Source: an uncultured Solibacteraceae bacterium
GTDB taxonomy: Bacteria > Acidobacteriota > Vicinamibacteria > Vicinamibacterales > SCN-69-37
Direction of reading: 5' to 3'
DNA length: 64,000 nt
Assembly: GCA_964423815.1 (NCBI GenBank)
Contig: CAYRGW010000003.1
Span: 45,731-109,730, forward strand
Notes under the pieces: model-generated
What the model was told of the DNA's origin: nothing
What the model saw: the letters and a program-made list of their open reading frames with translations, nothing else
The model's database searches: none
Shown here: piece by piece, positions 1 to 64,000 of the stretch
Position numbering within the stretch: position 1 is the first letter of the stretch
Layout: each line of letters opens with the position of its first letter
Translations under genes and position numbers: made by a program

Positions 1-1554
1 AAACGTGACTTCGTCGTATGTCATGCCGTGGAACGAGCCGAGCGGCACGCCAGGCGCTTCGATCAGCGCACATGAGTCACCCGTTGCGCGAACGGGATAC
101 GGCACACCAGAGTTGGACATCGTCACGGTGCGGCGCTTGAGATCAAAGATGGCGTAACACAGCGTGCAGTAGTACTCCTCGAGCTGTCGCTCATGGAGGA
201 TGGTATTGATTGACATCAATACCGCGGCGGGCGAGGACCGGTCTGGCACATACCGCCGACGGAACGTACGACCGCGAACCAACTCACCTGCGAAGACACT
301 GTAAAGAGCCGCGGGCACCCCTTTGCCTGAGACATCACCCAGGGCGACGATCAGTGTGCTGGACTCGGGCACGAGATAGTCGTAGAAGTCACCCCCGAGT
401 TCACGCGCGGCGGAGAACGACGCGGAGACATCCACACCCTTCAGGCGTTTGGGCAACTGGGTCGGCAACAGCGCGGCCTGCACACGGCGCGCGAACTTCA
501 ACTCCTTGTCGAGCCGTGTTTCGGTGGCGGTCAGTTCCTCGTAGAGACGCGCGTTTTCAATCGCGACGGCCGCCTGACTCGCCAGCAGCGTGAGGATTTC
601 CACGTCCCGCTTGGAGAAGGCATCGAGCTCAGGACTCTCGAGGTCAAACACGCCAACGCAGCGATCCTTCAGCAGCATCGGCACGGCAAGTTCCGACCGC
701 ACGTCATCCACCACGTTGATGTAGCGCGGATCCTTCGAGACGTCGGGCACCAGGACCGGCTCACGATGCAGCGCGGCGTAACCGACCAGCCCTTGACCGA
801 GCGGAACCTTGGGAAGTTCGACACGATCACCAAACTGCACGGCGACCTTGATCTCAAGTTCCTGCGTCGCGTCGTTGAGCAACAAAATGCCGAACGTCCG
901 GTAGTCCACGACCCGCCGCGCGAGCTGGGCGATGCGCGCGAGCAGTTCGTCCAAGTCCATGAGCGCTGCGACATCACGGCCGATCTCCGCAAGGGTCTCA
1001 AACGCTTCGGCGTCCAGCCGCTGCTGCTCGAAAAGGCGCGCGTTGACCAGCGCCAGGGCGACGTGCGCCCCAAACTGGCGCAGGATCGCCGCGTCGCGCT
1101 CCGAATACATGTCGCGCGATCGGCTCAACACGTTGAGCGCGCCCACCGGCTTGTTCTTGTGAATCAGCGGTACGGCCACCGTGGAGGCCATGCCCGGCAC
1201 CACCTCGACGTAGTTCGGCTCGGTTGAGATGTCGCCGACCACCACGGTTTCCTGGTGGGTGACCACGTGGCCAACCAGACCCTCTGTCATCTTCGGGTGG
1301 TAATGCGTCGTATCGGGGTAGCCCACGCCATAGGCGATACGCAGCTCCCCGCGTTTTTCGTCCAGAAGGTAGACCGCAAACGCGTCAAACGGAATCAACC
1401 GGCCGATGAGTTCAGGGATTTTCTGGAGGAGTTCGTCGAGATCAATGACCGATGCGACCTGGCGGCCCAGATCAAACAGCGTCAGCAGGATGTCACGTTC
1501 GTGGGACCCGACTGACAGATGGCTGGAAGAACGTTCGGACAAAGGCAGACTCAT
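1..1554 (-). CDS. GAF-GAF-PP2C/SpoIIE-type protein phosphatase; the C-terminus runs off the window edge
   Basis: I translated the minus strand from the ATG at 1554..1552. It reads MSLPLSERSSSHLSVGSHERDILLTLFDLGRQVASVIDLDELLQKIPELIGRLIPFDAFAVYLLDEKRGELRIAYGVGYP..., followed by a second GAF-like repeat (..DELLARIAQLARRVVDYRTFGILLLND..). After that come the SpoIIE/PP2C-type motifs ..KELKFARRVQAALLP..SAARELGGDFYDY..VALGDVSGKGVPAALY... The frame stays open for 518 codons down to base 1. It is absent from the ORF track because no stop codon lies in the window. Confidence 0.8.
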   Translation of the reverse strand, partial: MSLPLSERSSSHLSVGSHERDILLTLFDLGRQVASVIDLDELLQKIPELIGRLIPFDAFAVYLLDEKRGELRIAYGVGYPDTTHYHPKMTEGLVGHVVTHQETVVVGDISTEPNYVEVVPGMASTVAVPLIHKNKPVGALNVLSRSRDMYSERDAAILRQFGAHVALALVNARLFEQQRLDAEAFETLAEIGRDVAALMDLDELLARIAQLARRVVDYRTFGILLLNDATQELEIKVAVQFGDRVELPKVPLGQGLVGYAALHREPVLVPDVSKDPRYINVVDDVRSELAVPMLLKDRCVGVFDLESPELDAFSKRDVEILTLLASQAAVAIENARLYEELTATETRLDKELKFARRVQAALLPTQLPKRLKGVDVSASFSAARELGGDFYDYLVPESSTLIVALGDVSGKGVPAALYSVFAGELVRGRTFRRRYVPDRSSPAAVLMSINTILHERQLEEYYCTLCYAIFDLKRRTVTMSNSGVPYPVRATGDSCALIEAPGVPLGSFHGMTYDEVTF

Positions 1555-1579
1555 GTAATTATACTTGGTTCGCTCTGTA

Positions 1580-2026
1580 ATGACTGACCTGACGCTGCCC
1601 CTCGACTACGCCGCCATTGAGCGGATTCTTCCCCACCGGTATCCATTCCTGCTGGTCGACCGGATCACGGAATTTGAGCCGGACCAGCGGATCGTGGGGA
1701 TCAAGAACATCTCGCAGAACGAGGCGTCCTTGTCCACAGCCCCCGGCCAGCGCCCGGCGTTCCCGCCGACGCTCCTGACCGAAGCGGTGGCCCAGGTCGG
1801 CGCCATCCTGATCCTCTCCAAGCCGGAAAACCGCGACAAACTCATTTTTTTCATGGGCATCGAGCGAGTACGGTTTCCCCACCCCGTCCACCCGGGCGAC
1901 GTCGTGCAGATTGAAGCCATCGTCAAACGCCTGCGCAGCCGGATGGGTGTGTTGAGCGGCAAAGCCACGGTGAACGGCAAACAGGTGCTGCGCGGCACCA
2001 TGACCTTCGCCCTCGGGCCGCGGTAA
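1580..2026 (+). CDS. fabZ: 3-hydroxyacyl-ACP dehydratase FabZ
   Basis: The hot-dog dehydratase signature ..ILPHRYPFLLVDRITEFEP..GIKNIS.NE..F is present. The ATG at 1580 (MTDLTLPLDY..) is preferred over the in-frame TTG at 1565 listed in the ORF track. Confidence 0.9.
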   Translation: MTDLTLPLDYAAIERILPHRYPFLLVDRITEFEPDQRIVGIKNISQNEASLSTAPGQRPAFPPTLLTEAVAQVGAILILSKPENRDKLIFFMGIERVRFPHPVHPGDVVQIEAIVKRLRSRMGVLSGKATVNGKQVLRGTMTFALGPR

Positions 2027-2030
2027 CGCG

Positions 2031-3209
2031 TTACGCGATCACGCGCACCATCGAGACGCCATCCACCTTGCGCAGCTGGTCCACCACGGCGGCCGGCACA
2101 GCCGTCGCCGTATCCACCACCCCGTAAACCAGATCGCCACGCGTGCCGCTCGTGGACGTCGTGACGGTCACCCCGGCGGTGGCGAGCGCGGCCAGGAGTG
2201 TTGAGGCGAGCGGCGACGTCGCGGCGCCGGCAAACACCACGCGGTGCGCGAACGGCCCCGTCGTGATGACGTGCGGGAAGTTCACAGCGTTACGCACGTC
2301 CCCGCGATCGAGAAAGTCGCGCACCTGATCGGCGACCATCACCGCGCAGTTGTCCTCGGCTTCCGCGGTCGATGCCCCGAGGTGCGGCAAGGTCACACAG
2401 CGCGGATGGCGGATCGTGGCCGCGGTCGGAAAATCGCTGACGTACGCGTGCAGCGCGCCCGCGTCGAGCGCGGCGACAATCGCGGCTTCATCCACGATGC
2501 CCTCGCGCGCAAAGTTCACGATCACCGCACTTGATTTCAGCAACTGCAGGCGGTCCGCGCTCACCAGACCGCGTGTGGCGGGCATCAGTGGCACGTGGAG
2601 CGACACGTAGTCGGCCACCCGGAACAACTCGTCGAGTGATCGAAGATGGGTCACGCGCGGATCGAGTTGCCCCGCGGCCTCGACGGTGAGCGCCGGGTCA
2701 AACCCGACCACACGCATGCCGAGTGCGACGCCGGCGTTGGCCACACGCCCGCCGATGGCACCGAGGCCGATCACAGCCAGAGTGCGGCCCGACAATTCAA
2801 AGCCGGCAAATGCTTTTTTGCCGGCCTCCACCGCCTTGTGCAGCGTCGCATCATCGCCCTCAAGACCACGCGCGAAGAGCCAGCCGGGACCGATGGAGCG
2901 CGAGGCCATGATGAGACCCGCGATGACCAGCTCCTTGACGGCGTTGGCGTTGGCGCCTGGGGCGTTAAACACCGGCACACCGCGGGTGGTCATCGCCGGC
3001 ACCGGAATGTTGTTGGTGCCGCTGCCGGCGCGGCCAATCGCCTTCACCGTGTCGGCGATCGGCATGGTGTGCAGGTCCGCGGACCGCACCAGCATCGCAT
3101 CAGGATCGACGATGGTGGCACCGGTCTCGTAACGCGCCGCGTCGAGCCGCGCCAATCCAACCGGTGAAATGTTGTTGAGGGTGAGGATGCGAAACCGGGA
3201 AGCGCTCAT
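2031..3209 (-). CDS. serA: D-3-phosphoglycerate dehydrogenase family protein (D-2-hydroxyacid dehydrogenase with a C-terminal ACT-like domain)
   Basis: 392 aa. It carries the NAD Rossmann motif GLGAIGGRVA, the catalytic-region motif ..NFAREGIVDE..., and a short C-terminal regulatory-like domain. Confidence 0.75.
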   Translation of the reverse strand: MSASRFRILTLNNISPVGLARLDAARYETGATIVDPDAMLVRSADLHTMPIADTVKAIGRAGSGTNNIPVPAMTTRGVPVFNAPGANANAVKELVIAGLIMASRSIGPGWLFARGLEGDDATLHKAVEAGKKAFAGFELSGRTLAVIGLGAIGGRVANAGVALGMRVVGFDPALTVEAAGQLDPRVTHLRSLDELFRVADYVSLHVPLMPATRGLVSADRLQLLKSSAVIVNFAREGIVDEAAIVAALDAGALHAYVSDFPTAATIRHPRCVTLPHLGASTAEAEDNCAVMVADQVRDFLDRGDVRNAVNFPHVITTGPFAHRVVFAGAATSPLASTLLAALATAGVTVTTSTSGTRGDLVYGVVDTATAVPAAVVDQLRKVDGVSMVRVIA

Positions 3210-3227
3210 GCACTCACTAGAATACTC

Positions 3228-4133
3228 TCAGGCGCGCACACGCAACGCCGGCCTGGACCGGACGATGGCAATGCCGGCGACAATCACGACCGCCGCAATA
3301 ATCATCGTGAATCTGAAGGGTTCGCCCAGCAGCAACGTGCCCAGCGCCACGGCAATCACCGGGTTGACGTAGGTGTAGAGCGACACCGTGGCAATCGGCA
3401 GGTGTCGCAGGGCGTAGGAATACGCGGCAAACGCGACCAGAGAACCCGCCACAATCAGATACAACAGCGCCGACCCCGTTCGCGGGTTCAGGCTGATCAC
3501 CGACCACTCGCCGGCGGCGGTGCCGATCGCGAGCATGAACAGACCGCCAAAAAACATCTGCACGGCAGCGACCGTGAGCACATTACGCGTCACCGCGTGT
3601 CGTTTGGTGTACGAGGACGAGACGGCCCACCCGGCACACGCGACCTGCAGCGCAAGCACTCCGAGCAGGACCTGCCGTCCATTGGCACCTTCGAGCGTCA
3701 GATCGGGCCACACCAGCAGGACAATGCCGCTGAACCCGACTGCAAGGCCAAACAACTTGCGGCCGGAGAGTCGCTCCCCTCCGGGAAACAGCCCGTCCAC
3801 TGCCACCATCCAGAACGGTGAGGTGGCGATGACCACGGCCGTGATCCCGCTCGCGAGATATTGTTCGCCCCAGTTCACGCCACCGTTGCCAAGCGTGATC
3901 ATCAGAAAGCCGAGCAGCGCGAGACTGCCCCACTCGGAGAACGGCGGAAGTTTTTCGCCGCGCGCCACAAGGATGACTCCAAGCACGACACCGGCGATCA
4001 GGTAGCGGATGCCGCCCATCAGGAACGGTGGAATTGTCTCGAGCGCAACCTTGATGCCGAGATAGGTGGTGCCCCAGATGATGCAGACCGCGGCGAACGC
4101 GATCCAGGCATTGCGACGAACAACCGGTGTCAT
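3228..4133 (-). CDS. EamA/DMT-family drug/metabolite transporter
   Basis: 301 aa with about 10 hydrophobic segments forming two EamA-like repeats. Its start overlaps the stop of the upstream Lrp-family gene by 1 nt. Confidence 0.8.
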   Translation of the reverse strand: MTPVVRRNAWIAFAAVCIIWGTTYLGIKVALETIPPFLMGGIRYLIAGVVLGVILVARGEKLPPFSEWGSLALLGFLMITLGNGGVNWGEQYLASGITAVVIATSPFWMVAVDGLFPGGERLSGRKLFGLAVGFSGIVLLVWPDLTLEGANGRQVLLGVLALQVACAGWAVSSSYTKRHAVTRNVLTVAAVQMFFGGLFMLAIGTAAGEWSVISLNPRTGSALLYLIVAGSLVAFAAYSYALRHLPIATVSLYTYVNPVIAVALGTLLLGEPFRFTMIIAAVVIVAGIAIVRSRPALRVRA

Positions 4134-4618
4134 CAGCGAACGGCGGACGTCGCCGCCTCCAACATGAGGTGCGTGCTTTCTTTGTGCGTGCCCAGCACGA
4201 TCGTGGTGCGTGTGGTGCGCACACCCTTGATGCGCCCCACCTCGGTCTTGAGCAACTCGCCGAGATGTTCGGTGTCGCGCGCGCGGATCTTTACGAGGAA
4301 GCAGTCCTCCCCCGCCACGTGATGCACTTCAAGGACGCCGGGCACCTGTGCGAGCGCGTCACCGACACGGTCTTCTTCGCCACCCACCTCATTGGTCCGC
4401 ACCGAGATGAAGGCCAGCAGCGGACACCCGGCACTGCGGGGGTCCACCAGGGCGGTGTAACCACGCACCACCTGCCGCGCTTCGAGCTTTCGCAGTCGCT
4501 CCAGCACCGCTGACGGCGCCAGACCCACGGCCTTGGCAATGTCCACCTGCGACACCCGACCGTTCTCCTGCAGGAGGGTCAAAATTTTGACATCGATGGG
4601 GTCTTTGAGGTCGGACAT
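4133..4618 (-). CDS. Lrp/AsnC-family transcriptional regulator
   Basis: 161 aa. The N-terminal HTH reads D..D.KILTLLQENGRVSQVDIAKAVGLAPSAVLERLRKLE and is followed by an AsnC-type ligand-binding domain. Confidence 0.9.
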   Translation of the reverse strand: MSDLKDPIDVKILTLLQENGRVSQVDIAKAVGLAPSAVLERLRKLEARQVVRGYTALVDPRSAGCPLLAFISVRTNEVGGEEDRVGDALAQVPGVLEVHHVAGEDCFLVKIRARDTEHLGELLKTEVGRIKGVRTTRTTIVLGTHKESTHLMLEAATSAVR

Positions 4619-4619
4619 A

Positions 4620-4643
4620 GGCGTATTATTTCATCAATACGCC
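4620..4643. promoter_or_regulatory. Palindrome GGCGTATT-N8-AATACGCC abutting the Lrp-family start codon; candidate autoregulatory operator
   Basis: Two perfect 8-bp inverted arms lie at 4620-4627 and 4636-4643, within an AT-rich spacer immediately upstream of the Lrp/AsnC gene on the minus strand. Confidence 0.4.
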
Positions 4644-4729
4644 ATATGTATAAATTTAGTTCTGCGGTAGCGGCTCTATACCGAATGTTGGTCCTGTTTT
4701 GAGGCGTCCGTACCTGTGGCCTTTCGCCT

Positions 4730-5695
4730 CTAACCTTTGGCCTTCGGCACCGGTTTCAGCAGCACCCTCTCGAAACGCCGATGGAAGGCGGTGAACGGCC
4801 CGTCCGAGTCGTCGGTCTCGATGTGTTTGCGAACCTGATGGATCTTGGCGTCGAGGTCATCGGCGGCGGCCAGAATGAAGGCCTCGACTGTCATCGGCTC
4901 CACGGGTGACCCGTGGACTTTTGCGCCGTGATGCGACACAACGAGATGTTCAAGCTGCACGCGCTGGTCGACTGGAAAGTCGGGGATCGCGAGGGCCACT
5001 TCGCGTACAAGCTGCGCGCCCATCGTGATGTGCCCCACCAGGTTGCCCTCGACGGAATATTCCGTGGTCACTCCGTAGGACAACTCCTGCAACTTGCCGA
5101 TGTCGTGAAGGATGGCACCCGCCACCAACAGATCACGATCGGCGTCGTACGATGCCGCGAGGAACTTCACGCTGTCGATGATCTTCAGCACGTGCTCCAA
5201 CAACCCACCACGATACGCGTGATGCACCGATTGAGCGGCCGGCCAGATCCGCAACCGATCACCGTACATCGTCAGCACCCGCGCCAGCAGCTCGCGAATG
5301 AAGGCGGACTCGATGGACGCGATATGCGCCTGGAGTTCCTGCCACATCTCATCAAGCGGTCGCGGAGAGCACGGGATGCAGTCTTCCTCGCGGAAGCCGT
5401 CGAGTGCGTCACGCGGAGCGTCCACGCGTCGAATTTTGTCGAGGACCAGTTCGAGGCGCTGATTAAACAGATTGCCGCGGGCCTGGACCTTGACGAATTC
5501 GCCGGCGTCGAATTCTTCGCGCATGATGTCGACGTCCTGAAACACTTTGGCTTTGATCTCACCCGAGGTGTCCTGCAGGACCAGCGCGAGATACGCGCCG
5601 CCTTTCCCCGTGCGCACTTCCTTGCGCGCGCATAGAAAAAATCCCCATCCGGAGGACGAGCCGTCAAGATCGGCAATACGGGAAAGTGTCGCCAT
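4730..5695 (-). CDS. OB-fold + HD-domain phosphohydrolase (YhaM-like 3'-5' exoribonuclease family)
   Basis: An N-terminal OB-like segment (..YLALVLQDTSGEIKAKVFQD..FVKVQARGNLFNQRLELVL) is followed by HD motifs (..HHAYRGGLLEHV.. / ..LHDIGK..). I chose the start MATLSRI.. at 5695 because it overlaps the SDR stop as TAATG. Confidence 0.75.
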   Translation of the reverse strand: MATLSRIADLDGSSSGWGFFLCARKEVRTGKGGAYLALVLQDTSGEIKAKVFQDVDIMREEFDAGEFVKVQARGNLFNQRLELVLDKIRRVDAPRDALDGFREEDCIPCSPRPLDEMWQELQAHIASIESAFIRELLARVLTMYGDRLRIWPAAQSVHHAYRGGLLEHVLKIIDSVKFLAASYDADRDLLVAGAILHDIGKLQELSYGVTTEYSVEGNLVGHITMGAQLVREVALAIPDFPVDQRVQLEHLVVSHHGAKVHGSPVEPMTVEAFILAAADDLDAKIHQVRKHIETDDSDGPFTAFHRRFERVLLKPVPKAKG

Positions 5696-6495
5696 TATTT
5701 CTGCTCCGGCACAAAACCAAACGTCCCTCGTCCCAGCCACGCGCCGCCGTCAATAGTCATGACGTCGCCGGTGATATAGCCGGCATACGGTGAGACCAGA
5801 AACGCGACGGCATTGGCAATCTCTTCCGGTTTACCCCAACGCTTGAGCGGCACCATGTCGGTGATGCGCTGGATCGCTTCGGGTGAGTCCCACAACTGTT
5901 TCGCGGCGCCTGGTGATTCAATGGGTCCGGGTGCCACGGCGTTCACGCGGATGCCGTGACCGGCCCACTCGGCCGCCAGCGTCTGGGTCATCGACATCAC
6001 CCCGGCCTTGGCCGCGGCCGAGTGAATGGTGCCGGCACTTCCCGTCCAGACATAGTTGGCCAGGATCGAGACGATGGATCCTCCGGACTTGCGCGCGATG
6101 AGATGACGCCCGACCGCACGCGAGCAGTAGAAGCTGCCGTTGAGCACGATACTGATGACCGCGTTCCAGCCGTTGGGCGAGAGGTCTTCAGCGCGCGCAA
6201 TGAAGTTGCCGGCGGCGTTATTGATGAGGATGTCCACACCGCCAAATGCCGCCACCGCGGTGGCGACCATGGCATCCACCTGCTCGGGGTTGCGCACGTC
6301 CACCGTCGCCGTGGCCACCGCATGGCCCGCCGCCTTGAGGGTGGCCTCGCCCTTCGCGAGGTTCTCCGGATTCCGGCTCGCTATCACCAGGTTGGCACCG
6401 GCGCGGCCGAGTGCATCCGCAATCGCCAGACCGATCCCCGTGCCGCCGCCCGTGATGATCGCCGTTCGTCCGTCAAGTACCTGTGTCGCAAACAT
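5695..6495 (-). CDS. SDR-family oxidoreductase (2,4-dienoyl-CoA-reductase-like)
   Basis: 266 aa. It has the TGGGTGIG cofactor motif, NNAAG, and a classical short-chain dehydrogenase layout. Confidence 0.85.
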   Translation of the reverse strand: MFATQVLDGRTAIITGGGTGIGLAIADALGRAGANLVIASRNPENLAKGEATLKAAGHAVATATVDVRNPEQVDAMVATAVAAFGGVDILINNAAGNFIARAEDLSPNGWNAVISIVLNGSFYCSRAVGRHLIARKSGGSIVSILANYVWTGSAGTIHSAAAKAGVMSMTQTLAAEWAGHGIRVNAVAPGPIESPGAAKQLWDSPEAIQRITDMVPLKRWGKPEEIANAVAFLVSPYAGYITGDVMTIDGGAWLGRGTFGFVPEQK

Positions 6496-6541
6496 GTCAG
6501 TGCGAGTGTAATGCGAGATGGTAAGTTAGTCTCCGGTTCCT

Positions 6542-8071
6542 GTGCCAACCACACTCGGCAACTCTGCGTTTCTCAGTTTTTTCCAGGGCCTGCGCGCCGG
6601 TCTGTACATCGGACTGGTGGGCCCGGATGATTCCGCGACGCTTGCAGGCAACCCGTTCCTGCGGCTGATGTTCGGCTGGGAGGATGCACGTCCGACCAGC
6701 GAGGTCCGGCCGTTTGATCCCGACCGCTTCGTTGATTCCCAGGCCCGCGAAGGATTCCTGGCGCTCCTGCGCCGTGACGGTGCCGCGCACGATCACCTGT
6801 TGAGGTTGCGCCGGGCCGATGGCGCCGGCTTCTGGGTGGAAGTGACCGCGCGTGCCGAGGCCGTCGCACCCGATCGTCAGGTGCTGCGCATTGAAGCCGT
6901 CATGCGCGACGTCAGCGAACGCAAAAAACTCGAAGACCAGGCGCGCGACGTCTTTCACCAACTCTCACAGGCGGAAAAACTCGCCTCACTCGGCCAGACC
7001 ATGTCGGGCGTCGCACACGAGCTGAACAATCCCCTTGCGACCATCCTCGCGTGCGCGGAACGGCTCGCCGGCCGACGGCACGACGACCACACACGCCGCG
7101 ATATTGACGCGATTCACAACGCCGCCGAACGCGCCGCGCGCATCGTCCGCAACCTGCAGACGTTTGCGCGCAAGCGGCACACCACACGCACGATGGTGGA
7201 TCTCAATCAGGTCGTCAGGGACACCCTCGCCGTGCGCGCGTATGAACAGCGCGTGTCAAACGTGGCCATCGTGGAAGCGCTCGCCGCAGGCCTGCCGCCG
7301 GTCTTTGCCGATCCCCATCAGATTCAGCAGATCCTCTTGAACCTGGTCATCAACGCCGAACACGCCATGCTCGGCGCGAGCGGCCGGGGCCTCATGGTCC
7401 TGCGGTCCTGGCACGAACCCGATCGTGACGCCGTCCTCATCGAGGTGAGTGACGATGGGCCGGGGGTGCCGGAAGACGTCCAGCAGAAAATCTTTGACCC
7501 GTTTTTTACGACGAAGGCGGTGGGGAAGGGTACGGGGCTTGGATTGACCGTGGCGTACGCGATTGCGCAGGAACACGGCGGCCGGATTTCAGTCAACTCG
7601 CCGCCCGATGGGGGCGCGGCGTTTGTCCTGGAACTGCCGTCGGGCGGCACCGTCGTCAAGCCGCCGGAGGTCGCTGTCGCGGCGCCCGCCCCCGAGACCG
7701 TTCCCGTGGGTACACGGGCGCTGGTGGTGGAGGATGAACTGGCGCTCGGCGAAGCCGTGGCGGATGCCCTGCGCGACGCCGGGTTCGAGGTCGATCGCGC
7801 GCACGATGGGGAAGAGGCCATCGCGCGCACACAGGTGCGCGCCTACGATGTGATTGTGTGTGACCTGAAGATGCCGCGTGTGGACGGTATGCAGTTCTTT
7901 ACGCATCTGGCGACCACGGCGCCGGCACTCACACGACGGTTGGTGTTTGTGACCGGCGATGTGGCCGGCACCGAGGCCGAGCAGTTCCTCGAACGCAGCG
8001 GCTGTCGTTGGCTCGCCAAACCGTTCCGACTGCGCGACCTCGTGCGCACGGCCCGGGAGTTGATTAGGTAG
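6542..8071 (+). CDS. Cytoplasmic hybrid sensor histidine kinase (PAS - DHp/HisKA - HATPase - receiver)
   Basis: 509 aa with no TM segments. It has a PAS-like N-terminus, the H-box MSGVAHELNNPLATILACAERL, the N/G boxes ..LLNLVINAEHAM.. / ..DDGPGVP.. / ..GTGLGLTV.., and a C-terminal REC domain (..ALVVEDE..DVIVCDLKMPRVDG..KPF). Confidence 0.9.
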   Translation: MPTTLGNSAFLSFFQGLRAGLYIGLVGPDDSATLAGNPFLRLMFGWEDARPTSEVRPFDPDRFVDSQAREGFLALLRRDGAAHDHLLRLRRADGAGFWVEVTARAEAVAPDRQVLRIEAVMRDVSERKKLEDQARDVFHQLSQAEKLASLGQTMSGVAHELNNPLATILACAERLAGRRHDDHTRRDIDAIHNAAERAARIVRNLQTFARKRHTTRTMVDLNQVVRDTLAVRAYEQRVSNVAIVEALAAGLPPVFADPHQIQQILLNLVINAEHAMLGASGRGLMVLRSWHEPDRDAVLIEVSDDGPGVPEDVQQKIFDPFFTTKAVGKGTGLGLTVAYAIAQEHGGRISVNSPPDGGAAFVLELPSGGTVVKPPEVAVAAPAPETVPVGTRALVVEDELALGEAVADALRDAGFEVDRAHDGEEAIARTQVRAYDVIVCDLKMPRVDGMQFFTHLATTAPALTRRLVFVTGDVAGTEAEQFLERSGCRWLAKPFRLRDLVRTARELIR

Positions 8072-8117
8072 GGCGAGACCTTCAGCTGCTCTGGCGCGGC
8101 TAAAGCCGACGCCCTAC
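8068..8117. repeat. REP-like elements in the convergent gap between the kinase and the sigma gene
   Basis: The region reads GTAGGGCGAGACCTTCAGC ... GGCGCGGCTAAAGCCGACGCCCTAC. This matches the 25-nt motif GGC-NN-GGCT-RAAGCC-NNN-GCCCTAC that recurs at 18.5, 20.3, 25.1 and 33.9 kb. Confidence 0.6.
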
Positions 8118-8126
8118 GAAGACCCC

Positions 8127-8879
8127 CTACGCGACGTTGCGGCGCGGGAAGGGGAGCACCTCGGCGGGCGCCTGGGGCGACATCGCTTTGCGCAGGCGCG
8201 ACATCGCGCGTGCGTGCAGCTGCGAGACGCGTGATTCGTTGACGCCGATCTCCTTGCCAATATCCTTCATCGTCGCCCCACGGAAGTAGTAGAGGCTGAT
8301 GAGTTTGCGTTCGCGCGCCGGCAGAGTGGCCAGTGCCTCGCGGATGCGCGTGCGGAGTTCCTGCTGCTCGTATTCGCTGTCGGGTGACGGCGGCGCGCTC
8401 GGGACCATCACCGCGGGCAGTGACGCGCTGTCAATCGAGTCGAGATTGGCGAGCGGCGAGGTGGATTCGATCGTGGTGATGCGCAGGATGGTGCGTTCGA
8501 GCCGCGCCTCGTCGGTGCCCACTCGTTTGGCCAGATCGGCCAGCGTGGGTTCGGCACCAAGTTCCCGGCGCAACGATTCGCGCGCGGCTTCCAGTTCGCG
8601 GCGGACACGGCGGACGCCGCGCGGCCAGGCATCACGACGCAGCGCGTCAATCATGGCGCCGCGTACGCGGCGTTCGGCAAAGGTCTCGAACTTGATGCCG
8701 CGGCTGTCATCAAACCGGTGGGCCGCATCCATCAAGCCAATCACGCCATCCTGGACAAGGTCCGACACATCAATCGAGTGGGGCATCGTGGAGGCCATCC
8801 TCCGAGCCAGAGACTCGACAAAAGGCAGGGTCGCAACGACCCGTTCGTGTTGGTGACTTGCCAGCTGTGCTCGCGCCAT
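8127..8879 (-). CDS. FliA/WhiG-family (group 3, sigma-28-like) RNA polymerase sigma factor
   Basis: Region 2 reads DLVQDGVIGLMDAAHRFDDSRGIKFETFAERRVRGAMIDALR. The region 4.2 HTH reads ATMKDIGKEIGVNESRVSQLHARAMSRLRK. The ATG at 8879 is preceded by GGAGGGG, so I prefer it; the ORF-track GTG at 8903 is an alternative start. Confidence 0.85.
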   Translation of the reverse strand: MARAQLASHQHERVVATLPFVESLARRMASTMPHSIDVSDLVQDGVIGLMDAAHRFDDSRGIKFETFAERRVRGAMIDALRRDAWPRGVRRVRRELEAARESLRRELGAEPTLADLAKRVGTDEARLERTILRITTIESTSPLANLDSIDSASLPAVMVPSAPPSPDSEYEQQELRTRIREALATLPARERKLISLYYFRGATMKDIGKEIGVNESRVSQLHARAMSRLRKAMSPQAPAEVLPFPRRNVA

Positions 8880-8929
8880 GAACCCCTCCAGAGGGACCGG
8901 CACTCACTGCCAGCCCACCTATCTGAATG

Positions 8930-8944
8930 GCAACATGGGTGCCA
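8930..8944 (-). promoter_or_regulatory. Sigma-54 (-24/-12) promoter TGGCAC-CCATG-TTGC facing the sigma-28-like gene
   Basis: The plus strand at 8930-8944 is GCAACATGGGTGCCA. Its reverse complement is TGGCACCCATGTTGC, an exact GG-N10-GC sigma-54 consensus. It lies about 50-65 nt upstream of the ATG at 8879 on the same strand. Confidence 0.6.
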
Positions 8945-9023
8945 GGTAGATCCAGCGATCACAGGCGCGTCCACACCTTGCTCGTAGTTGGCGAACAAAG
9001 TCTTTGTTTACAGTAATTTAGGC

Positions 9024-9114
9024 GAATTAGTCCGGCGTGAATTAGTGTGCAACCGTGTGCCGAACCGTGAGAAAATGGTCAATCCTATGACAGCCTTGAC
9101 ACCTATAATGTCAA
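9024..9114. promoter_or_regulatory. Cluster of short repeats; candidate enhancer (UAS) region for the sigma-54 promoter
   Basis: GAATTAGT occurs twice (9024-9031, 9039-9046). AACCGTG occurs twice (9051-9057, 9063-9069). There is an inverted repeat TTGACA-N7-TGTCAA at 9096-9114. All lie 80-170 bp upstream of the -24 element on the minus strand. Confidence 0.35.
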
Positions 9115-9362
9115 TGGTTTGACGATTTTACCTGGTTGGCTGCGGCGGCCAGCTGTCGGATTTGGTTGGTGGCCTGGATGGCGTCCAGGACGCTGGCGAC
9201 CACCTGGCCGGCACGGGCGCGGTGCTGTTCTTCAACGAGACGGTGCTCAAGCAACTCGGCGTTGGCCAGGATGATGCCGAGGTGGTTGTTCAGCGTGTGA
9301 AACAGCCCCGTGAGGTCCGTATCGACCCGCGAGGTCTCTGGCGGGTTAGTCATGGTGAACAC
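9111..9362 (-). CDS. Stand-alone DHp (histidine-kinase dimerisation/phosphoacceptor) domain protein, 83 aa, with no ATPase domain
   Basis: The H-box LFHTLNNHLGIILANAELL aligns with the neighbouring kinase's VAHELNNPLATILACAERL at 11 of 17 positions by eye. It is followed by a second predicted helix. The start codon directly abuts the stop of the upstream HTH gene. Confidence 0.6.
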   Translation of the reverse strand: MFTMTNPPETSRVDTDLTGLFHTLNNHLGIILANAELLEHRLVEEQHRARAGQVVASVLDAIQATNQIRQLAAAANQVKSSNH

Positions 9363-9605
9363 CTACGCGCTCTTGTGCAGGTCGTATGAGTGATTGATGG
9401 CACCGAGATCGGCAGGGGGCTGGGCGTCCCTGAAGAGGGTATCGGCGAAGATGCGGACCGAGCCGCCGGCCGTGCGGACATATTGGACCTTGCCGCTGGC
9501 GATCCAGTTATAGATGGTGCGCCGACTGACACCGACCACGTCACACGCGCGAGGAATGGAAACCGTCTTCCGTTCAAGCATACGTTCGGGACTATCGGCG
9601 TGCAC
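9363..9605 (-). CDS. Small excisionase/MerR-like (HTH_17, BldC-like) DNA-binding protein
   Basis: 80 aa, with the motif ..SIPRACDVVGVSRRTIYNWIASGKVQYVRTAGGSVRIFADTLF.., typical of excisionase-family HTH proteins. An alternative start is Met9 at 9581. Confidence 0.7.
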   Translation of the reverse strand: MHADSPERMLERKTVSIPRACDVVGVSRRTIYNWIASGKVQYVRTAGGSVRIFADTLFRDAQPPADLGAINHSYDLHKSA

Positions 9606-9620
9606 TGAGTGAAACTGTAG

Positions 9621-11015
9621 ATGACTCCAGAAGATCCCGCTCCTTTACACCTGTTACTCGTGGAAGACGAGGCCGCGTACCGCGAGGTTGTGGCTGAACG
9701 TCTGACCGAACAGGGGTACAAGGTCGCGCAGGCGAGCACCGGGGAAGAGGCGCTGGAACGGCTGAACGGGTTTGCGTTCGACATTCTGCTGACCGACCTG
9801 CGGCTGCCCGGCGTGGATGGCCGCCAGGTCCTCGACGAGGCCTTTGCGCGGTATCCCGACATCATCGCCGTGGTGATCACCGGGTTTGGCACGGTCAAGG
9901 AAGCGGTTGAAGTGACCCGCCTGGGCGCGGAAGGGTTCATTACCAAACCGTTTCAGTTTGAGGAGTTGGTCCACGTCCTCCAGACGGCAGTCGAGAAACG
10001 CCGGCTCCGCGCGGAAAACGCCTACCTGCGCGAACAGCTCCGCGGGCGGTTTCATCTGGGAGGGATCATTGGTCAGACACCTCCGATCCTCAAGTTGCTG
10101 GAGTTGCTGGAGACGGTGGCCGCCACCAACAGTACGGTGCTCGTGACCGGGGAAACCGGAACCGGCAAGGAGTTGGCGGCGCGGGCGATTCACGATGCCA
10201 GTCCACGACGTATGCAGCGGTTTGTCGCGATCAATTGCAGCGCGATTCCTGAGACACTGCTTGAGGCGGAGTTGTTTGGCCACGTGCGCGGCGCCTTCAC
10301 GGGTGCGATTGCGAACCGGCAGGGCCGGGTCGAGCAGGCCCATCGCGGAACGTTATTCCTGGATGAAGTCGGCACGATGGCGCCGTCGCTGCAGGTGAAG
10401 TTGCTGCGTGTGTTGCAGTCACGTGAGTTTGAGCGTGTGGGTGACTCACAGACGATCAAGGTGGATGTGCGGGTGATCGCCGCCACCAATTCCGATCTGA
10501 AACAGATGGTGGCCGACGGCACGTTCCGTGAAGACCTGTTCTACCGGCTCAACGTCATTCCCGTGCACGTGCCCGCCCTGCGTGATCGGCGCGCGGACGT
10601 GCCGGTGCTGGCGCAGCACTTTCTGGATCGCCTCAGTCGCGACACCCCGGCGCGGGGCCGCGTGTCGATCGCGCAGGATGCCCAGCAGGCGCTGATGGCA
10701 TTTGGGTGGCCGGGCAATGTGCGCCAGCTCGAGAATGTGATGGAGCGCGCCTTTGCCCTGTCGCCAGGGCGCGCGCAGATCGAAGTGGACGACCTGCCGG
10801 ACGAACTGCGGACCCGGTCGGTGGCCACCTCCGCCGACGCGGTGGCGCTGGGCGACGAGGGGATCGAGTTTGATCGCCTGGTCGGCGACTTTGAACGCGA
10901 ATTGATTCGGCGCGCGCTTGATAAAAGCGGCGGCAATAAACGAATGGCGGCAGACCTGCTGCACATCAAGCGCACGACGCTGATTGAGAAATTGAAGAGA
11001 TTGGAGCGACTGTAA
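9621..11015 (+). CDS. Sigma-54-dependent response regulator (NtrC/AtoC family enhancer-binding protein)
   Basis: 464 aa. It has a REC domain (LLLVEDE..DILLTDLRLPGVDG..KPF), an AAA+ domain with Walker A GETGTGKE and the GAFTGA loop, and a C-terminal Fis-type HTH (..GNKRMAADLLHIKRTTLIEKLKR). Confidence 0.92.
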   Translation: MTPEDPAPLHLLLVEDEAAYREVVAERLTEQGYKVAQASTGEEALERLNGFAFDILLTDLRLPGVDGRQVLDEAFARYPDIIAVVITGFGTVKEAVEVTRLGAEGFITKPFQFEELVHVLQTAVEKRRLRAENAYLREQLRGRFHLGGIIGQTPPILKLLELLETVAATNSTVLVTGETGTGKELAARAIHDASPRRMQRFVAINCSAIPETLLEAELFGHVRGAFTGAIANRQGRVEQAHRGTLFLDEVGTMAPSLQVKLLRVLQSREFERVGDSQTIKVDVRVIAATNSDLKQMVADGTFREDLFYRLNVIPVHVPALRDRRADVPVLAQHFLDRLSRDTPARGRVSIAQDAQQALMAFGWPGNVRQLENVMERAFALSPGRAQIEVDDLPDELRTRSVATSADAVALGDEGIEFDRLVGDFERELIRRALDKSGGNKRMAADLLHIKRTTLIEKLKRLERL

Positions 11016-11017
11016 TC

Positions 11018-11539
11018 ATGTCCACCCCCCACCGCTGCTGGGTCATCCTTGTCGGCAACGTGCCCACGTCCTTTCGTGCAAAGGAACGCGAGGACCTGGT
11101 CCCGACGTTTAAACAACTGCAACGCACCCAGCCGGAGGTGACTCTGCGCTGGTTCGAACGGGGCCGGGTGTGGGAGAACCCCGACGCCGCCCGTGCCGCG
11201 TCATTACTCGCGGCTGAGGCCGCCAAGGTCCGCCGCCCCCGGCGTGACCCCGCGCTTGGACCCCCTCGGGGCAAAGAGTGGCGGCCGGGCGGGGAACACA
11301 AAGATCCCCGCGCCAGGTTTGAGCTGACCCGCGATCAGAAACGCGCCAAGTTCAAGCGCAACCTGATCGCCGGCAATGAGTCAGCTGGCGGCAATGACGC
11401 GCCCGACGCGGCTGCGCCCCGCGAAGACGCGGCGCCTCGGTCTGAGCGACCGGTGCGGTCCGAGCGGCCAGCGCCCCGAGCGGACAGGCCCGCGGCGGCT
11501 CCGGCGAAGAAGCGTCCGTCTGGTGATCCGTTCGCTTAA
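11018..11539 (+). CDS. Hypothetical protein; small N-terminal domain plus an Arg/Pro/Ala-rich basic tail
   Basis: 173 aa. The ATG lies 2 nt after the EBP stop, which suggests translational coupling. I recognise no motif in it. The codon pattern is consistent with coding, but the tail is low-complexity. Confidence 0.5.
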   Translation: MSTPHRCWVILVGNVPTSFRAKEREDLVPTFKQLQRTQPEVTLRWFERGRVWENPDAARAASLLAAEAAKVRRPRRDPALGPPRGKEWRPGGEHKDPRARFELTRDQKRAKFKRNLIAGNESAGGNDAPDAAAPREDAAPRSERPVRSERPAPRADRPAAAPAKKRPSGDPFA

Positions 11540-11567
11540 ATTGGTGTAATAACCAAAAATAGTCAAA

Positions 11568-12623
11568 TTAACGACGTTCAGCTAAATCAAGCAAAAAGAA
11601 CTCAGAGAGTAATTCTCTTAGTTCTGGTATTGATTTGGCTGAATTGATGGCAACTCTGAGTTTTGGTCCGCCATCCAGGCCTTTGGTGTACCATGCCCCA
11701 AGTGCCCTAAGTTTGTTAATAACCCATCGTTCTCTGCCACGGGCCTCTGGTGGTGGACCACTGAGCTGGCCCGGGGCGAGGTGCCGAAAGCCGGCGGCTT
11801 CCTCCACCCGTTCATCAAGCAGCAGGTCCATGTAGTCAAACAGGAACCTTCCCCGGTCCTCGAGCGGGATTTCCGTGGGCGCCAGCCCCGCCCGGGCTTC
11901 GGCGGCTTGTTTGAATATCCAGGGATTGCGCAGCGCGCCGCGCCCGATAAGCACCGCGCCGACGTTACTCGAACTCAGGCGCGAGACCACCTGATCGGGC
12001 TCCACACAATCACCCGATCCCAACACGGGGATCGAGATCTGCTCGGCCACACGCGCAATCAGGCTCCAGTCGGATTCGCCCGTGTAGGACTGGGCGGCCG
12101 TGCGTCCATGCACCGCCACAGCGGCCGCGCCGGCATCTTCGGCCATCCGCGCCAGCAGCGGCGCGTTGATCTCGTGCTCATTCCATCCGGCGCGCATCTT
12201 CACGGTGACGGGAATCTTCACGGCCTTCGCCATCGCGTTGATGATGCTCGCCGCGTGTTCAGGCTCGCGCATCAGACTGCACCCGGCATGGTGCCTGGCA
12301 ATCTTGTGCACGGGACATCCCATGTTGATGTCCACGATGTCGGCGCCCATGCCTTCCACGATCTGCGCCGCCTCGGCCATCTTGACGGGGTCCCCGCCGA
12401 AGATCTGAATGGACACCGGCCGTTCTTCTTCGGTGTACTCGGCGTACTCGAGTGTGCGATCGATGCCGCGCACCAACCCCTCTGAGCTGACCATCTCGGT
12501 GACGACCAGGCCGCACCCGCCCTGTCGTTTCACCAGGCGGCGAAACGCAGTGTCGGTCATCCCGGCCATGGGGGCCATCGCGACAGGGTGGTCGAGCGTT
12601 ACGTTACCGATCTTCAAGGGCAT
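11568..12623 (-). CDS. dusB: tRNA-dihydrouridine synthase (DusB-like)
   Basis: 351 aa. It has the Dus TIM-barrel motifs ..LAPMAGMTDTAFR.., ..DINMGCP.. and ..VTVKMRAGW.., followed by a C-terminal helical domain. Confidence 0.88.
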   Translation of the reverse strand: MPLKIGNVTLDHPVAMAPMAGMTDTAFRRLVKRQGGCGLVVTEMVSSEGLVRGIDRTLEYAEYTEEERPVSIQIFGGDPVKMAEAAQIVEGMGADIVDINMGCPVHKIARHHAGCSLMREPEHAASIINAMAKAVKIPVTVKMRAGWNEHEINAPLLARMAEDAGAAAVAVHGRTAAQSYTGESDWSLIARVAEQISIPVLGSGDCVEPDQVVSRLSSSNVGAVLIGRGALRNPWIFKQAAEARAGLAPTEIPLEDRGRFLFDYMDLLLDERVEEAAGFRHLAPGQLSGPPPEARGRERWVINKLRALGAWYTKGLDGGPKLRVAINSAKSIPELRELLSEFFLLDLAERR

Positions 12624-12641
12624 GGGGTGCTGTTTCTTCGA

Positions 12642-12737
12642 GGTTCTGGATTCATGGTTCAGAGTGCTGGGTTCTGTTCCTGGTTCTGTGGTTCTGGGTT
12701 TGAACCCTGGACTATGGACCCTGTCGAATCCTGGACC
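12642..12737. repeat. Array of eight GGTYCWG heptamers (five direct, three inverted) filling the nusG-like/dusB spacer
   Basis: GGTTCTG occurs at 12642, 12670, 12682 and 12690, and GGTTCAG at 12656. Inverted copies CCTGGAC/ATGGACC/CTGGACC occur at 12706, 12714 and 12730. Confidence 0.6.
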
Positions 12738-13241
12738 TTAATAGAGTTTAACGTCCGCGGCATCGACCTCTACCGAGACGCCCTGGCCGATCAAGTCAAC
12801 GGCGAGCACGAGGCGTGCGTGTGTGCCCTTCCGGACCAGACGGCCGACAACACCCTTGAGGGGGCCGTGGGTGACTTCGACCTTGTCCCCTTCGTGAATG
12901 AGCGGGCAGGGATCAAACTGCAGATCAGAATCCACAAGTTGTCGGATGCCGCGCAGCTCTTCCTCGGGAATGGCCGCAGGCGCCCCGTTAAACGACACGA
13001 TGCTGACCGCGCCGGTGCACGTGAGGACGGACACCCGCTGCTCGGGATCAAACTTCGCGAAGCAGTACCCGGGAAACAGCGGCCACGAGACCTGCTTCTT
13101 GCGATCCTTCCACCGGCTCCACTTGAGCACCGTGGGCAGGAAGACGTCGATGTGTTTTTGCTCGAGCTGCTGGCGGACGACCTGCTCGTGGCGTGACCGT
13201 GTCCAGATCGCGAACCACGCCGCCTGGTCAGTACCGTGCAC
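12738..13241 (-). CDS. NusG paralogue (UpxY/RfaH-like transcription antiterminator with NGN + KOW domains)
   Basis: 167 aa. The NGN-like region reads WFAIWTRSRHEQVVRQQLEQKHIDVFLPT..LFPGYCF. The KOW-like region reads GDKVEVTHGPLKGVVGRLV. Confidence 0.8.
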   Translation of the reverse strand: MHGTDQAAWFAIWTRSRHEQVVRQQLEQKHIDVFLPTVLKWSRWKDRKKQVSWPLFPGYCFAKFDPEQRVSVLTCTGAVSIVSFNGAPAAIPEEELRGIRQLVDSDLQFDPCPLIHEGDKVEVTHGPLKGVVGRLVRKGTHARLVLAVDLIGQGVSVEVDAADVKLY

Positions 13242-13248
13242 GCAGTCC

Positions 13249-14361
13249 TCAGTTCGTCTTTTTCTGCTGCGCCATGTACTGCTCGTAGAGCTTTTTCAGC
13301 TCCTCGTCTTTCCACTCGATGATCGCCTGCGCGCGCATCGTCAGCAGATACTTCTCCATGAGCTCGCCCTGACGGGAGTCACGAACCCGGTTGCCGATGG
13401 CATCACGCACCTTGTCAAACGGCTCGACGGTGGAGTCGGAGCGCGATTCAACCTTCAAGAGCTGATAGCCCTTGGCGGTGCGGATCGGCTGGTCAATCTC
13501 GCCTGTCTTCAACACTTCCAGACGGGTCCGGAGTGCCTCGGCCAGTTCACTGAGATTGATCGGACCGATGAGTCCGCCGTTCGCCTTGGAGGCCGACTCG
13601 GAAAATTCCGTGACGAGCGCGGCGAAGTCCTCACCCTTGGCAGCACGCTCACGAATCGTCGTCATCTTGGCCTGCGCCGCTTCGTCGGCGGCCGCGTTAA
13701 ACGACAACTGGCCGGCAACGGTTTCGGTCGGCACCGAGATGAAGATCTCGCGCAGGGTCATGAGCGACGGCGTCATGAACTCTTCCGGATGCGCGCGATA
13801 GTACTGACGCGCTTCTTCTTCGGTGATCGTCAGGCGCCCCATGACTTCCTGCAGCACCTGCTGGCGATAAAACGTCTTTTCAATCTGTGTCCGAAGGTCG
13901 GCCATGGTCATGCCACTCTGCTTCAGGGCGGTGACAAGCGTGGTGTCGTCCAGTTGATTCTCTTTTTTAATGCCGTCAACAGCCGACTTGAACTGTTCGT
14001 CGCTCAAGCGGGCCCCCATCTCTCGGCCCTGCTGAATGATGATGAGTTCGTCCACCACGTTGGCGAGGATCTCGGGAGTGATCTCAACGAGCATCGCGCG
14101 CAGACTGGCATCGTTCTGAAGATCCAGTTGGGAGAGCTGGCGCTGGTTGCGCTCGGCGAGCGTCTGAATCTGTCGTTCCTCAAGTTCGGTCTTGGTGAAC
14201 ACGGCGCCGTTGACCTTGACCAACACACGCTGCAATACGACAGGCCGACTCGGCGCCGGTGCGGCCTGCGGGGCCTGCCCCTGCGCGGCCACCGATCCCA
14301 AAGCCGACACAACTGCCACGAGTGTTCCTGCAAAAATTCGCTTCATAGACCCTTCAATCAT
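13249..14361 (-). CDS. SurA-like periplasmic chaperone / PpiC-type peptidyl-prolyl isomerase
   Basis: 370 aa. It has a signal peptide (MKRIFAGTLVAVVSALGSVAAQG), a SurA_N-like helical domain and a parvulin domain (..TLREIFISVP..AKGEDFAALV..FSES....GGLIGP). Confidence 0.8.
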   Translation of the reverse strand: MIEGSMKRIFAGTLVAVVSALGSVAAQGQAPQAAPAPSRPVVLQRVLVKVNGAVFTKTELEERQIQTLAERNQRQLSQLDLQNDASLRAMLVEITPEILANVVDELIIIQQGREMGARLSDEQFKSAVDGIKKENQLDDTTLVTALKQSGMTMADLRTQIEKTFYRQQVLQEVMGRLTITEEEARQYYRAHPEEFMTPSLMTLREIFISVPTETVAGQLSFNAAADEAAQAKMTTIRERAAKGEDFAALVTEFSESASKANGGLIGPINLSELAEALRTRLEVLKTGEIDQPIRTAKGYQLLKVESRSDSTVEPFDKVRDAIGNRVRDSRQGELMEKYLLTMRAQAIIEWKDEELKKLYEQYMAQQKKTN

Positions 14362-14368
14362 AAGCCCC

Positions 14369-17300
14369 TCAGCCTGTCGTCAGGCCCCGGGCGACTTCGT
14401 CGAGCACCTGCCGCACCCGCTCAAACAGACCACCGGGCGCGCGGGGATCGGGCGGTACCTCGGCCAACACTTCCTGGCGCGAAAATCCGCCGGTCACTTC
14501 GCCGGCGGTGGCCCGCGTCGCCCACCAGGATTCGCGACCGGGTACGTCGATTGGCCTGGCCGTCTTGATGTAACGCCCCTGCCCCGGCAGTTCAGACTTC
14601 GGTTTGAGCTTTCCGGGCGGGGGCGCGTTGACCGGCTTGGGCTGAGCCGGTGGACCAACGGGTTTGGTCATGTCGAGTTTGATGACCGCTGGGGGCAAAA
14701 GTGTGAGATCGGAGCGGTTTTGGACCATATTCAGCAGCCAAACAGGGTCTAACTTGGCATCCTGTCTGAATCTGAACACTACGTTATTGCCCTCACGATC
14801 GAGGGTGTCGAGGCCGATCCGATCTGCGGTCACCCTGATTCTGGCATATTCACCAAGATTAAGCACAGACTCAGGCATATGACCATATCTATCGGAAAGT
14901 TCTGTAATTAACGCATCCACCTCGGCCACCGTGCGGACACTTGCCATCCGGCGATAGGCCGCCAGGCGCTGGTTCATATCCGTGATGTAGCTCTCGTCGA
15001 TGCGCAGGTTCAGCTTCAGGTTCACCGCGGCACGACGGTCGTCTTCGAGCTCCTCACCCTTCAGCTCCCTGATCGTCTCCTCAAGGAGCTTCGTGTACAT
15101 GTCGAAGCCCACGGCCTCGATATGGCCGCTCTGCTGGCCTCCAAGCAGGTTGCCGGCGCCGCGGATTTCCAGGTCCAGTGCGGCGATTCGGAAGCCGGAT
15201 CCCAGGTCGCTGAACTCCCGGATGGCCGCCAGCCGTTTCCTGGCGATCGGCGACAACGTCTGTTCGGGAGGAATCAGCAGGTACGCGTACGCACGGCGGT
15301 CCGATCGGCCCACTCGGCCGCGGAGCTGGTACAGCTGCGACAGGCCGTAGCGATCCGCACGATTGATAATGATCGTGTTCGCATTGGAGATATCCAGCCC
15401 GTTCTCCACGATCGTCGTCGCGACCAGCACGTCGTATTTGTGGGCGACGAAGTCGACCATCACTTTTTCGAGGTCGCCATCACCCATCTGGCCGTGGCCG
15501 ATCCCAATCTTGACCTCGGGCACGAGGCGTTGAATCAGGCCGGCGATCGACCCGATCGACTCCACACGGTTGTGCACAAAATAGATCTGGCCACCACGTT
15601 CGAGTTCAGTGCGCATCGCACGCGCAATCACGTCCTGGTCAAATTTCACGACATGGGTCTGGATGGACAATCGGTCGCGTGGCGGCGTTTCAATCACCGA
15701 CATGTCGCGAATGCCGACCAGCGACATGTTGAGTGTTCGCGGAATCGGCGTGGCCGTCATCGTCAACACATCGACTTTTTTCCGCATCTGCTTGATGCGT
15801 TCTTTGTGTGACACACCGAACCGCTGTTCTTCGTCGACGACAAGCAATCCCAGATCCCTGAACGCGACGTCCTTCGACAACAGGCGGTGGGTGCCGACGA
15901 TGATGTCGAGTTGGCCGGAGGCGAGTTTTTCGAGCGCTTGCTGTTGCTCGGACTTGGTGCGGAAGCCGCTGACCATGTCGATGCGAACAGGGAAGCCCGC
16001 GAAGCGTTCTTTCAGGGTGCGTTCGTGCTGGAAGGCGAGCACGGTCGTGGGCGCGAGGAAGGCAACCTGTTTGCCGTCCATCACGGCTTTAAAGGCCGCG
16101 CGCATGGCGACTTCCGTCTTGCCGTAACCGACGTCTCCGCAGAGCAGGCGATCCATCGGGATCGTGGATTCCATGTCCCTGGTGATGTCGTTGATGGCCG
16201 ACTGCTGGTCGGGCGTCAGATCGTACGGAAACGCATCGTCAAATTCCTGCTGCCAGTGGGAGTCGGCGGTGAACGCGTGACCGACAACGGCCTTGCGCGC
16301 GGCGTAGAGCTTGAGCAGCTCTTCGGCCATGTCGCGCATCGCTTTTTTGACGCGGGTCTTGGCTTTTTCCCAGGTGGCGCCGCCGAGTTTATCGAGGGAC
16401 GCTGTGGCGCCGCCCGTGTACTTCTGGACGAGGTCAAGGCGGTCGAGCGGGACAAACATCTTGTCCTCGCCGGCATACCGCAGTTCCATGAACTCCTGCG
16501 GCTCCCCCACACCCACGGCCATCTTCCTGAGGCCAACAAACCGACCGATGCCGTTGTCGATGTGGACGACGAGGTCGCCGACTTTGAGGTCGCGGAAGTC
16601 GGAGACAAACGTGCGCGCCGCAGATTTTCGTTTTTCGCCGCTGCGACGTTCCTCCTCGAAGAGATCGGTCTCTGCGAAGATCAGGAACGTACCCGTGGGG
16701 AGATGAAAGCCACGGGAGAGGTGCCCGGTTGTGACGAGCACTTGTGCGCGCGTCAGATCTTCGTTGTCGCCGATCGCGCGGGCACGCACTTCGTAGCCGG
16801 CGAGCAGTTCCATTGTGCGTTCGGCGCGGCCCTGTGTGGCCGCGACAAACACGGTCGTCTCCCCACGCTGTTGTGCGCGGCGGATTTCTTCGACCCAATC
16901 ACCGAGCCGACCGCGGTATTCGAGGACGGGCTGGCAGGGGACGTGGACGTCGTTGGTGTCGTCGAGCGCGAGTTGGCTGATCCGCCGTGCTTTGTCCAGC
17001 CAGCCGGCGATTTCTTCCCAGGGTTGAGCGAAGTGTTCGAAGGCAGGGGTCGCGGGGTTGCGCGCGAGCGCGTCGGCCGCACTCTGGCGCCACTGTTCTT
17101 CGAGCGACATCCCCTTCTGCGTAACGTCGTCAATTTCGTAGACAAGGACGGTGGCGCCCGCGCGTCGTGCGTAGGCGATGAACGACGCACTGCGGTCGTC
17201 CGCCTCACCTGCCAGCGCGGACTCAGCGCTGTCGTCAAATCCCGGCTTCGGCAACAGGTCGCGCTGCGGGCTGAGCGTGATCGCGTCGAGCGCCTTGAGC

Positions 17301-17965
17301 GAACGTTGTGTCGCGGCGTCGTACTGGCGGACCGATTCAATGATGTCGCCGATGAACTCCAGGCGAATCGGTTGCGCTTCGGACGTGGGGTAGAGGTCCA
17401 CCACGCCACCGCGGACAAAAAACTCGCCGTGCTGGTCGACGGGATCCTCGGGGACAAATCCTGCGTCCACGAGTCGTTCACGCAGGACCTGCGGATCGAT
17501 CTCGATGCCTGGCTTGAGGAACAGGCTTGCCTCGGCGAACCTCGCAGGGTCGCTCAGCCGTGGCGGGAGCGCGCGTGCGGAGGCAATAACAAGCCGGGCC
17601 GAGCCGGTCGTCAGCCCGGTCAGCGCCCGGGCACGGGCCGATGCCACCTCAAGGTGGGGGGCGAGTCCGCGGTATGGGTCCACTTCCTGGGAGGGAAAGG
17701 GCAGGACGGCCTGGGCGACCTGGCCGTCGGAGAGTCCGAGCATCGCGCCGAGGAAAAATCGCGCGTCGCCGGTCATTTGTTCGACGTCGGCGTCTGTCGG
17801 GACGACCAGCACCACCACCGAATCCTGGGCCATCGCCGCCGCATGAAATGCGGTGGCGCCTGGTCCGAGGCCGGCCAGACGAGGCACGGCCCTGGTCAGG
17901 CCCGCGCGGGATGCGGCTGACTTGAGGAGCGAACGAAAGGCGAGCGACGCAGACGGATGGAGCAC
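14369..17965 (-). CDS. mfd: Transcription-repair coupling factor Mfd
   Basis: 1198 aa. It has a UvrB-homology N-terminus, the CarD/RNAP-interaction domain (..DLKVGDLVVHIDNGIGRFVGL..), and superfamily-2 translocase motifs (..LLCGDVGYGKTEVA.., DEEQRFGV, ..QLYQLRGRVGRS..). Confidence 0.95.
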   Translation of the reverse strand: MLHPSASLAFRSLLKSAASRAGLTRAVPRLAGLGPGATAFHAAAMAQDSVVVLVVPTDADVEQMTGDARFFLGAMLGLSDGQVAQAVLPFPSQEVDPYRGLAPHLEVASARARALTGLTTGSARLVIASARALPPRLSDPARFAEASLFLKPGIEIDPQVLRERLVDAGFVPEDPVDQHGEFFVRGGVVDLYPTSEAQPIRLEFIGDIIESVRQYDAATQRSLKALDAITLSPQRDLLPKPGFDDSAESALAGEADDRSASFIAYARRAGATVLVYEIDDVTQKGMSLEEQWRQSAADALARNPATPAFEHFAQPWEEIAGWLDKARRISQLALDDTNDVHVPCQPVLEYRGRLGDWVEEIRRAQQRGETTVFVAATQGRAERTMELLAGYEVRARAIGDNEDLTRAQVLVTTGHLSRGFHLPTGTFLIFAETDLFEEERRSGEKRKSAARTFVSDFRDLKVGDLVVHIDNGIGRFVGLRKMAVGVGEPQEFMELRYAGEDKMFVPLDRLDLVQKYTGGATASLDKLGGATWEKAKTRVKKAMRDMAEELLKLYAARKAVVGHAFTADSHWQQEFDDAFPYDLTPDQQSAINDITRDMESTIPMDRLLCGDVGYGKTEVAMRAAFKAVMDGKQVAFLAPTTVLAFQHERTLKERFAGFPVRIDMVSGFRTKSEQQQALEKLASGQLDIIVGTHRLLSKDVAFRDLGLLVVDEEQRFGVSHKERIKQMRKKVDVLTMTATPIPRTLNMSLVGIRDMSVIETPPRDRLSIQTHVVKFDQDVIARAMRTELERGGQIYFVHNRVESIGSIAGLIQRLVPEVKIGIGHGQMGDGDLEKVMVDFVAHKYDVLVATTIVENGLDISNANTIIINRADRYGLSQLYQLRGRVGRSDRRAYAYLLIPPEQTLSPIARKRLAAIREFSDLGSGFRIAALDLEIRGAGNLLGGQQSGHIEAVGFDMYTKLLEETIRELKGEELEDDRRAAVNLKLNLRIDESYITDMNQRLAAYRRMASVRTVAEVDALITELSDRYGHMPESVLNLGEYARIRVTADRIGLDTLDREGNNVVFRFRQDAKLDPVWLLNMVQNRSDLTLLPPAVIKLDMTKPVGPPAQPKPVNAPPPGKLKPKSELPGQGRYIKTARPIDVPGRESWWATRATAGEVTGGFSRQEVLAEVPPDPRAPGGLFERVRQVLDEVARGLTTG

Positions 17966-18002
17966 AGGTGGTGCGACCCACCATGGTAACGCAGTGGGGG
18001 CG

Positions 18003-18479
18003 CTACTTCAGTGGGCGGGACTGCACAGTGGTCACGATATTGGTGGTGGACCAGCCTTGTTCGATGGGCATCCGGACCACCGTGCCGCCGCGGGCCTCAA
18101 CAACATCGCGTCCGACGATCTTGTCCGCCGCCCAATCGGCGCCCTTCACCAGGACGTCCGGTTGCACGGCCGAGATGATCTCGAACGGCGTGTCTTCGTC
18201 AAAAACGACGACCGCGTCGACGCAGGCCAGGGCACCGAGGATCTCGGCACGTTCGTGTTCCGGGGTGATCGGGCGGGTGGGGCCCTTGATGGCACTCACC
18301 GATCTGTCCGAGTTGAGTCCGATGATGAGGGTGTCCCCTTCAGCCCTCGCGGCCTGTAAGTACCGGACGTGGCCGGGGTGCAGAATGTCGAACACGCCGT
18401 TGGTAAAGACGATGCGTTTGCCGGCCGCGCGTGTGCGCGTGGCCCAGTCCGCCGCCGCGGCTCGAGAGGTCAGAAACAC
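18003..18479 (-). CDS. D-beta-D-heptose-1-phosphate adenylyltransferase-like cytidylyltransferase (RfaE/HldE domain II family)
   Basis: The motifs ..RIVFTNGVFDILHPGHVRYLQAARAEGDTLIIGLNSDRSV.. and ..VLVKGADW..GG.V..STT.I are present. The ORF track extends to 18584, but that extension (MAWLKPPPYRANALQ..) is encoded by REP elements. I therefore prefer the in-frame GTG at 18479. Confidence 0.75.
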   Translation of the reverse strand: MFLTSRAAAADWATRTRAAGKRIVFTNGVFDILHPGHVRYLQAARAEGDTLIIGLNSDRSVSAIKGPTRPITPEHERAEILGALACVDAVVVFDEDTPFEIISAVQPDVLVKGADWAADKIVGRDVVEARGGTVVRMPIEQGWSTTNIVTTVQSRPLK

Positions 18480-18537
18480 CCCGCTAGGGTAGCAGACCGC
18501 GCCGTTCGTCTTCGTTGTCCATCTTCGTAGGGCGGCG

Positions 18538-18660
18538 GCTTGTAGGGCGTTGGCTCTGTAGGGCGGTGGCTTCAGCCACGCCATGGTGCGTCTTCGTAGG
18601 GCAGCGGCTTTGCAGGGCGTTTTCGTAGGGCGTTGGCTTTAGCCACGCCATCGCGTCCTG
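18538..18660. repeat. REP-like array with five GTAGGGC-type units
   Basis: Units start at 18538, 18553, 18569, 18607 and 18636. Examples are GTAGGGCGGTGGCTTCAGCCACGCC and GTAGGGCGTTGGCTTTAGCCACGCC. Each carries a GGCT-N2-AGCC hairpin core. Confidence 0.75.
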
Positions 18661-18686
18661 AACCGCGCCAATCGACTTCGCCCCAG

Positions 18687-18889
18687 CGCCAGCGCATGGG
18701 TGAATCCCAGTGGTGCCCTCCGGCTCGATGACGCGTAAAAAGCGGTGCTCCAGGGGGTTCGTCTCGTCGTCCAGCGCGTGGGGCCCCCCAGCCCCACGCG
18801 GAGTCACCCCCATCCGCGCCGCTTTTTGTGCTTCGCCCTCGCGTCACTCGCAGTCGGGCACCACCGGGATCCGCCCATCCGCTGGCGCC
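18687..18889. repeat. Left copy of a ~204-bp inverted repeat flanking the HNH gene
   Basis: It aligns by eye with the reverse complement of 20017-20220 at roughly 80-85% identity. A 46-nt perfect core at 18813-18858 matches 20048-20093. There is an internal long imperfect palindrome, AAAAAGCGG..CGCGTGGGG-loop-CCCCACGCG..CCGCTTTTT. Confidence 0.8.
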
Positions 18890-18917
18890 TCGTCCCTCTC
18901 CGTGGGGCGGTGGCTTT

Positions 18918-18942
18918 GTAGGGCGGTGGCTTTAGCCACGCC
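18918..18942. repeat. REP-like unit between the left inverted repeat and the HNH gene
   Basis: The sequence is GTAGGGCGGTGGCTTTAGCCACGCC. Together with its following ~20 nt (ATCGCGTCTTGAACCGCGCC) it nearly duplicates 18636-18680. Confidence 0.7.
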
Positions 18943-19035
18943 ATCGCGTCTTGAACCGCGCCGTCTTTCTTCGTAGGGCGCGGTGAACTTGAACCGCGCT
19001 AACGCTCGATCACAGGCTGGGTTCGTCGGGTGCGC

Positions 19036-20007
19036 TCAGGAAGTGCCGCGGCCGAATATGTTCACCCGGTGGTATTCAAGAAAGGCCTGCTGTTCACGGT
19101 TGAACTGACCAACTCGAACGCCAGCGTCAATCCCCCATTTCTCAAGCACCTCTGACCTGACGGAAGGAACAACAAGCAATTGTTCATCCGATGAGAAGGT
19201 CACATAGCCTTTGTCGAATAGATGGTCGACGTGCGGAGACAGAAGTAGACCGTTTTCTCCAGAGAGGCGTTCCGTATCAGTAGCGGTTTTCCACGGTTTG
19301 ATGTGGCTGGCCCTCAGATGTTTCGGATCGGATACGCCTGTGACCCGGCAGCTCTCTTCGACGAGGAGCACGTTCGCTCGAAACACGCCCTGGCCACGTC
19401 TGGCCTTGATCAGTTGATCACGGAAGGTGGGGCCAAGCGTCGACAGGGTCTCTGAGTCGTCCGGAAGTTCCTCGTCTGGTGTGTTCGGAAATCCCGTTAC
19501 TGATGACAGTGCCTCTTCGTACTGATCGAAGCCAATCAACTGAATCAGCGCGTGGGCAAGGTGATCGGGGACCGCCGCGAGGTAGACAGACTGCAGTCCG
19601 TTCCCATTGGCCTGAAGTGGCGAATACTTCGTCGGCAGAAAAGGGCGAAGGACATCAATGTGATCCTTGGGCCGGATTGGCCGATCAAACTCGCAATAAA
19701 AGACAGGAACAAACCACCCTTCCTGTGACCAGTTCAGGCCAGCGCTTCCAAAGTTTGGTTTCGGTCCAATCTGGGCTCGTCCAACGACTACGGACAGGGC
19801 CTGAATCCTCGTGTTGTTGAAAGAGAAGACGACGTCCCCAGGTTCCAGGAGACGCATATTCTCGTAGAACTCGTTTCGTGCGCCATCAGTACGCGTTCTG
19901 GGAGACCAAAGGAAGTTTCCCTTCAGCTCTGTCTCGTAGGTTTGATTCTGGTTCACCCACCAGTAGCGCACGAATGGGATTATGCGCCGAATCGGGTGCG
20001 CTGACAT
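19036..20007 (-). CDS. HNH_2-type nuclease with an N-terminal 'WWVNQNQ' PUA/EVE-like reader-type domain; putative modification-dependent (type IV-like) restriction enzyme
   Basis: The C-terminal nuclease motif reads RGQGVFRANVLLVEESCRVTGVSDPKHLRASHIKPW......NGLLLSPHVDHLFDKGYVTF. The N-terminus reads RYWWVNQNQTYETELKGNFLWSPRTRTDGARNEFYENMRLLEPGDVVFSF. I chose the start at Met78 of the track ORF (20007) because residues 1-77 are encoded by the flanking repeat. Two hand-counted 60-nt samples give 48-53% GC, against about 60-65% for the background. Confidence 0.75.
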   Translation of the reverse strand: MSAHPIRRIIPFVRYWWVNQNQTYETELKGNFLWSPRTRTDGARNEFYENMRLLEPGDVVFSFNNTRIQALSVVVGRAQIGPKPNFGSAGLNWSQEGWFVPVFYCEFDRPIRPKDHIDVLRPFLPTKYSPLQANGNGLQSVYLAAVPDHLAHALIQLIGFDQYEEALSSVTGFPNTPDEELPDDSETLSTLGPTFRDQLIKARRGQGVFRANVLLVEESCRVTGVSDPKHLRASHIKPWKTATDTERLSGENGLLLSPHVDHLFDKGYVTFSSDEQLLVVPSVRSEVLEKWGIDAGVRVGQFNREQQAFLEYHRVNIFGRGTS

Positions 20008-20016
20008 GCGCGGCGG

Positions 20017-20220
20017 GGCGACAGCGTGTGGCCGGATTCCCGTGGGGCCCGACTGCGAGTGACGCGAGGGCGAAGCACAAAAAGCGGCGCGGACGGGGGC
20101 GACACCGGATGGGGCTGGGGGTCCCCATGCGCTGGACGACCAGACAAAGTCCCGGGAGTGCCGCTTTTTCCGCGTCATCGAGCCGGAGGGCCACAGCGGG
20201 GATCCGGCCACGCGCTGGCG
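20017..20220. repeat. Right copy of the ~204-bp inverted repeat flanking the HNH gene
   Basis: This is the reverse-complement partner of 18687-18889 and begins 10 nt upstream of the HNH start codon. It has the same internal A5-GCGG...CCGC-T5 palindrome. Confidence 0.8.
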
Positions 20221-20255
20221 TGGGGTCGCGGCCTTCAAGGCAGGCCGCCTGCTTT

Positions 20256-20325
20256 GGCGGGGCTAAAGCCCTCGCCCTACACAGAATGGCGAAACACATT
20301 GGCCTGGCTGAAGCCCAGGCCCTAC
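20256..20325. repeat. Two REP-like units to the right of the cassette
   Basis: The units are GGCGGGGCTAAAGCCCTCGCCCTAC (20256-20280) and GGCCTGGCTGAAGCCCAGGCCCTAC (20301-20325). They are in the opposite orientation to the 18.5-kb array. Confidence 0.75.
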
Positions 20326-20351
20326 ATGGCGAAGGGGATTAGGAAGGCGTG

Positions 20352-21701
20352 TTACTTCAGGGGTTTGAACTTCACGCCTGGGGAGAATTCCCAGGTGTGT
20401 TTCGGACGGTAGATGCCGACGTCCTTGATGCGGGACTTCACGCGGAAGGTGTGGAGCAGGCGATGGTAGTCGTACGGGGCGCCGTCGCGTTTGTGCACGG
20501 CGACGTCGAGTTTGTACGTGCCCTCGACGAGGTCCAGCGAGTCGATCACCAGGGTGACCTTCTGGTCACCTTCGAGGCGGTCGGCCTCAAATTCCTCAAG
20601 GTCGGTGTTGGTGCCGTAGACCGATACGCCGTCGGCGGTGAACAACCCGACGCCAAATACGAAGTCACGCACAGGCGACGTCGCACGGATACCCAGACTC
20701 ACGCGCATGGGCTCACCTGTGTGAAACACCTGCGTCGGCTGGCCATCGGTCGTCTCGAAGGCAACCGACGTAATCTCCACGCCGCCTGATCCCCAGCGGC
20801 CTTCGCCGGCGCGGTTCATGTCGGTGGAGACTTCTGTCGCGTCGACCGGTCCCGCCTTCGCCACGGCTTCGGCGGGCAAGCCCGCTGAGTTTTCCAGCTC
20901 GCCTGCACCCAGACGCGCTTTTTCGTCCGACGCCTTGAGGAAACGTTCTTCCTGGCGAGCCACGTCGGTCACGTAGGTACCGACGACACGCGTCGGGTCG
21001 CCTTCGGCCTTCTTCTCACCAGCATCGAGCCAGACGGCTTCGTCGCAGAATCGCTCGACCAGGCCAAGGGAGTGGGTGACAAGGAGAATGGTCTTGCCGC
21101 GACGTTTGAACTCGCCGAACTTGTCGAGACACTTGTGCGTGAAGCCTTCATCACCGACGGCCAGCACTTCATCCACCAGCAACACGTCCGGGTCCACGTG
21201 AATGGCCACGGCGAAACCCAGGCGCATATACATGCCGGACGAGTAGGTCTTAACAGGCGCGTCGATGAACTCGGTCAGTTCGGCAAACTCAACGATCTCG
21301 TCGAACCGCCTGGTGATCTCCTTTTTGGAGAGTCCAAGCATGATGCCGTTGATAAAAACGTTTTCGCGACCAGAGATTTCAGGATGGAAACCGGCGCCAA
21401 GTTCGATCAGCGCCGAGATGCGGCCTTCGACTTTCACTACGCCGATCGTGGGTTTCGTGATGCCCGCGACGAGTTTCAGCGCGGTGCTTTTGCCGGAACC
21501 GTTACGACCAACGACGCCGTACGTGCAGCCTTTCGGCACGGTGAACGAGACATTCTTCAGCGCCTGAAACGTTTCCTCTGGGCGGAGTCGGCGGACCAGG
21601 TCTCCAGAAAGCAGCGCGCTCTTCAGCGTGGAGAACTGGCGGCCGCCGTAACGGCGATAGATCTTCGAGACGTCAATGAGCTCAATCGCAGGCGAACTCA
21701 T
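20352..21701 (-). CDS. ABC transporter ATP-binding protein (Wzt/TagH-like polysaccharide exporter with a C-terminal substrate-binding-type domain)
   Basis: 449 aa. It has Walker A GRNGSGKST, the signature YSSGMYMRLGFA, Walker B LLVDEVLAVGD, and a ~200-aa beta-rich C-terminal extension. Confidence 0.88.
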   Translation of the reverse strand: MSSPAIELIDVSKIYRRYGGRQFSTLKSALLSGDLVRRLRPEETFQALKNVSFTVPKGCTYGVVGRNGSGKSTALKLVAGITKPTIGVVKVEGRISALIELGAGFHPEISGRENVFINGIMLGLSKKEITRRFDEIVEFAELTEFIDAPVKTYSSGMYMRLGFAVAIHVDPDVLLVDEVLAVGDEGFTHKCLDKFGEFKRRGKTILLVTHSLGLVERFCDEAVWLDAGEKKAEGDPTRVVGTYVTDVARQEERFLKASDEKARLGAGELENSAGLPAEAVAKAGPVDATEVSTDMNRAGEGRWGSGGVEITSVAFETTDGQPTQVFHTGEPMRVSLGIRATSPVRDFVFGVGLFTADGVSVYGTNTDLEEFEADRLEGDQKVTLVIDSLDLVEGTYKLDVAVHKRDGAPYDYHRLLHTFRVKSRIKDVGIYRPKHTWEFSPGVKFKPLK

Positions 21702-22486
21702 ACGGCCTCCGCAAACGAGTCCCGCAGACGATCAAAGACCCAATAGGCCGCGAAGAACAGGACGATCGAGGCCGCGCCCAGCGCCAGCAGCCACCATTTG
21801 TGACCGAAGGGGCCATCAAAAAAGAGGATTTCCTGGTAGGAGATCGCGAGGTGCGTGAAGGGGTTCAGATCGAAATATTTCTTGTATTCCGGATACTGCT
21901 GGTACGAATAGATGATCGGTGTCGTAAAAAACCAGAACGTCAGCAGGTTGGACACGAGATCCTTGACATCACGGAAGTGCACAGCCAGCGCAGAAAGCAA
22001 CAGTGCCAGCGCCGCCGTGAAGATGAACTGCACGACGAGGACCACCAGGAACCAGGGCAGCTCGATCCAGTCGGGTGTCACACCGTAATAGATCATGAAG
22101 ATGATCAGAATCGGCAGTCCCAGCATGAAGTGCGCCATGTTCGCCAGGATCGTCACAATCGGGAGCACTTCAGCCGGGAACAGCACCTTCTTGATCAGAT
22201 TGCCACCGGAGATCAGCGAGCCGGTCGCTTCGTTCATTGACGACTGGAACCACGTCCACGGCAGCAGGCCCGTAAACATGAACACCGCGTACGGCTGAAT
22301 GCCCTCGGTCCGGTTCTGCAGGATCGTCGCGAAGACGAAGCTGTAGATCAACAACAGCATCAACGGGTTCACGAAGGACCAGAAGAACCCGAGGAAACTA
22401 CCGCGATACCGCGCCTTCAGGTCGCGCGCCACGAGGCTCTGAATGAGTCCGCGATACCGCATCAGTTTCCTGAGGTTATCGATCAT
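21698..22486 (-). CDS. ABC-2-type transporter permease (Wzm-like)
   Basis: 262 aa with six hydrophobic segments and the ABC-2 N-terminal motif ..LVARDLKARYRGSFLGFFWSF.NP. It overlaps both neighbouring genes by 4 nt. Confidence 0.88.
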   Translation of the reverse strand: MIDNLRKLMRYRGLIQSLVARDLKARYRGSFLGFFWSFVNPLMLLLIYSFVFATILQNRTEGIQPYAVFMFTGLLPWTWFQSSMNEATGSLISGGNLIKKVLFPAEVLPIVTILANMAHFMLGLPILIIFMIYYGVTPDWIELPWFLVVLVVQFIFTAALALLLSALAVHFRDVKDLVSNLLTFWFFTTPIIYSYQQYPEYKKYFDLNPFTHLAISYQEILFFDGPFGHKWWLLALGAASIVLFFAAYWVFDRLRDSFAEAV

Positions 22487-23271
22487 GGCACCTGCACCAG
22501 AATCACGGTGATGTTGTCCGGGCCGCCGGCAGCATTGGCCGCGTCGATCAACTCAGCAGCCAATGGTCCAAGGTTCAACGGTCCATGGTCCAGGGTTCGG
22601 TTGGTCAAGATCTTCTCGATGTCCTCGAGGGTCACGACCGAGGACAATCCGTCCGAACAAATCATCAGGAGGTCGCCTGACTGCGTCGTGACCTCAGCGG
22701 TCTCGACTTCCGGATCGTCAGCGCCGGAAATGGCGCGTGTGACGACGTTGCGCCAGGGATGGCGCTGCGCGTCTTCGTCGGTCAACGCTCCGGCGCGGAC
22801 CTGTTCGCCCACCCACGAGTGGTCGTGCGTGAGTTGCTGGAGTCGATTGCCGCGCAGCAAATACACGCGCGAATCGCCCACATGCGCGAGGTGCGCGTGG
22901 CCATCCTTGCCGAGCAACACGGCCGCAGCCGTGGTGGCCATGCCTTTGAGGGCCGGCTCTGCGGCGATCCCGGATGCGACACGCCGATTCGCCAGACGAA
23001 ACGCCGCAATGAGGCGGTTGGCCTCAAGCGACTTCGAGGTCTCGTACGGGAACGGCCAGGTCTGATTAAGATCGGCGTCGCGCGTGTCGTTGATAAACGA
23101 CTCGATGGTCTGCACGGTGAGGCCCGACGCGACCTCGCCCGCTTCGTGGCCACCCATGCCGTCGGCGACGACGTACAGGCCGAGGTCGGGCCGTTCGCGG
23201 AAGGCGTCTTCGTTGCTCTCTCGTCGCAGACCCGTGTGGGTGACGGCGGCTGACGACACCTCGGACATCAC
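22483..23271 (-). CDS. PP2C-family Ser/Thr protein phosphatase (Stp-like)
   Basis: 262 aa with the motifs ..GLRRESNEDAF..YVVADGMGGHEAGEVAS.. and ..LMICSDGLS.. plus the C-terminal GGPDNITVILV. Confidence 0.9.
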   Translation of the reverse strand: MMSEVSSAAVTHTGLRRESNEDAFRERPDLGLYVVADGMGGHEAGEVASGLTVQTIESFINDTRDADLNQTWPFPYETSKSLEANRLIAAFRLANRRVASGIAAEPALKGMATTAAAVLLGKDGHAHLAHVGDSRVYLLRGNRLQQLTHDHSWVGEQVRAGALTDEDAQRHPWRNVVTRAISGADDPEVETAEVTTQSGDLLMICSDGLSSVVTLEDIEKILTNRTLDHGPLNLGPLAAELIDAANAAGGPDNITVILVQVP

Positions 23272-23273
23272 CC

Positions 23274-23683
23274 TCAGCGTCGTCGTGCGTGTTGCGACAC
23301 CTGGAGGCGCGTGATGGCGCGCAGCAACGCGAGGCGTGCGCGCTCGTAGTCCATCTCGTTGCCGCCGCGCGCGACCTGCGCGAGATTTTCTTCAGCGCGG
23401 TGTTTGGCCGCTTCGGCGCGGGCCAGATCAATGTCGTCGGCCTTCTCGGCGATGCGCGCGAGAATGGTGACGCGATCGGGGAGAATCTCGGCAAAACCGA
23501 AACCGACAAAGCCGAAGAACTTCTCGGTGCCCTTGCGGTACCACATCGGTCCGACCTTGAGCGCCACGAGCATCGGCGTGTGACCGGGCAACACCCCGAG
23601 GAATCCTTCCTCGCCAGGCAGTTGCACCTCGTCCACTTCCTCGTGGGCGATCATGCGCTCCGGTGAGACGAATTCGAGTTTCA

Positions 23684-23684
<1 letters not shown>
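23274..23684 (-). CDS. atpC: F1 ATP synthase subunit epsilon
   Basis: 136 aa, with ..PGEEGFLGVLPGHTPMLVALKVG.. and a helical C-terminus. Confidence 0.92.
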
Positions 23685-25171
<1,487 letters not shown>

Positions 25172-26038
25172 CTACTGTGCCTGGGCGCCAGACACGACTT
25201 CGATAATTTCCCGGGTAATTGCCGCCTGCCGCACCTTGTTCATGGTGAGCGTCAAGCCTTCGATCATTTCCGCCGAATTGCGGGTGGCCGCATCCATCGC
25301 CGTCATACGCGCGGCGTGTTCCGCTGCGGCTGATTCCAGCAACGCTCGCAGGATCTGTGCTTCCACCAACCGGGGCAACAACTCGTCAAAGATGCGCTGC
25401 GGTGACGGCTCGTACAGATAGTCAATCGCGCCGGTCTTGGTGGCTTCGACTTCAATCGGCTGCATCGGCAACAGCTGCTCAATCACGAGCTTCTGCGCAA
25501 TCACGGACTTGAACTCGTTGTAGACCAGGTGGACGCTGTCCACCTTGCCGTCAATGAAGTCCTCCATCGCCGGCTTGGCGACGGCTTCCGCTTCATTAAA
25601 CGAGATCACTTTCGGCAGCGCGGTGTATTCAAAACGAATCGGGAACCCGCGGCGGCCCAGGGCTTCGCGCCCCTTCTTGCCCACCAGGCCCAACGCCACT
25701 TCGCGTCCCGCGTTCTCACGCAGGTACTGGCCGACGGCCTTCACGATGTTGGTGTTGAAGCTGCCGCACAATCCGCGGTCACTGCTCAGCACAATCAGCA
25801 TCGTCTTGCCCGTCTTCACGCCGGCGCGCTGGACGAGCAGGGGATGCTGGGTCTGGTCCACACGCGCGGCGATGCTGGCCAACACGTGTTTGGCCTGAAT
25901 CGCAAACGGCCGCGTGGCCACCACACGTTCCTGCGCGCGACGCAGCTTGGACGCGGCGACCATTTTCATGGCCTTCGTGATCTGCTGCGTGTTCTTGACG
26001 GCGCGAATGCGCCGACGCATGTCAATCAGTGAGGGCAT
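25172..26038 (-). CDS. atpG: F1 ATP synthase subunit gamma
   Basis: 288 aa. The N-terminus reads ..IRAVKNTQQITKAMKMVAASKLRRAQ.. and the C-terminus reads ..NKVRQAAITREIIEVVSGA. Confidence 0.95.
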   Translation of the reverse strand: MPSLIDMRRRIRAVKNTQQITKAMKMVAASKLRRAQERVVATRPFAIQAKHVLASIAARVDQTQHPLLVQRAGVKTGKTMLIVLSSDRGLCGSFNTNIVKAVGQYLRENAGREVALGLVGKKGREALGRRGFPIRFEYTALPKVISFNEAEAVAKPAMEDFIDGKVDSVHLVYNEFKSVIAQKLVIEQLLPMQPIEVEATKTGAIDYLYEPSPQRIFDELLPRLVEAQILRALLESAAAEHAARMTAMDAATRNSAEMIEGLTLTMNKVRQAAITREIIEVVSGAQAQ

Positions 26039-26044
26039 CGGTTC

Positions 26045-27559
26045 TTAGGCCATCGCAGTGAACTGCTTGCCAAACTCCTCAAGGGCCGCCTGCAGCGCAG
26101 GTTTGGTCTTGTCGTCGAGCACCTTGGTCTCCGCAATCGAGGTCAACACCTCGGGACGCTGGGATTCAAGGAAGCGATAGAGCTCGGTTTCGTAGGCGAA
26201 CACCTTCTCGACCGGCACGCTGTCGAGGTAACCATTGGTCGCGGCGAAAATGATCGCGACCTGTTTGGCGACCGGCAGCGGCTGGTACTGGGGCTGCTTC
26301 AGGATTTCCGTGAGGCGACGACCACGGTTGAGCTGCTTCTGTGTCGCGGGGTCAAGGTCACTGCCGAACTGCGCAAAGGCCGCGAGTTCGCGGTACTGCG
26401 CAAGGTCCAGACGCAGGGTGCCGGCGACCGACCGCATCGCCTTGATCTGTGCGGAACCACCGACGCGCGACACCGAGTTGCCGACGTTGATGGCCGGGCG
26501 GAAGCCCTGGTTGAACAGGTCGGCTTCCAGGAAGATCTGACCGTCGGTGATCGAGATGACGTTGGTCGGGATGTACGCCGACAAGTCGCCTGCCTGCGTT
26601 TCGATGATCGGCAGCGCCGTCAGCGAACCACCACCGAGTTCCTTGTTCAGCTTGGCCGCACGCTCCAACAGACGCGAGTGCAGGTAGAAGACGTCGCCGG
26701 GATACGCTTCGCGGCCGGGCGGACGACGGAGGAGCAACGAGATTTCGCGATACGCCTGCGCGTGCTTCGACAAGTCGTCATACACGAGCAACGCGTGACG
26801 TCCGCTGTCGCGGAAGAACTCACCGATGGTGCACGCCGAGTACGGGCTGATGTAGAGCATCGGCGCCGGATCCGACGCGCCGGCCGAGACGACGATGGTG
26901 TATTCCATCGCGCCGGCTTCTTCGAGCGTGCGCACAACCTGCGCGACGGTCGACTGCTTCTGGCCGATCGCGTTGTAGATACAAACGACGTCGAGGCCCT
27001 TCTGGTTGATGATCGCGTCGACCGCGACCGCCGTCTTGCCCGTCTGGCGGTCACCAATGATCAGTTCGCGCTGACCACGGCCGATCGGCACCATGCCGTC
27101 GATGGCCTTGAGGCCCGTCTGCATCGGCTCTTTGACCGGTTGACGATCCACAACGCCGGGCGCGATGCGTTCGATGGGAAGAAACTGGTTGGTCGCGATC
27201 GGGCCCTTGCCGTCGATCGGCTGACCAAGGGCGTTGACCACGCGTCCGAGCATCGCGTCACCAACCGGCACCGAGATGATGCGGCCGGTGCGCTTGACGG
27301 TGTCGCCTTCCTTGACGCCGGTGGACCGGCCCAGAAGCACGGCGCCGACGCTTTCTTCTTCGAGGTTCAGCGCGATGCCGTAGAGCCCGTTCGGAAACTC
27401 GAGCATTTCGCCGGCCATGGCACGTTCCACGCCATGGAGTCGCGCGATACCGTCACCAACCGAGATGACGGTGCCCACTTCAGCAACGTCCACGTCCACA
27501 CTGAAATTGCCAATCTGGTCGCGGATGATTTTGGAGATTTCTTCGGCCTTGATCTGCAT
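26045..27559 (-). CDS. atpA: F1 ATP synthase subunit alpha
   Basis: 504 aa, with Walker [10 protein letters not shown] and a conserved alpha-subunit layout. Confidence 0.97.
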
Positions 27560-27580
27560 CTATCGTTCCTGAAGTTGTTC

Positions 27581-28129
27581 TTACGCCTGGGCCAGCAGGC
27601 GCTGGCGCATCTTCTCGAGTTGACGGGTGAGGCTGGCGTCGAACACGACGCTGCCGACGTGGGCAATGATGCCGCCCATGATGTCGGGGTTGACCGATTC
27701 CTGAATGCGGACGTCGGCGCCCGATGCGGTGCTGAGCGCCTGCGCAAGTGCGGCGCGCTGCCCGTCGGGCATCGGCGTCGCAGTCACGACCTGGGCGTCC
27801 ATGATTTTTTCGTGGGTCATCACACGCGCGGTGAACGCGTCCGCCACATCCGCCAGGCTGGCGAGGCGATCACGATCCGCGAGCATGAGAAGGAGACGTC
27901 GCACTTCCACCGTGACGTCGCCGGCGCCGTTGAGCAACTGCTCAAGCACGGCGTGTTTTTTTGCGGCGGGCACGGCCGGTGAGGTCAGCACGGCCTTCAG
28001 CTGCGCATGGCCATTCACCAGCTCGACAAATGCCTTGAGATCGCGCTCCGCGCGCGAGACATCGCCGGCTGTGTTGACGACTTCAAAAAGGACCGCGGCG
28101 TATCTGCGGGCGGCCGAACGTGCACTCAT
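27581..28129 (-). CDS. atpH: F1 ATP synthase subunit delta (OSCP)
   Basis: 182 aa, with ..RRYAAVLFEV.. and a C-terminal ..GG.I..VGS.V.D.S....L motif. Confidence 0.9.
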   Translation of the reverse strand: MSARSAARRYAAVLFEVVNTAGDVSRAERDLKAFVELVNGHAQLKAVLTSPAVPAAKKHAVLEQLLNGAGDVTVEVRRLLLMLADRDRLASLADVADAFTARVMTHEKIMDAQVVTATPMPDGQRAALAQALSTASGADVRIQESVNPDIMGGIIAHVGSVVFDASLTRQLEKMRQRLLAQA

Positions 28130-28201
28130 GAGCGTTGGGAGCCTCCGCCGGGGTGATCGGCCCCCGGCAAAACAAACATTTATACCATGTACATCGGGTC
28201 T

Positions 28202-29251
28202 CTAGCGAAGCCTGACGAGGGTTCCATCGTCCGATCGGGCCTGCACGACCCCAACTCGGGTGGCTGGAACGCCTGCGGCGCGCTGGGCGGAGACAAAGGC
28301 ATCCGCCCGATCACTGGCCACCACAAACAGGAGGCCACCGGAGGTCTGGGGATCGCAGCACACCAGAAACAGCTCCGGGCGCACGCCGGGTTCGACCGCC
28401 AGGCGGTCGTAGTGCCGCTGATTTGACCGGCCTCCGCAGGGCAAATTCTGAACTGCGAGCTCGATGGCGCCTGGGAGCACGGGCAAATCCGTGGCGTCGA
28501 ACGTAAGGGTGACGTGCCCGGCCAGCGCAATTTCGGTCGCATGCCCTGCAAGCCCAAACCCCGTGACGTCGGTGCAGGCCAAAATCGTGCCCTCCGGCTG
28601 CGCCATGGCAACCTCAGCGGCGGCTCTATTGAGCAGGGTCATGGAGGAGACGGCACCACTGAGTTGACCAGAGGTCGAACGACCAAACTTGGTGGCTCTT
28701 ACGATGATGCCCGTCCCGAGGGGCTTGGTCAGGATCAGGACGTCGCCGGGCCTGGCGCCGACGTTCCGCCAGATTTTGTCCGGATGGACCTCGCCGGTGA
28801 CCGCATAACCAAACTTCACTTCCGGGTCGGTCACCGTGTGTCCACCAAGGAGCGCCACGCCGGCTTCCCGAAGTTTGTCCGACCCACCTCGAAATATTTC
28901 GCGGACGACCTCCGGGGACGGACCGTCCTTGGGTAACGAGGCGATCGCGAGGGCCGTCCTGGGAATTCCGCCCATCGCGTAAACATCGCTGAGCGCGTTT
29001 GCGGCGGCGACCTGTCCAAAGATGTAGGGGTCGTCGACCATGGGGGTGAAAAAGTCCACGGTCTGGACCAGCGCGGAGGTCTCCGACCACAGGTACACCC
29101 CGGCGTCGTCTGCGGTGCTGAAATCCACGAGCACGCGATCGTCCACGTGCGCCGACGGCAGTCCGTGCATCACCGCATCAAGTTCGGCCGGGCCCAATTT
29201 GCTGGCGCAGCCCGCGCAATCGGCGTATTCGGTGAGTCGCTTCGTTTCCAT
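28202..29251 (-). CDS. selD: Selenide, water dikinase SelD (Cys-type)
   Basis: 349 aa. The N-terminal glycine-rich loop reads ..LTEYADCAGCASKLGP.. (compare E. coli ..GAGCGCK..). An AIR-synthase-like fold follows (..DDAGVY.. ..GGHT..). Confidence 0.88.
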   Translation of the reverse strand: METKRLTEYADCAGCASKLGPAELDAVMHGLPSAHVDDRVLVDFSTADDAGVYLWSETSALVQTVDFFTPMVDDPYIFGQVAAANALSDVYAMGGIPRTALAIASLPKDGPSPEVVREIFRGGSDKLREAGVALLGGHTVTDPEVKFGYAVTGEVHPDKIWRNVGARPGDVLILTKPLGTGIIVRATKFGRSTSGQLSGAVSSMTLLNRAAAEVAMAQPEGTILACTDVTGFGLAGHATEIALAGHVTLTFDATDLPVLPGAIELAVQNLPCGGRSNQRHYDRLAVEPGVRPELFLVCCDPQTSGGLLFVVASDRADAFVSAQRAAGVPATRVGVVQARSDDGTLVRLR

Positions 29252-29253
29252 GA

Positions 29254-30135
29254 CTAGTCTTCCGTCAGGAACTCGAAGAGACGCTGGAGTTCGTCTTCGC
29301 TCGTGAAGTCGATCTCGATGCGTCCCCCCTTGCCCTTGCGGATGATGCGCGCGCGAGTGCCCAGCTTGAGCTTCAGGTGGTCCTCCGCTGCGCGGGTATT
29401 CGGATCGATCTTTTTGGGTTCGGGTTTGATGTGGGTCCTGGGTTCCGCTTCACGGCGCACCAGGGCTTCGGTCTCACGCACCGACAGTCCGCGCGCAATC
29501 ACGTCGCGGCCGACCCGCCGTTGCGAGGCATCGTCTGTGAGCGAGAGCAACGCGCGGGCGTGACCCATGGCGAGCGCGCCATCGTTCAGCGCGGTGCGCA
29601 CTTCGGCCGGCAGGCGGAGCAGGCGCATGTAGTTGGAGATGGTCGCGCGATCCTTGCCGACCTGGACGGCGATTGCTTCCTGCGACATTTCAAGTTCGTC
29701 GGTGAGCCGGCGATAGGCCTGCGCTTCTTCGATCGGGCTGAGATTTTCGCGCTGAATGTTTTCAATGAGCGCGACCTCGAGCAACTTGTCGTCGGGCACG
29801 TCCTTGACGGCCACCGGGACCTTCAACAGCCCCGCGCGCTGCGAGGCGCGCCAGCGCCGTTCACCGGCGACGATTTCAAAGTGGTCGCCGGCCTTGCGCA
29901 CCACGATCGGTTGAATCACGCCGTTGGCGCGAATTGACTGTGCGAGTTCCTCGAGTTTTGCGTCATCCATCTGCAGGCGAGGCTGCTTGGGATTGGGGAT
30001 GAGCAGATCGATGTCGAGTTCCTGTGCGCGCGGACGGTCAACAGGAGCGGCTTGTTGTTCGCGCGCCGGAGGGGGAGCGGTGTTGGGAATCAGCGCGCTG
30101 AGGCCGCGGCCGAGGGCTGGACGTTTGGTCGCCAT
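29254..30135 (-). CDS. parB: Chromosome-partitioning protein ParB (Spo0J)
   Basis: 293 aa, with the GRGLSALIP box, ..QPIVVRK......IVAGERRWRA.., and the HTH ..QEAIAVQVGKDRATISNYMRLLRLP. Confidence 0.95.
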   Translation of the reverse strand: MATKRPALGRGLSALIPNTAPPPAREQQAAPVDRPRAQELDIDLLIPNPKQPRLQMDDAKLEELAQSIRANGVIQPIVVRKAGDHFEIVAGERRWRASQRAGLLKVPVAVKDVPDDKLLEVALIENIQRENLSPIEEAQAYRRLTDELEMSQEAIAVQVGKDRATISNYMRLLRLPAEVRTALNDGALAMGHARALLSLTDDASQRRVGRDVIARGLSVRETEALVRREAEPRTHIKPEPKKIDPNTRAAEDHLKLKLGTRARIIRKGKGGRIEIDFTSEDELQRLFEFLTED

Positions 30136-30137
30136 GT

Positions 30138-30920
30138 TCAGTTTTTCTCCCGCGACAGGAATTCGCGCGCCAGGGCGACGTACGCCTCGGCGCCACGCGA
30201 GCGCGGGTCATAGAGGATGACGGGTTTGCCGTGGCTGGGCGCTTCACCCAGTCGCACGTTTCGCGGAATGACCGTGGTGAACACCTTGTCGCCGAAGTAC
30301 TCGCGAATGTTTCCGCCGACCTGCTGACCGAGATTGGTGCGGTCGTCGTACATCGTGAGCAACACCCCTTCGACTTGCAGGTCGGGGTTAAGCGATGTGC
30401 GCACACGGTCGAGGGTCGACATGAGATCGGCGATGCCTTCCAGCGCGAAGTACTCGCAGTTGAGGGGAATCAGCACGGTGTCGGCGGCAACCAACGCATT
30501 CAGCGTGAGCAACCCCAACGATGGGGGAGAGTCGATGAAGACGTAGTCGTATTCGCCGCGCAAGGCGTCGATGAATTTTTTGAGCCGTTTGTCGCGGTCC
30601 GGCATGGTCACCAGTTCGATCTCAGCGCCGGTGAGATGGCGATCGGCCGGTACGAGGAACAAGTTCTCGATCGCCGTCGGCAACACGAAGTCACGCGCGA
30701 CGACACCGTCACTGGTGAGCGCGTCATAGACGGTGCCCGCGTCGGTGGCCTGGTCCTTTAACCCGACACCGGAGGTGAGGTTGGCCTGCGGATCCATGTC
30801 AATGACCAACACGCGCTGGTCCGCGAGGGCCAGCGACGCGGCCAGATTGATCGCCGTCGTCGTTTTGGCGACGCCGCCTTTCTGGTTTGAGACTGCGATC
30901 ACTCTTGTTTGTTTGGTCAT
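30138..30920 (-). CDS. parA: Chromosome-partitioning ATPase ParA (Soj)
   Basis: 260 aa with the deviant Walker A motif NQKGGVAKTTT. Confidence 0.95.
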   Translation of the reverse strand: MTKQTRVIAVSNQKGGVAKTTTAINLAASLALADQRVLVIDMDPQANLTSGVGLKDQATDAGTVYDALTSDGVVARDFVLPTAIENLFLVPADRHLTGAEIELVTMPDRDKRLKKFIDALRGEYDYVFIDSPPSLGLLTLNALVAADTVLIPLNCEYFALEGIADLMSTLDRVRTSLNPDLQVEGVLLTMYDDRTNLGQQVGGNIREYFGDKVFTTVIPRNVRLGEAPSHGKPVILYDPRSRGAEAYVALAREFLSREKN

Positions 30921-31005
30921 ACAGGATAAAAATACAGGTCGATTTATCGGATTGACTCGGGGATTCTAACGTACACGCGGCGGTCTGGGGTGGCGTGGCC
31001 AGAAA

Positions 31006-31021
31006 GGTTCCACGTGGAACT
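31006..31021. promoter_or_regulatory. parS site 1 (GGTTCCACGTGGAACT)
   Basis: The 14-bp perfect palindrome GTTCCACGTGGAAC matches the canonical parS tGTTNCACGTGAAACa. It lies about 90 bp upstream of parA. Confidence 0.8.
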
Positions 31022-31044
31022 TCGGGACTTCGGGACTTCGGGAC
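31021..31044. repeat. Perfect tandem repeat (TTCGGGAC)x3 between the two parS sites
   Basis: There are three exact 8-bp units, at 31021-31028, 31029-31036 and 31037-31044. Confidence 0.9.
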
Positions 31045-31049
31045 CTCGT

Positions 31050-31065
31050 TGTTCCACGTGGAACA
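31050..31065. promoter_or_regulatory. parS site 2 (TGTTCCACGTGGAACA)
   Basis: This is a 16-bp perfect palindrome, one position away from the B. subtilis-type consensus TGTTCCACGTGAAACA. Its centre is 44 bp from that of site 1. Confidence 0.85.
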
Positions 31066-31104
31066 CGTCCGGGCCCTGGAGAATCACGATAACAACTGGT
31101 GTAT

Positions 31105-31761
31105 TCAGAACAACTTAGCGTTCTTGTTCATCACCACCAGCTGGCTTCCAATGGATGACAAGAGCACTTCGCTGTGTCCGGACGTGAAGGGCGGCGCAAA
31201 TTCGGCCTTGGCCGAGGTCTCCGTGCCGAACATGAACAATCGACCCCCCGGCCGGAGAAACGCCTGGATGGCATTGAGCAATCTGCCGTCGGGTCGAACG
31301 GCTCTCACGGTGACAATGTCGGCGGATTCATGAAGTTCGGCGCGTGGAAGCAGTTCCTCCAGGCGGCAATTCTCGACGGAACCGCGCTCTATCGCCAGCT
31401 GCCGAAGGACTTCGCGAAGGAATGCACATTTGCGCACCTTCACTTCCACCATGATCAGCCGGAGCCCCGGGCTGGCAAGCATGAAGGGAATCGCAGGCGA
31501 GCCGCCGCCGCTTCCGACGTCGATGGCCAGCTGGTCCCCGGCTTCCACCCGTCTGGCCGCCAGGACCGGCTCCACAATCAGCCGGTCCACCGCGTCATCG
31601 GACAACGGGTCGACCGGCAGCGCAGTGAGATTAATTTTGCGGTTCCACTTGGCCAGGAGCTCAACGTAGGCCGCCAGGTTGGAGAGCACGTCCGATGGAG
31701 GCTCAACGCCGGCCTTTGCCAGACGACGGGAGAGTCGGTTTAGGGTCTCGCGCTCAGCCAC
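31105..31761 (-). CDS. rsmG: 16S rRNA (guanine527-N7)-methyltransferase RsmG (GidB)
   Basis: 218 aa, with ..LLAKWNRKINLTA.. and the SAM motif DVGSGGGSPAIP. Its position downstream of mnmG supports the call. Confidence 0.9.
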   Translation of the reverse strand: MAERETLNRLSRRLAKAGVEPPSDVLSNLAAYVELLAKWNRKINLTALPVDPLSDDAVDRLIVEPVLAARRVEAGDQLAIDVGSGGGSPAIPFMLASPGLRLIMVEVKVRKCAFLREVLRQLAIERGSVENCRLEELLPRAELHESADIVTVRAVRPDGRLLNAIQAFLRPGGRLFMFGTETSAKAEFAPPFTSGHSEVLLSSIGSQLVVMNKNAKLF

Positions 31762-31773
31762 GCGCCCATTGTG

Positions 31774-33627
31774 TCACTTTGGAACCCTGGACCCGCCTTC
31801 GCCGAGGCTTCGGCGGGCGAGTCGGGAGGCAACAATGGCCACGGCGGCAGGAGTGACGCCGGGGACCCGGCCTGCCTGACCAAGTGTCGCCGGCCGGACC
31901 GAGGACAAACGCTCCACCACCTCACGAGACAGGCCGGGAACACCGGCGTATTCAAAGTCGCTGGGAATCCCGCGCTCGCTCTGTGATTCCACCCGCGCCC
32001 GTTGCTGCGCGTGCCGCACGAGGTAGCCGCGATATTTACACTCGGCTTCCAGGGTCCCGCGGTCGATTTCCCGTGAGTCGTCGAGATCGAGCGCGCAACC
32101 TGCAGCCATCACCTGATCCACGGTGACGAGCGGTCGCCCGAGGGCCTCAGCCGCCGTCGAATGAATCCCCTGCACCAGCACTCGGGTGTTCGCGAGGGCC
32201 GCACGATTGATGTCGAGGCGTCCGCTTCGGTGCTCGAACCGCGTCCATCGCTCATCACGCACCAACCCGGCATCACGGCCGACTGGAGTCAGGCGCAGGT
32301 CCGCATTGTCGATCCGCAGCGCGAGCCGATGCTCCGCGCGAGACGTGAACATCCGATACGGCTCAAGACAACCCTGCGTCACGACGTCATCGATGAGGAT
32401 GCCGATGTACGCCTCGTCTCTCCGCAGGACCACCGGGCCTTCCGCCTGGACACGCCGCGCGGCGTTTATCCCGGCCATCACGCCCTGCGCGGCCGCCTCT
32501 TCGTACCCGGAGGTTCCGTTGATCTGCCCGGCGAAAAACAGGCCGGGCACACGCTTCGCTTCGAGCGACAACGACAACTCAGTCGGCTGAATAAAGTCGT
32601 ATTCCACCGCATACGCATGTCGGAGCAAGACCGCATCTTCGAGCCCGGGCATCGCGTGCACGATCGTCTCCTGCACAGCGGCCGGCAGACTCATCGACAT
32701 GCCGTTGACGTAGATTTCGTCAACGTCCAGGCCCTCCGGCTCAAGGAATATCTGATGCCGTTCCTTGTCAGGGAACCGCATGATCTTGTCTTCGAGCGAC
32801 GGGCAATACCGCGGGCCCACTCCAGTGATCTGGCCGTTATAGAGCGGTGATTGATGAATATGTTCCCGCACCAGTGCATGCACATGCGTCGTCGTATGGA
32901 CGATATGACAAGCAATTTGTGGGGAAATGACCTTAACAGTCTCGTAGGAAAACGGTACGACCGGATTGTCGCCGTGGTCTTCCGTGAATTTGCTGAAGTC
33001 GATGCTCTTGCGATCAAGGCGTGGGGGAGTGCCGGTCTTCAGACGGCCCATCTCAAACCCGAACGTGCGCAGCGACTCCGCGAGGTGATGGGTCGGCGGC
33101 TCGCCGGCGCGACCGGCCGGGCGTTGGACATCGCCGATGTGCACCAGGCCGTTCAGGAACGTTCCGGTTGTGACCACCAGCGTGCGGCAGCCAACCACGT
33201 CGCCATTTTCAAACGCGAGTCCAACAACTTCGCCGTGCTCCACCAGCACCTTGCCGGCGCGTTCAAACAACCAGGTGATGTTGGGCTCGGACGACAACGT
33301 GTCCTTGACCCACGCGCCGTACCGCTTCTTGTCGGCCTGCGCGCGCGGCGACCACACCGCAGGCCCCCGGCTCCGATTGAGCAACTTGAACTGGATGCCG
33401 GTGGCATCAATGGCCAGTCCCATCAACCCGCCAAGCGCATCGATCTCGCGCACCAGATGCCCTTTGGCTGTCCCGCCGATGGCCGGATTACAGGGCATCA
33501 ACGCGACGGTATCGGGTGAGAGCGTGCACAACCCCACACGACATCCCATTCGCGCCGCGGCCCATGCGGCTTCGCAGCCGGCATGCCCTGCCCCGATCAC
33601 GATGACGTCAAAATCCGCGCGCATCAT
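31774..33627 (-). CDS. mnmG: tRNA uridine-5-carboxymethylaminomethyl modification enzyme MnmG (GidA)
   Basis: 617 aa, with the FAD motif [15 protein letters not shown] and ..[11 protein letters not shown]... Confidence 0.96.
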
Positions 33628-34988
33628 TTGCCGATACAGAAGTGACTGAAAATATGCGCCAGCACATCGTCTGCCGTCCGTCGCCCGGTCAGCGCTTCGA
33701 GGACCTGACGCGCATCACCCAACTCAGCCAGCACAATTTCTTCGGTGGCACCGGCCTCAATCGCCGCAGTCGCGCGACCGACCGCATCACGCGCGGTTTG
33801 TGCACACTGCAGATGGCGCTGATTGGACACCATCGGCGTGTCGCGCAGATCTTCGCTGTCCGAGAGCGCAGTGATGATGGTCAGGCGCAGTTGGTCTAAT
33901 CCTTCGCTGGTGCGCGAGGAGACAGGCATGACGCGGCAGGGCTGAAGCCCTTGCCCTACATCTGAGGCCGCCAGATCGCTCTTGTTGGCGACGATGATTC
34001 GCGGCTCGCGCACGACGTCAAGGATTGCCCGGTCCTCGTCGGTCAGCGGCTGCGAACCGTCGAGCACCACAAGCGTCACCGCTGCGACCTGAAATGCCTC
34101 GTGCGCACGACGCACACCTTCGGCCTCGATCTCGTCGAGTGCATCCCGCACACCTGCCGTATCCACCAAAGTGATCGGGACGCCGTTGATGTCCACCACT
34201 TCGGTCAGGACATCGCGTGTGGTGCCGGCCACGGCAGTCACGATCGCGCGACCGCTGCCAACCAGCGCGTTGAAGAGACTGGACTTGCCGACATTGGGCC
34301 GACCTGCGATCACCACCAGTCGGCCTTCACGAATCAGCCGCCCGCGGCGGCCGTCTTTTAACAGCGCGTCGAGCAGGGCTTCGGATCGGACGAGTCCCGC
34401 ACGCGCATCGTCGCGGGTGATGAAGTGGTAGCCCTCATCAGGAAAATCAAGGGACGCCTCGAGTTTGGCGGCCACCTCAAACAACTGCGTGTCGATCTCC
34501 GCGATTCGTTTGGTGAGTGTGCCTTCAAGTTGATCAACCGCAACCCGTGCCTGCAGAGGAGTGACGGCCTCGATGAGATCGGCCACGGCTTCAGCCTGCA
34601 CAAGATCGAGGCGACCGTTGGTGTACGCGCGGAACGTAAACTCACCAGGCTGGGCCAGGCGCGCGCCACGATCACACACGAGCGTGACGATCTGCTGCAG
34701 CACGGCCGGACTCCCATGCCCGCTCACCTCCACCACATCGTCGCCCGTGTACGAATGGGGCGCCTGGAACCAGGTGACCACCACGTGATCGATCACGCTG
34801 CCGTCGGATGGACTTGTCAGCCGGGTGAAGGTGGCGTGCCGCGGTTGCAGCACGTCAATGCCGGTGAGCGTCGTCAGCATGCTGACGGCGTCCGGCCCCG
34901 CGATACGCACCACACCAATGCCGCCACGCCCCGGAGGCGTGGCAATCGCGACGATGGTGTCGGCCGTGGAAAAAGCCGAGAAGGCCAC
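33624..34988 (-). CDS. mnmE: tRNA modification GTPase MnmE (TrmE)
   Basis: 454 aa, with ..[18 protein letters not shown].., the G1 motif [14 protein letters not shown] and the C-terminal FCIGK. Confidence 0.96.
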
Positions 34989-34995
34989 AGGCCTC

Positions 34996-35451
34996 CTACG
35001 CGGTCTTCTTGGAGATGACGACGATTTTGAGGAAGTCGTCGCCGAGGCTCTCGGAGCTCATCTCCGGATCTTCGGCCACGGTCAGATGCACCTGGCGGCG
35101 TGCGTAGGGATTGAGCGGCCCCATCTCCTGCGGCACACCAGCCTTGGCTTTCTCCATCAGACCCCGGGCGATGTTCTTCAACTCAGCATCCTTGTCGCGT
35201 CGGAACCCCATCGCATCGACGATGTAGTGGCGGTCACCACGTTCGTCGCGACGGATGGCGGTGTTCACGATGACCTGGAGCGCGTCGAGTGTTTCCCCTT
35301 GTCGGCGGAGCAGGGTCTCGGCGCCTTCACCCGTGATGTTGACGCGCACCGCGTCGGGAGTTTCCTCCAGTGTCACGTCAAGCGTGAGGCCCATCGCGCC
35401 AAGGACATCCGTGATGAAGTCGACGACGCGGGCATCAAGAATTTCAGTCAT
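34996..35451 (-). CDS. jag: Jag/KhpB-type RNA-binding protein (KH + R3H domains)
   Basis: 151 aa. It has a KH-like segment and an R3H-like motif (..LNPYARRQVHLTV..). It occupies the conserved position between yidC and mnmE. Confidence 0.8.
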   Translation of the reverse strand: MTEILDARVVDFITDVLGAMGLTLDVTLEETPDAVRVNITGEGAETLLRRQGETLDALQVIVNTAIRRDERGDRHYIVDAMGFRRDKDAELKNIARGLMEKAKAGVPQEMGPLNPYARRQVHLTVAEDPEMSSESLGDDFLKIVVISKKTA

Positions 35452-35461
35452 GGTATCGCCT

Positions 35462-37225
35462 CTACTTCTTCAACGTGGACGCGCTGCCCACGGACTTGGC
35501 GCGGCGTTCCGCGCTGGTGCCGCCGGTGGTCTTTGGCGGCGCGCCGATCAGATGATTGGTCATGTACTGCTGCCCGATGGTCATGACGTTGCTCGTCAAC
35601 CAGTACAACACCAGGCCTGACGGTGCCCACAGGAACATGACGGAGAAGATCACCGGCATGAAGAGGAACATCTTCTGCTGGATTGGATCGGCCGTCGTCG
35701 GCGTCATCTTCTGCTGCCAGAACATCGTGGCGCCCATCAGTACCGGCGTGATGTAGAGCGGGTCCATCACCGAGAGGTCCTTGATCCAGAACATCCAGGG
35801 TGCGCCGCGCAGTTCAATGGCGACCGACAACATCGCGTAGAAGGCGAAGAGCACCGGGAAGGTCAGGAGCATTGGCACACACCCGCTGGCCGGGTTGACG
35901 CCCTTGGTCTTGTAGAGCGCCATCATCTCGGTGTTCATCTTCTGACGCTCGGGATCGGTCATTTTGTACTGTTTGTACCGCTCCTGAATCGCCTTCACCT
36001 CAGGCTGTACTTCCTGCATCTTGCGCATGGAGACCATGCTGCGATGACGCAGGGGGAACATGATGACGTTGAGCAACACCGTCAGCGCGATGATTGACCA
36101 TCCGAAGTTGCCGATGTAGCCGTTGATCCACTTCAAGGCCTGGAGCAGCGGCACCACGAGCCAGGCAAAGATGCCGAAGTCGATGGCGCGGACCATCTGG
36201 CCGTCAACCACCTTGAGTTCGTCGAAGTCTTTCGGCCCGATGTAAAACGGCATCGACATGGCGCCGCCGGTCGAGATGCTGTAGTCCACAAACGTCCGCT
36301 GGGTCACGCCGGTTTCGGTCGCGTCCGGCTCCGGCACCGGCAGCAGCAGCGGGCGGTAGTCGACCTTCACACTTTTGGTCCCAGGGATGGCGGCGGAGAG
36401 GAAGTAGTGATCACCCACACCCACAAACCGCAGGGACCCTTCGTAGGTCGGTTGCGTCGTGATGTCGTCCACGTCGAGCCGCTCCACGCTGCCTTCGCGA
36501 TGGAACAGCGGCGCGGGCGGATAACTCGGCATCATCGAACTGCCGAGACCAAAACCCCGGCCGAGTGACGGGCCCATCTTGAGCGTCACGGGTCGCGCAA
36601 TGCCCTGCACATCCACTGACGCATCCACCGTCACGGTGTAGGGCTGTGTGGGATCCGGCTGGAAATGAAAACTCTTGCGCGCGATCAACCCCGTGGAGGG
36701 ATCGGTGAACTCAAAGGCGAGTGTGCCCGCTGAGGAACCCAACGACAACGTGCCTTCCGTGGCTGATCGGAACGACGCACGCGCCAGACGCGCGGAGAGT
36801 GCGTCCTGGTCGGTCGCGAGGGTGAAGGGCCGCACCGATCCTGCGGGCAGTTGTTCGGGAACCATCTCGAGTGGCTCGTCGCGCGAGTCAAAGTACCGCT
36901 TCAACCGCCAGCTCTTGACCGAGGCCCCTTCAGTGGTGAACACCACCCGGATGTGATCGGTGTCGACGATGATGTCGCGCGCTGGGGTGGTGTCGATCGG
37001 CTGTGCGTCTGCAGATGCCTGCGACTCGGGAGCGGCGAGGGCGGCAGCCGGGGGCGCCGTCTCACCAGCGCCGGTAGCCGACGCGCCTGGCGTGGGAGTG
37101 CCCATCGCCTGGCTGTCGGTCGCTGTCGTCAGCGTGGCAGGCGGTGGCGGAGGCACGACGTAGGTCTGGTACAGCACCAGAATGCCGAAGGACAGAAAGA
37201 TAGCGAGAAAAACGCGCTTTTCCAT
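35462..37225 (-). CDS. yidC: Membrane protein insertase YidC
   Basis: 587 aa. It has an N-terminal TM segment, a large periplasmic domain, and the conserved 60-kDa core (..GWSIIALTVLLNVIMFPL.. ..GCVPMLLTFPVLFAFY..). Confidence 0.95.
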   Translation of the reverse strand: MEKRVFLAIFLSFGILVLYQTYVVPPPPPATLTTATDSQAMGTPTPGASATGAGETAPPAAALAAPESQASADAQPIDTTPARDIIVDTDHIRVVFTTEGASVKSWRLKRYFDSRDEPLEMVPEQLPAGSVRPFTLATDQDALSARLARASFRSATEGTLSLGSSAGTLAFEFTDPSTGLIARKSFHFQPDPTQPYTVTVDASVDVQGIARPVTLKMGPSLGRGFGLGSSMMPSYPPAPLFHREGSVERLDVDDITTQPTYEGSLRFVGVGDHYFLSAAIPGTKSVKVDYRPLLLPVPEPDATETGVTQRTFVDYSISTGGAMSMPFYIGPKDFDELKVVDGQMVRAIDFGIFAWLVVPLLQALKWINGYIGNFGWSIIALTVLLNVIMFPLRHRSMVSMRKMQEVQPEVKAIQERYKQYKMTDPERQKMNTEMMALYKTKGVNPASGCVPMLLTFPVLFAFYAMLSVAIELRGAPWMFWIKDLSVMDPLYITPVLMGATMFWQQKMTPTTADPIQQKMFLFMPVIFSVMFLWAPSGLVLYWLTSNVMTIGQQYMTNHLIGAPPKTTGGTSAERRAKSVGSASTLKK

Positions 37226-37231
37226 GTGTTG

Positions 37232-37459
37232 TCAGTGGGACGGCGGTACGGGGTCCACGCCGTGCGGACCAAACGGACGGCACTTCGAGACGCGAACCAG
37301 CGCCAATCGAAGACCTTGGAGGAGCCCATGTTGTTCGATGGCCGTGACGGCGTAGTTTGAGCACGAGGGCTCGAACCGACACGCACCACCGGCAAACGGC
37401 GACAGGAGCAGTTGATAGGCGTGTACGAGAGACACGCCGAATCGACGGGACCAGGGCAT
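37232..37459 (-). CDS. yidD: Membrane protein insertion efficiency factor YidD
   Basis: 75 aa, with the motif YQLLLSP.....CRFEPSCSNYA. Confidence 0.92.
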   Translation of the reverse strand: MPWSRRFGVSLVHAYQLLLSPFAGGACRFEPSCSNYAVTAIEQHGLLQGLRLALVRVSKCRPFGPHGVDPVPPSH

Positions 37460-37827
37460 CAGTTGGTCAGGCCCTTTCGGAGTCCGTCGAGCGCCGCGCG
37501 AACATCGGCGGCGACGAGGGTGAACGGCGCGTCCAGCATCGCGCGCCGCGGAATCGCGACGACGTCGATGGGCAGCAAGCCGCGAGCGACGATCGTGTCT
37601 GGTTCGGTCTGACGAAAAATTTCGCGCAGACGTCGTTTCGCCCGATTGCGCATCACCGCATTGCCGAACTTGCGCGAGGCAATGAGTCCCAGGCGATCGA
37701 CGGAATGCTGATTGGGCAAAGCGAGCAGGGTGACAAACCGGGTGGCGACGCGCCGGCCCTGAGTCTGCACGGTCTGGAACTCGTGCCGCGCTTTTATGCG
37801 CACGTTCGAGCCAAACCGCAATGACAT
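37459..37827 (-). CDS. rnpA: RNase P protein component RnpA
   Basis: The motifs ..KARHEFQTVQTQGRRV.. and ..IASRKFGNAVMRNRAKRRLREIF are present. I prefer the start at Met35 of the track ORF (MSLRFG..). The longer ORF to 37929 would nearly run into rpmH. Confidence 0.88.
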   Translation of the reverse strand: MSLRFGSNVRIKARHEFQTVQTQGRRVATRFVTLLALPNQHSVDRLGLIASRKFGNAVMRNRAKRRLREIFRQTEPDTIVARGLLPIDVVAIPRRAMLDAPFTLVAADVRAALDGLRKGLTN

Positions 37828-37861
37828 CAGGGTCCCGGATCGCCAGGCCGCGTCAAGCGGC

Positions 37862-38005
37862 CTAGCGGGTGGAAACAGAAATACGCTTGCGGCCCTTGTC
37901 GCGGCGCCGCTTGAGGACCAGACGGCCATTCTTGGTACGCATACGGACCAGGAACCCGTGGGTTCGGCGACGTCGCCGGTTATTGGGCTGAAAAGTTACG
38001 CTCAT
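37862..38005 (-). CDS. rpmH: 50S ribosomal protein L34
   Basis: My own translation is [47 protein letters not shown] (47 aa). It is too short to appear in the ORF track. Confidence 0.93.
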
Positions 38006-38124
38006 AAGACTCCCACCCAAAGCTTGTTTGCGCTCTGGGGAAACTCAAATGCTACTGGAGTGTCAAAAAGCCTGTCAATGTACACGCACGATCAGGCCCT
38101 TGCGTCGTATGCTAGATTTCCCAC

Positions 38125-38156
38125 TTTTCCACACCTGTGGAAAAAGCTGTGGAAAA
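38125..38156. promoter_or_regulatory. Three DnaA-box-like 9-mers upstream of dnaA
   Basis: The boxes are TTTTCCACA (38125-38133), TGTGGAAAA (38136-44) and TGTGGAAAA (38148-56). The consensus is TTWTNCACA. Confidence 0.7.
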
Positions 38157-38175
38157 CAAGGGTTTTGCCTGATCT

Positions 38176-39540
38176 GTGGGCGAAAATCAGTCGAAAATGG
38201 CAAATACCATCTGGGACGCCGTGCTTGGGCGCATCGAAACCAAGGTCAATCGCCACAGCTATTTTTCGTGGTTTGAGCGGACCTCCCTCATCCGGGACAC
38301 CGGAGCCGAGATGGTGATTCGTGTACCCAACACCATGACGGCCGACTGGCTCACCAAACACTACCCGTCGGTCATAGACGACGCCCTGGTGGAGGTGGGA
38401 CGTCCAGGGGTGACCCTGACCTACGACGCGTCTCCAGCCGGTTCTGAGCCCTCTGAGCCCCTCCCCCTCTCCCCGGCGGAAGCCGATGCCGGGGGCGACG
38501 GGGCGGCTGCTGCCATTGAGGACGTCTCGGGACTGAGCCCCAGATATACCTTCGACACCTTCATCGTGGGTGCGTCCAACCAGTTTGCCGACGCGGCCTG
38601 CCGAGCCGTGGCGGAGGCGCCCTCCCGGTCCTACAACCCGCTGTTCATCTACGGCGGGGTGGGTCTGGGCAAGACGCATTTGATGCACGCCATTGGTCAC
38701 TACGTCCTGCGCCACCACCGCGGGCTGAAGCTGACCTACGTGTCCTCCGAGCGGTTCATGAACGAGGTCATCAACGCGTTGCGGTACGACCGGATCCTCG
38801 AATTCCGCGAGCGGTATCGCAGTGTGGACGTGTTGCTGGTGGACGATATTCAGTTCATCGCCGGCAAAGAGCGCACCCAGACCGAGTTTTTTCACACGTT
38901 CAACGCGTTATACGACGCCCAGAAGCAGATCGTCATCAGCAGTGACTGCCCGCCTCATCAGATTGCGGAGCTTGAAGAACGGCTGCGCTCGCGGTTTGAG
39001 TGGGGCCTGACGGCTGATATTCAGGCCCCGGATCTTGAAACAAAGATTGCGATCATCACCCGCAAGGCTGACAGCGAGGGTGTGTCTTTGCCCAACGACG
39101 TGGCGCTCTACATCGCCGGGCGCATCAAATCCAACATCCGGGAGCTGGAAGGGTCACTCATCCGCCTGCTGGCCTACGCGTCGTTGCAGGGGCGGGACGT
39201 GACGATGGATCTGGCCAAGGACGTCCTGCGCGACATCCTGCGCCAGGATGAACGCGCCATCACCATTGAAGGCATCCAGAAGTTTGTGGCCGAGTATTAC
39301 CAGATGAAACTGGTCGAGTTGAAGTCGCGGAACAACTCCAAGTCGGTGGCCATGCCCCGGCAGGTGGCCATGTATCTCTGCAAACAACTCACGAACGCGT
39401 CCTTGCCGGAAATCGGGAAAAGTTTCGGCGGCAAACACCACTCGACCGTCATCCATTCCATCCGGAAGGTGGAGGACATGCGGAAGAACGATGGGGTTTT
39501 CAACAGTCAGATCAACAGCCTCCTCCAGTCACTGCAGTGA
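38176..39540 (+). CDS. dnaA: Chromosomal replication initiator DnaA
   Basis: 454 aa, with the AAA+ motifs GGVGLGKTHL and LLVDDIQF and the domain IV motif ..HSTVIHSIRKV... The ATG at 38197 (MANTIWDAVL..) is an equally plausible start. Confidence 0.97.
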   Translation: MGENQSKMANTIWDAVLGRIETKVNRHSYFSWFERTSLIRDTGAEMVIRVPNTMTADWLTKHYPSVIDDALVEVGRPGVTLTYDASPAGSEPSEPLPLSPAEADAGGDGAAAAIEDVSGLSPRYTFDTFIVGASNQFADAACRAVAEAPSRSYNPLFIYGGVGLGKTHLMHAIGHYVLRHHRGLKLTYVSSERFMNEVINALRYDRILEFRERYRSVDVLLVDDIQFIAGKERTQTEFFHTFNALYDAQKQIVISSDCPPHQIAELEERLRSRFEWGLTADIQAPDLETKIAIITRKADSEGVSLPNDVALYIAGRIKSNIRELEGSLIRLLAYASLQGRDVTMDLAKDVLRDILRQDERAITIEGIQKFVAEYYQMKLVELKSRNNSKSVAMPRQVAMYLCKQLTNASLPEIGKSFGGKHHSTVIHSIRKVEDMRKNDGVFNSQINSLLQSLQ

Positions 39541-39790
39541 CGGTTTTCCACAGGCGGCGCCTGTGCGGACCTGTGGACGGTATGTGGAAATCTCCAGATC
39601 CCCTCTTTTGCACAAAAACCGCTCGGAAAATCCGCCACCGTACCCGCCGGAGCGTCCACAGCCTAAGTTGTTGATAGCTAATAGGTAATGGCCATACTTT
39701 CAGTTACCCACAGCCCCTTATTCCTGTTATAATTCTTTGTCTTTTTGATCTTCTGTAAATACGTTCGATAGAAGCCGCTCGACACCCGAG
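39541..39790. other. Putative oriC (DnaA boxes plus an AT-rich unwinding element) in the dnaA-dnaN spacer
   Basis: DnaA-box-like 9-mers are TTTTCCACA (39544-52), TGTGGACGG (39572-80), TGTGGAAAT (39583-91), GCGTCCACA (39652-60) and TTACCCACA (39704-12). These are followed by a GCCCC cluster and the AT-rich tract TTATTCCTGTTATAATTCTTTGTCTTTTTGATCTTCTGTAAATA (about 39717-39765). Confidence 0.75.
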
Positions 39791-39823
39791 TTGACGCTGT
39801 CGAGAGAGAGGTCGCCCCGCCGT

Positions 39824-43473
<3,650 letters not shown>

Positions 43474-43474
43474 C

Positions 43475-45982
43475 GTGTCCGATCCGATCGATCAGAATCC
43501 CTCGTTGCGCTTCCCCGTCAACATCGAAGACGAGATGAAGCGGTCGTACATGGATTACGCCATGAGCGTCATCATCGGGCGCGCGTTGCCCGACGTACGA
43601 GACGGCCTCAAGCCCGCCAATCGTCGCGTGTTGTACGCGATGCGCCAGATGGGTCTGGCGTCAAATCGGCCCTACCGCAAGTGCGCGAAGATCGTCGGCG
43701 AAGTCATCGGCAACTATCACCCGCACGGCGACGCGTCGGCGTACGACACGCTGGTCCGCCTCGCGCAGGACTTCAGCATGCGGTACACCCTGGTCGACGG
43801 CCAGGGCAACTTCGGATCGATCGACGGCGACCCACCGGCCGCCTACCGATACACGGAAGCCCGACTCGAGTCGCTCGCCGAAATGATGATGGCGGACCTC
43901 GACAAGGACACCGTCGACCATCGCCCGAACTTCGACGAGACCACGGAAGAGCCCACGACGTTCCCGGCGCCGTACCCGAACCTGCTGGTGAACGGGTCGA
44001 CCGGTATTGCCGTCGGCATGGCCACGAGCATCCCCCCGCACAACATGCGCGAGGTGATCGATGGCGTGCTGAAGGTCATTGAACTCCGTGATGCTCCGCG
44101 TGACGACCAGTTCAAAGCCCTGATGCAGTGCATCCCCGGGCCCGACTTTCCGTCAGGCGGCACCATTGTGGGCCGCGCGGGCATCTGGCGCGCGTATCGC
44201 GAGGGCCGCGGCAACGTCGTCGTCCGCGCGAAGGCGTCGTTCGAGGAAAACAAGAAGGGCGATCGCACGTCCATCGTCTTCACCGAGATCCCGTATCAGG
44301 TGAACAAGGCGACGCTCATCTCGGACATCGCGCAACTGGTCCGCGACAAAAAACTCGAAGGCATTTCCGACCTGCGCGACGAATCCGACCGCGACGGCAT
44401 GCGGATCGTGATTGAACTCAAGCGTGGGGAACTGCCCGACGTTGTCCTGAACAACCTCTACAAACAGACCCGTCTGCAGACCGGCTACGGAATCACGCTG
44501 CTCGCGATTTCCCACAGTCGGCCGAAGGTGTTCAACCTTCTGCAGATCATCGAAGAGTTCATCACGTTCCGCCTTGAAGTTATTCGCCGCCGGATCGAAT
44601 TCGAGCTGCGGAAAGCCGAGGCGCGCGCGCACATTCTCGAAGGCCTGAAGATCGCACTCGACCACCTCGATGCGGTCATCACCCTGATCCGAAGCTCGAA
44701 GAATCCAGGTGAGGCCCGCGTCGGCCTCATGACCAACTTCGGCCTCTCCGAACTGCAGTCGCAGGCCATCCTCGACATGCAGCTCCAGCGCCTGACCGGC
44801 CTTGAGCGCCAGAAAATTCTCGACGAACTCGCGGAACTGGTGGCACTCATTACGCGCCTGCGCGAGATTTTGTCCAGCGACGCTCTTGTGCTCGAGATCG
44901 TCGTCAACGAACTCATCGCGATCCGCGACAAATACGGCGACGACCGGCGGACCGACATCATCGAGGACAGCACCGACTTCCGCATCGAAGATTTGATCGC
45001 GGACGAGGACGTGGTCATCACCGCGACGCAGACCGGCTACATCAAACGCACCGCGCTTGATGAATACCGGAAGCAGCGGCGTGGCGGCAAGGGCCTGATC
45101 GGCATGCAGACCCGCGATGAGGACATCGTTGAACACCTGTTCATCGCCAACACACACGCCTACATCCTGATCTTCTCGGACAAGGGCAAGTGTTACTGGC
45201 TGCGGGTGTACGACGTGCCTGAAGTCTCGCGATCAAGCAAGGGCAAGTCCATCGCGAACCTGGTCCAGATGGGCGAGGGGGAAAAGATCGCCGCGTTGTT
45301 GCGCGTGCAGGACTTCCCGGACGAAGAGGACAAACGCTTCATCGTGATGGGTACCGAACAGGGCACCATCAAGAAGACGGACCTCAAGGCGTATTCAAAC
45401 CCGCGATCGGCCGGCATCATCGCCATTCAAATCGACGACAACGATCATCTGATTGCGGTCGCAGAAACCGACGGCACCAAGGACCTGGTCCTCGGGACCA
45501 GGAACGGCATGGCCATTCGTTTCAGCGAACAGGACGCCAGACCCATGGGGCGCACCGCTTACGGTGTGCGCGGCATCAACCTGCGCGAAGGCGACGTGGT
45601 GGTGGCGATGGAAGTGGTCACGTCGGACGCGACCCTCCTGACGGTCTGCGAAAAGGGCCACGGCAAACGTACGGAGGTCTCCGAATACCGCCAGCAGACA
45701 CGCGGCGGCATCGGTCTCAAGAACATTCAGACCACGGACCGCAACGGCCCGGTCGTCGGCATCGCCTGTGTCACCGACCAGCATGAACTGCTGATCGTCA
45801 CCGAACAGGGTCAGATCATCCGGATGCCGGCCTCGGGTCTTCGTCCCATCGGTCGTGATACGCAGGGCGTGCGACTGATCGATCTCGCTGACGGCGACCG
45901 CGTCGTGTCTATTGCCTCGCTGATGGAACCCGAAGTCAGTGAAGTGTCAGACGCCGAGCCTGAAGAGCCCGTCACCGAATAA
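43475..45982 (+). CDS. gyrA: DNA gyrase subunit A
   Basis: 835 aa, with ..[14 protein letters not shown].., the active-site region ..AYRYTEARL.., and a C-terminal beta-pinwheel. The start codon is GTG, 1 nt after the gyrB stop. Confidence 0.97.
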
Positions 45983-47265
45983 GACGTGTGCGCCAGGAAC
46001 GTACGCAGGTGCGTCCATAACAACGCGATGTTGATCGCCGAGAGCACCACCGTGAGTGGCAGAAACGGGCCCGTGCGGGGCGGCCGGTCAAAGTCGCGGC
46101 CCAGGCCGTAGAACAACAGCAGATTGATCGTGACCATTGCGCTCAAGCCGAAAAAAATCGGCCAGTAGTCCCGCCAATACAGCACGACGATCCCGGCCAG
46201 GGGGACGGCATACACGAGGTGGTTCTCGTGCACCCCGACGGCCAGCACAAAGTAGGTGTGGATCGAGAACGCCCCAAGCGCTGCGGCGCCTGGCAGCGAT
46301 GCGACCTTCCTGACACGCAGGGTTGCCCAGACGGCCACGGCGCCAACCAGGAGGCCAGTCGCCACCCTCAGGACCTCAACGACACCCCACTGCGTCCACA
46401 AAATCTCGCGCGCCCGCATGGGCACATCCATGGCGGCACGACCGGACTCCCTCAACAACTCCACGGCGGTCACGATCCACCAGAGGTTGAGCGCGTCTCC
46501 TGACAACGTCCCACCCTGCGCGTTGACCCGCATCGCGAGCACAAACTGTTCAGGATCTCCGAAAATCAGGAAGGGCGCGACCCCGGCGAGGGCGACCCCA
46601 ACCGTCCACCGGAAACACGTCATCAGCCCAGGCGAACGCCAGAGCAGTGCCAGCACAGGCAACACAAAAAACACGCCCTGATGTTTGACCAGCAGCGTCA
46701 GACCGAGCACGATGCCGGCACCACGGGCCCGGCCCGACGCGGCCAGCACCACGGCAACAATTCCGGGCCCCCAGCAGAGTGGATCGAGGTACCCCAACGT
46801 TGACCCACTGAGCATCAGGGCGGGATTCAGCCAATGTGCCAGCCCGAGAATCCACGCCTGGCGTTCGTCCTGTGTCAACTGCCAGGAAAGCGCGACGATC
46901 AACAAGAACACTCCGAGTCGCACCAGAAGCGCGGGAGCTTTAACCAGAAATGTCAGAATTCTGGAACCCTCGTTCAGGTCCGGATCAATCCACCGCGCGA
47001 CCGAAGCGGCAACAGCCAACAGAGCCACACTGCCTGGCGGATAGTCGGGTTGGGCGTACGGCACCAGGGCGTCTGGCCGCGGCGTTGCTGGTTGACTGTA
47101 GATTCTTGGAAAACTTCGGTCGAGTGTGGACAGCGCCCACTGTTTAAAAATCGCGACGTCACTTGTGCCGCGCATCGCCAGGCTGGAGACCTGCAGGACC
47201 AACCCGGCGATAAACGCGCCCACCAGCCAGAGTGGCGGCCGTCCTCGTGGGAAGGACAGCTTCAC
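45811..47265 (-). CDS. Polytopic membrane protein, GT-C-type glycosyltransferase-like (DUF2029/PMT-like)
   Basis: 484 aa with at least 10 hydrophobic helices. The start abuts the helicase stop. The last 57 codons run antisense through the 3' end of gyrA. Confidence 0.6.
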   Translation of the reverse strand: MKLSFPRGRPPLWLVGAFIAGLVLQVSSLAMRGTSDVAIFKQWALSTLDRSFPRIYSQPATPRPDALVPYAQPDYPPGSVALLAVAASVARWIDPDLNEGSRILTFLVKAPALLVRLGVFLLIVALSWQLTQDERQAWILGLAHWLNPALMLSGSTLGYLDPLCWGPGIVAVVLAASGRARGAGIVLGLTLLVKHQGVFFVLPVLALLWRSPGLMTCFRWTVGVALAGVAPFLIFGDPEQFVLAMRVNAQGGTLSGDALNLWWIVTAVELLRESGRAAMDVPMRAREILWTQWGVVEVLRVATGLLVGAVAVWATLRVRKVASLPGAAALGAFSIHTYFVLAVGVHENHLVYAVPLAGIVVLYWRDYWPIFFGLSAMVTINLLLFYGLGRDFDRPPRTGPFLPLTVVLSAINIALLWTHLRTFLAHTSYSVTGSSGSASDTSLTSGSISEAIDTTRSPSARSISRTPCVSRPMGRRPEAGIRMI

Positions 47266-49541
47266 CCCGCCGGCTCCAGATTGGCATATCGCGCCAGCAA
47301 CTTCTTCGTGCCGACCGTGTTGAACTTCACGGTGACGCGCATGTCGTCGCCCTCATCCTCGACACCAACGACGGTCCCCACGCCAAATTGTTTATGGCGC
47401 ACACGTTTGCCGACCTTCAGCCCTGAGCCGGACGACTGGTCTTCATTTTCGTACGAGGCAAACGGCGTGGCTTCCACTTCCTTGTGTTTGAGTGGACCTT
47501 GTCGTCGATTGGCGTACGGGTTGCGCGTTTCGTATCGCGTGGAGTTCCAGGACGGCGCCACCACAGGCTCGATTCGCCGCATCAACTCAGCTGGAATCTC
47601 ATCGAGAAAACGCGAAGGCTCGGTTGACTGATAGTCGCCGAACACCCGTCGACGGGCCGCACTCGTCAGAATGAGCCGCTCGCGCGCACGCGTCAGGCCC
47701 ACATAACACAAGCGACGTTCCTCCTCGAGTTCGTCCTCGTCTTCGGTGGACCGTGAATGGGGGAACAGTCCCTCCTCAAGGCCCGCCACGATCACCACGG
47801 GAAATTCCAGTCCCTTGGCCGCGTGCATCGTCATCATCCAGACGTTGGCGTCCTTTTTACCCTGGGCCTCATCCGCCTCAGAGAGCAGCGACAAACGGTC
47901 CACGAAGCCACCAAGGGTGGGCTCGGACTCGCGCGTTTCGTATTCACGCGCGGCCGACACGAGTTCCATCAGGTTCTCGATTCTCGCCTCGGCTTCTTCG
48001 CTGCGGTCTTCCCGGAGATCCTTGAGATAACCGGAGCGGTCCATCACCAGCCCCAGCGCAATGGACACACTGGCATTGGCGCACTCGGTGGTCAGACCGG
48101 CAATCAGATCGCGGAAGCCCCTGAGGGCAATCACCGCGCGATTGGGCACCTCGCGTTTTTCAAGCCCGGCCAGCAGCCGCGCCCACATCGACCTCGACGA
48201 GGTGATGGGTTGCAGGCCCACAGCAAACAGGGGCGTCATGGCATGGACGTCCGCGTCGAGGTCCACGGCCTCGAGGGCTTCCATGACGGTCTTCCCAATG
48301 CCGCGCGTGGGCACGTTCACCACCCGGCGGAAACTCACATCGTCGTGTGGGTTCATCACCAGACGGAGATAGGCGAGCAGGTCCTTGATTTCCTTGCGTT
48401 CATAGAAGCGAACACCACCGATGATGCGGTACGCGATGCCCTCGCGCATCAGCGCATCTTCAATCGCGCGGGACTGGGCGTTGGTCCGATACAGAATGGC
48501 GACGGTGGTTTTTGAGTCCGCCGAGCGTGTCTCCCTGATCGCGCGTGTGATGTAGTCGGCTTCCTCGATCTCATCGCCAGCCCGGACATACACGATCGGC
48601 TCGCCGCCGAGTTTGTCGGTCCAGAGACGTTTGTCCTTCCGATTGCGGTTGCGGCTGATGACGGCCGACGCGGCATCGAGAATCACCTGTGTGGACCGGT
48701 AGTTCTGCTCCAGCTTTACCACCGCCGCCTCAGGGAAATCCTGCTCAAAATCCAGGATGTTCCGCAGATCGGCCCCGCGCCACTTGTAGATCGACTGGTC
48801 AGGGTCACCAACCACACAAAGGTTCCGGTGATGGTCGGCGAGTCTCCGAATCAGAATGTACTGCGGTCTGTTGGTGTCCTGATATTCGTCGACCAGGATG
48901 TATTTGAATTTCCGCGCGTAGGCGTCCCGAACGTGTTCCTTGGTCTCCACCAGCTCCACCGTCTTCAGGAGCAGATCGTCGAAGTCGAGCGCGCCGGCTT
49001 CGCGCAGGACGCGCAGATACGTTTCGTAGACCTTCGAGATCTGGGCGTCGCGCAGATTCCAGCCGCTCGATTTCATATCGGCGGGCGATTCCAGCTTGTT
49101 CTTCGCCTGACTGATGCGCGACAGTGCCGCGCGTGGCGTCAACATCTTTTCGTCAATGTCGGCCGACCGGAGCGCCTGCTTCACGACGGCCAGTTGGTCG
49201 GACGAGTCGTAGATGACAAAGTCGCGGGTGAGGCCGATGTGCGGGGCCTCGCGACGGAGAATGCGCGCGCACAACGAGTGGAATGTCGACAACCACATGT
49301 GACGGCAGTCGTCACCAACGAGGCTCTCCACACGATGCCGCATTTCCTCTGCGGCCTTGTTGGTGAAGGTGACGCCCAGCACCTGATCCGGCTGGGCCTG
49401 GCCACTCTTGACCAGATGCGCCATCCGCACGGTGATGACACGTGTTTTGCCAGACCCTGCGCCGGCAAGGATGAGCAAGGGGCCGTCAGTGTGCGCGGCC
49501 GCGTCGCGTTGCGCTGGGTTGAGTCCTTCGAGCAGATCCAT
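47262..49541 (-). CDS. UvrD/PcrA-family ATP-dependent DNA helicase
   Basis: 759 aa, with motif I AGAGSGKT, DEYQDTN, and a C-terminal Tudor-like domain (..GKRVRHKQFGVGTVVGVE..). Confidence 0.93.
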   Translation of the reverse strand: MDLLEGLNPAQRDAAAHTDGPLLILAGAGSGKTRVITVRMAHLVKSGQAQPDQVLGVTFTNKAAEEMRHRVESLVGDDCRHMWLSTFHSLCARILRREAPHIGLTRDFVIYDSSDQLAVVKQALRSADIDEKMLTPRAALSRISQAKNKLESPADMKSSGWNLRDAQISKVYETYLRVLREAGALDFDDLLLKTVELVETKEHVRDAYARKFKYILVDEYQDTNRPQYILIRRLADHHRNLCVVGDPDQSIYKWRGADLRNILDFEQDFPEAAVVKLEQNYRSTQVILDAASAVISRNRNRKDKRLWTDKLGGEPIVYVRAGDEIEEADYITRAIRETRSADSKTTVAILYRTNAQSRAIEDALMREGIAYRIIGGVRFYERKEIKDLLAYLRLVMNPHDDVSFRRVVNVPTRGIGKTVMEALEAVDLDADVHAMTPLFAVGLQPITSSRSMWARLLAGLEKREVPNRAVIALRGFRDLIAGLTTECANASVSIALGLVMDRSGYLKDLREDRSEEAEARIENLMELVSAAREYETRESEPTLGGFVDRLSLLSEADEAQGKKDANVWMMTMHAAKGLEFPVVIVAGLEEGLFPHSRSTEDEDELEEERRLCYVGLTRARERLILTSAARRRVFGDYQSTEPSRFLDEIPAELMRRIEPVVAPSWNSTRYETRNPYANRRQGPLKHKEVEATPFASYENEDQSSGSGLKVGKRVRHKQFGVGTVVGVEDEGDDMRVTVKFNTVGTKKLLARYANLEPAG

Positions 49542-49604
49542 CCGAAGCTCTCAGGATACCACCCGCATCACGGCCCGATGCCGCTCCGATCGCGAGTTGG
49601 TACG

Positions 49605-51452
49605 TTATTCGACCGTGACCGACTTGGCGAGGTTCCTCGGCTGGTCCACATCACAGCCTCGGCGCACCGAGATGTGGTACGCGAGCAACTGCAGCGGAAT
49701 GGTGAGCAGCACGGGCAGCAATAGCGGATCGGCGTCGGGTACGGTGAGGACCACGTCGCGTGACGCGTCGAGAATTTCGTCAAATGCGCGCGCGTGTGAC
49801 TGGGTCGTCACCACAATCACCTGGCCCCCACGGGCCTTGGCCTCCTGAATATTGCCGATCATCTTCTCGAGGACGTGGTCGTTCGGGGCAAGGGCCACAA
49901 TCGGCAGGTCTTCGTCGATGAGCGCAATGGGACCGTGCTTCATTTCACCCGCTGGATACCCCTCAGCGTGGATGTATGAGATTTCCTTCAACTTCAGCGC
50001 CCCCTCAAGGGCGATGGGGTAGTTGATGCCCCGGCCCAGATACAGGAAGTCCCTGCGCTGGTACAACTTCTTGGCCAGGTCCTCGATGACGCCGTCCGTC
50101 TTGAGCGTCTCCTCGATCTGGCCGGGGAGTTGTTCGAGTCCCTTGAGAAGTTCGACCGCCCGGTCATGGCCAAGGACGCCCCGGACCTGGGCAATATGAA
50201 TGGCGAGGAGGTGAAGCGCCACCAACTGCGCGGTAAACGCCTTTGTGGATGCGACGCCGATTTCCGGACCGGCATGTGTATACACGGTGCCGTCTGATTC
50301 CCGGGTGGCCATGCTTCCGACCACGTTGCAGATGGCGATACTGCGAGCGCCCTTCTGGCGAGCCTCGCGCAGCGCCGCCAGGGTGTCGGCCGTTTCGCCT
50401 GACTGCGTGATCACGATCGCGAGGGTCTTCGCATCCACAATCGGGTCGCGATACCGATATTCAGACCCGTAGTCCACCTCGACGGGCACGCGGGCCAGGT
50501 CCTCAATCAGGAACTTGCCGATAAGCGCCGAGTGCCAGGAGGTCCCACACGCGAGAATCACAATCCGATCAATGTCGCGAAGCGCATCGGCGCTCAGCTT
50601 CATTTCATCGAGAAACACCTTGCCGGATTCCACCGACGCCCGGCCAAGAATCGTTTCGCGCACGGCCCACGGCTGCTCATGGATTTCCTTGAGCATGAAG
50701 TGTTTGTAGCCGGCCTTCTCCGCCATGACCGGATCCCAGTTGATCGTCTGCGCTTCGCGCGTGACGGGCGCGCCGGAAAAATCGGTGAACTGCGCGCCGG
50801 CCCTGGTCACCACGACCATCTGGCGGTCATCAAGAAACACCACGCGCCGCGTGTGCGCAAGAATCGCGGGCACGTCGGAGGCGACAAAATATTCCCCCTG
50901 CCCGAGACCCACCACCACCGGGGGACCGTTTCTCACGGCAACGATGGTGTCGGGGTCATCGGCGGAGATGAGCACGAGCGCAAACAACCCACGAATCTGC
51001 GCCAGCGATCGGCGCACTGCGGCGGCAAGGCCGTCACCCTTCCATTCCTTCTCGACGAGGTGGGCCACGACCTCCGTGTCTGTCTCCGTGACAAACGTGT
51101 GGCCTTCGGCGATCAGCGCACGCTTCAGTTCAAGATAGTTCTCGATGATGCCGTTGTGGACCACCACAATGCGGCCCTTGCAGTCCTGGTGAGGATGGGC
51201 GTTCTCTTCTGTCGGACGTCCGTGCGTGGCCCACCGCGTGTGCCCGATCCCGTATTCGCCGTTGATCGGCTTGGTCGCGATGACATCTTCCAGCTTCGAC
51301 AACTTGCCGGCGCTCCGGCGGATATCGAGTTCGCCATTTCGCACCACCGCCACACCCGCCGAGTCATACCCGCGGTATTCCAGCTTGCGCAAGCCCTCGA
51401 TGAGGACCGGCAACAGGGGTTGATCTCCGACGTATCCGACGATGCCACACAT
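49605..51452 (-). CDS. glmS: Glutamine--fructose-6-phosphate aminotransferase
   Basis: 615 aa, with the N-terminal MCGIVGY, two SIS domains and the C-terminal ..NLAKSVTVE. Confidence 0.97.
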
Positions 51453-51455
51453 GGG

Positions 51456-52868
51456 TTATTTCTCTTTCTTCGCTGCGGCGCGCGCAGCCTTGAGTTTGGT
51501 TGCCCAACCCTCTTTGATCACCTGCTTGCTGCGTGCCACTGCCAGCGCACCGGCAGGCACATCTTCAGTGATCGACGATCCCGCGCCCACAAATGCGTCC
51601 TTGCCAATCGTCACTGGCGCGATCAACTGCGAGTCGCTGCCGATAAACACGCCGTCTTCAATGATGGTTTTGTACTTCTTCTCGCCGTCGTAATTGCACG
51701 TGATGGTGCCGGCGCCGATGTTCACCCCGTCGCCCACCGTGGCGTCACCAATGTAGGCCAGGTGATTTGCCTTGGAGCCACGTCCCAGCGTGGTCTTCTT
51801 GAGTTCGACAAAGTTTCCCACTCTGGCCTTCGGGCCAAGCACGGAGTCGGGGCGGATGTGCGCCATGGGACCGACAGCAGCGCCGGCGCCTATGGTGGAG
51901 TTCACAATCACGCTGTAATCAAGCACCTCCACATCGTCATCCACCGTGGCGTTGGTGAGGCGGGCGCCGGCATGAATGCGGCACCGATCGCCGATTGTGG
52001 TCGTGCCTTCGAGGCGCACACCAGGGCCAATGATGGTGTCGATGCCGACGGTGACGTCCACGTCCACGTAGGTGGTGGCAGGATCCTCGAGGGTGGTGCC
52101 GCCCACCATCAGCGAGCGGTTCTTGCGTTGACGCATGACCGACGAAAGTTCGGCCAGGTCGAGGCGACTGTTCACGCCGCGCAGTTCGTCCGCGCTGTCG
52201 AGACACAGCGTCTCGACGCGCATGTCCTTCTGCCGATACATCGCGATCAGGTCCGTCAGGTAGTACTCACCCTGCGCGTTGTCGGTCGCGAGCCCATGGA
52301 GGTGCTCAAACAGGGGCGCAAGCGACATCGTGTAAATCCCACTGTTGACCTCGCGGATCGCCCGATGTGCCGCCGATGCGTCCCGTTCTTCGACGATCCG
52401 ACTGATGGTCCCGGAGGCGTCGCGTACGATGCGGCCGTAGCCGTACGGGTCGTCGAGTTCAGCGGTCAGCACGGTGGCCGCCGCCCGGGCGGTCCGGTGG
52501 GCCTCGACGAGGCGAGCCAGGGTGCCCGATTCCAGCAGCGGCACATCGGCGTAGAGGAGCAGCACGGTGCCCTTCTTGCCCTTGAGCACCGGTTCGGTCT
52601 GTAGCAGGGCATGACCCGTCCCCAACTGCGGCGACTGGACGACAAATTGAAGGTCTGGTCGTCCGGTCAGCGCCGCCTTGACCTCGTCACCGCCGTGACC
52701 CACCACCAGCACTTTGGAGGCCACCTCAAGCTGGTCCACTGTTCGGAGGACGTGTTCGATGAGTGGCCGACCCGCCAGGGGGTGCAACACCTTCGGGAGG
52801 GCCGACTTCATCCGCGTTCCTTTGCCGGCGGCAAGAATGACAACGTGGAGATCGTTGAGGTCGCTCAT
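51456..52868 (-). CDS. glmU: Bifunctional UDP-N-acetylglucosamine pyrophosphorylase / GlcN-1-P acetyltransferase
   Basis: 470 aa, with ..VILAAGKGTRMKS..PKVLH.. and C-terminal left-handed beta-helix hexapeptide repeats. Confidence 0.96.
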   Translation of the reverse strand: MSDLNDLHVVILAAGKGTRMKSALPKVLHPLAGRPLIEHVLRTVDQLEVASKVLVVGHGGDEVKAALTGRPDLQFVVQSPQLGTGHALLQTEPVLKGKKGTVLLLYADVPLLESGTLARLVEAHRTARAAATVLTAELDDPYGYGRIVRDASGTISRIVEERDASAAHRAIREVNSGIYTMSLAPLFEHLHGLATDNAQGEYYLTDLIAMYRQKDMRVETLCLDSADELRGVNSRLDLAELSSVMRQRKNRSLMVGGTTLEDPATTYVDVDVTVGIDTIIGPGVRLEGTTTIGDRCRIHAGARLTNATVDDDVEVLDYSVIVNSTIGAGAAVGPMAHIRPDSVLGPKARVGNFVELKKTTLGRGSKANHLAYIGDATVGDGVNIGAGTITCNYDGEKKYKTIIEDGVFIGSDSQLIAPVTIGKDAFVGAGSSITEDVPAGALAVARSKQVIKEGWATKLKAARAAAKKEK

Positions 52869-53716
52869 AAATCCTGCTGATTATCCTTCGCGCGTTTTTG
52901 AAGAATCCGGCCCTTTTTCAGGAGTTTCCTGGCGCGAACCGGGCTGATGTGGAAGTGGCCGGCCACCATGGCCAGAACCATGTCCTCCGCGAGGCTTGTA
53001 GATTCTTCTATTTGACCAAAAAGCACAGCCAGTTCGACCTCGTCAGGGTCATCGTCAAGCTCAGTCGCTGAACCACCCACAACAACCACAAATTCTCCGA
53101 GTGGTTTGATTGACTTTTTATCCCACTTGACCAATTCTTCGTTCATTTTGGTCAATTCTCGACATACGATAATCTGTCTATTGACCAAATATTGCGACGA
53201 GTCGTTGAGCGTCCGCTCAATACGGTGTGGAGCCTCATAAAACACCACTGTGCGATGGCTGGCGGCGAGCTCCTCAAACCAACGCTCACGCTCCTGTCCA
53301 GACGGTGGCGCAAAACCAAGGAAAAGAAACTCGTCACCGGGAAAGCCGGTGGCTGAAAGGGCGGCGGCGATGGCGTTTGCGCCAGGAATCGGCACGACGC
53401 GAATGTCCGAGGCGCGGGCGGCAGCTACGAGCCTGGCGCCCGGGTCAGCAATCCCCGGGGTGCCGGCATCCGAGACCAGGGCGATGTTCTCCCCCGCGAG
53501 CATTCTGGCGACCAGGCGGGTGGATTCGCGGACCTCATTATGTTCGCGCAGGCTGACGACCGGCTTCTGGATCTCGTAGTGGGCAAGGAGTTTGGCCGTG
53601 CGCCGGGTGTCCTCGGCCGCAATCAGATCAACCTCCCTGAGCGTACGGACGCCTCGGAATGTGAAGTCTTCCAGGTTGCCGATGGGCGTCGCGACGACGA
53701 AGAGGGTGCCGGGCAT
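52865..53716 (-). CDS. rsmI: 16S rRNA (cytidine1402-2'-O)-methyltransferase RsmI
   Basis: 283 aa, with GTLFVVATPIGNLEDFTFRGVRTLREVDLIAAEDTR and ..SDAGTPGIADPG... Confidence 0.92.
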   Translation of the reverse strand: MPGTLFVVATPIGNLEDFTFRGVRTLREVDLIAAEDTRRTAKLLAHYEIQKPVVSLREHNEVRESTRLVARMLAGENIALVSDAGTPGIADPGARLVAAARASDIRVVPIPGANAIAAALSATGFPGDEFLFLGFAPPSGQERERWFEELAASHRTVVFYEAPHRIERTLNDSSQYLVNRQIIVCRELTKMNEELVKWDKKSIKPLGEFVVVVGGSATELDDDPDEVELAVLFGQIEESTSLAEDMVLAMVAGHFHISPVRARKLLKKGRILQKRAKDNQQDL

Positions 53717-53756
53717 GGGGGGCCGAAGCCAAGTGTATCTATAATCAGAGGTTGAA

Positions 53757-54083
53757 ATGCCCCTCTACGAATACCAGTGTGATGCGTGCGGCGGTCGAAT
53801 TGAGCGGATTCGCAAGTTCTCCGATCCGCCGTTGGAAGACCCGTGTCCGACGTGCGGCGGCCATCTGACGAAACAAATCTCGTCTCCGGCCATCCAGTTC
53901 AAGGGCGCGGGGTGGTACGTCAACGACTACGCCAAGTCCGGGTCATCGTCGACCGGCAGCTCAAAAACCCAGAAGGGTGAAGCGGCAGAAAAGGGCACGC
54001 CCTCAGAGACCAAAACCGATACAAAGACGGAAACCAAGACTGAGACGAAGTCTGAGTCCACGCCGACCAAAACCAAGGACTGA
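53757..54083 (+). CDS. FmdB-family zinc-ribbon protein with a Thr/Lys/Glu repeat tail
   Basis: The N-terminus reads [13 protein letters not shown]....R.....[10 protein letters not shown], and the C-terminus reads [25 protein letters not shown]. Confidence 0.85.
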
Positions 54084-54091
54084 TCGCCGCC

Positions 54092-55375
54092 ATGCTCGAC
54101 CCCGTTTTTGTCCGTGACAATCCAGACCTGGTGGACGCGCGTCTTCGCAGCCGAGGTATGGACCCGTCTGCCGATTTGGCCGCGCTGGCCGTCCTTGAGG
54201 CCAGCCGCCGACGTGTGTTGCCGGAGGTCGAAGGGCTGAAGCGGGATCAGAACGCGTCGGGCGAAGCGGTCGCGCGCGCCAAAAAGGCCGGCGAAGATCC
54301 CAGTGCGGTGTTTGCCGAGAACAAAGCGCGCGGCGCCCGCATCAAGGAGCTTGAAGCCGAGCTCGCTGAGATCGAAGCAAAACGTGACGCCCTGCTGCTG
54401 ACCTTGCCCAACCTGCCGCACGAGAGTGTGCCGGTCGGCACGTCTGCGGACGACAACGTCGAGGTGCGCCGATGGGGCACGCCGAAGACATTCAGTTTTA
54501 CTCCCAAGCCCCACTGGGACCTCGGTGCCGCGCTTGGCATTCTGGACTTTGAGCGGGCCACGCGCATGTCCGGCGCGCGATTCGCCGTGCTTATGGGCGC
54601 CGGCGCGCAGTTGTCCCGTGCGCTGATCAACTTCATGCTCGAGCTGCATGCGACAGAGCACGGCTACACGGAAGTGGAGCCGCCGTTCCTGGTCAATCGC
54701 ACCGCGCTCACAGGCACGGGCAACCTGCCGAAGTTCGAGCAGGACTTGTTCAAGATCAGCGGTGACTGGGATCTGTTTCTGATTCCCACCGCGGAAGTCC
54801 CCGTGACGAACCTTCACCGGGAAGAGATCCTCGACGGTCGACTGTTGCCGCTCAAGTACACCGCCTACACGCCGTGTTTCCGCAGCGAAGCGGGTTCGTA
54901 TGGTGCGGACGTGCGCGGTCTGATCCGGCAGCATCAGTTCGACAAGGTGGAACTGGTCAAGTTCACCACGCCCGAACAGTCACACGAAGAGCTCGAACAG
55001 TTGACGCGCAACGCGGAGACCGTGCTCGAACGTCTGGAGCTGCCGTATCGTCGGATGTTGCTCTGCACGGGCGACATGGGATTTGCCGCCGCCAAGACCT
55101 ACGACATCGAAGTGTGGCTGCCGAGCCAGAAGACGTTCCGTGAAATCTCGTCCTGTTCCAACACGGAGAGTTTCCAGGCGCGTCGCGCGCAGATTCGTTT
55201 CCGTCCGGACGGCACCGGCAAGGCGCAACTGGCGCACACGCTGAACGGATCAGGCCTGGCGATCGGTCGCACGCTGATTGCCATCCTGGAGAACTACCAA
55301 CAGGAAGACGGCTCTGTCGTTGTGCCCGAGGCGCTGCGCCCCTACATGCGCGGGCTTGACGTCATTCGCGCGTGA
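54092..55375 (+). CDS. serS: Seryl-tRNA synthetase
   Basis: 427 aa, with an N-terminal coiled-coil tRNA-binding arm and class II motifs (..[13 protein letters not shown].. ..[13 protein letters not shown]..). Confidence 0.97.
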
Positions 55376-55385
55376 GTTCGTAACA

Positions 55386-55441
55386 GTAGACATGTAGACA
55401 TATAGGTTTTTAAATAAAAAACCACATGCCTACATGTCCAC
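55386..55441. terminator. AT-rich long imperfect palindrome; candidate bidirectional terminator between serS and the convergent propeller gene
   Basis: GTAGACATGTAGACATATAGGTTTTT-AAATA-AAAAACCACATGCCTACATGTCCAC. The arms are about 25 nt long with A/G differences, and T- and A-runs flank the loop. Confidence 0.55.
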
Positions 55442-55449
55442 TGTAAAAC

Positions 55450-56904
55450 TCACTTGCGCAGATCAAACATCGCCATCTCTTTGAGGTTGCGGACGAGTAG
55501 TCGTCCGTCGGAGAACGCGGGGTGGTTCCAGGTCTTGCCGTCGAGCACGGGGAAGCGCGTGAGTTCGTCGTGTTTGTCCGGCGTCGCGCGCACCAGCGCC
55601 ATGTCGCCGTCTTCGGTCAACACGATCAGGTGCCCACTCGCGAGCGCGATCTGGCCGTAACCATACCGGCCGCCCTTCCACATCAGGTTGCCGTCTGACG
55701 CACGCACACACGCGAGGATGGATTCATCGAGGCCATAAAAGTACCCGTCGAGGTAGATGGAGCTCGTGAACTGGTTCTTCATCCGGTTGTTCTTCCAGAC
55801 TTCGCGCACGGCGCCGCGGTCGCCGTTCATGGTGATCTCGATCACCACCGCTCCGTGGTCATACCCAGACGACATGAACACCCGCCTGTTGTCGAACACG
55901 ATCGGCTGTCCCGCATTCACGTCATACATCGTCGTCCACGGAAACTCCCACAACATCGTGCCGTTGGTCGGCTTCAGGCCCATGATGCGTGTGGCGGACA
56001 CCATGAGGATCTGGCGAACGCCATCAATGGTGACGAGCATTGGTGATGAGTAGGACGCTCTGTCTCCGAGAGCGGACCACAACGGCGTGCCCGTGCGATG
56101 GTCATACGCCATCACGGACTTGCCGGCACTGCCACCGGGCAGCGTGACCACAGCGTTGTCGACGATGAGTGGGGAGGTGGACATGCCCCACTGAATGTTT
56201 GAGGCCCCTGCGTCAGAAAGGATATTGGTGCGCCAGAGGGTGGCGCCCTTCTCCGCGTCGATACTGCGCAGTTCACCTTCGGCGCCCTGCGCATACACGC
56301 GCCCGTCGAAGTAGGTGGGCGTCGCGCGTGGACCGTCGCCGCCCATGAACTCCTTGAACTCGGCGTTCCACTTGTTGGTCCACACCTCGCGGCCGGTGGC
56401 GACGTCGTAGGCGGCCACCACCTCCTGGCTGCCGCGCTGCTCGATCGTGAAAGCGAGATCCCGGACGCCGATGCGCGCCGTGACGAAGGACGCGTAGCCG
56501 CCGCCAACCGGCTGCTTCCATACAGGTGAGAGTTCGCGATTCGGCCAGTCCGTCTTGATCGGCACGGCTGTGTAGTGGCCGTCCCAGCGTGGGCCGCGGA
56601 AGAACCCCCAGTCGGCAACAGCCGCGATGGCGGCTGGAGTGGGCATATCATCGTCCGTCGTCGGGAGGACGATCGTCGGGGTGACGGCGGTCGGTGTTGC
56701 CCCGGTTTCTGCTGCGGCCGCCTGGGATGCGCGATGTTGTTCAATGGCGTTCGCTTGCGCGTCCGCCGGAGTGACAAATGCGAGCGTCGGCGACCCGCCG
56801 CCGAGCACCACGACCCGCAGGCCGAAAAACTGGTACAGCACCGCGCTGGTCAGGCCGAGGACGGCGAAGCCGATCCCGAGGTAAAAGACGATCCGCTTGA
56901 ACAT
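55450..56904 (-). CDS. Membrane-anchored PQQ-like beta-propeller repeat protein
   Basis: 484 aa with an N-terminal TM helix, a Thr/Ala/Pro-rich linker, and repeated ..G...W.. propeller blades. Confidence 0.8.
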   Translation of the reverse strand: MFKRIVFYLGIGFAVLGLTSAVLYQFFGLRVVVLGGGSPTLAFVTPADAQANAIEQHRASQAAAAETGATPTAVTPTIVLPTTDDDMPTPAAIAAVADWGFFRGPRWDGHYTAVPIKTDWPNRELSPVWKQPVGGGYASFVTARIGVRDLAFTIEQRGSQEVVAAYDVATGREVWTNKWNAEFKEFMGGDGPRATPTYFDGRVYAQGAEGELRSIDAEKGATLWRTNILSDAGASNIQWGMSTSPLIVDNAVVTLPGGSAGKSVMAYDHRTGTPLWSALGDRASYSSPMLVTIDGVRQILMVSATRIMGLKPTNGTMLWEFPWTTMYDVNAGQPIVFDNRRVFMSSGYDHGAVVIEITMNGDRGAVREVWKNNRMKNQFTSSIYLDGYFYGLDESILACVRASDGNLMWKGGRYGYGQIALASGHLIVLTEDGDMALVRATPDKHDELTRFPVLDGKTWNHPAFSDGRLLVRNLKEMAMFDLRK

Positions 56905-56933
56905 TCCTCCAGCCTATACTGGGAGTTCGTCGC

Positions 56934-57023
56934 GGAGGGATGGCCGAGTGGTTTAAGGCGGCGGTCTTGAAAACCGCTGTGCGGGGAACCGTACCGGGGG
57001 TTCGAATCCCTCTCCCTCCGCCA
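56934..57023 (+). tRNA. tRNA-Ser (anticodon UGA), class II with a long variable arm and an encoded CCA
   Basis: I folded the cloverleaf by hand. The acceptor stem is GGAGGGA/TCCCTCC. The anticodon arm is GCGGT-CTTGAAA-ACCGC, giving anticodon TGA. The variable arm is GTGCGGGGAACCGTAC. The T arm is GGGGGTTCGAATCCCTC, followed by G-CCA. Confidence 0.92.
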
Positions 57024-57070
57024 TTCGACTCGCCTCCGGCTCGCTCATGGCGGGCCGGAGGTGAGTCGAA
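57024..57070. terminator. 17-bp-stem hairpin immediately 3' of tRNA-Ser (terminator or second REP type)
   Basis: TTCGACTCGCCTCCGGC-N13-GCCGGAGGTGAGTCGAA, with one mismatch. It is followed by a further AGTCGAA repeat (..GCGCAGTCGAAGGGC..). Confidence 0.5.
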
Positions 57071-57131
57071 TGCCCTGAGCGCAGTCGAAGGGCAGTCTTG
57101 CGACGCTCTCGCCGCGCTCGGCTCGAATCCG

Positions 57132-60100
57132 CTACTCCCCACCCCCACCGCCTCTGCGCACACCCCACACCGGTGCCGGTGGTTCCTTGGTGAGTCGGTC
57201 TACTGGTTTCGCTGCGAGCAACTTCAGGGCTTCTTCAACCGCGCGTTCGAGCTGTGGATCTTTACCAGCGATCACGTCCTTCGGAAAGTTCTCGATTTCG
57301 ATGTCCGGTGCGACGCCCTCATTTTCAATCGCCCATTTGTTGTCGCGCGTGAAGAAGCCACCGCGAGGGGCGATCATGGACCCGCCATCGATGAAGCCCG
57401 GCGTGTCGGCGGTGTGGACCAGCCCTCCCCACGTGGTCGTGCCAATGAGTGGACCGATGCCGCGACGTTTGAACATGTAAGGCATCAGGTCACCCCCGGA
57501 GCCGGCCATCTCGTTGATGATCATCACCTTGGGGCCCCAGATGCCCGCCGACGGACTTGTGAAGGGGAACCGATCACCCGCCACGTTGTTGAAGTAGCCA
57601 TCGAAGTCGCGCTGCAGGACATCGATGATGTAGTCGGCCGCTGAGCCACCACCGTTGAAGCGTTCGTCGACGACGACGCCGAGTTTGTCCTGCTGCGAGA
57701 AGTAGTAGCGGTTGAAGCTCTGATACCCGCCCTGGCCGGTGTTCGGGACGTAGACGTAGGCGAGTTTGCCGCCGGACAACTCCGACACCTTGCGACGGTT
57801 GTCCTCCACAAACGCGCGTGTGCGCAGGCCCTGTTCGTTGCCAATGGGCGTCACCGTGATCTGGCGCGCGCCCTCCATCACCGGCTTGTTGTTGACCGTC
57901 AGCACCGTCTGTCGATTGGCGGTGCCATCCAGCAGGCGATGAATGTTGTCCGGCGCGACAAGCGGTTGGCCATTGATCGCGAGGACAAAATCGCCGACCG
58001 CGACCTCAACGCCCGGGGACGCCAGCGGGGCGCGCAGTTCCGGGTTCCAGTTCTCTGCGTCGTAGATGCGCGTGATCTTGTAGCGGTTGCTCTCAATCGT
58101 GAAGTCCGCCCCGAGCAGGCCGCCATCAGCCGCATTCGTGTCTGTCTCCGGCATCGCGCCACCGCGCACATACGAGTGACCCACGGCCAACTCCGCGCCC
58201 ATCGTGTCCAGCAGATAGTTCAAGTCCGCCCGATGCATGACGTGCGGCAGCAACTGTCCGTACATCTCCTCCATCTGTGTCCACTTGGACCCGTGCATGT
58301 TCTGCACGTAGAGGTAGTCACGCTGAAGCCGCCAGCCTTCACGGAAGATCTGCTTGTACTCCTCCTTCGGATCCAGGTGCATCGTGAGCGAGACGTTCAG
58401 GCGACCCGCACCAGCCGCTGGCACGGTGCGATCCGCGTCAACGATGAACATCGCGGGACCCGCGGGGGCAGCCCCGCCGCCTGCGCGTCCGCCACCACCA
58501 CCGGCTCCGCGATAGAGCATCTTGTGCCCGTCAGCAGAGACGACGTACGTGGTGACACCCGTCAGGAACTGGGCCGCGCGGCGCTCGCTGAGGCGGTACC
58601 GCTGCAGGTTGGCGCCTTCGAGGTAGTACACGGTGCCCGCAACGCCCGATCGCAACTGCGAATACGCGCGCTCCGGAACACCAGGCACTGAGACGATGCG
58701 GCGGTCCAGGCCGTCGGCGTCAATCTGCACCGTAACGGCGGTGGCACGTGCGGCAGGACGACCTTCGGCGCCACCCGTCGGCCGCGCGTCACCAGCCGCC
58801 TCCGCAGCGCGCGCCGCCTCTTCATCACTCTCGGGCGTCAGGGGCGTCGGTTCGCCCTTCTTCAGGATCGCGAAGTACAACCCGAAGGTGACGGGCCTGT
58901 CGTACGACGTCATGTCCAGCCACTGCGATGCCAGACCAAAATCGCGCGAGGCCAGGAACCAGAGATACTTGCCGCTGGCATCCCAGGCCGGCCAGACCGC
59001 ATCGGCGAGTGGATCGGTGACCTGATGGGTGGCGCCGGTCTCGACGTTTGAGACAAAGATGGCGTGATACATCGATCGCAGCCGGCTGGAGTAGGCCACC
59101 CACTTCGAGTCGGGACTCCACACCGGGTTGAGGGTGCGCTGCGGCACCATCCACGGATCGCTGCCCACAGTCTTCGCTGCGCCGGTGGCCACGTCCACCA
59201 CCCAGACCTTGAGATCGGTGTCGGTGAAGACAATCTTCTTCGAGTCCGGGGACCAGGACGGCGTGTAATAGTGCTTCGGGTTGGCGAGTTCAATCTCGCG
59301 CGCAGGTGTGATGCCGTCCTGCGGCGCGATTACCAGCCGATACTCGCCGGATTTGTCGCTGAAGTAGGAGATGAAGTTGCCGTCAGGTGACCACGCAGGC
59401 GCGCGGTCGGCCGCACCTGTGGAGCGGGTCAGATTCCGCACATCCCCCTTGTCGGCGGGAATCGTGAAGATCTCGCCGCGCGCCTCTACCACGGCCCGAC
59501 GCCCTGCCGGTGAGATGGCGATATTGGTCACCCGACTCGACACGTCCTCCCACTTCGGCATCATCCATGGAAAGTCGCCGGTGGCGACGATGTCGATCAC
59601 GCGCGCGCGACCATTGGAGGTGTCGAGCATGTGTACGCGTCCTGCCTGCTCAAACACGACGGCGCCGCCGCCCGAGTCAATCGACTTCACGTCGAAGTCG
59701 GTGAACCGCGTGACCTGACGAAGTTGTCTGGATCCCGGGTCAAACGACCAGACGTTACTGACGCCGTCGCGGTCAGAGAGGAAATAGACCAAACGTCCGA
59801 CCCAGACCGGATCGGTGTCCTTGGAGTTGGTGAACGGCGGCGTGACGAGATCGTGAGTCTTGAGATCAACGATCCAGATGGGCTTGTTCTGACCGCCGCG
59901 GTAGTTGCGGCGCTCTTCGTCCCATGAGCTGTTCATGCGATACGCGATGTGGGTGCCGTCCCCGGAAATTTTGCCCATGTAGGCCCGCGGCAGCGCCATC
60001 GGCTCTTCAATGCCTCCGCCAGCCGGGACGGTCCAGAATTTCGGCGCACCACTCGGTGCCCAGGTCGCACGCGTGGATGCAAACATGACGGACTTGCCGT

Positions 60101-60479
60101 CAGGTGTCCAACCCTGCACCGTGTCTGCCCCCGGATGCCAGGTCAACCGTTTGGGTTCTCCCCCCACCGCCGGCACGACATACACGTCGCTGTTGCCGCC
60201 GTAGGAGGCGGTGAACGCGAGCGTCTGCCCGTCAGGCGAAAACTTCGGGTTGTTGGCGCCACCGGCAAAGCTGGTCACACGTCGCGCCACACCACCGGCG
60301 CGGTCCACAATCCAGATGTTGTTCGCGTAGGCAAACGCGATATGCGCCGCACTGACGCTGGGCGTCCGCAACAAACGTGTCGATGCAGGCGCCTGAGCGG
60401 GCGCAGTGGTCACGGGCGCTACCGCAAACGCCAGCAGCACAAGGAGCAGGACAGCGGGAACAGGGAGTCGGCGATACAT
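57132..60479 (-). CDS. Tricorn-protease-like S41 peptidase (TolB-type beta-propellers + PDZ + S41 catalytic domain)
   Basis: 1115 aa with a signal peptide. It has repeated ..P.WSPDG..IAF.. propeller blades and a C-terminal S41 region (..VVVDERFNGGGSAADYI.. ..INEMAGSGGDL..). Confidence 0.88.
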   Translation of the reverse strand: MYRRLPVPAVLLLVLLAFAVAPVTTAPAQAPASTRLLRTPSVSAAHIAFAYANNIWIVDRAGGVARRVTSFAGGANNPKFSPDGQTLAFTASYGGNSDVYVVPAVGGEPKRLTWHPGADTVQGWTPDGKSVMFASTRATWAPSGAPKFWTVPAGGGIEEPMALPRAYMGKISGDGTHIAYRMNSSWDEERRNYRGGQNKPIWIVDLKTHDLVTPPFTNSKDTDPVWVGRLVYFLSDRDGVSNVWSFDPGSRQLRQVTRFTDFDVKSIDSGGGAVVFEQAGRVHMLDTSNGRARVIDIVATGDFPWMMPKWEDVSSRVTNIAISPAGRRAVVEARGEIFTIPADKGDVRNLTRSTGAADRAPAWSPDGNFISYFSDKSGEYRLVIAPQDGITPAREIELANPKHYYTPSWSPDSKKIVFTDTDLKVWVVDVATGAAKTVGSDPWMVPQRTLNPVWSPDSKWVAYSSRLRSMYHAIFVSNVETGATHQVTDPLADAVWPAWDASGKYLWFLASRDFGLASQWLDMTSYDRPVTFGLYFAILKKGEPTPLTPESDEEAARAAEAAGDARPTGGAEGRPAARATAVTVQIDADGLDRRIVSVPGVPERAYSQLRSGVAGTVYYLEGANLQRYRLSERRAAQFLTGVTTYVVSADGHKMLYRGAGGGGGRAGGGAAPAGPAMFIVDADRTVPAAGAGRLNVSLTMHLDPKEEYKQIFREGWRLQRDYLYVQNMHGSKWTQMEEMYGQLLPHVMHRADLNYLLDTMGAELAVGHSYVRGGAMPETDTNAADGGLLGADFTIESNRYKITRIYDAENWNPELRAPLASPGVEVAVGDFVLAINGQPLVAPDNIHRLLDGTANRQTVLTVNNKPVMEGARQITVTPIGNEQGLRTRAFVEDNRRKVSELSGGKLAYVYVPNTGQGGYQSFNRYYFSQQDKLGVVVDERFNGGGSAADYIIDVLQRDFDGYFNNVAGDRFPFTSPSAGIWGPKVMIINEMAGSGGDLMPYMFKRRGIGPLIGTTTWGGLVHTADTPGFIDGGSMIAPRGGFFTRDNKWAIENEGVAPDIEIENFPKDVIAGKDPQLERAVEEALKLLAAKPVDRLTKEPPAPVWGVRRGGGGGE

Positions 60480-60508
60480 GGGGGCCTCCAGGCGCCCCTA
60501 CGATACCG

Positions 60509-61816
60509 CTATTCGTCTATGCGGAACAGGTGCGTGCGGCTTCGCAGATAGATCGCCCCATCCAGAATCACGGGCGACGCAATGAAGGATTGATCCTCGA
60601 GTGTATTGGTCGCCAGCACTTCGAACGTGTCACCCATCTTCACGACAACGACGTCGCCCTCTTCGGTGGCCAGATACAGCTTGCCGCCTGCACCCACGGG
60701 CGAGGCTTTGAAGTTGTAGGGTTTTGGCAGTCGCCGCTGCTGGTAGTGCGGCGTGCCGGTTGAGGCGTCGAGGTTGCTGAGCAGGCCCGCATCACTCACA
60801 AAGTACAGCCGGCCTTCGTGCAGCACGGGGGACGGCGTATAGGACACGCCCCGCGGCGTGGACCACACGATGCCGTTGCTGCGCGTCAACACACCGGTCT
60901 GTCCGAGGCGAAGAGCCATCAGCATCTTGATGGTGTGGCCACTCATGGCAAACACCAGGTCCTCGTGCTGGACCACCTGGGGCACCGAGTTCTCACCGAG
61001 CCCATCCGCTTCCCACAACAACTTGCCGGTCTCAAAGTCGTACGACCGCACGGTGAGGCCATTCACGATGATCTGCCGACGACCGGCGTGGGTCGCCACA
61101 AACGGCGCGGCCCAATTAAACCGCTCGGTCCGAGCGACACGCCACAACTCCTTCCCTGACGCCGGATCCAGCATCGTCAGAAACCCGCCCTCAAGGTGAT
61201 CAAAGTGCAGGATCAGTCGGCCATCGTGCAGCGTGGGCGCGGTGCCTTCTCCGAACGCGTTGTCCATGCGGAGCTTGACGCCAAAATCCTTCTGCCAGAG
61301 CAGTTTTCCGTCGAGCGAATACGCGTAGAGGCCGCGAGACCCAAAAAACGCGTAGAGGCGTGTGCCATCCGAGACGGGGGAGTTCGAGGCAAAACTTCCG
61401 TAGACGCGGTGATAACCCTCGTGAGGGGACGCGACGATGGGCGTGTGTTCCCAGAGGGTCCGGCCGCTCCGCCGGTCGATGGCCATGACCACAAATCGAT
61501 GTTCGAGGCCGGCGTCAGCGCCCCCCCCACCACCGCGGAGACGTCCGGTCGGCGCTTGTCCGTGTCCGGTTGGAATCGCTGTCGTCAGGAAGAGGCGGTC
61601 GCCGACGACGACCGGCGTCGAGTGGCCGCGACCTGGGATCGGAACCTTCCAGCTGATGCCGGTGCGATCACTCCAGCGCAATGGCGCATCGCCGACGGCC
61701 ATGCCCGTGTGAAATGGCCCGCGCCACTGCCGCCAGTCGTTTGGAGACTGAGCAGTCGCCGCGAGTGAAGCTACGGCCAGGAGACCGCACATTGCGGCCA
61801 GTTGCAGTCTTCGCAT
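60509..61816 (-). CDS. Secreted PQQ-like beta-propeller repeat protein
   Basis: 435 aa with a signal peptide (MRRLQLAAMCGLLAVASLAATAQS) and propeller repeats (..W.....G.S.PV..GDRL..). Confidence 0.8.
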   Translation of the reverse strand: MRRLQLAAMCGLLAVASLAATAQSPNDWRQWRGPFHTGMAVGDAPLRWSDRTGISWKVPIPGRGHSTPVVVGDRLFLTTAIPTGHGQAPTGRLRGGGGGADAGLEHRFVVMAIDRRSGRTLWEHTPIVASPHEGYHRVYGSFASNSPVSDGTRLYAFFGSRGLYAYSLDGKLLWQKDFGVKLRMDNAFGEGTAPTLHDGRLILHFDHLEGGFLTMLDPASGKELWRVARTERFNWAAPFVATHAGRRQIIVNGLTVRSYDFETGKLLWEADGLGENSVPQVVQHEDLVFAMSGHTIKMLMALRLGQTGVLTRSNGIVWSTPRGVSYTPSPVLHEGRLYFVSDAGLLSNLDASTGTPHYQQRRLPKPYNFKASPVGAGGKLYLATEEGDVVVVKMGDTFEVLATNTLEDQSFIASPVILDGAIYLRSRTHLFRIDE

Positions 61817-61864
61817 GTTGGGGCTCCGTCGCCCAGACTATAGCGATCCCGGCCGTCGATCAAA

Positions 61865-63907
61865 TCACCAAATCTTGACGCGTTTGTCGGGCGGCAGATA
61901 CAGCTTGTCGCCGGGTTTGACTCCAAACGCGTCGTAGAACTCCTGGATATTTGAGAGGGGCGCGTTGGCGCGGAACTGCTCGGGAGCGTGGGGATCGGCC
62001 ATGACCTGGTTGCGCAGGTATTGTTCACGCGCCTTGCTGCGCCATGCCTGCGCCCAGCCGATGAAAAATCGCTGTTCACCCGTGAATCCATCCAGCACGG
62101 GCGAGGGCTTTCCAGCCAACGACAACTTCCACGCTTTGTAGGCGATCGACAGCCCACCCAGGTCGCCGATGTTTTCGCCGAGCGTCAGCTGGCCGTTCAC
62201 GTTCACACCCGGCAGTGGGCTCAATACGTTGAACTGATCCACGAGCACCTTCACGCGCTTCTGAAACTCCGCTTCGTCGGTCGATGTCCACCAGTCGCGC
62301 AGGGCGCCGGATCCATCGAAGCGGCGACCCTGGTCGTCAAACCCGTGCCCGATTTCATGACCGATCACCGCGCCAATCGCCCCGTAATTCACGGCATCGT
62401 CTGCGCCGAGGTCGAAGAACGGTGCCTGCAGGATGGCGGCGGGGAAGACGATCTCGTTTTTGACGGGGTTGTAGTACGCATTCACCGTCTGCGGCGACAT
62501 CAGCCATTCTTCGTGGTCCACCGGGCGACCGAGTTTGCCGATCTGAAACTCATGCTCAAGCGCCGCGGAGCGCTCCATGTTGCCGAGCAGATCGTCGGCC
62601 GCAATCTTCAGTGTGGTGTAGTCGCGCCACTGGTTCGGGTAGCCGATCTTGGCCTTGAATTTCGACAACTTGTCGAGGGCCTCCTTCCGCGTGGGCTCGG
62701 TCATCCACTCCAGCGTGGTGATGGATTGGCGATACGCCTCGATCAAATTTGTGATCATCGCCTCCATGCGCACCTTGGCCGTGGGAGGGAAGTGCCGCTC
62801 CACGTACAACTGGCCGAGCGCCTCACCCATGCTGCCGTTGACGACCTGTACCCCGCGTTTCCATCGTGGCCGCTGCGCCTGCTGGCCGTTCAGCACCTTG
62901 CCGAAAAATTCGAAGCGTGCATTCACGAATGGGTCGCTGAGATACGGACCCGCGGTCGCGATGTACTGCGCCGCGAGCCAGGACTTCCAGGTGTCCATCG
63001 GCACGGTCGGGACCATCGCGGCGAAACTCTTGAAGAACGACGGCTGCCCGATGATCACGTCCGGTGTTTTATCCACACCTTGCGCCGTGGCCCATCCCAC
63101 CCAGTCGAACCCCGGCATGTCCGTCGCCACCTTCGCCAGCGCCATCTTGTTGTAGGTCTTCACCGCATCACGGCTCTCCACCTGCGTCCATTGGATCTTC
63201 GCGAGTTCAGTCTCAAGCCCGAGCACGGCTTTTGCTGCGGCGGCCGGCTCTGAACGTCCAGCCAGCGTGAAGATCGTCTGCAGATACTCCGCGTACTTCG
63301 CGCGGATCTCGACGAACTTGGGTTCATCGAGAAGGTAGTAGTCCCTGTCGGGCAACGTGGTCCCGCCTTGGAACAGATACAACGCAACTGTGGTCGGATC
63401 TCCGGCGTCGGCGTCGATGAATCCACCCACCGGACCAGGCAGACCAATCACCGCCAACTCGCCAGTCACACGGGCGAATTCAGCCGGTGTTGTGATGGCG
63501 TCGATCCGGGCGAGTGTCGGCTTGAGTGGGGCAGCGCCGAGTGTGTTCACGCGCGCTTCATTTGAGAAACTCGCGAACAGGTCACCCACCTGTTGCGCGA
63601 CCGACCCCGCCTTTTTGTTCGGGTCACCGGCCAGACGTTCGATGATCGCATAGAGGTCGGCTTCGGCCTTGTCGGACAACTGCACAAACGTGCCCGCAAT
63701 GGGCCGGTCGGCGGGAATCTCGGTGGCTGTGAGCCATCCGCCATTCACGTGCCGGAAGAGGTCGTCCTGCGGCCGCACACTTTTGTCGAACGTGGTGAGG
63801 TCGAGACCTGATGTGAGACCGGATTTTGGAGCCGGCGCCTGCTGGGCGGACACCAGCGAAACCGCACCAGCCACAACCGCAATTAAGACGAAGGATCGAC
63901 TGCGCAT
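61865..63907 (-). CDS. M13-family zinc metallopeptidase (PepO / endothelin-converting-enzyme-like)
   Basis: 680 aa with a signal peptide, the zinc motif VIGHEIGHGFD, and the downstream GENIGDLGG motif. Confidence 0.92.
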   Translation of the reverse strand: MRSRSFVLIAVVAGAVSLVSAQQAPAPKSGLTSGLDLTTFDKSVRPQDDLFRHVNGGWLTATEIPADRPIAGTFVQLSDKAEADLYAIIERLAGDPNKKAGSVAQQVGDLFASFSNEARVNTLGAAPLKPTLARIDAITTPAEFARVTGELAVIGLPGPVGGFIDADAGDPTTVALYLFQGGTTLPDRDYYLLDEPKFVEIRAKYAEYLQTIFTLAGRSEPAAAAKAVLGLETELAKIQWTQVESRDAVKTYNKMALAKVATDMPGFDWVGWATAQGVDKTPDVIIGQPSFFKSFAAMVPTVPMDTWKSWLAAQYIATAGPYLSDPFVNARFEFFGKVLNGQQAQRPRWKRGVQVVNGSMGEALGQLYVERHFPPTAKVRMEAMITNLIEAYRQSITTLEWMTEPTRKEALDKLSKFKAKIGYPNQWRDYTTLKIAADDLLGNMERSAALEHEFQIGKLGRPVDHEEWLMSPQTVNAYYNPVKNEIVFPAAILQAPFFDLGADDAVNYGAIGAVIGHEIGHGFDDQGRRFDGSGALRDWWTSTDEAEFQKRVKVLVDQFNVLSPLPGVNVNGQLTLGENIGDLGGLSIAYKAWKLSLAGKPSPVLDGFTGEQRFFIGWAQAWRSKAREQYLRNQVMADPHAPEQFRANAPLSNIQEFYDAFGVKPGDKLYLPPDKRVKIW

Positions 63908-63928
63908 GACTGCAGTCTAGCCGAGGAT

Positions 63929-64000
63929 CTAGCCGAGGAACTCCACGAAGACTTCGCGTGCCGCGTGGCCGGACAGGGTCGAGACGGTGAAGCGGAAATG
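63929..64000 (-). CDS. C-terminal fragment of an unidentified CDS entering from the right edge
   Basis: The minus-strand frame reads ..HFRFTVSTLSGHAAREVFVEFLG* with a stop at 63931..63929. It is too short to assign a function. Confidence 0.3.
   Translation of the reverse strand, partial: HFRFTVSTLSGHAAREVFVEFLG

Follow-up and report, generated by a model that had tools for sequence, protein, structure and literature searches.

A predicted sigma-54-dependent regulatory module for a FliA/WhiG-family sigma factor paralogue, conserved across the Vicinamibacterales

Sigma cascades are how bacteria commit to large state changes. In Borrelia burgdorferi, Rrp2 and sigma-54 transcribe rpoS directly from a -24/-12 promoter close to the gene on its 5' side, where BosR, a small DNA-binding protein, is also active (PMC2940757, PMC3037356). 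In Vibrio cholerae, FlrA and sigma-54 express FliA as a class II gene (PMC6504787). The non-flagellated Legionella oakridgensis has retained an active FliA, which controls non-flagellar genes (PMC5655016).

The cascade proposed in this study is a new version of these known sigma cascades. As in the Rrp2-RpoN-RpoS pathway of Borrelia, an NtrC-type activator and sigma-54 appear to switch on the gene of another alternative sigma factor. However, the Borrelia target is RpoS, the pathway controls host-adaptation lipoproteins in a bacterium of another phylum and lifestyle, and a nested sigma-28-type feedback promoter, a DHp-only protein and a hybrid kinase are not described there. The likeness to V. 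cholerae is that a sigma-54-dependent activator would turn on a sigma-28 gene. The Vibrio fliA gene belongs to the flagellar gene set, and its product is held by FlgM and drives flagellins, whereas the paralogue described here persists in the absence of flagella and has candidate promoters with a spacer longer by one base and CCGATA in place of CCGATTA. Retention of a sigma-28 factor without flagella, seen here in relatives of the genome under study, is shared with L. oakridgensis. The Legionella protein is a single ancestral copy that stayed with FlgM after the loss of flagella; in contrast, the present sigma factor is a distinct order-wide paralogue, found alongside the flagellar copy in some genomes and apparently controlled by sigma-54.

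Sigma factors of the FliA/WhiG family also serve development or cell separation, as do WhiG in Streptomyces and SigD in Bacillus subtilis. A BldC-type small HTH protein belongs to the WhiG network, WhiG is controlled by the c-di-GMP-dependent anti-sigma factor RsiG, and SigD targets autolysins and also drives flagella. Actinobacteria are not known to have sigma-54. The module reported here resembles these systems in its Xis/BldC-like small HTH protein and in a peptidoglycan enzyme as a candidate target, and it differs from WhiG in its predicted sigma-54 control and in that an RsiG-type motif was not seen at the locus. Our literature search found no paper linking Acidobacteria, sigma-54 and FliA/WhiG.

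The window, the whole 64-kb stretch of DNA that was analysed, comes from a soil or groundwater acidobacterium of the order Vicinamibacterales. By comparison of gene order, the locus within it is a five-gene regulatory module conserved across the Vicinamibacterales, which consists of genes for a hybrid histidine kinase, a divergent NtrC-type activator, an Xis/BldC-like HTH protein, a stand-alone DHp (His-box) protein and the sigma factor. Synteny was counted over 80 orthologous loci and phyletic distribution over 41 relatives. The sigma gene is accompanied by the hybrid kinase gene in all 80 loci, by the activator gene in 79, by the DHp gene in 77 and by the HTH gene in 75. The features of the locus are as follows.

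6542 to 8071, plus strand: hybrid histidine kinase gene (HisKA, HATPase_c and REC, from Pfam domains), convergent with the sigma gene
8127 to 8879, minus strand: FliA/WhiG-family (group 3) sigma factor gene, 250 aa, assigned by TIGR02479 and solved relatives
8885 to 8889, minus strand: Shine-Dalgarno sequence GGAGG of the sigma gene, read in the sequence
8889 to 8921, minus strand: possible 5'-leader hairpin with the core GGGCTGGCA-GTGAG-TGCCGGTCC (MFE -18.5 kcal/mol, z = -2.06)
8930 to 8944, minus strand: sigma-54-type -24/-12 element TGGCACCCATGTTGC, from direct reading and conservation
8991 to 9030, minus strand: AT-rich block TAA...N17...TTA, a putative IHF-like bend site, from conserved columns
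9035 to 9071, minus strand: four direct repeats with a 10-bp period, read in the sequence
9078 to 9114, minus strand: inverted repeats, a candidate enhancer (UAS) for the activator, from direct reading and conservation
9111 to 9353, minus strand: gene for the stand-alone DHp (H-box) protein, 80 aa, from its invariant His-box and synteny
9363 to 9581, minus strand: gene for the HTH_17 (excisionase/BldC-like) DNA-binding protein, 72 aa, from Pfam and TIGR models
9592 to 9620, minus strand: sigma-28-type promoter CTACAG-N16-CCGATAG, from direct reading and conservation
9621 to 11015, plus strand: gene for the NtrC-family response-regulator enhancer-binding protein, from Pfam, divergent

What sequence and comparison establish is the conserved promoter element, the family of each gene, the gene order, the phyletic distribution and two classes of promoter. 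Taken as a whole, the module is best read as a cascade from the hybrid kinase through the activator and sigma-54 to a non-flagellar sigma-28 paralogue, with feedback; we give this reading a probability of about 75%. Its starting point was a first-pass annotation that had placed a -24/-12 element with exact GG-N10-GC spacing about 50-65 nt upstream of the GGAGG-preceded ATG of a FliA/WhiG-type (group 3) sigma gene, with an NtrC-family enhancer-binding protein about 700 bp away. Each of these statements was confirmed computationally. The sequence of the minus strand from 8944 to 8930 is TGGCACCCATGTTGC; its GG occupies 8943-8942 and its GC 8931-8930, and the spacing is exact. The ATG at 8879, preceded by GGAGG at 8889-8885, lies 51 nt from the GC and 65 nt from the T of the element. 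The sigma factor scores 199.6 bits against the TIGR02479 FliA_WhiG model (cut-off 189.6), and the activator gene, on the opposite strand, has its start at 9621, a distance of 677 bp.

In the proposed mechanism, the hybrid kinase would sense a signal and phosphorylate the receiver domain of the activator, and the phosphate would pass either directly or via the DHp-only protein, acting as a phosphotransferase like Spo0B or ChpT. Phosphorelays that pair a hybrid kinase with an activator carrying its own receiver domain normally need a His-phosphotransfer step, and the three components of such a relay (hybrid kinase, His-containing DHp protein and terminal response regulator) are all present and syntenic. 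The DHp protein carries the motif LFH-x-LNN-x-LGIILA-x-AELLE, in which the His is invariant in 25 orthologues, and this region can be aligned with the H-box of the module's hybrid kinase (E 7e-5). Its structure model is a helical hairpin (pLDDT 86). The top match in a fold search, the DHp domain of GacS, was not significant (E 0.31), and neither was the result of a profile search against solved structures (E 0.68). We therefore keep the phosphotransferase role as a tentative assignment, for which the odds are rather less than even.

The DHp-like protein could instead be an anti-sigma factor of the RsiG or FlgM kind, or a kinase inhibitor, a DHp decoy that would form heterodimers with the hybrid kinase and block it as in RetS-GacS; the cascade would then stand as proposed, except that its feedback would be negative. 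The position of its gene immediately upstream of the sigma gene and its sigma-28-type promoter, a form of control seen for flgM in many hierarchies (PMC5655016), are consistent with such a role, as are the two-helix model, the top fold match to GacS DHp from the RetS-GacS inhibitory complex and the lack of any other anti-sigma factor near the sigma gene. However, the invariant LFH-x-LNN-x-L is a kinase phospho-acceptor box, which an anti-sigma factor would not need, and its His is aligned with that of the neighbouring kinase. The RsiG-type c-di-GMP motif (E-x3-S-x2-R-x3-Q-x3-D) was not seen by eye in the alignment of DHp orthologues, and the pairing of a hybrid kinase with a separate receiver-domain activator argues for the transfer step named above. 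We consider such an inhibitory role possible but less likely than not.

The other small protein of the module matches Pfam HTH_17 (4e-8) and TIGR01764 (6e-9). Its best solved relative is the mycobacteriophage Xis protein (4j2n, 1e-4), and BldC structures (6ama and 6amk) are weak matches. The start codon is the ATG at 9581; the orthologues begin with MLERKTVSIP.

The activator has the Pfam domains Sigma54_activat (3e-72), Response_reg, AAA_lid_14 and HTH_8, and its translation contains GAFTGA, the Walker A sequence GETGTGKE and DLRLPG. It therefore has the parts that define an NtrC-type protein, namely a receiver with a phospho-acceptor Asp, an AAA+ sigma-54 interaction domain containing both Walker A and GAFTGA, and a Fis-type HTH (HTH_8) at the C terminus. 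Since no equivalog model reached its cut-off, the activator was placed in no named subfamily. The genome encodes about 16 such activators; the one in the window neighbours the sigma locus in 79 of 80 loci, and it is probably the cognate activator of the promoter.

Once activated, this protein would bind inverted repeats of the TTGAC/GTCAA type, which lie about 140-175 bp 5' of the promoter. On the minus strand, 9078 to 9114 reads TTGACA-N7-TGTCAA-N3-TGTCA-N6-TTGAC, a block that begins at the DHp stop codon; TTGAC...GTCAA...TTGAC is conserved in the 80-locus alignment. The pattern TGAC-N15/16-GTCA was found in 32 of 78 regions 5' of the sigma gene, where it lies between -175 and -138 relative to the -24 element, and in 32 of 66 spacers between the activator and HTH genes, that is, in about 41-48% of regions versus 3.7% of random 170-nt segments. 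These inverted repeats are a candidate UAS for the activator, at a distance inside the range of about -80 to -200 expected of such sites. The direct repeats at 9035 to 9071 (CTCACGG, GGCACAC, TGCACAC and TTCACGC) recur as GCACAC, TGCACAC or TTCACAC in most orthologous loci, and they may be bound by the Xis/BldC-like HTH protein or by the activator; for all of these repeats, the assignment to particular proteins is drawn from position, symmetry and recurrence. Between the repeats and the promoter lies the AT-rich block, with its TAA and TTA preserved across the 80 aligned loci. It may serve as an IHF-like bend site, and the genome carries four genes of the HU/IHF family. The activator would loop over this site and use ATP to open the closed complex of sigma-54 at TGGCAC-N5-TTGC.

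The promoter element matches TGGCAC-N5-TTGC at 10 of 10 core positions; against a 12-position extended consensus it has two mismatches, at the flanking G (after CAC) and W (after TTGC). It is the sole exact match within the 64-kb window, where matches with at most one mismatch were not enriched (4 observed versus 5.8 expected). The genome-wide background, which the first-pass annotation had named as a check, was also determined: the exact motif occurs 14 times, versus 4-9 times at wrong spacings. By itself, then, the sequence match is only mildly unusual and not exceptional. Among well-placed sites, defined as intergenic, co-oriented and at most 300 nt from a gene start, the genome has 8 with at most one mismatch versus 0-1 at wrong spacings, and 27 with two mismatches versus 4-16. 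Total genome counts at the two-mismatch level of the 12-position consensus were not enriched.

The decisive evidence for the promoter motif is its conservation. TGG-Y-A-Y-N5-TTGC is kept 5' of the sigma gene in 80 of 80 orthologous loci, as well as in 10 of 10 further genomes sampled across the order, always in the same position and orientation. In the 80-locus alignment, the positions of TGG, A and TTGC carry 2 bits of information each, and those of the spacer and flanks almost none; the five spacer bases differ among loci, the flanks are unalignable, and the proteins encoded at these loci diverge down to 65% identity. The chance of the 6-base core in such 240-nt regions is about 6%. By this comparison the motif is phylogenetically footprinted, and the transcription start of the sigma gene would lie near 8919. 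The genome has an rpoN gene (TIGR02395, 444.5 bits, contig C24, 39646-41037), without which the earlier promoter claim would have fallen, and rpoN was found in 40 of 41 relatives. We consider it highly probable that the element at 8944 to 8930 functions as a sigma-54 promoter.

It is improbable that TGGYAY-N5-TTGC is an operator for another protein and that the sigma gene is transcribed either by read-through from the sigma-28-type promoter 5' of it or from a housekeeping promoter that escaped recognition. In a simple scan, no terminator-like site was found on the same strand between the DHp and sigma genes, and a strongly conserved promoter lies 640 bp upstream; acidobacterial housekeeping promoters are also poorly defined, and such a scan could miss one. 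On the other hand, the scan found no sigma-70-like promoter in this interval, an invariant GG and GC at a fixed spacing of 10 nt with free intervening bases is exactly the sigma-54 pattern, rpoN is nearly universal among the relatives, a GAFTGA activator is adjacent in 79 of 80 loci, and the enhancer-like repeats and the AT-rich block lie at classical distances.

The sigma factor itself has strong Sigma70_r2 and r4 domains, with r3 below its own cut-off, and its best solved relatives are WhiG (6pfv, 6e-38) and FliA (6pmi, 1e-36). Orthologue alignments begin at the ATG at 8879 and not at the upstream GTG at 8903, and GGAGG or GGAG is kept at the Shine-Dalgarno position in the orthologous leaders. 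A leader hairpin of varying sequence occurs in most of these leaders; its support is weak because the mean z is only -0.49, not distinguishable from shuffles.

The first-pass annotation had seen no flagellar gene in the window and had suggested that the cascade may control something else. Flagellar genes are present in the genome, all on contigs other than that of the window: a canonical fliA (227 bits) adjoins flhA on contig C21, flagellins are encoded on C50 and C130, and FlgM on C130. With a canonical fliA already present next to flhA on another contig of this flagellated genome, the window sigma, which is 39% identical to the product of that gene, is a paralogue. Orthologues of the window sigma were found in 38 of 41 relatives, FlhA in 12 and flagellin in 11, and at least 26 relatives keep the sigma factor without a detected FlhA. 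In several genomes that are 99-100% complete, the sigma factor is present and neither FlhA nor flagellin was found. It occurs in 10 of 10 genomes of the same order and in 0 of about 140 other Acidobacteriota genomes; by this distribution it is order-specific, restricted to the Vicinamibacterales. At the window locus it has neither flagellar linkage nor a FlgM partner. The comparison thus marks it as a FliA/WhiG member by sequence but not a flagellar sigma factor by function, and a non-flagellar function is very likely. The suggestion that something other than flagella is controlled is borne out by its retention in relatives without detected FlhA or flagellin, with the canonical fliA lying elsewhere.

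One might argue that the promoter is real but drives nothing more than the flagellar fliA of a Vibrio-type polar hierarchy, moved out of the flagellar cluster. The protein passes the FliA/WhiG model, its orthologues are named 'sigma factor for flagellar operon FliA' in public sources, the genome is flagellated, and V. cholerae offers a precedent for sigma-54-dependent fliA expression (PMC6504787). However, the higher-scoring fliA beside flhA on C21, the location of FlgM in a flagellar contig, the relatives (99-100% complete assemblies included) that keep the sigma factor without a detected FlhA, and flagellin promoters of another form, described below, make this explanation very unlikely. A chance match without function can be dismissed as far as computation allows, since the motif persists in every orthologous locus inspected despite protein divergence and unalignable flanks, even though near-consensus matches in the window are at chance level and genome totals are not enriched.

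The newly made sigma factor would direct RNA polymerase to TA(C/A)AG-N16-CCGATA promoters. One such promoter, CTACAG-N16-CCGATAG at 9592 to 9620, abuts the start codon of the activator gene, and its -10 end lies 10 nt before the HTH ATG; it precedes the two small genes (HTH and DHp) just upstream of the sigma gene. Of the 75 relatives' loci with an HTH gene, 71 keep the form [CT]TA[CAT]AG-N16-CCGATA at a fixed spacing 5' of it. This form is also found in relatives without canonical fliA and FlhA, in which the window-type sigma is the only FliA-family member. A second site of the TA(C/A)AG-N16-CCGATA type lies at C20:35872-35898, 5' of a DD-carboxypeptidase gene (C20:34752-35801), and about 20 of 28 relatives, representing six families, carry the motif before their orthologue of this gene, with low scores in all antisense controls. 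Promoters of the TAAA-N15 type, which had been proposed as a further check, were found before flagellin genes: thirteen flagellin promoters have the form TAAAG-N15-CCGATTAC, unlike N16/CCGATA. Compared with the TAAA-N15-GCCGATAA type, the sites conserved beside the sigma gene are TA(C/A)AG-N16-CCGATA, and no wider regulon was detected. Because this genome has two FliA-family sigma factors, either could read CCGATA promoters in it. Nevertheless, it seems reasonably likely that the window sigma reads the N16 promoters.

The regulon of the window sigma appears thin. In this genome, a strict search with the N16 motif gave 3 matches versus 1-3 in controls, the top sense scores of a PWM scan of all upstream regions were below those of antisense controls, and with relaxed patterns N16 was no commoner than other spacings. 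Across the 41 genomes, matches to the strict motif, the HTH promoter aside, roughly equalled those of the reversed-pattern control. One recurrent match was located in the 3' end of 23S rRNA and was discarded. Sites before genes for a lytic transglycosylase, an M23-like protein, a bactofilin, a small IWxFxR protein and REC-only regulators were each seen in single relatives, with homologues in this genome lacking the site or absent, and these genes are not counted as targets.

Returning to the kinase-to-sigma cascade, two further steps would follow. The N16 promoter 5' of the HTH and DHp genes could read through into the sigma gene, which is possible because no terminator was detected, and this would provide feedback within the module. 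The other N16 promoter would drive the DD-carboxypeptidase gene. With this enzyme among the candidate targets, the output is likely to be cell-envelope remodelling rather than motility. A bolder reading is that the module is an order-wide, self-reinforcing switch of a developmental type, in which a phosphorelay leads through sigma-54 to a sigma-28 paralogue with its own promoter grammar and then to commitment to cell-wall remodelling. In such a switch, the spacer longer by one base and CCGATA for CCGATTA would insulate the paralogue from the flagellar sigma-28, and the switch, by acting back on its own small regulators, would commit the cell to a programme such as separation, shape change or a resting state. 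We regard this extension as speculative and rather unlikely.

Acidobacteriota are among the most abundant soil phyla, and little is known of their regulation. The locus, as read here, offers a complete order-wide circuit with a sensor kinase, an activator, a sigma-54 promoter, a second sigma factor, a feedback promoter and at least one output gene. The database label 'sigma factor for flagellar operon' is probably misleading in hundreds of genomes. Two sigma-28 paralogues in one cell are apparently separated by one spacer base and one -10 base, and the pair would be a clean system for the divergence of promoter specificity after duplication.

The gene that the first-pass annotation had called a FliA/WhiG-type sigma factor keeps that assignment. 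Its 250-aa ORF scores 199.6 bits on TIGR02479 FliA_WhiG (cut-off 189.6), matches sigma-70 regions 2 and 4 strongly, and has Streptomyces WhiG (6pfv, 6e-38) and E. coli FliA (6pmi, 1e-36) as its best solved relatives. Orthologues place its start at ATG 8879, versus GTG 8903 in the ORF list. The neighboring gene proposed as an NtrC-family activator also proved to be one: it starts at 9621, is divergent and encodes 464 aa with REC, AAA+ and HTH_8 domains, with an intact Walker A motif (GETGTGKE) and GAFTGA loop. The regulatory features between the two genes are listed below, where conservation refers to a gapped alignment of 80 upstream regions.

Regulatory features (all minus strand)
9620-9592: CTACAGtttcactcagtgcacgCCGATAG (CTACAG-N16-CCGATAG), abutting the activator start codon, directly 5' of the HTH gene
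9114-9078: TTGAC-N13-GTCAA-N5/6-TTGAC, conserved, beginning on the DHp gene stop codon
9071-9035: direct repeats GCACAC/TGCACAC/TTCACAC, conserved
9030-8991: AT-rich TAA...TTA block, conserved
8944-8930: TGGCACCCATGTTGC, the sigma-54 element, read from the window sequence
8889-8885: GGAGG, ahead of the ATG at 8879

The sigma-54 element shows the exact spacing (GG 8943-8942, GC 8931-8930) and lies 51-65 nt upstream of the sigma ATG, which confirms its proposed location. The sequence match by itself exceeds chance only mildly. In the window the motif matched exactly once, and four sites were seen with at most one mismatch against 5.8 expected. A background scan of the whole genome (4.66 Mb, 64% GC, 189 contigs), as the first-pass annotation had suggested, found 14 exact copies of TGGCAC-N5-TTGC versus 4-9 at four wrong spacings. 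Placement was assessed on an approximate map of 3308 genes with 85% coverage by counting intergenic, co-oriented matches to TGGCACG-N4-TTGCW within 300 nt of a gene start. Such well-placed sites were enriched at the correct spacing: 8 with at most one mismatch versus 0-1 at five wrong spacings, and 27 with two mismatches versus 4-16. The genome also possesses rpoN, on which the proposal depended, and about 16 sigma-54 activators; on this basis a sigma-54 regulon could plausibly comprise a few dozen promoters.

Comparison with relatives is decisive, at the level of sequence, that the motif exceeds chance. Among 80 species-level orthologous loci, ranging from 97% down to 70% protein identity, TGG-[CT]-A-[CT]-N5-TTGC was present in every one, 31-128 nt before the sigma start. 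By chance, about 6% of regions like these should contain a six-base core of this type, in agreement with the five secondary matches. The motif was also found in 10 of 10 further genomes sampled across the order. In a motif-anchored alignment, TGG, A and TTGC each carry 2 bits, compared with almost none in the spacer or on either flank. This pattern is the footprint of a -24/-12 element and not general sequence conservation. A putative hairpin (8889-8921, minus strand) lies directly 5' of the Shine-Dalgarno sequence; most orthologous leaders have one, differing in sequence, and their folding energies were not distinguished from those of shuffled sequences (mean z -0.49).

The suspicion that the proposed cascade controls something other than flagella is supported by the distribution of the sigma gene. 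The genome is flagellated, and the search for flagellar genes located them on contigs outside the window.

Flagellar genes of the genome
C21:4430-6361: flhA
C21:1869-2531: canonical fliA (227 bits), 2 kb from flhA, outscoring the window's sigma
C50 and C130: flagellins
C130: FlgM

The window's sigma is 39% identical to the C21 fliA. Across the genus, family and order, 41 genomes were compared: orthologues of the window's sigma at 67% identity or more were present in 38, FlhA in 12, flagellin in 11 and rpoN in 40. Several assemblies that are 99-100% complete keep the sigma with neither FlhA nor flagellin. Of 151 evenly sampled Acidobacteriota genomes, all 10 from the same order have the orthologue, which was found in 0 of about 140 others. 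Presence without flagellar markers and restriction to the order indicate that this gene is an order-specific paralogue, retained independently of flagella. The orthologues (P0002-P0121) are publicly annotated as 'RNA polymerase sigma factor for flagellar operon FliA', and the phyletic pattern suggests that this name is wrong for them. On C130 (4473, minus strand), a sigma-54-like site with two mismatches, CGGCACGTCATGTGCA, lies about 210 nt upstream of a predicted ORF holding FlgM (C130:3942-4247); part of the flagellar hierarchy could also be sigma-54 dependent.

The gene arrangement of the module is fixed among the 80 loci, as assessed by tblastn with the window's proteins.

Module genes and their occurrence
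9621-11015, plus strand: NtrC-type activator, divergent, 79/80 loci
9363-9581, minus strand: HTH_17 protein (HTH gene), 75/80 loci
9111-9353, minus strand: 80-aa protein (DHp gene), 77/80 loci
8127-8879, minus strand: sigma gene, 80/80 loci
6542-8071, plus strand: hybrid kinase, convergent, 80/80 loci

The 72-aa HTH protein, starting at ATG 9581 (MLERKTVSIP...), resembles excisionases (4j2n, 1e-4) and, weakly, BldC. In the 80-aa protein, an LFH-x-LNN-x-LGIILA-x-AELLE box is invariant among orthologues and aligns to the phospho-acceptor H-box of the neighboring hybrid kinase (E 7e-5). Its model is a two-helix hairpin (pLDDT 86) with the isolated GacS DHp domain as top fold match; neither this match nor sequence-profile matches to solved kinases were significant. 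The protein may act as a transferase, a decoy or an anti-sigma factor. A 173-aa ORF of no Pfam family (11018-11539, plus strand) begins 2 nt past the activator stop codon, is detectable 3' of the activator in 52 of the 80 loci, and may belong to the module.

The site at 9620-9592 is a predicted promoter of the sigma-28 type. Among relatives, 75 loci contain the HTH gene, and 71 of these have [CT]TA[CAT]AG-N16-CCGATA at fixed, ungapped spacing. Only 10 nt separate the end of the promoter's -10 element from the HTH ATG in this genus, and the message would therefore be nearly leaderless. The promoter is present in genomes that encode no FliA-family sigma other than the orthologue of the window's gene, so the window's sigma is most likely its reader. 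Genome G026, in which an orthologue of the window's sigma was not found, still has the strict TACAG-N16-CCGATA, there 20 nt ahead of another HTH_17-type protein (L142, G026:C85:7762-10188).

A strict N16 search of the 41 genomes returned little beyond chance besides the HTH promoter, and regulon searches detected nothing past two or three genes. One match recurring across several genomes (C93:16732-16757 here) turned out to belong to a conserved part of the 23S rRNA close to its 3' end, a caution for motif searches of this kind. Another match pointed to a gene for a DD-carboxypeptidase (peptidase S11).

Candidate target in the genome
C20:34752-35801, minus strand: DD-carboxypeptidase orthologue, preceded by CTGCAG-N16-GCCGATAGT at C20:35872-35898 (minus strand)

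The motif recurs upstream of the gene in relatives of six families (about 20 of 28), with uniformly low antisense scores, which makes the gene a candidate target; at the genus level, a cupredoxin-like gene is a weaker candidate. The suggested check for flagellar sigma-28-type promoters showed that flagellin promoters read TAAAG-N15-CCGATTAC (loci L003 and L184-L196, in this genome and in relatives that have flagella); 13 of these promoters come from such relatives. They differ consistently from the HTH/carboxypeptidase class in spacer length, by one base, and at position five of the -10 element, which suggests that the two sigma-28 paralogues have separated promoter specificities.

Upstream of the sigma-54 element, TGAC-N15/16-GTCA occurs in 32 of 78 loci (138-175 nt before the -24 element) and in 32 of 66 activator-HTH spacers, compared with 3.7% of random 170-nt segments. 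One inverted repeat at both regulatory regions would fit autoregulation and enhancer binding by the neighboring activator. In most relatives (L015-L092) the activator-HTH spacer is 100-350 nt long, with T(A/T)TTTTGACAC and TGAC-N15-18-GTCA. Both elements are absent from the spacer of this genome and from those of its two closest relatives, where it is reduced to the bare sigma-28-type promoter. The direct repeats at 9071-9035 comprise four copies (CTCACGG, GGCACAC, TGCACAC, TTCACGC) with an exact 10-bp period. Because Xis/BldC-like proteins bind head-to-tail repeats, these may be a site of the HTH protein. The genome has four HU/IHF-family genes. On the strand of the sigma gene, the interval from the DHp gene to the sigma gene contained no sigma-70-like promoter or terminator-like site.

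To the motifs, conservation, families, synteny and phyletic pattern observed for the module, we add by inference all binding and phosphotransfer steps and the sigma-promoter pairing in this two-paralogue genome. The hybrid kinase would pass phosphate to the activator, possibly via the DHp-only protein. From the inverted repeats, and aided by a DNA bend, the activator would open the sigma-54 complex at 8944-8930. The new sigma would transcribe the HTH and DHp genes, by read-through perhaps its own gene, and also the cell-wall enzyme gene. A sigma-54-to-sigma cascade is known in Borrelia (Rrp2-RpoN-RpoS; PMC2940757, PMC3037356) and a non-flagellar FliA in Legionella oakridgensis (PMC5655016); our literature search found no paper on such a sigma cascade in Acidobacteria. 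What is new here is a non-flagellar, order-specific sigma-28 paralogue that would be under sigma-54 control, with a putative nested feedback promoter.

Follow-up and report, generated by a model that had tools for sequence, protein, structure and literature searches.

An EVE-HNH restriction gene in a variable wzt/rfaE junction of the Vicinamibacterales, bounded by inverted copies of a REP-associated extragenic palindrome

VcaM4I, TspA15I and CmeDI are single-gene type IV restriction endonucleases in which an EVE domain, a linker and a C-terminal HNH domain are collinear (PDB 6YEX; PMC7897488, PMC6765204). In VcaM4I, residues E15, W22, P24, W82, Q128 and Y130 form the EVE pocket that accepts a flipped 5mC or 5hmC, and the isolated HNH domain of the enzyme is toxic in E. 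coli (PMC7897488). Bacterial genomes also carry extragenic hairpin palindromes, among them the REP/BIME family with GTAG-REPs (PMC3733652) and REPINs (PMC3116915), for which roles in termination and mRNA stabilization have been proposed. Other imperfect palindromes, the ERIC/IRU elements of enterobacteria and the Correia elements of Neisseria, are 100-200 bp long, lie in intergenic, transcribed positions, and can affect both termination and processing by RNases.

The 64-kb stretch of DNA analyzed here (the window) contains a gene of the first kind enclosed by two inverted copies, u1 and u2, of a ~205-nt palindrome (the unit), with wzt and an rfaE-like gene on either side (Table 1). With better than even confidence, we read this locus as an EVE-HNH restriction gene in an exchange hotspot, accompanied by low-copy BIME-like hairpin units that would act at transcript boundaries and are not transposon ends.

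The restriction gene and its flanks

By its sequence, the enclosed gene encodes a relative of the 5mC/5hmC-dependent EVE-HNH enzyme VcaM4I, similar over the full length, and the protein is predicted to cleave DNA that carries these modifications. The phmmer alignment with 6YEX spans the full length (E 1e-86, residues 14-319 vs. 2-307); all six pocket residues of VcaM4I are identical in it, and the equivalent of the catalytic histidine H224, in the SHIKPW motif, is conserved. The protein also matches Pfam PF13391 HNH_2 (E 1.3e-12) and the HNH models of PADLOC. A first-pass annotation of the window had remarked on the low GC content of the gene, which is 54.5% vs. 62% for the window.

Homologs of the protein are 309-313 aa long, and the start codon is most likely GTG 19971, not ATG 20007. 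The ATG was chosen by one Logan caller (P0001), and an exact-protein look-up of the corresponding 323-aa version returned no record. Since the 311-aa product from the GTG start matches the homologs and VcaM4I, u2 would end ~45 nt upstream of the gene; the annotation had put this gap at 10 nt and concluded that any promoter must lie inside the repeat. Neither point holds with the GTG start, as a promoter-like ATGTCA-17-CATAAT fits the space between u2 and the GTG. This is the sole sigma-70-like match in positions 18300-20500, and CATAAT or TATAAT is kept at equal distance in L006, L007, L011 and L101. The HNH mRNA is probably leaderless.

The rfaE-like gene probably starts at GTG 18478, a longer ORF (up to 18584) entering the adjacent REP array. 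The GTAG-REP pattern occurs eight times in the window (chance expectation, 0), and segment 18915-18962 is 94% identical to 18622-18669. As had been proposed, REPs prolong the inverted symmetry, lying on the + strand at the left (18558, 18625, 18918, 18973) and on the - strand at the right (20256, 20301). A Wzt protein identical to that of the window is present in JGI and groundwater metagenome contigs.

Table 1. Features of the wzt/rfaE junction, in window coordinates.
Feature	Position	Strand	Remarks
rfaE/hldE-like cytidylyltransferase, left neighbor	18003..18478	-	Pfam CTP_transf_like, E 1e-19; orthologs 154-158 aa
GTAG-tagged REP array	18525..18670	+	full copies 18558-18582, 18625-18649; partial heads 18527, 18542
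u1, ~205-nt extragenic palindrome	18686..18889	+	'forward' orientation; inner A5-GCGG/CCGC-T5 hairpin 18737-18827; nhmmer envelope 18680-18893
Two REPs between u1 and 3' end of HNH gene	18918..18999	+	18918-18942, GGCTTTAGCC type; 18973-18999, TTGAACCGCGC type
EVE-HNH modification-dependent (type IV) restriction endonuclease (predicted), VcaM4I/TspA15I family	19036..19971	-	311 aa from GTG 19971
Promoter-like site ATGTCA-17-CATAAT	19979..20007	-	-10 box 7 nt before GTG
u2, palindrome of the u1 family	20017..20220	-	'forward' orientation on - strand; directly downstream of wzt
Two GTAG-REPs between wzt stop codon and u2	20256..20325	-	20256-20280, 20301-20325; inverted pairs I2, I5-I7
wzt, ABC-transporter ATPase with Wzt_C domain, right neighbor	20352..21701	-	Pfam

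Structure and distribution of the unit

The two copies align in inverted orientation over their full length, as the first-pass annotation had seen by eye (18686-18889 vs. the reverse complement of 20017-20220, 85.7% identity over 203 aligned columns), and are 75.7% identical in direct orientation. The inverted-repeat arms (18706-18892 and 20014-20200) measure 187 nt and are 86% complementary. A perfect core is indeed shared, but its length is 47 nt and not 46 (18813-18859 = reverse complement of 20047-20093); a 43-mer taken from it occurs exactly twice in the 64-kb window (0 expected), and a scan of the rest of the window revealed no other long local inverted repeats. The A5-GCGG...CCGC-T5 pattern is likewise present in both units (18737-18745/18819-18827 in u1, 20079-20087/20161-20169 in u2), but what it encloses is just the inner ~90 nt and not, as had been thought, the unit as a whole. 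The termini of the unit read GCGCCAGCG...CGCTGGCGC, with no GTAG. Because the same arrangement is displayed by three independent assemblies (L001, L002, L102) and by another species (L006), an assembly artifact is ruled out. Coding potential of the unit was also rejected, since the indels that set the long forms apart from the short ones are not divisible by three in length and the ‘ORFs’ change frame between copies.

RNA folds bear out the description of each unit as a long imperfect palindrome, both giving stable predicted hairpins (u1, -133.9 kcal/mol, z -10.5; reverse complement of u2, -110.1 kcal/mol, z -3.9), and the two strands of the unit fold about equally well. The consensus hairpin has 70 pairs (~70 bp), with 93.7% of cells paired. 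Twenty-eight pairs are changed on both sides, vs. 15.3±2.3 in shuffles and 2-8 in slid controls, and most of this covariation lies in the 31-bp outer helix (19 of 31 pairs). Most of the paired changes replace one Watson-Crick pair fully by another, and G-U intermediates are few; arm-to-arm template switching, rather than selection, could yield such changes. The sequence of helix 2 and of a one-sided bulge of 11-13 nt does not vary, in contrast to that of the outer helix, which is rewritten. A U-rich one-sided bulge comes after the inner stem, and the U-tract is poor in units of type B (L007, L011, L097). A cmscan of both strands of 17500-21500 against the Rfam covariance models, which include the HEARO/IscB-associated and Acido motifs, returned no match at E up to 1. 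Likenesses to 6S RNA, retrons, IscB-omega-RNA and CIRCE were considered and set aside on grounds of phylogenetic distribution, partner genes or position.

All occurrences of the unit are intergenic. Three distinct unit-bearing loci were found overall, with 1-3 copies observed and two in the window, so that the unit is not unique to the rfaE-wzt junction, a point that the annotation had wished to see checked. In L004 a unit without cargo lies between purC and groES. In L093 the unit is repeated three times in tandem between convergent genes; the period is 353 nt, three GTAG-REPs of 41 nt go with each unit, and the tandem copies are 99-100% identical. A search of 5.8 billion proteins with six-frame peptides of the unit, an approach of uncertain sensitivity, gave one match, which led to this array. 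An exact 22-mer of the unit had one match per genome in 3 GTDB MAGs, and ~575 kb of related loci held no extra copies. The invariant 22-mer had 0 matches in viral contigs and blastn of u1 found no match in plasmid and phage collections; the unit thus has no tie to a known mobile element. In ‘forward’ orientation, the unit follows the 3' end of purC, of a 539-aa gene in L093 and, in every lineage, of wzt.

At the wzt/rfaE junction itself, u2 is orthologous to units in L005, L006, L007, L011 and L097-100, and this wzt-proximal unit persists beside HNH, helicase and toxin-antitoxin (TA) cargo. The second, inverted unit on the rfaE side is confined to the window and L006 lineages (u1 and L006b are 96% identical), while the HNH orthologs of L007, L011 and L101 have the upstream unit only. 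The unit is cleanly lost in L095/96, reduced to half in L094 and absent from the L013 version of the junction. Its short forms are apex deletions, and L102 has a 37-nt apex insertion. HNH homologs in other contexts (L012 and P0007, the latter judged by gene spacing alone) have no units beside them.

Insertion and cargo turnover between wzt and rfaE

Among more distant Vicinamibacterales, ~65 relatives whose Wzt is 66-75% identical carry rfaE or mfd next after wzt, at a spacing estimated as -36 to +144 nt. Because wzt and rfaE (or mfd) are adjacent or overlapping in these genomes, the locus of the window is an insertion, and these empty sites uphold the earlier suggestion that the nuclease gene was acquired horizontally between housekeeping genes. 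In closer relatives (Wzt at least 80% identical), the slot holds an EVE-HNH gene (L006, L007-11, L101, L102), a Schlafen-like helicase (L097-100), FitA/PIN only (L005, L094-96), or a C5-methylase with a 480-aa partner and no HNH gene (L013). The C5-methylase found in place of the HNH gene is an indirect hint that the latter may act on modified DNA. The HNH protein of L006 is only 70% identical to that of the window while Wzt is 92% identical; for L007 the values are 84% and 82%. The lag of the HNH protein behind Wzt in L006, unlike in L007, indicates allele replacement.

No integrase is present among the called genes of L001, L011 and L094-L100, and the locus gene lists include neither an integrase nor a Y1 transposase. 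An invertible segment (phase variation) was also considered and rejected, as a single orientation occurs in all independent assemblies and the promoter would flip along with the gene. The wzt/rfaE junction is a compact, integrase-free defense hotspot whose cargo varies among near relatives.

Readings of the units and comparison with known systems

In the reading that we favor, foreign DNA would have been inserted between formerly adjacent or overlapping wzt and rfaE in one Vicinamibacterales clade, creating the hotspot, and slot cargo would then have been exchanged among relatives, most simply via homologous recombination in the conserved flanks. The ~205-bp palindromes may travel and amplify in composite, BIME-like blocks (~350 bp) that also contain REPs of the GTAG type. 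The wzt-side copy appears to be old, inherited since before the split of clade I and clade II and outlasting changes of cargo, while the second copy would be an inverted duplication of the REP-REP-unit block on the rfaE side that arose in the window and L006 lineage. The units seem dispensable, given the loss in L095/96, the half unit in L094, the apex deletions and the apex insertion in L102, and may behave partly as selfish or neutral DNA. The very low copy number counts against assigning them to a REP/BIME-type family, as does the fact that no mobilizing enzyme was identified.

As for function, each unit would form a transcript-boundary hairpin, that is a terminator and/or a 3'-end stabilizer, its forward reading being A5, a GC stem, then UUUUUGUGCUU. 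Hairpins of this kind would set apart three transcription units (the wz operon, the nuclease gene with its own putative promoter, and rfaE-mfd), and the position of the HNH promoter-like site just downstream of u2 is in keeping with this. The insulator/terminator function offered in the first-pass annotation is thus the one we favor, as a plausible reading. The terminator-like core A5-GCGGYRC...GCGCCGC-T5GTGCTT is present and encloses a hairpin of 60-80 nt; a simple consensus terminator scan did not call the units, because the A5/T5-bounded hairpin far exceeds canonical terminator length. Other points also speak against a terminator role, among them the weak U-tract of the type B units. The inner hairpin alone would suffice, and the outer 31-bp helix would fall beyond the termination point. 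Also, since wzt and rfaE are ancestrally contiguous, strong terminators would be polar on rfaE-mfd, barring a promoter in the REP/unit region, where none was detected. A separate scan of the window for T5 runs after hairpins was non-discriminating, and compact canonical terminators are rare here.

Alternatively, the units may be functionless selfish or neutral palindromic DNA with only incidental effects on transcription, which we consider unlikely. Quasi-palindromes would self-correct by arm-to-arm template switching and pile up with REPs in non-essential intergenic DNA made by the insertion. This fits the clean losses, truncations and apex indels seen in close relatives, as well as the unit-free L013 version, the near-equal folding of both strands, the predominance of full Watson-Crick replacements with few G-U intermediates, and the tandem amplification in L093 at 99-100% identity. 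However, the wzt-proximal copy was kept across the clade I/II split despite the turnover of cargo, and the forward orientation is consistently 3' of genes. Helix 2 and its one-sided bulge are invariant even as the outer helix is rewritten, and pure palindrome self-correction is disfavored because it would tend to erase such asymmetry.

It is improbable, in our judgment, that the unit is a recombination handle that sets the site of cassette exchange, with the inverted pair boxing an exchangeable cassette. A recombinase or ssDNA transposase encoded elsewhere would then recognize helix 2 and the bulge, much as attC sites or IS200/IS605 subterminal hairpins are recognized. With three different cargoes, the unit does form the left border of the variable slot, and between lineages that differ in cargo, homology stops no more than ~10 nt from the 3' end of the unit. 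Conserved units also enclose the divergent HNH allele of L006, and an asymmetric core is conserved amid covarying stems. Against this, no unit accompanies the L013 cargo, clade II cargoes have a neighboring unit on a single side, cargo is missing beside the units of L004 and L093, the two units of the pair are in inverted and not in direct orientation, and the locus gene lists hold no integrase or Y1 transposase. Homologous recombination in the wzt/unit and 72-aa ORF/rfaE flanks accounts for identical data. More doubtful again is a specific form of this idea, a new attC-like system of the Vicinamibacterales without a linked integrase. Here the conserved hairpin of ~200 nt, with its invariant helix 2 and one-sided bulge and with outer stems free to covary, would serve as a structure-specific element for docking or recombination that defines a site of defense-cassette exchange. 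If this were true, different immune genes would be swapped in beside the hairpin, and the inverted pair of the window would be a fully boxed cassette.

An RNA panhandle, also raised in the first-pass annotation, is highly improbable as an account of the pair. A transcript reading through from wzt would form a ~200-bp dsRNA cut by RNase III, silencing a potentially toxic nuclease. The inter-unit duplex (-388 kcal/mol vs. -248 for the two hairpins, -109 and -139) makes this thermodynamically possible for a read-through transcript, and toxicity would be in line with that of the isolated HNH domain of VcaM4I. However, with a conserved promoter-like site and a probable leaderless start downstream of u2, the normal HNH mRNA would lack the 5' copy. 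Local hairpins form first in transcription, the HNH orthologs in L007, L011 and L101 manage without a second unit, and full-length EVE-HNH enzymes are harmless to unmodified hosts.

The units could also be taken for terminal inverted repeats of a composite transposon or MITE pair that moved the nuclease into the site, as might be suggested by their opposed orientation, by the low GC content of the cargo and by the presence of units at further loci. This idea is barely credible and we reject it: the second unit is limited to the window and L006, the same-site HNH genes of L007, L011 and L101 have one unit, the upstream unit also accompanies unrelated cargo (Schlafen-like helicase, FitA/PIN), units without cargo exist in L004 and L093, HNH homologs elsewhere (L012, P0007) are unit-free, the cargo does not move together with both repeats, the expected target-site duplications are not visible at the unit ends, and plasmid, phage and viral collections gave no match.

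A VcaM4I-type enzyme that would read modified cytosine in a groundwater acidobacterium points to pressure from modified-DNA phages in groundwater and soil, and the wzt/rfaE junction is a natural example for studying immune-gene exchange in an uncultured phylum. The Vicinamibacterales unit is a structured, REP-associated repeat that breaks short-read assemblies. The interest would widen if the hairpin were, e.g., a recombination handle and not just a terminator-like repeat, though the present evidence does not demand this.

Compared with described systems, the gene product shares the collinear, full-length, single-gene type IV architecture of VcaM4I, TspA15I and CmeDI, but is ~50% identical in sequence and has an acidobacterial host. 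The junction resembles defense hotspots and islets flanked by core genes in offering a fixed site to alternative cargo (type IV REase, type II RM, helicase, TA pair) that is empty in distant relatives; it differs in being small (one to three genes), in having no integrase or mobile-element backbone, and in having one edge marked by a conserved, structured palindrome. Integron attC sites are likewise imperfect palindromes at cassette boundaries with covarying stems and conserved asymmetry, but our units are inverted, their alignment has no R/L core boxes (GTTRRRY), no IntI is nearby, some units have no cassette, and one cassette has no unit. ERIC/IRU and Correia elements have similar size and location and also have long and short variants, set apart by an internal deletion. 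They show no sequence similarity to the unit and occur in tens to hundreds of copies per genome vs. 1-3 here, and neither the TA duplication nor the IHF site that mark Correia elements was seen in the unit. REP/BIME elements are extragenic hairpin palindromes as well; the units are interleaved with GTAG-REPs, and large REP clusters are similarly reiterated in tandem together with adjacent DNA. The unit differs in its length (~205 nt vs. 20-40 nt), in its apparently very low copy number and in having no GTAG/CGTC tag of its own, the tag being on neighboring REPs of 25-41 nt. The ~205-bp hairpin unit is a new, previously undescribed family of ordinary bacterial extragenic repeat, and its members are probably best read as low-copy BIME-like extragenic palindromes that would act, as proposed for REPs, at transcript boundaries.

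Insertion history of the wzt/rfaE junction

In one clade of Vicinamibacterales, the wzt/rfaE junction is a hotspot for defence genes, with no integrase present. Searching metagenomes with Wzt as the query returned 80 related loci (L-numbers denote metagenome or MAG loci). In about 65 of these (Wzt 66-75% identical) the gene after wzt is rfaE, or mfd directly, and the gap is estimated at -36 to +144 nt; these relatives, with genes adjacent or overlapping, represent the empty site. Only one clade, that with Wzt identity of 80% or higher, has an insertion, whose content is variable. The window, L006 and L102 have a hairpin-forming extragenic palindrome (the unit), an EVE-HNH nuclease gene and an inverted unit, while L007-L011 have a unit, EVE-HNH, a 72-aa ORF and, oppositely oriented, a membrane ORF of 233 aa. 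In L101, the membrane ORF comes immediately after EVE-HNH, and REPs (short GTAG-tagged palindromes) come next. L013 encodes a C5 cytosine methylase (PF00145, E 1e-65) and a 480-aa partner, with no unit; L097-L100 contain a unit, a Schlafen-like/AAA_16 helicase, two passenger ORFs and FitA-RHH/PIN; and L005 and L094-L096 have a unit, half a unit or none, then FitA/PIN abutting rfaE. The two passengers occur beside different cargoes: one is an ORF of 72 aa, missing from L101, and the other an oppositely oriented membrane ORF of 233-296 aa. They have no Pfam matches and are absent from the window.

Clade I comprises the window, L006 and L005/L094/L095 (Wzt identities 91-92%), and clade II comprises L007, L011, L097 and L100 (95-97%). 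Clade II carries either HNH or helicase, and the HNH proteins of L006 and the window share only 70% identity although their Wzt proteins share 92%, so both cargoes and alleles turn over; the flanks are conserved, and between them one HNH allele appears to have taken the place of another. Clade II and window HNH proteins are 82-84% identical (Wzt, 82%). These comparisons establish the insertion and hotspot history of the junction, a clean small case of a defence islet between core genes. That different lineages fill one slot with either an m5C methylase or an m5C-dependent nuclease would be expected of mutually exclusive systems.

The longest rfaE-like ORF (193 aa from ATG 18584) enters the REP array, and its start is placed at GTG 18478 because orthologues are 154-158 aa. 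In the 557-nt spacer, which is filled with repeats, no promoter-like site for rfaE was detected.

Coordinates of features in the window and in related loci
Feature	Locus	Position	Strand or remark
wzt/rfaE hotspot	window	18478-20352
Longest rfaE-like ORF	window	18003-18584
Left unit	window	18686-18889	+
Right (wzt-proximal) unit	window	20017-20220	-
Inverted arms	window	18706-18892 / 20014-20200	187 nt
Longest exact match of units	window	18813-18859 = rc 20047-20093	47 nt
HNH gene	window	19036-19971	-
Sigma-70-like site	window	20007-19979	-
-10 box and GTG start	window	19969-19984
Five GTAG-type REPs	window	18558-20325	+ left of gene, - right of gene
Other GTAG-type REPs	window	8093-8117, 25140-25164, 33935-33959
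Second REP type	window	18973-18999
HNH gene	L006	3968-4882
Passenger ORFs	L011	5165-6078
Passenger ORFs	L007	7009-7302
Passenger ORFs	L013	5351-5902
Passenger ORFs	L097	5933-6849
Passenger ORFs	L101	1022-1912
Unit-REP array	L093	2849-3914	three periods
wzt-proximal unit	L102	1-320	compared with window 20008-20285

The EVE-HNH nuclease and its promoter-like site

The HNH ORF, which has a Pfam HNH_2 domain, matches PDB 6YEX over its entire length (E 1e-86); this entry is VcaM4I, a 5mC/5hmC-dependent restriction endonuclease of the EVE-HNH type (PMC7897488). The alignment shows conservation of all of the pocket and intercalating residues (E15, W22, P24, W82, Q128, Y130) and of the catalytic H224, establishing the predicted product as a VcaM4I-type nuclease. 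Homologues number more than 7,500 and are typically 309-313 aa; based on their length and the VcaM4I alignment, the start is placed at GTG 19971 (311 aa) rather than at ATG 20007. The first-pass annotation had placed the start codon 10 nt from the right unit and had concluded that any promoter must lie inside the repeat, and neither statement holds. The only sigma-70-like site in 18300-20500 (ATGTCA-17-CATAAT) sits between the right unit and the GTG, with its -10 box 7 nt upstream of the latter. CATAAT/TATAAT is kept at the same spacing, exactly 7 nt from GTG, in L006, L007, L011 and L101, which suggests a leaderless GTG-initiated mRNA; the gene would thus carry its own, probably leaderless, promoter, predicted to lie in the gap that separates the right unit from the start codon. 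The GC content of the gene is indeed below that of the window (54.5% vs. 62%).

A family of long palindromic units

Global alignment of the left unit with the reverse complement of the right unit gives 85.7% identity over 203 columns, compared to only 75.7% in direct orientation, so the copies are truly inverted and more than two palindromes; the earlier estimate for two inverted ~204-bp copies was 80-85%. A repeat search of the window recovered arms that are 86% complementary. The shared perfect core, initially read as 46 nt, is one nucleotide longer, and the window has two occurrences of a 43-mer taken from it (0 expected). The A5-GCGG/CCGC-T5 motif, described as bounding each copy, is found in both and encloses the inner ~90 nt. 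Folded alone, each unit forms a long hairpin (-133.9 kcal/mol, z -10.5; -110.1 kcal/mol, z -3.9), about equally well on both strands. The arrangement is not an assembly artefact: it recurs in L001-L003 (independent assemblies of the same organism, 99.7-100% identity), in the strain relative L102 (95%) and in another species (L006). Several contigs end exactly at unit or REP edges (L003, window 20224; L102, window 18970; L007; L008). Short-read metagenome contigs repeatedly break at such edges, so this locus will often be fragmented or missing in MAGs.

The GTAG-type REP (GTAGGGCG-NN-GGCTTnAGCC-NN-GCC) has covarying stems and occurs eight times in the 64 kb, five of them at the HNH locus. Their strands widen the inverted symmetry, as had been noticed, making the inverted block REP-REP-unit, about 350 bp. 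A second REP type (GTAGGGCGCGGTG...TTGAACCGCGC) is also present in L006, L093 and L101.

The units recur at other loci. When an invariant 22-mer was scanned across GTDB, three MAGs matched, two of them the syntenic relatives L005 and L006; the third, Vicinamibacterales L004, has a full unit between purC and groES, with no cargo. L093, reached by a six-frame peptide search, has three tandem units (99-100% identical, 353-nt period) between convergent genes. In every period a hairpin unit precedes three GTAG-REPs of 41 nt, the periods are 94% identical overall, and the array had been miscalled as a protein of 249 aa (P0121). Together with the HNH-locus copies, these loci indicate that the family is real, occupies at least three kinds of locus, is REP-associated and has a low copy number. 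With an nhmmer profile, neither the window nor about 575 kb of related loci yielded further copies, and there were no matches in viral, phage and plasmid collections or in Rfam.

Units have a long form (about 205 nt) and a short form without the apex (about 155 nt). The wzt-proximal unit of L102 has a 37-nt hairpin-like apex insertion, several substitutions in the left arm and a right arm identical over about 110 nt; L094 keeps only a left arm, and in L095/L096 the unit was cleanly lost between CCCCG/CCCG micro-repeats. The unit is independent of cargo, the wzt-proximal copy is old (its type A/B split co-diverges with the host), and the second, inverted copy is limited to the window and L006 lineages.

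The consensus hairpin from seven units has 70 pairs (93.7% of cells paired). Both sides have changed in 28 pairs, compared to 15.3 +/- 2.3 in shuffles, none of 500 attaining that number; slid controls gave 2-8. Between type A (clade I) and type B (clade II) units, the outer 31-bp helix has changed almost throughout. Helix 2 (CCTCCGGCTCGA / CTCGCAGTCGG) does not vary, and neither does the 11-13-nt bulge (CTTCGC...) on one side. Stem changes mostly replace one Watson-Crick pair fully with another, and either strand can fold, so from sequence alone the pattern may reflect either selection on a hairpin (of RNA or single-stranded DNA) or correction by template switching between the arms. The units combine an asymmetric core that is conserved with stems that covary, beside a slot in which cargo is swapped.

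Candidate roles of the units and known counterparts

We lean towards an overall account in which a VcaM4I-type nuclease occupies a hotspot and BIME-like units act as transcript-boundary hairpins; for the terminator/stabiliser component itself, the odds seem slightly short of even. In forward orientation the RNA would present A5, a GC stem, the apex, a GC stem and then UUUUUGUGCUU. Forward units lie 3' of genes: of wzt throughout the lineages, of purC in L004 and of a 539-aa gene in L093. This agrees with the insulator reading of the first-pass annotation, and the HNH promoter-like site starts just past a forward unit. Both window units point forward into the nuclease gene, and transcription from either side would meet a forward unit first. 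However, the hairpin greatly exceeds a canonical terminator in length, a terminator scan did not call the units, the covarying outer helix is situated past the presumed termination point, and U-tracts are weak in type B units. Also, wzt and rfaE were ancestrally contiguous, so strong terminators would be polar on rfaE-mfd.

That the units are purely neutral or selfish palindromes agrees with their losses and indels, but does not fit the invariant asymmetric core or long retention, and we regard it as unlikely. A recombination handle would explain units at the edge of a variable slot and homology that breaks within about 10 nt of the unit 3' end; the L013 cargo without a unit, one-sided units, cargo-free units and the lack of a recombinase among the genes called at these loci make this improbable. 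An RNase III panhandle formed by both units is predicted to be thermodynamically favored (-388 kcal/mol vs. -248 for two hairpins), but only read-through transcripts could form it, and orthologous HNH genes do without a second unit, leaving it very improbable. A composite transposon or MITE pair carrying the nuclease is effectively refuted by the cargo independence of the unit and the restricted occurrence of the inverted copy.

None of these findings needs a new mechanism. The nuclease gene belongs to a characterised family, and the units form a new family within a known kind of element, the long extragenic palindromes exemplified by BIME, ERIC and Correia; we know of no description of such elements in this phylum. 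Their interleaving with GTAG-REPs matches that described for REP clusters (PMC3733652).
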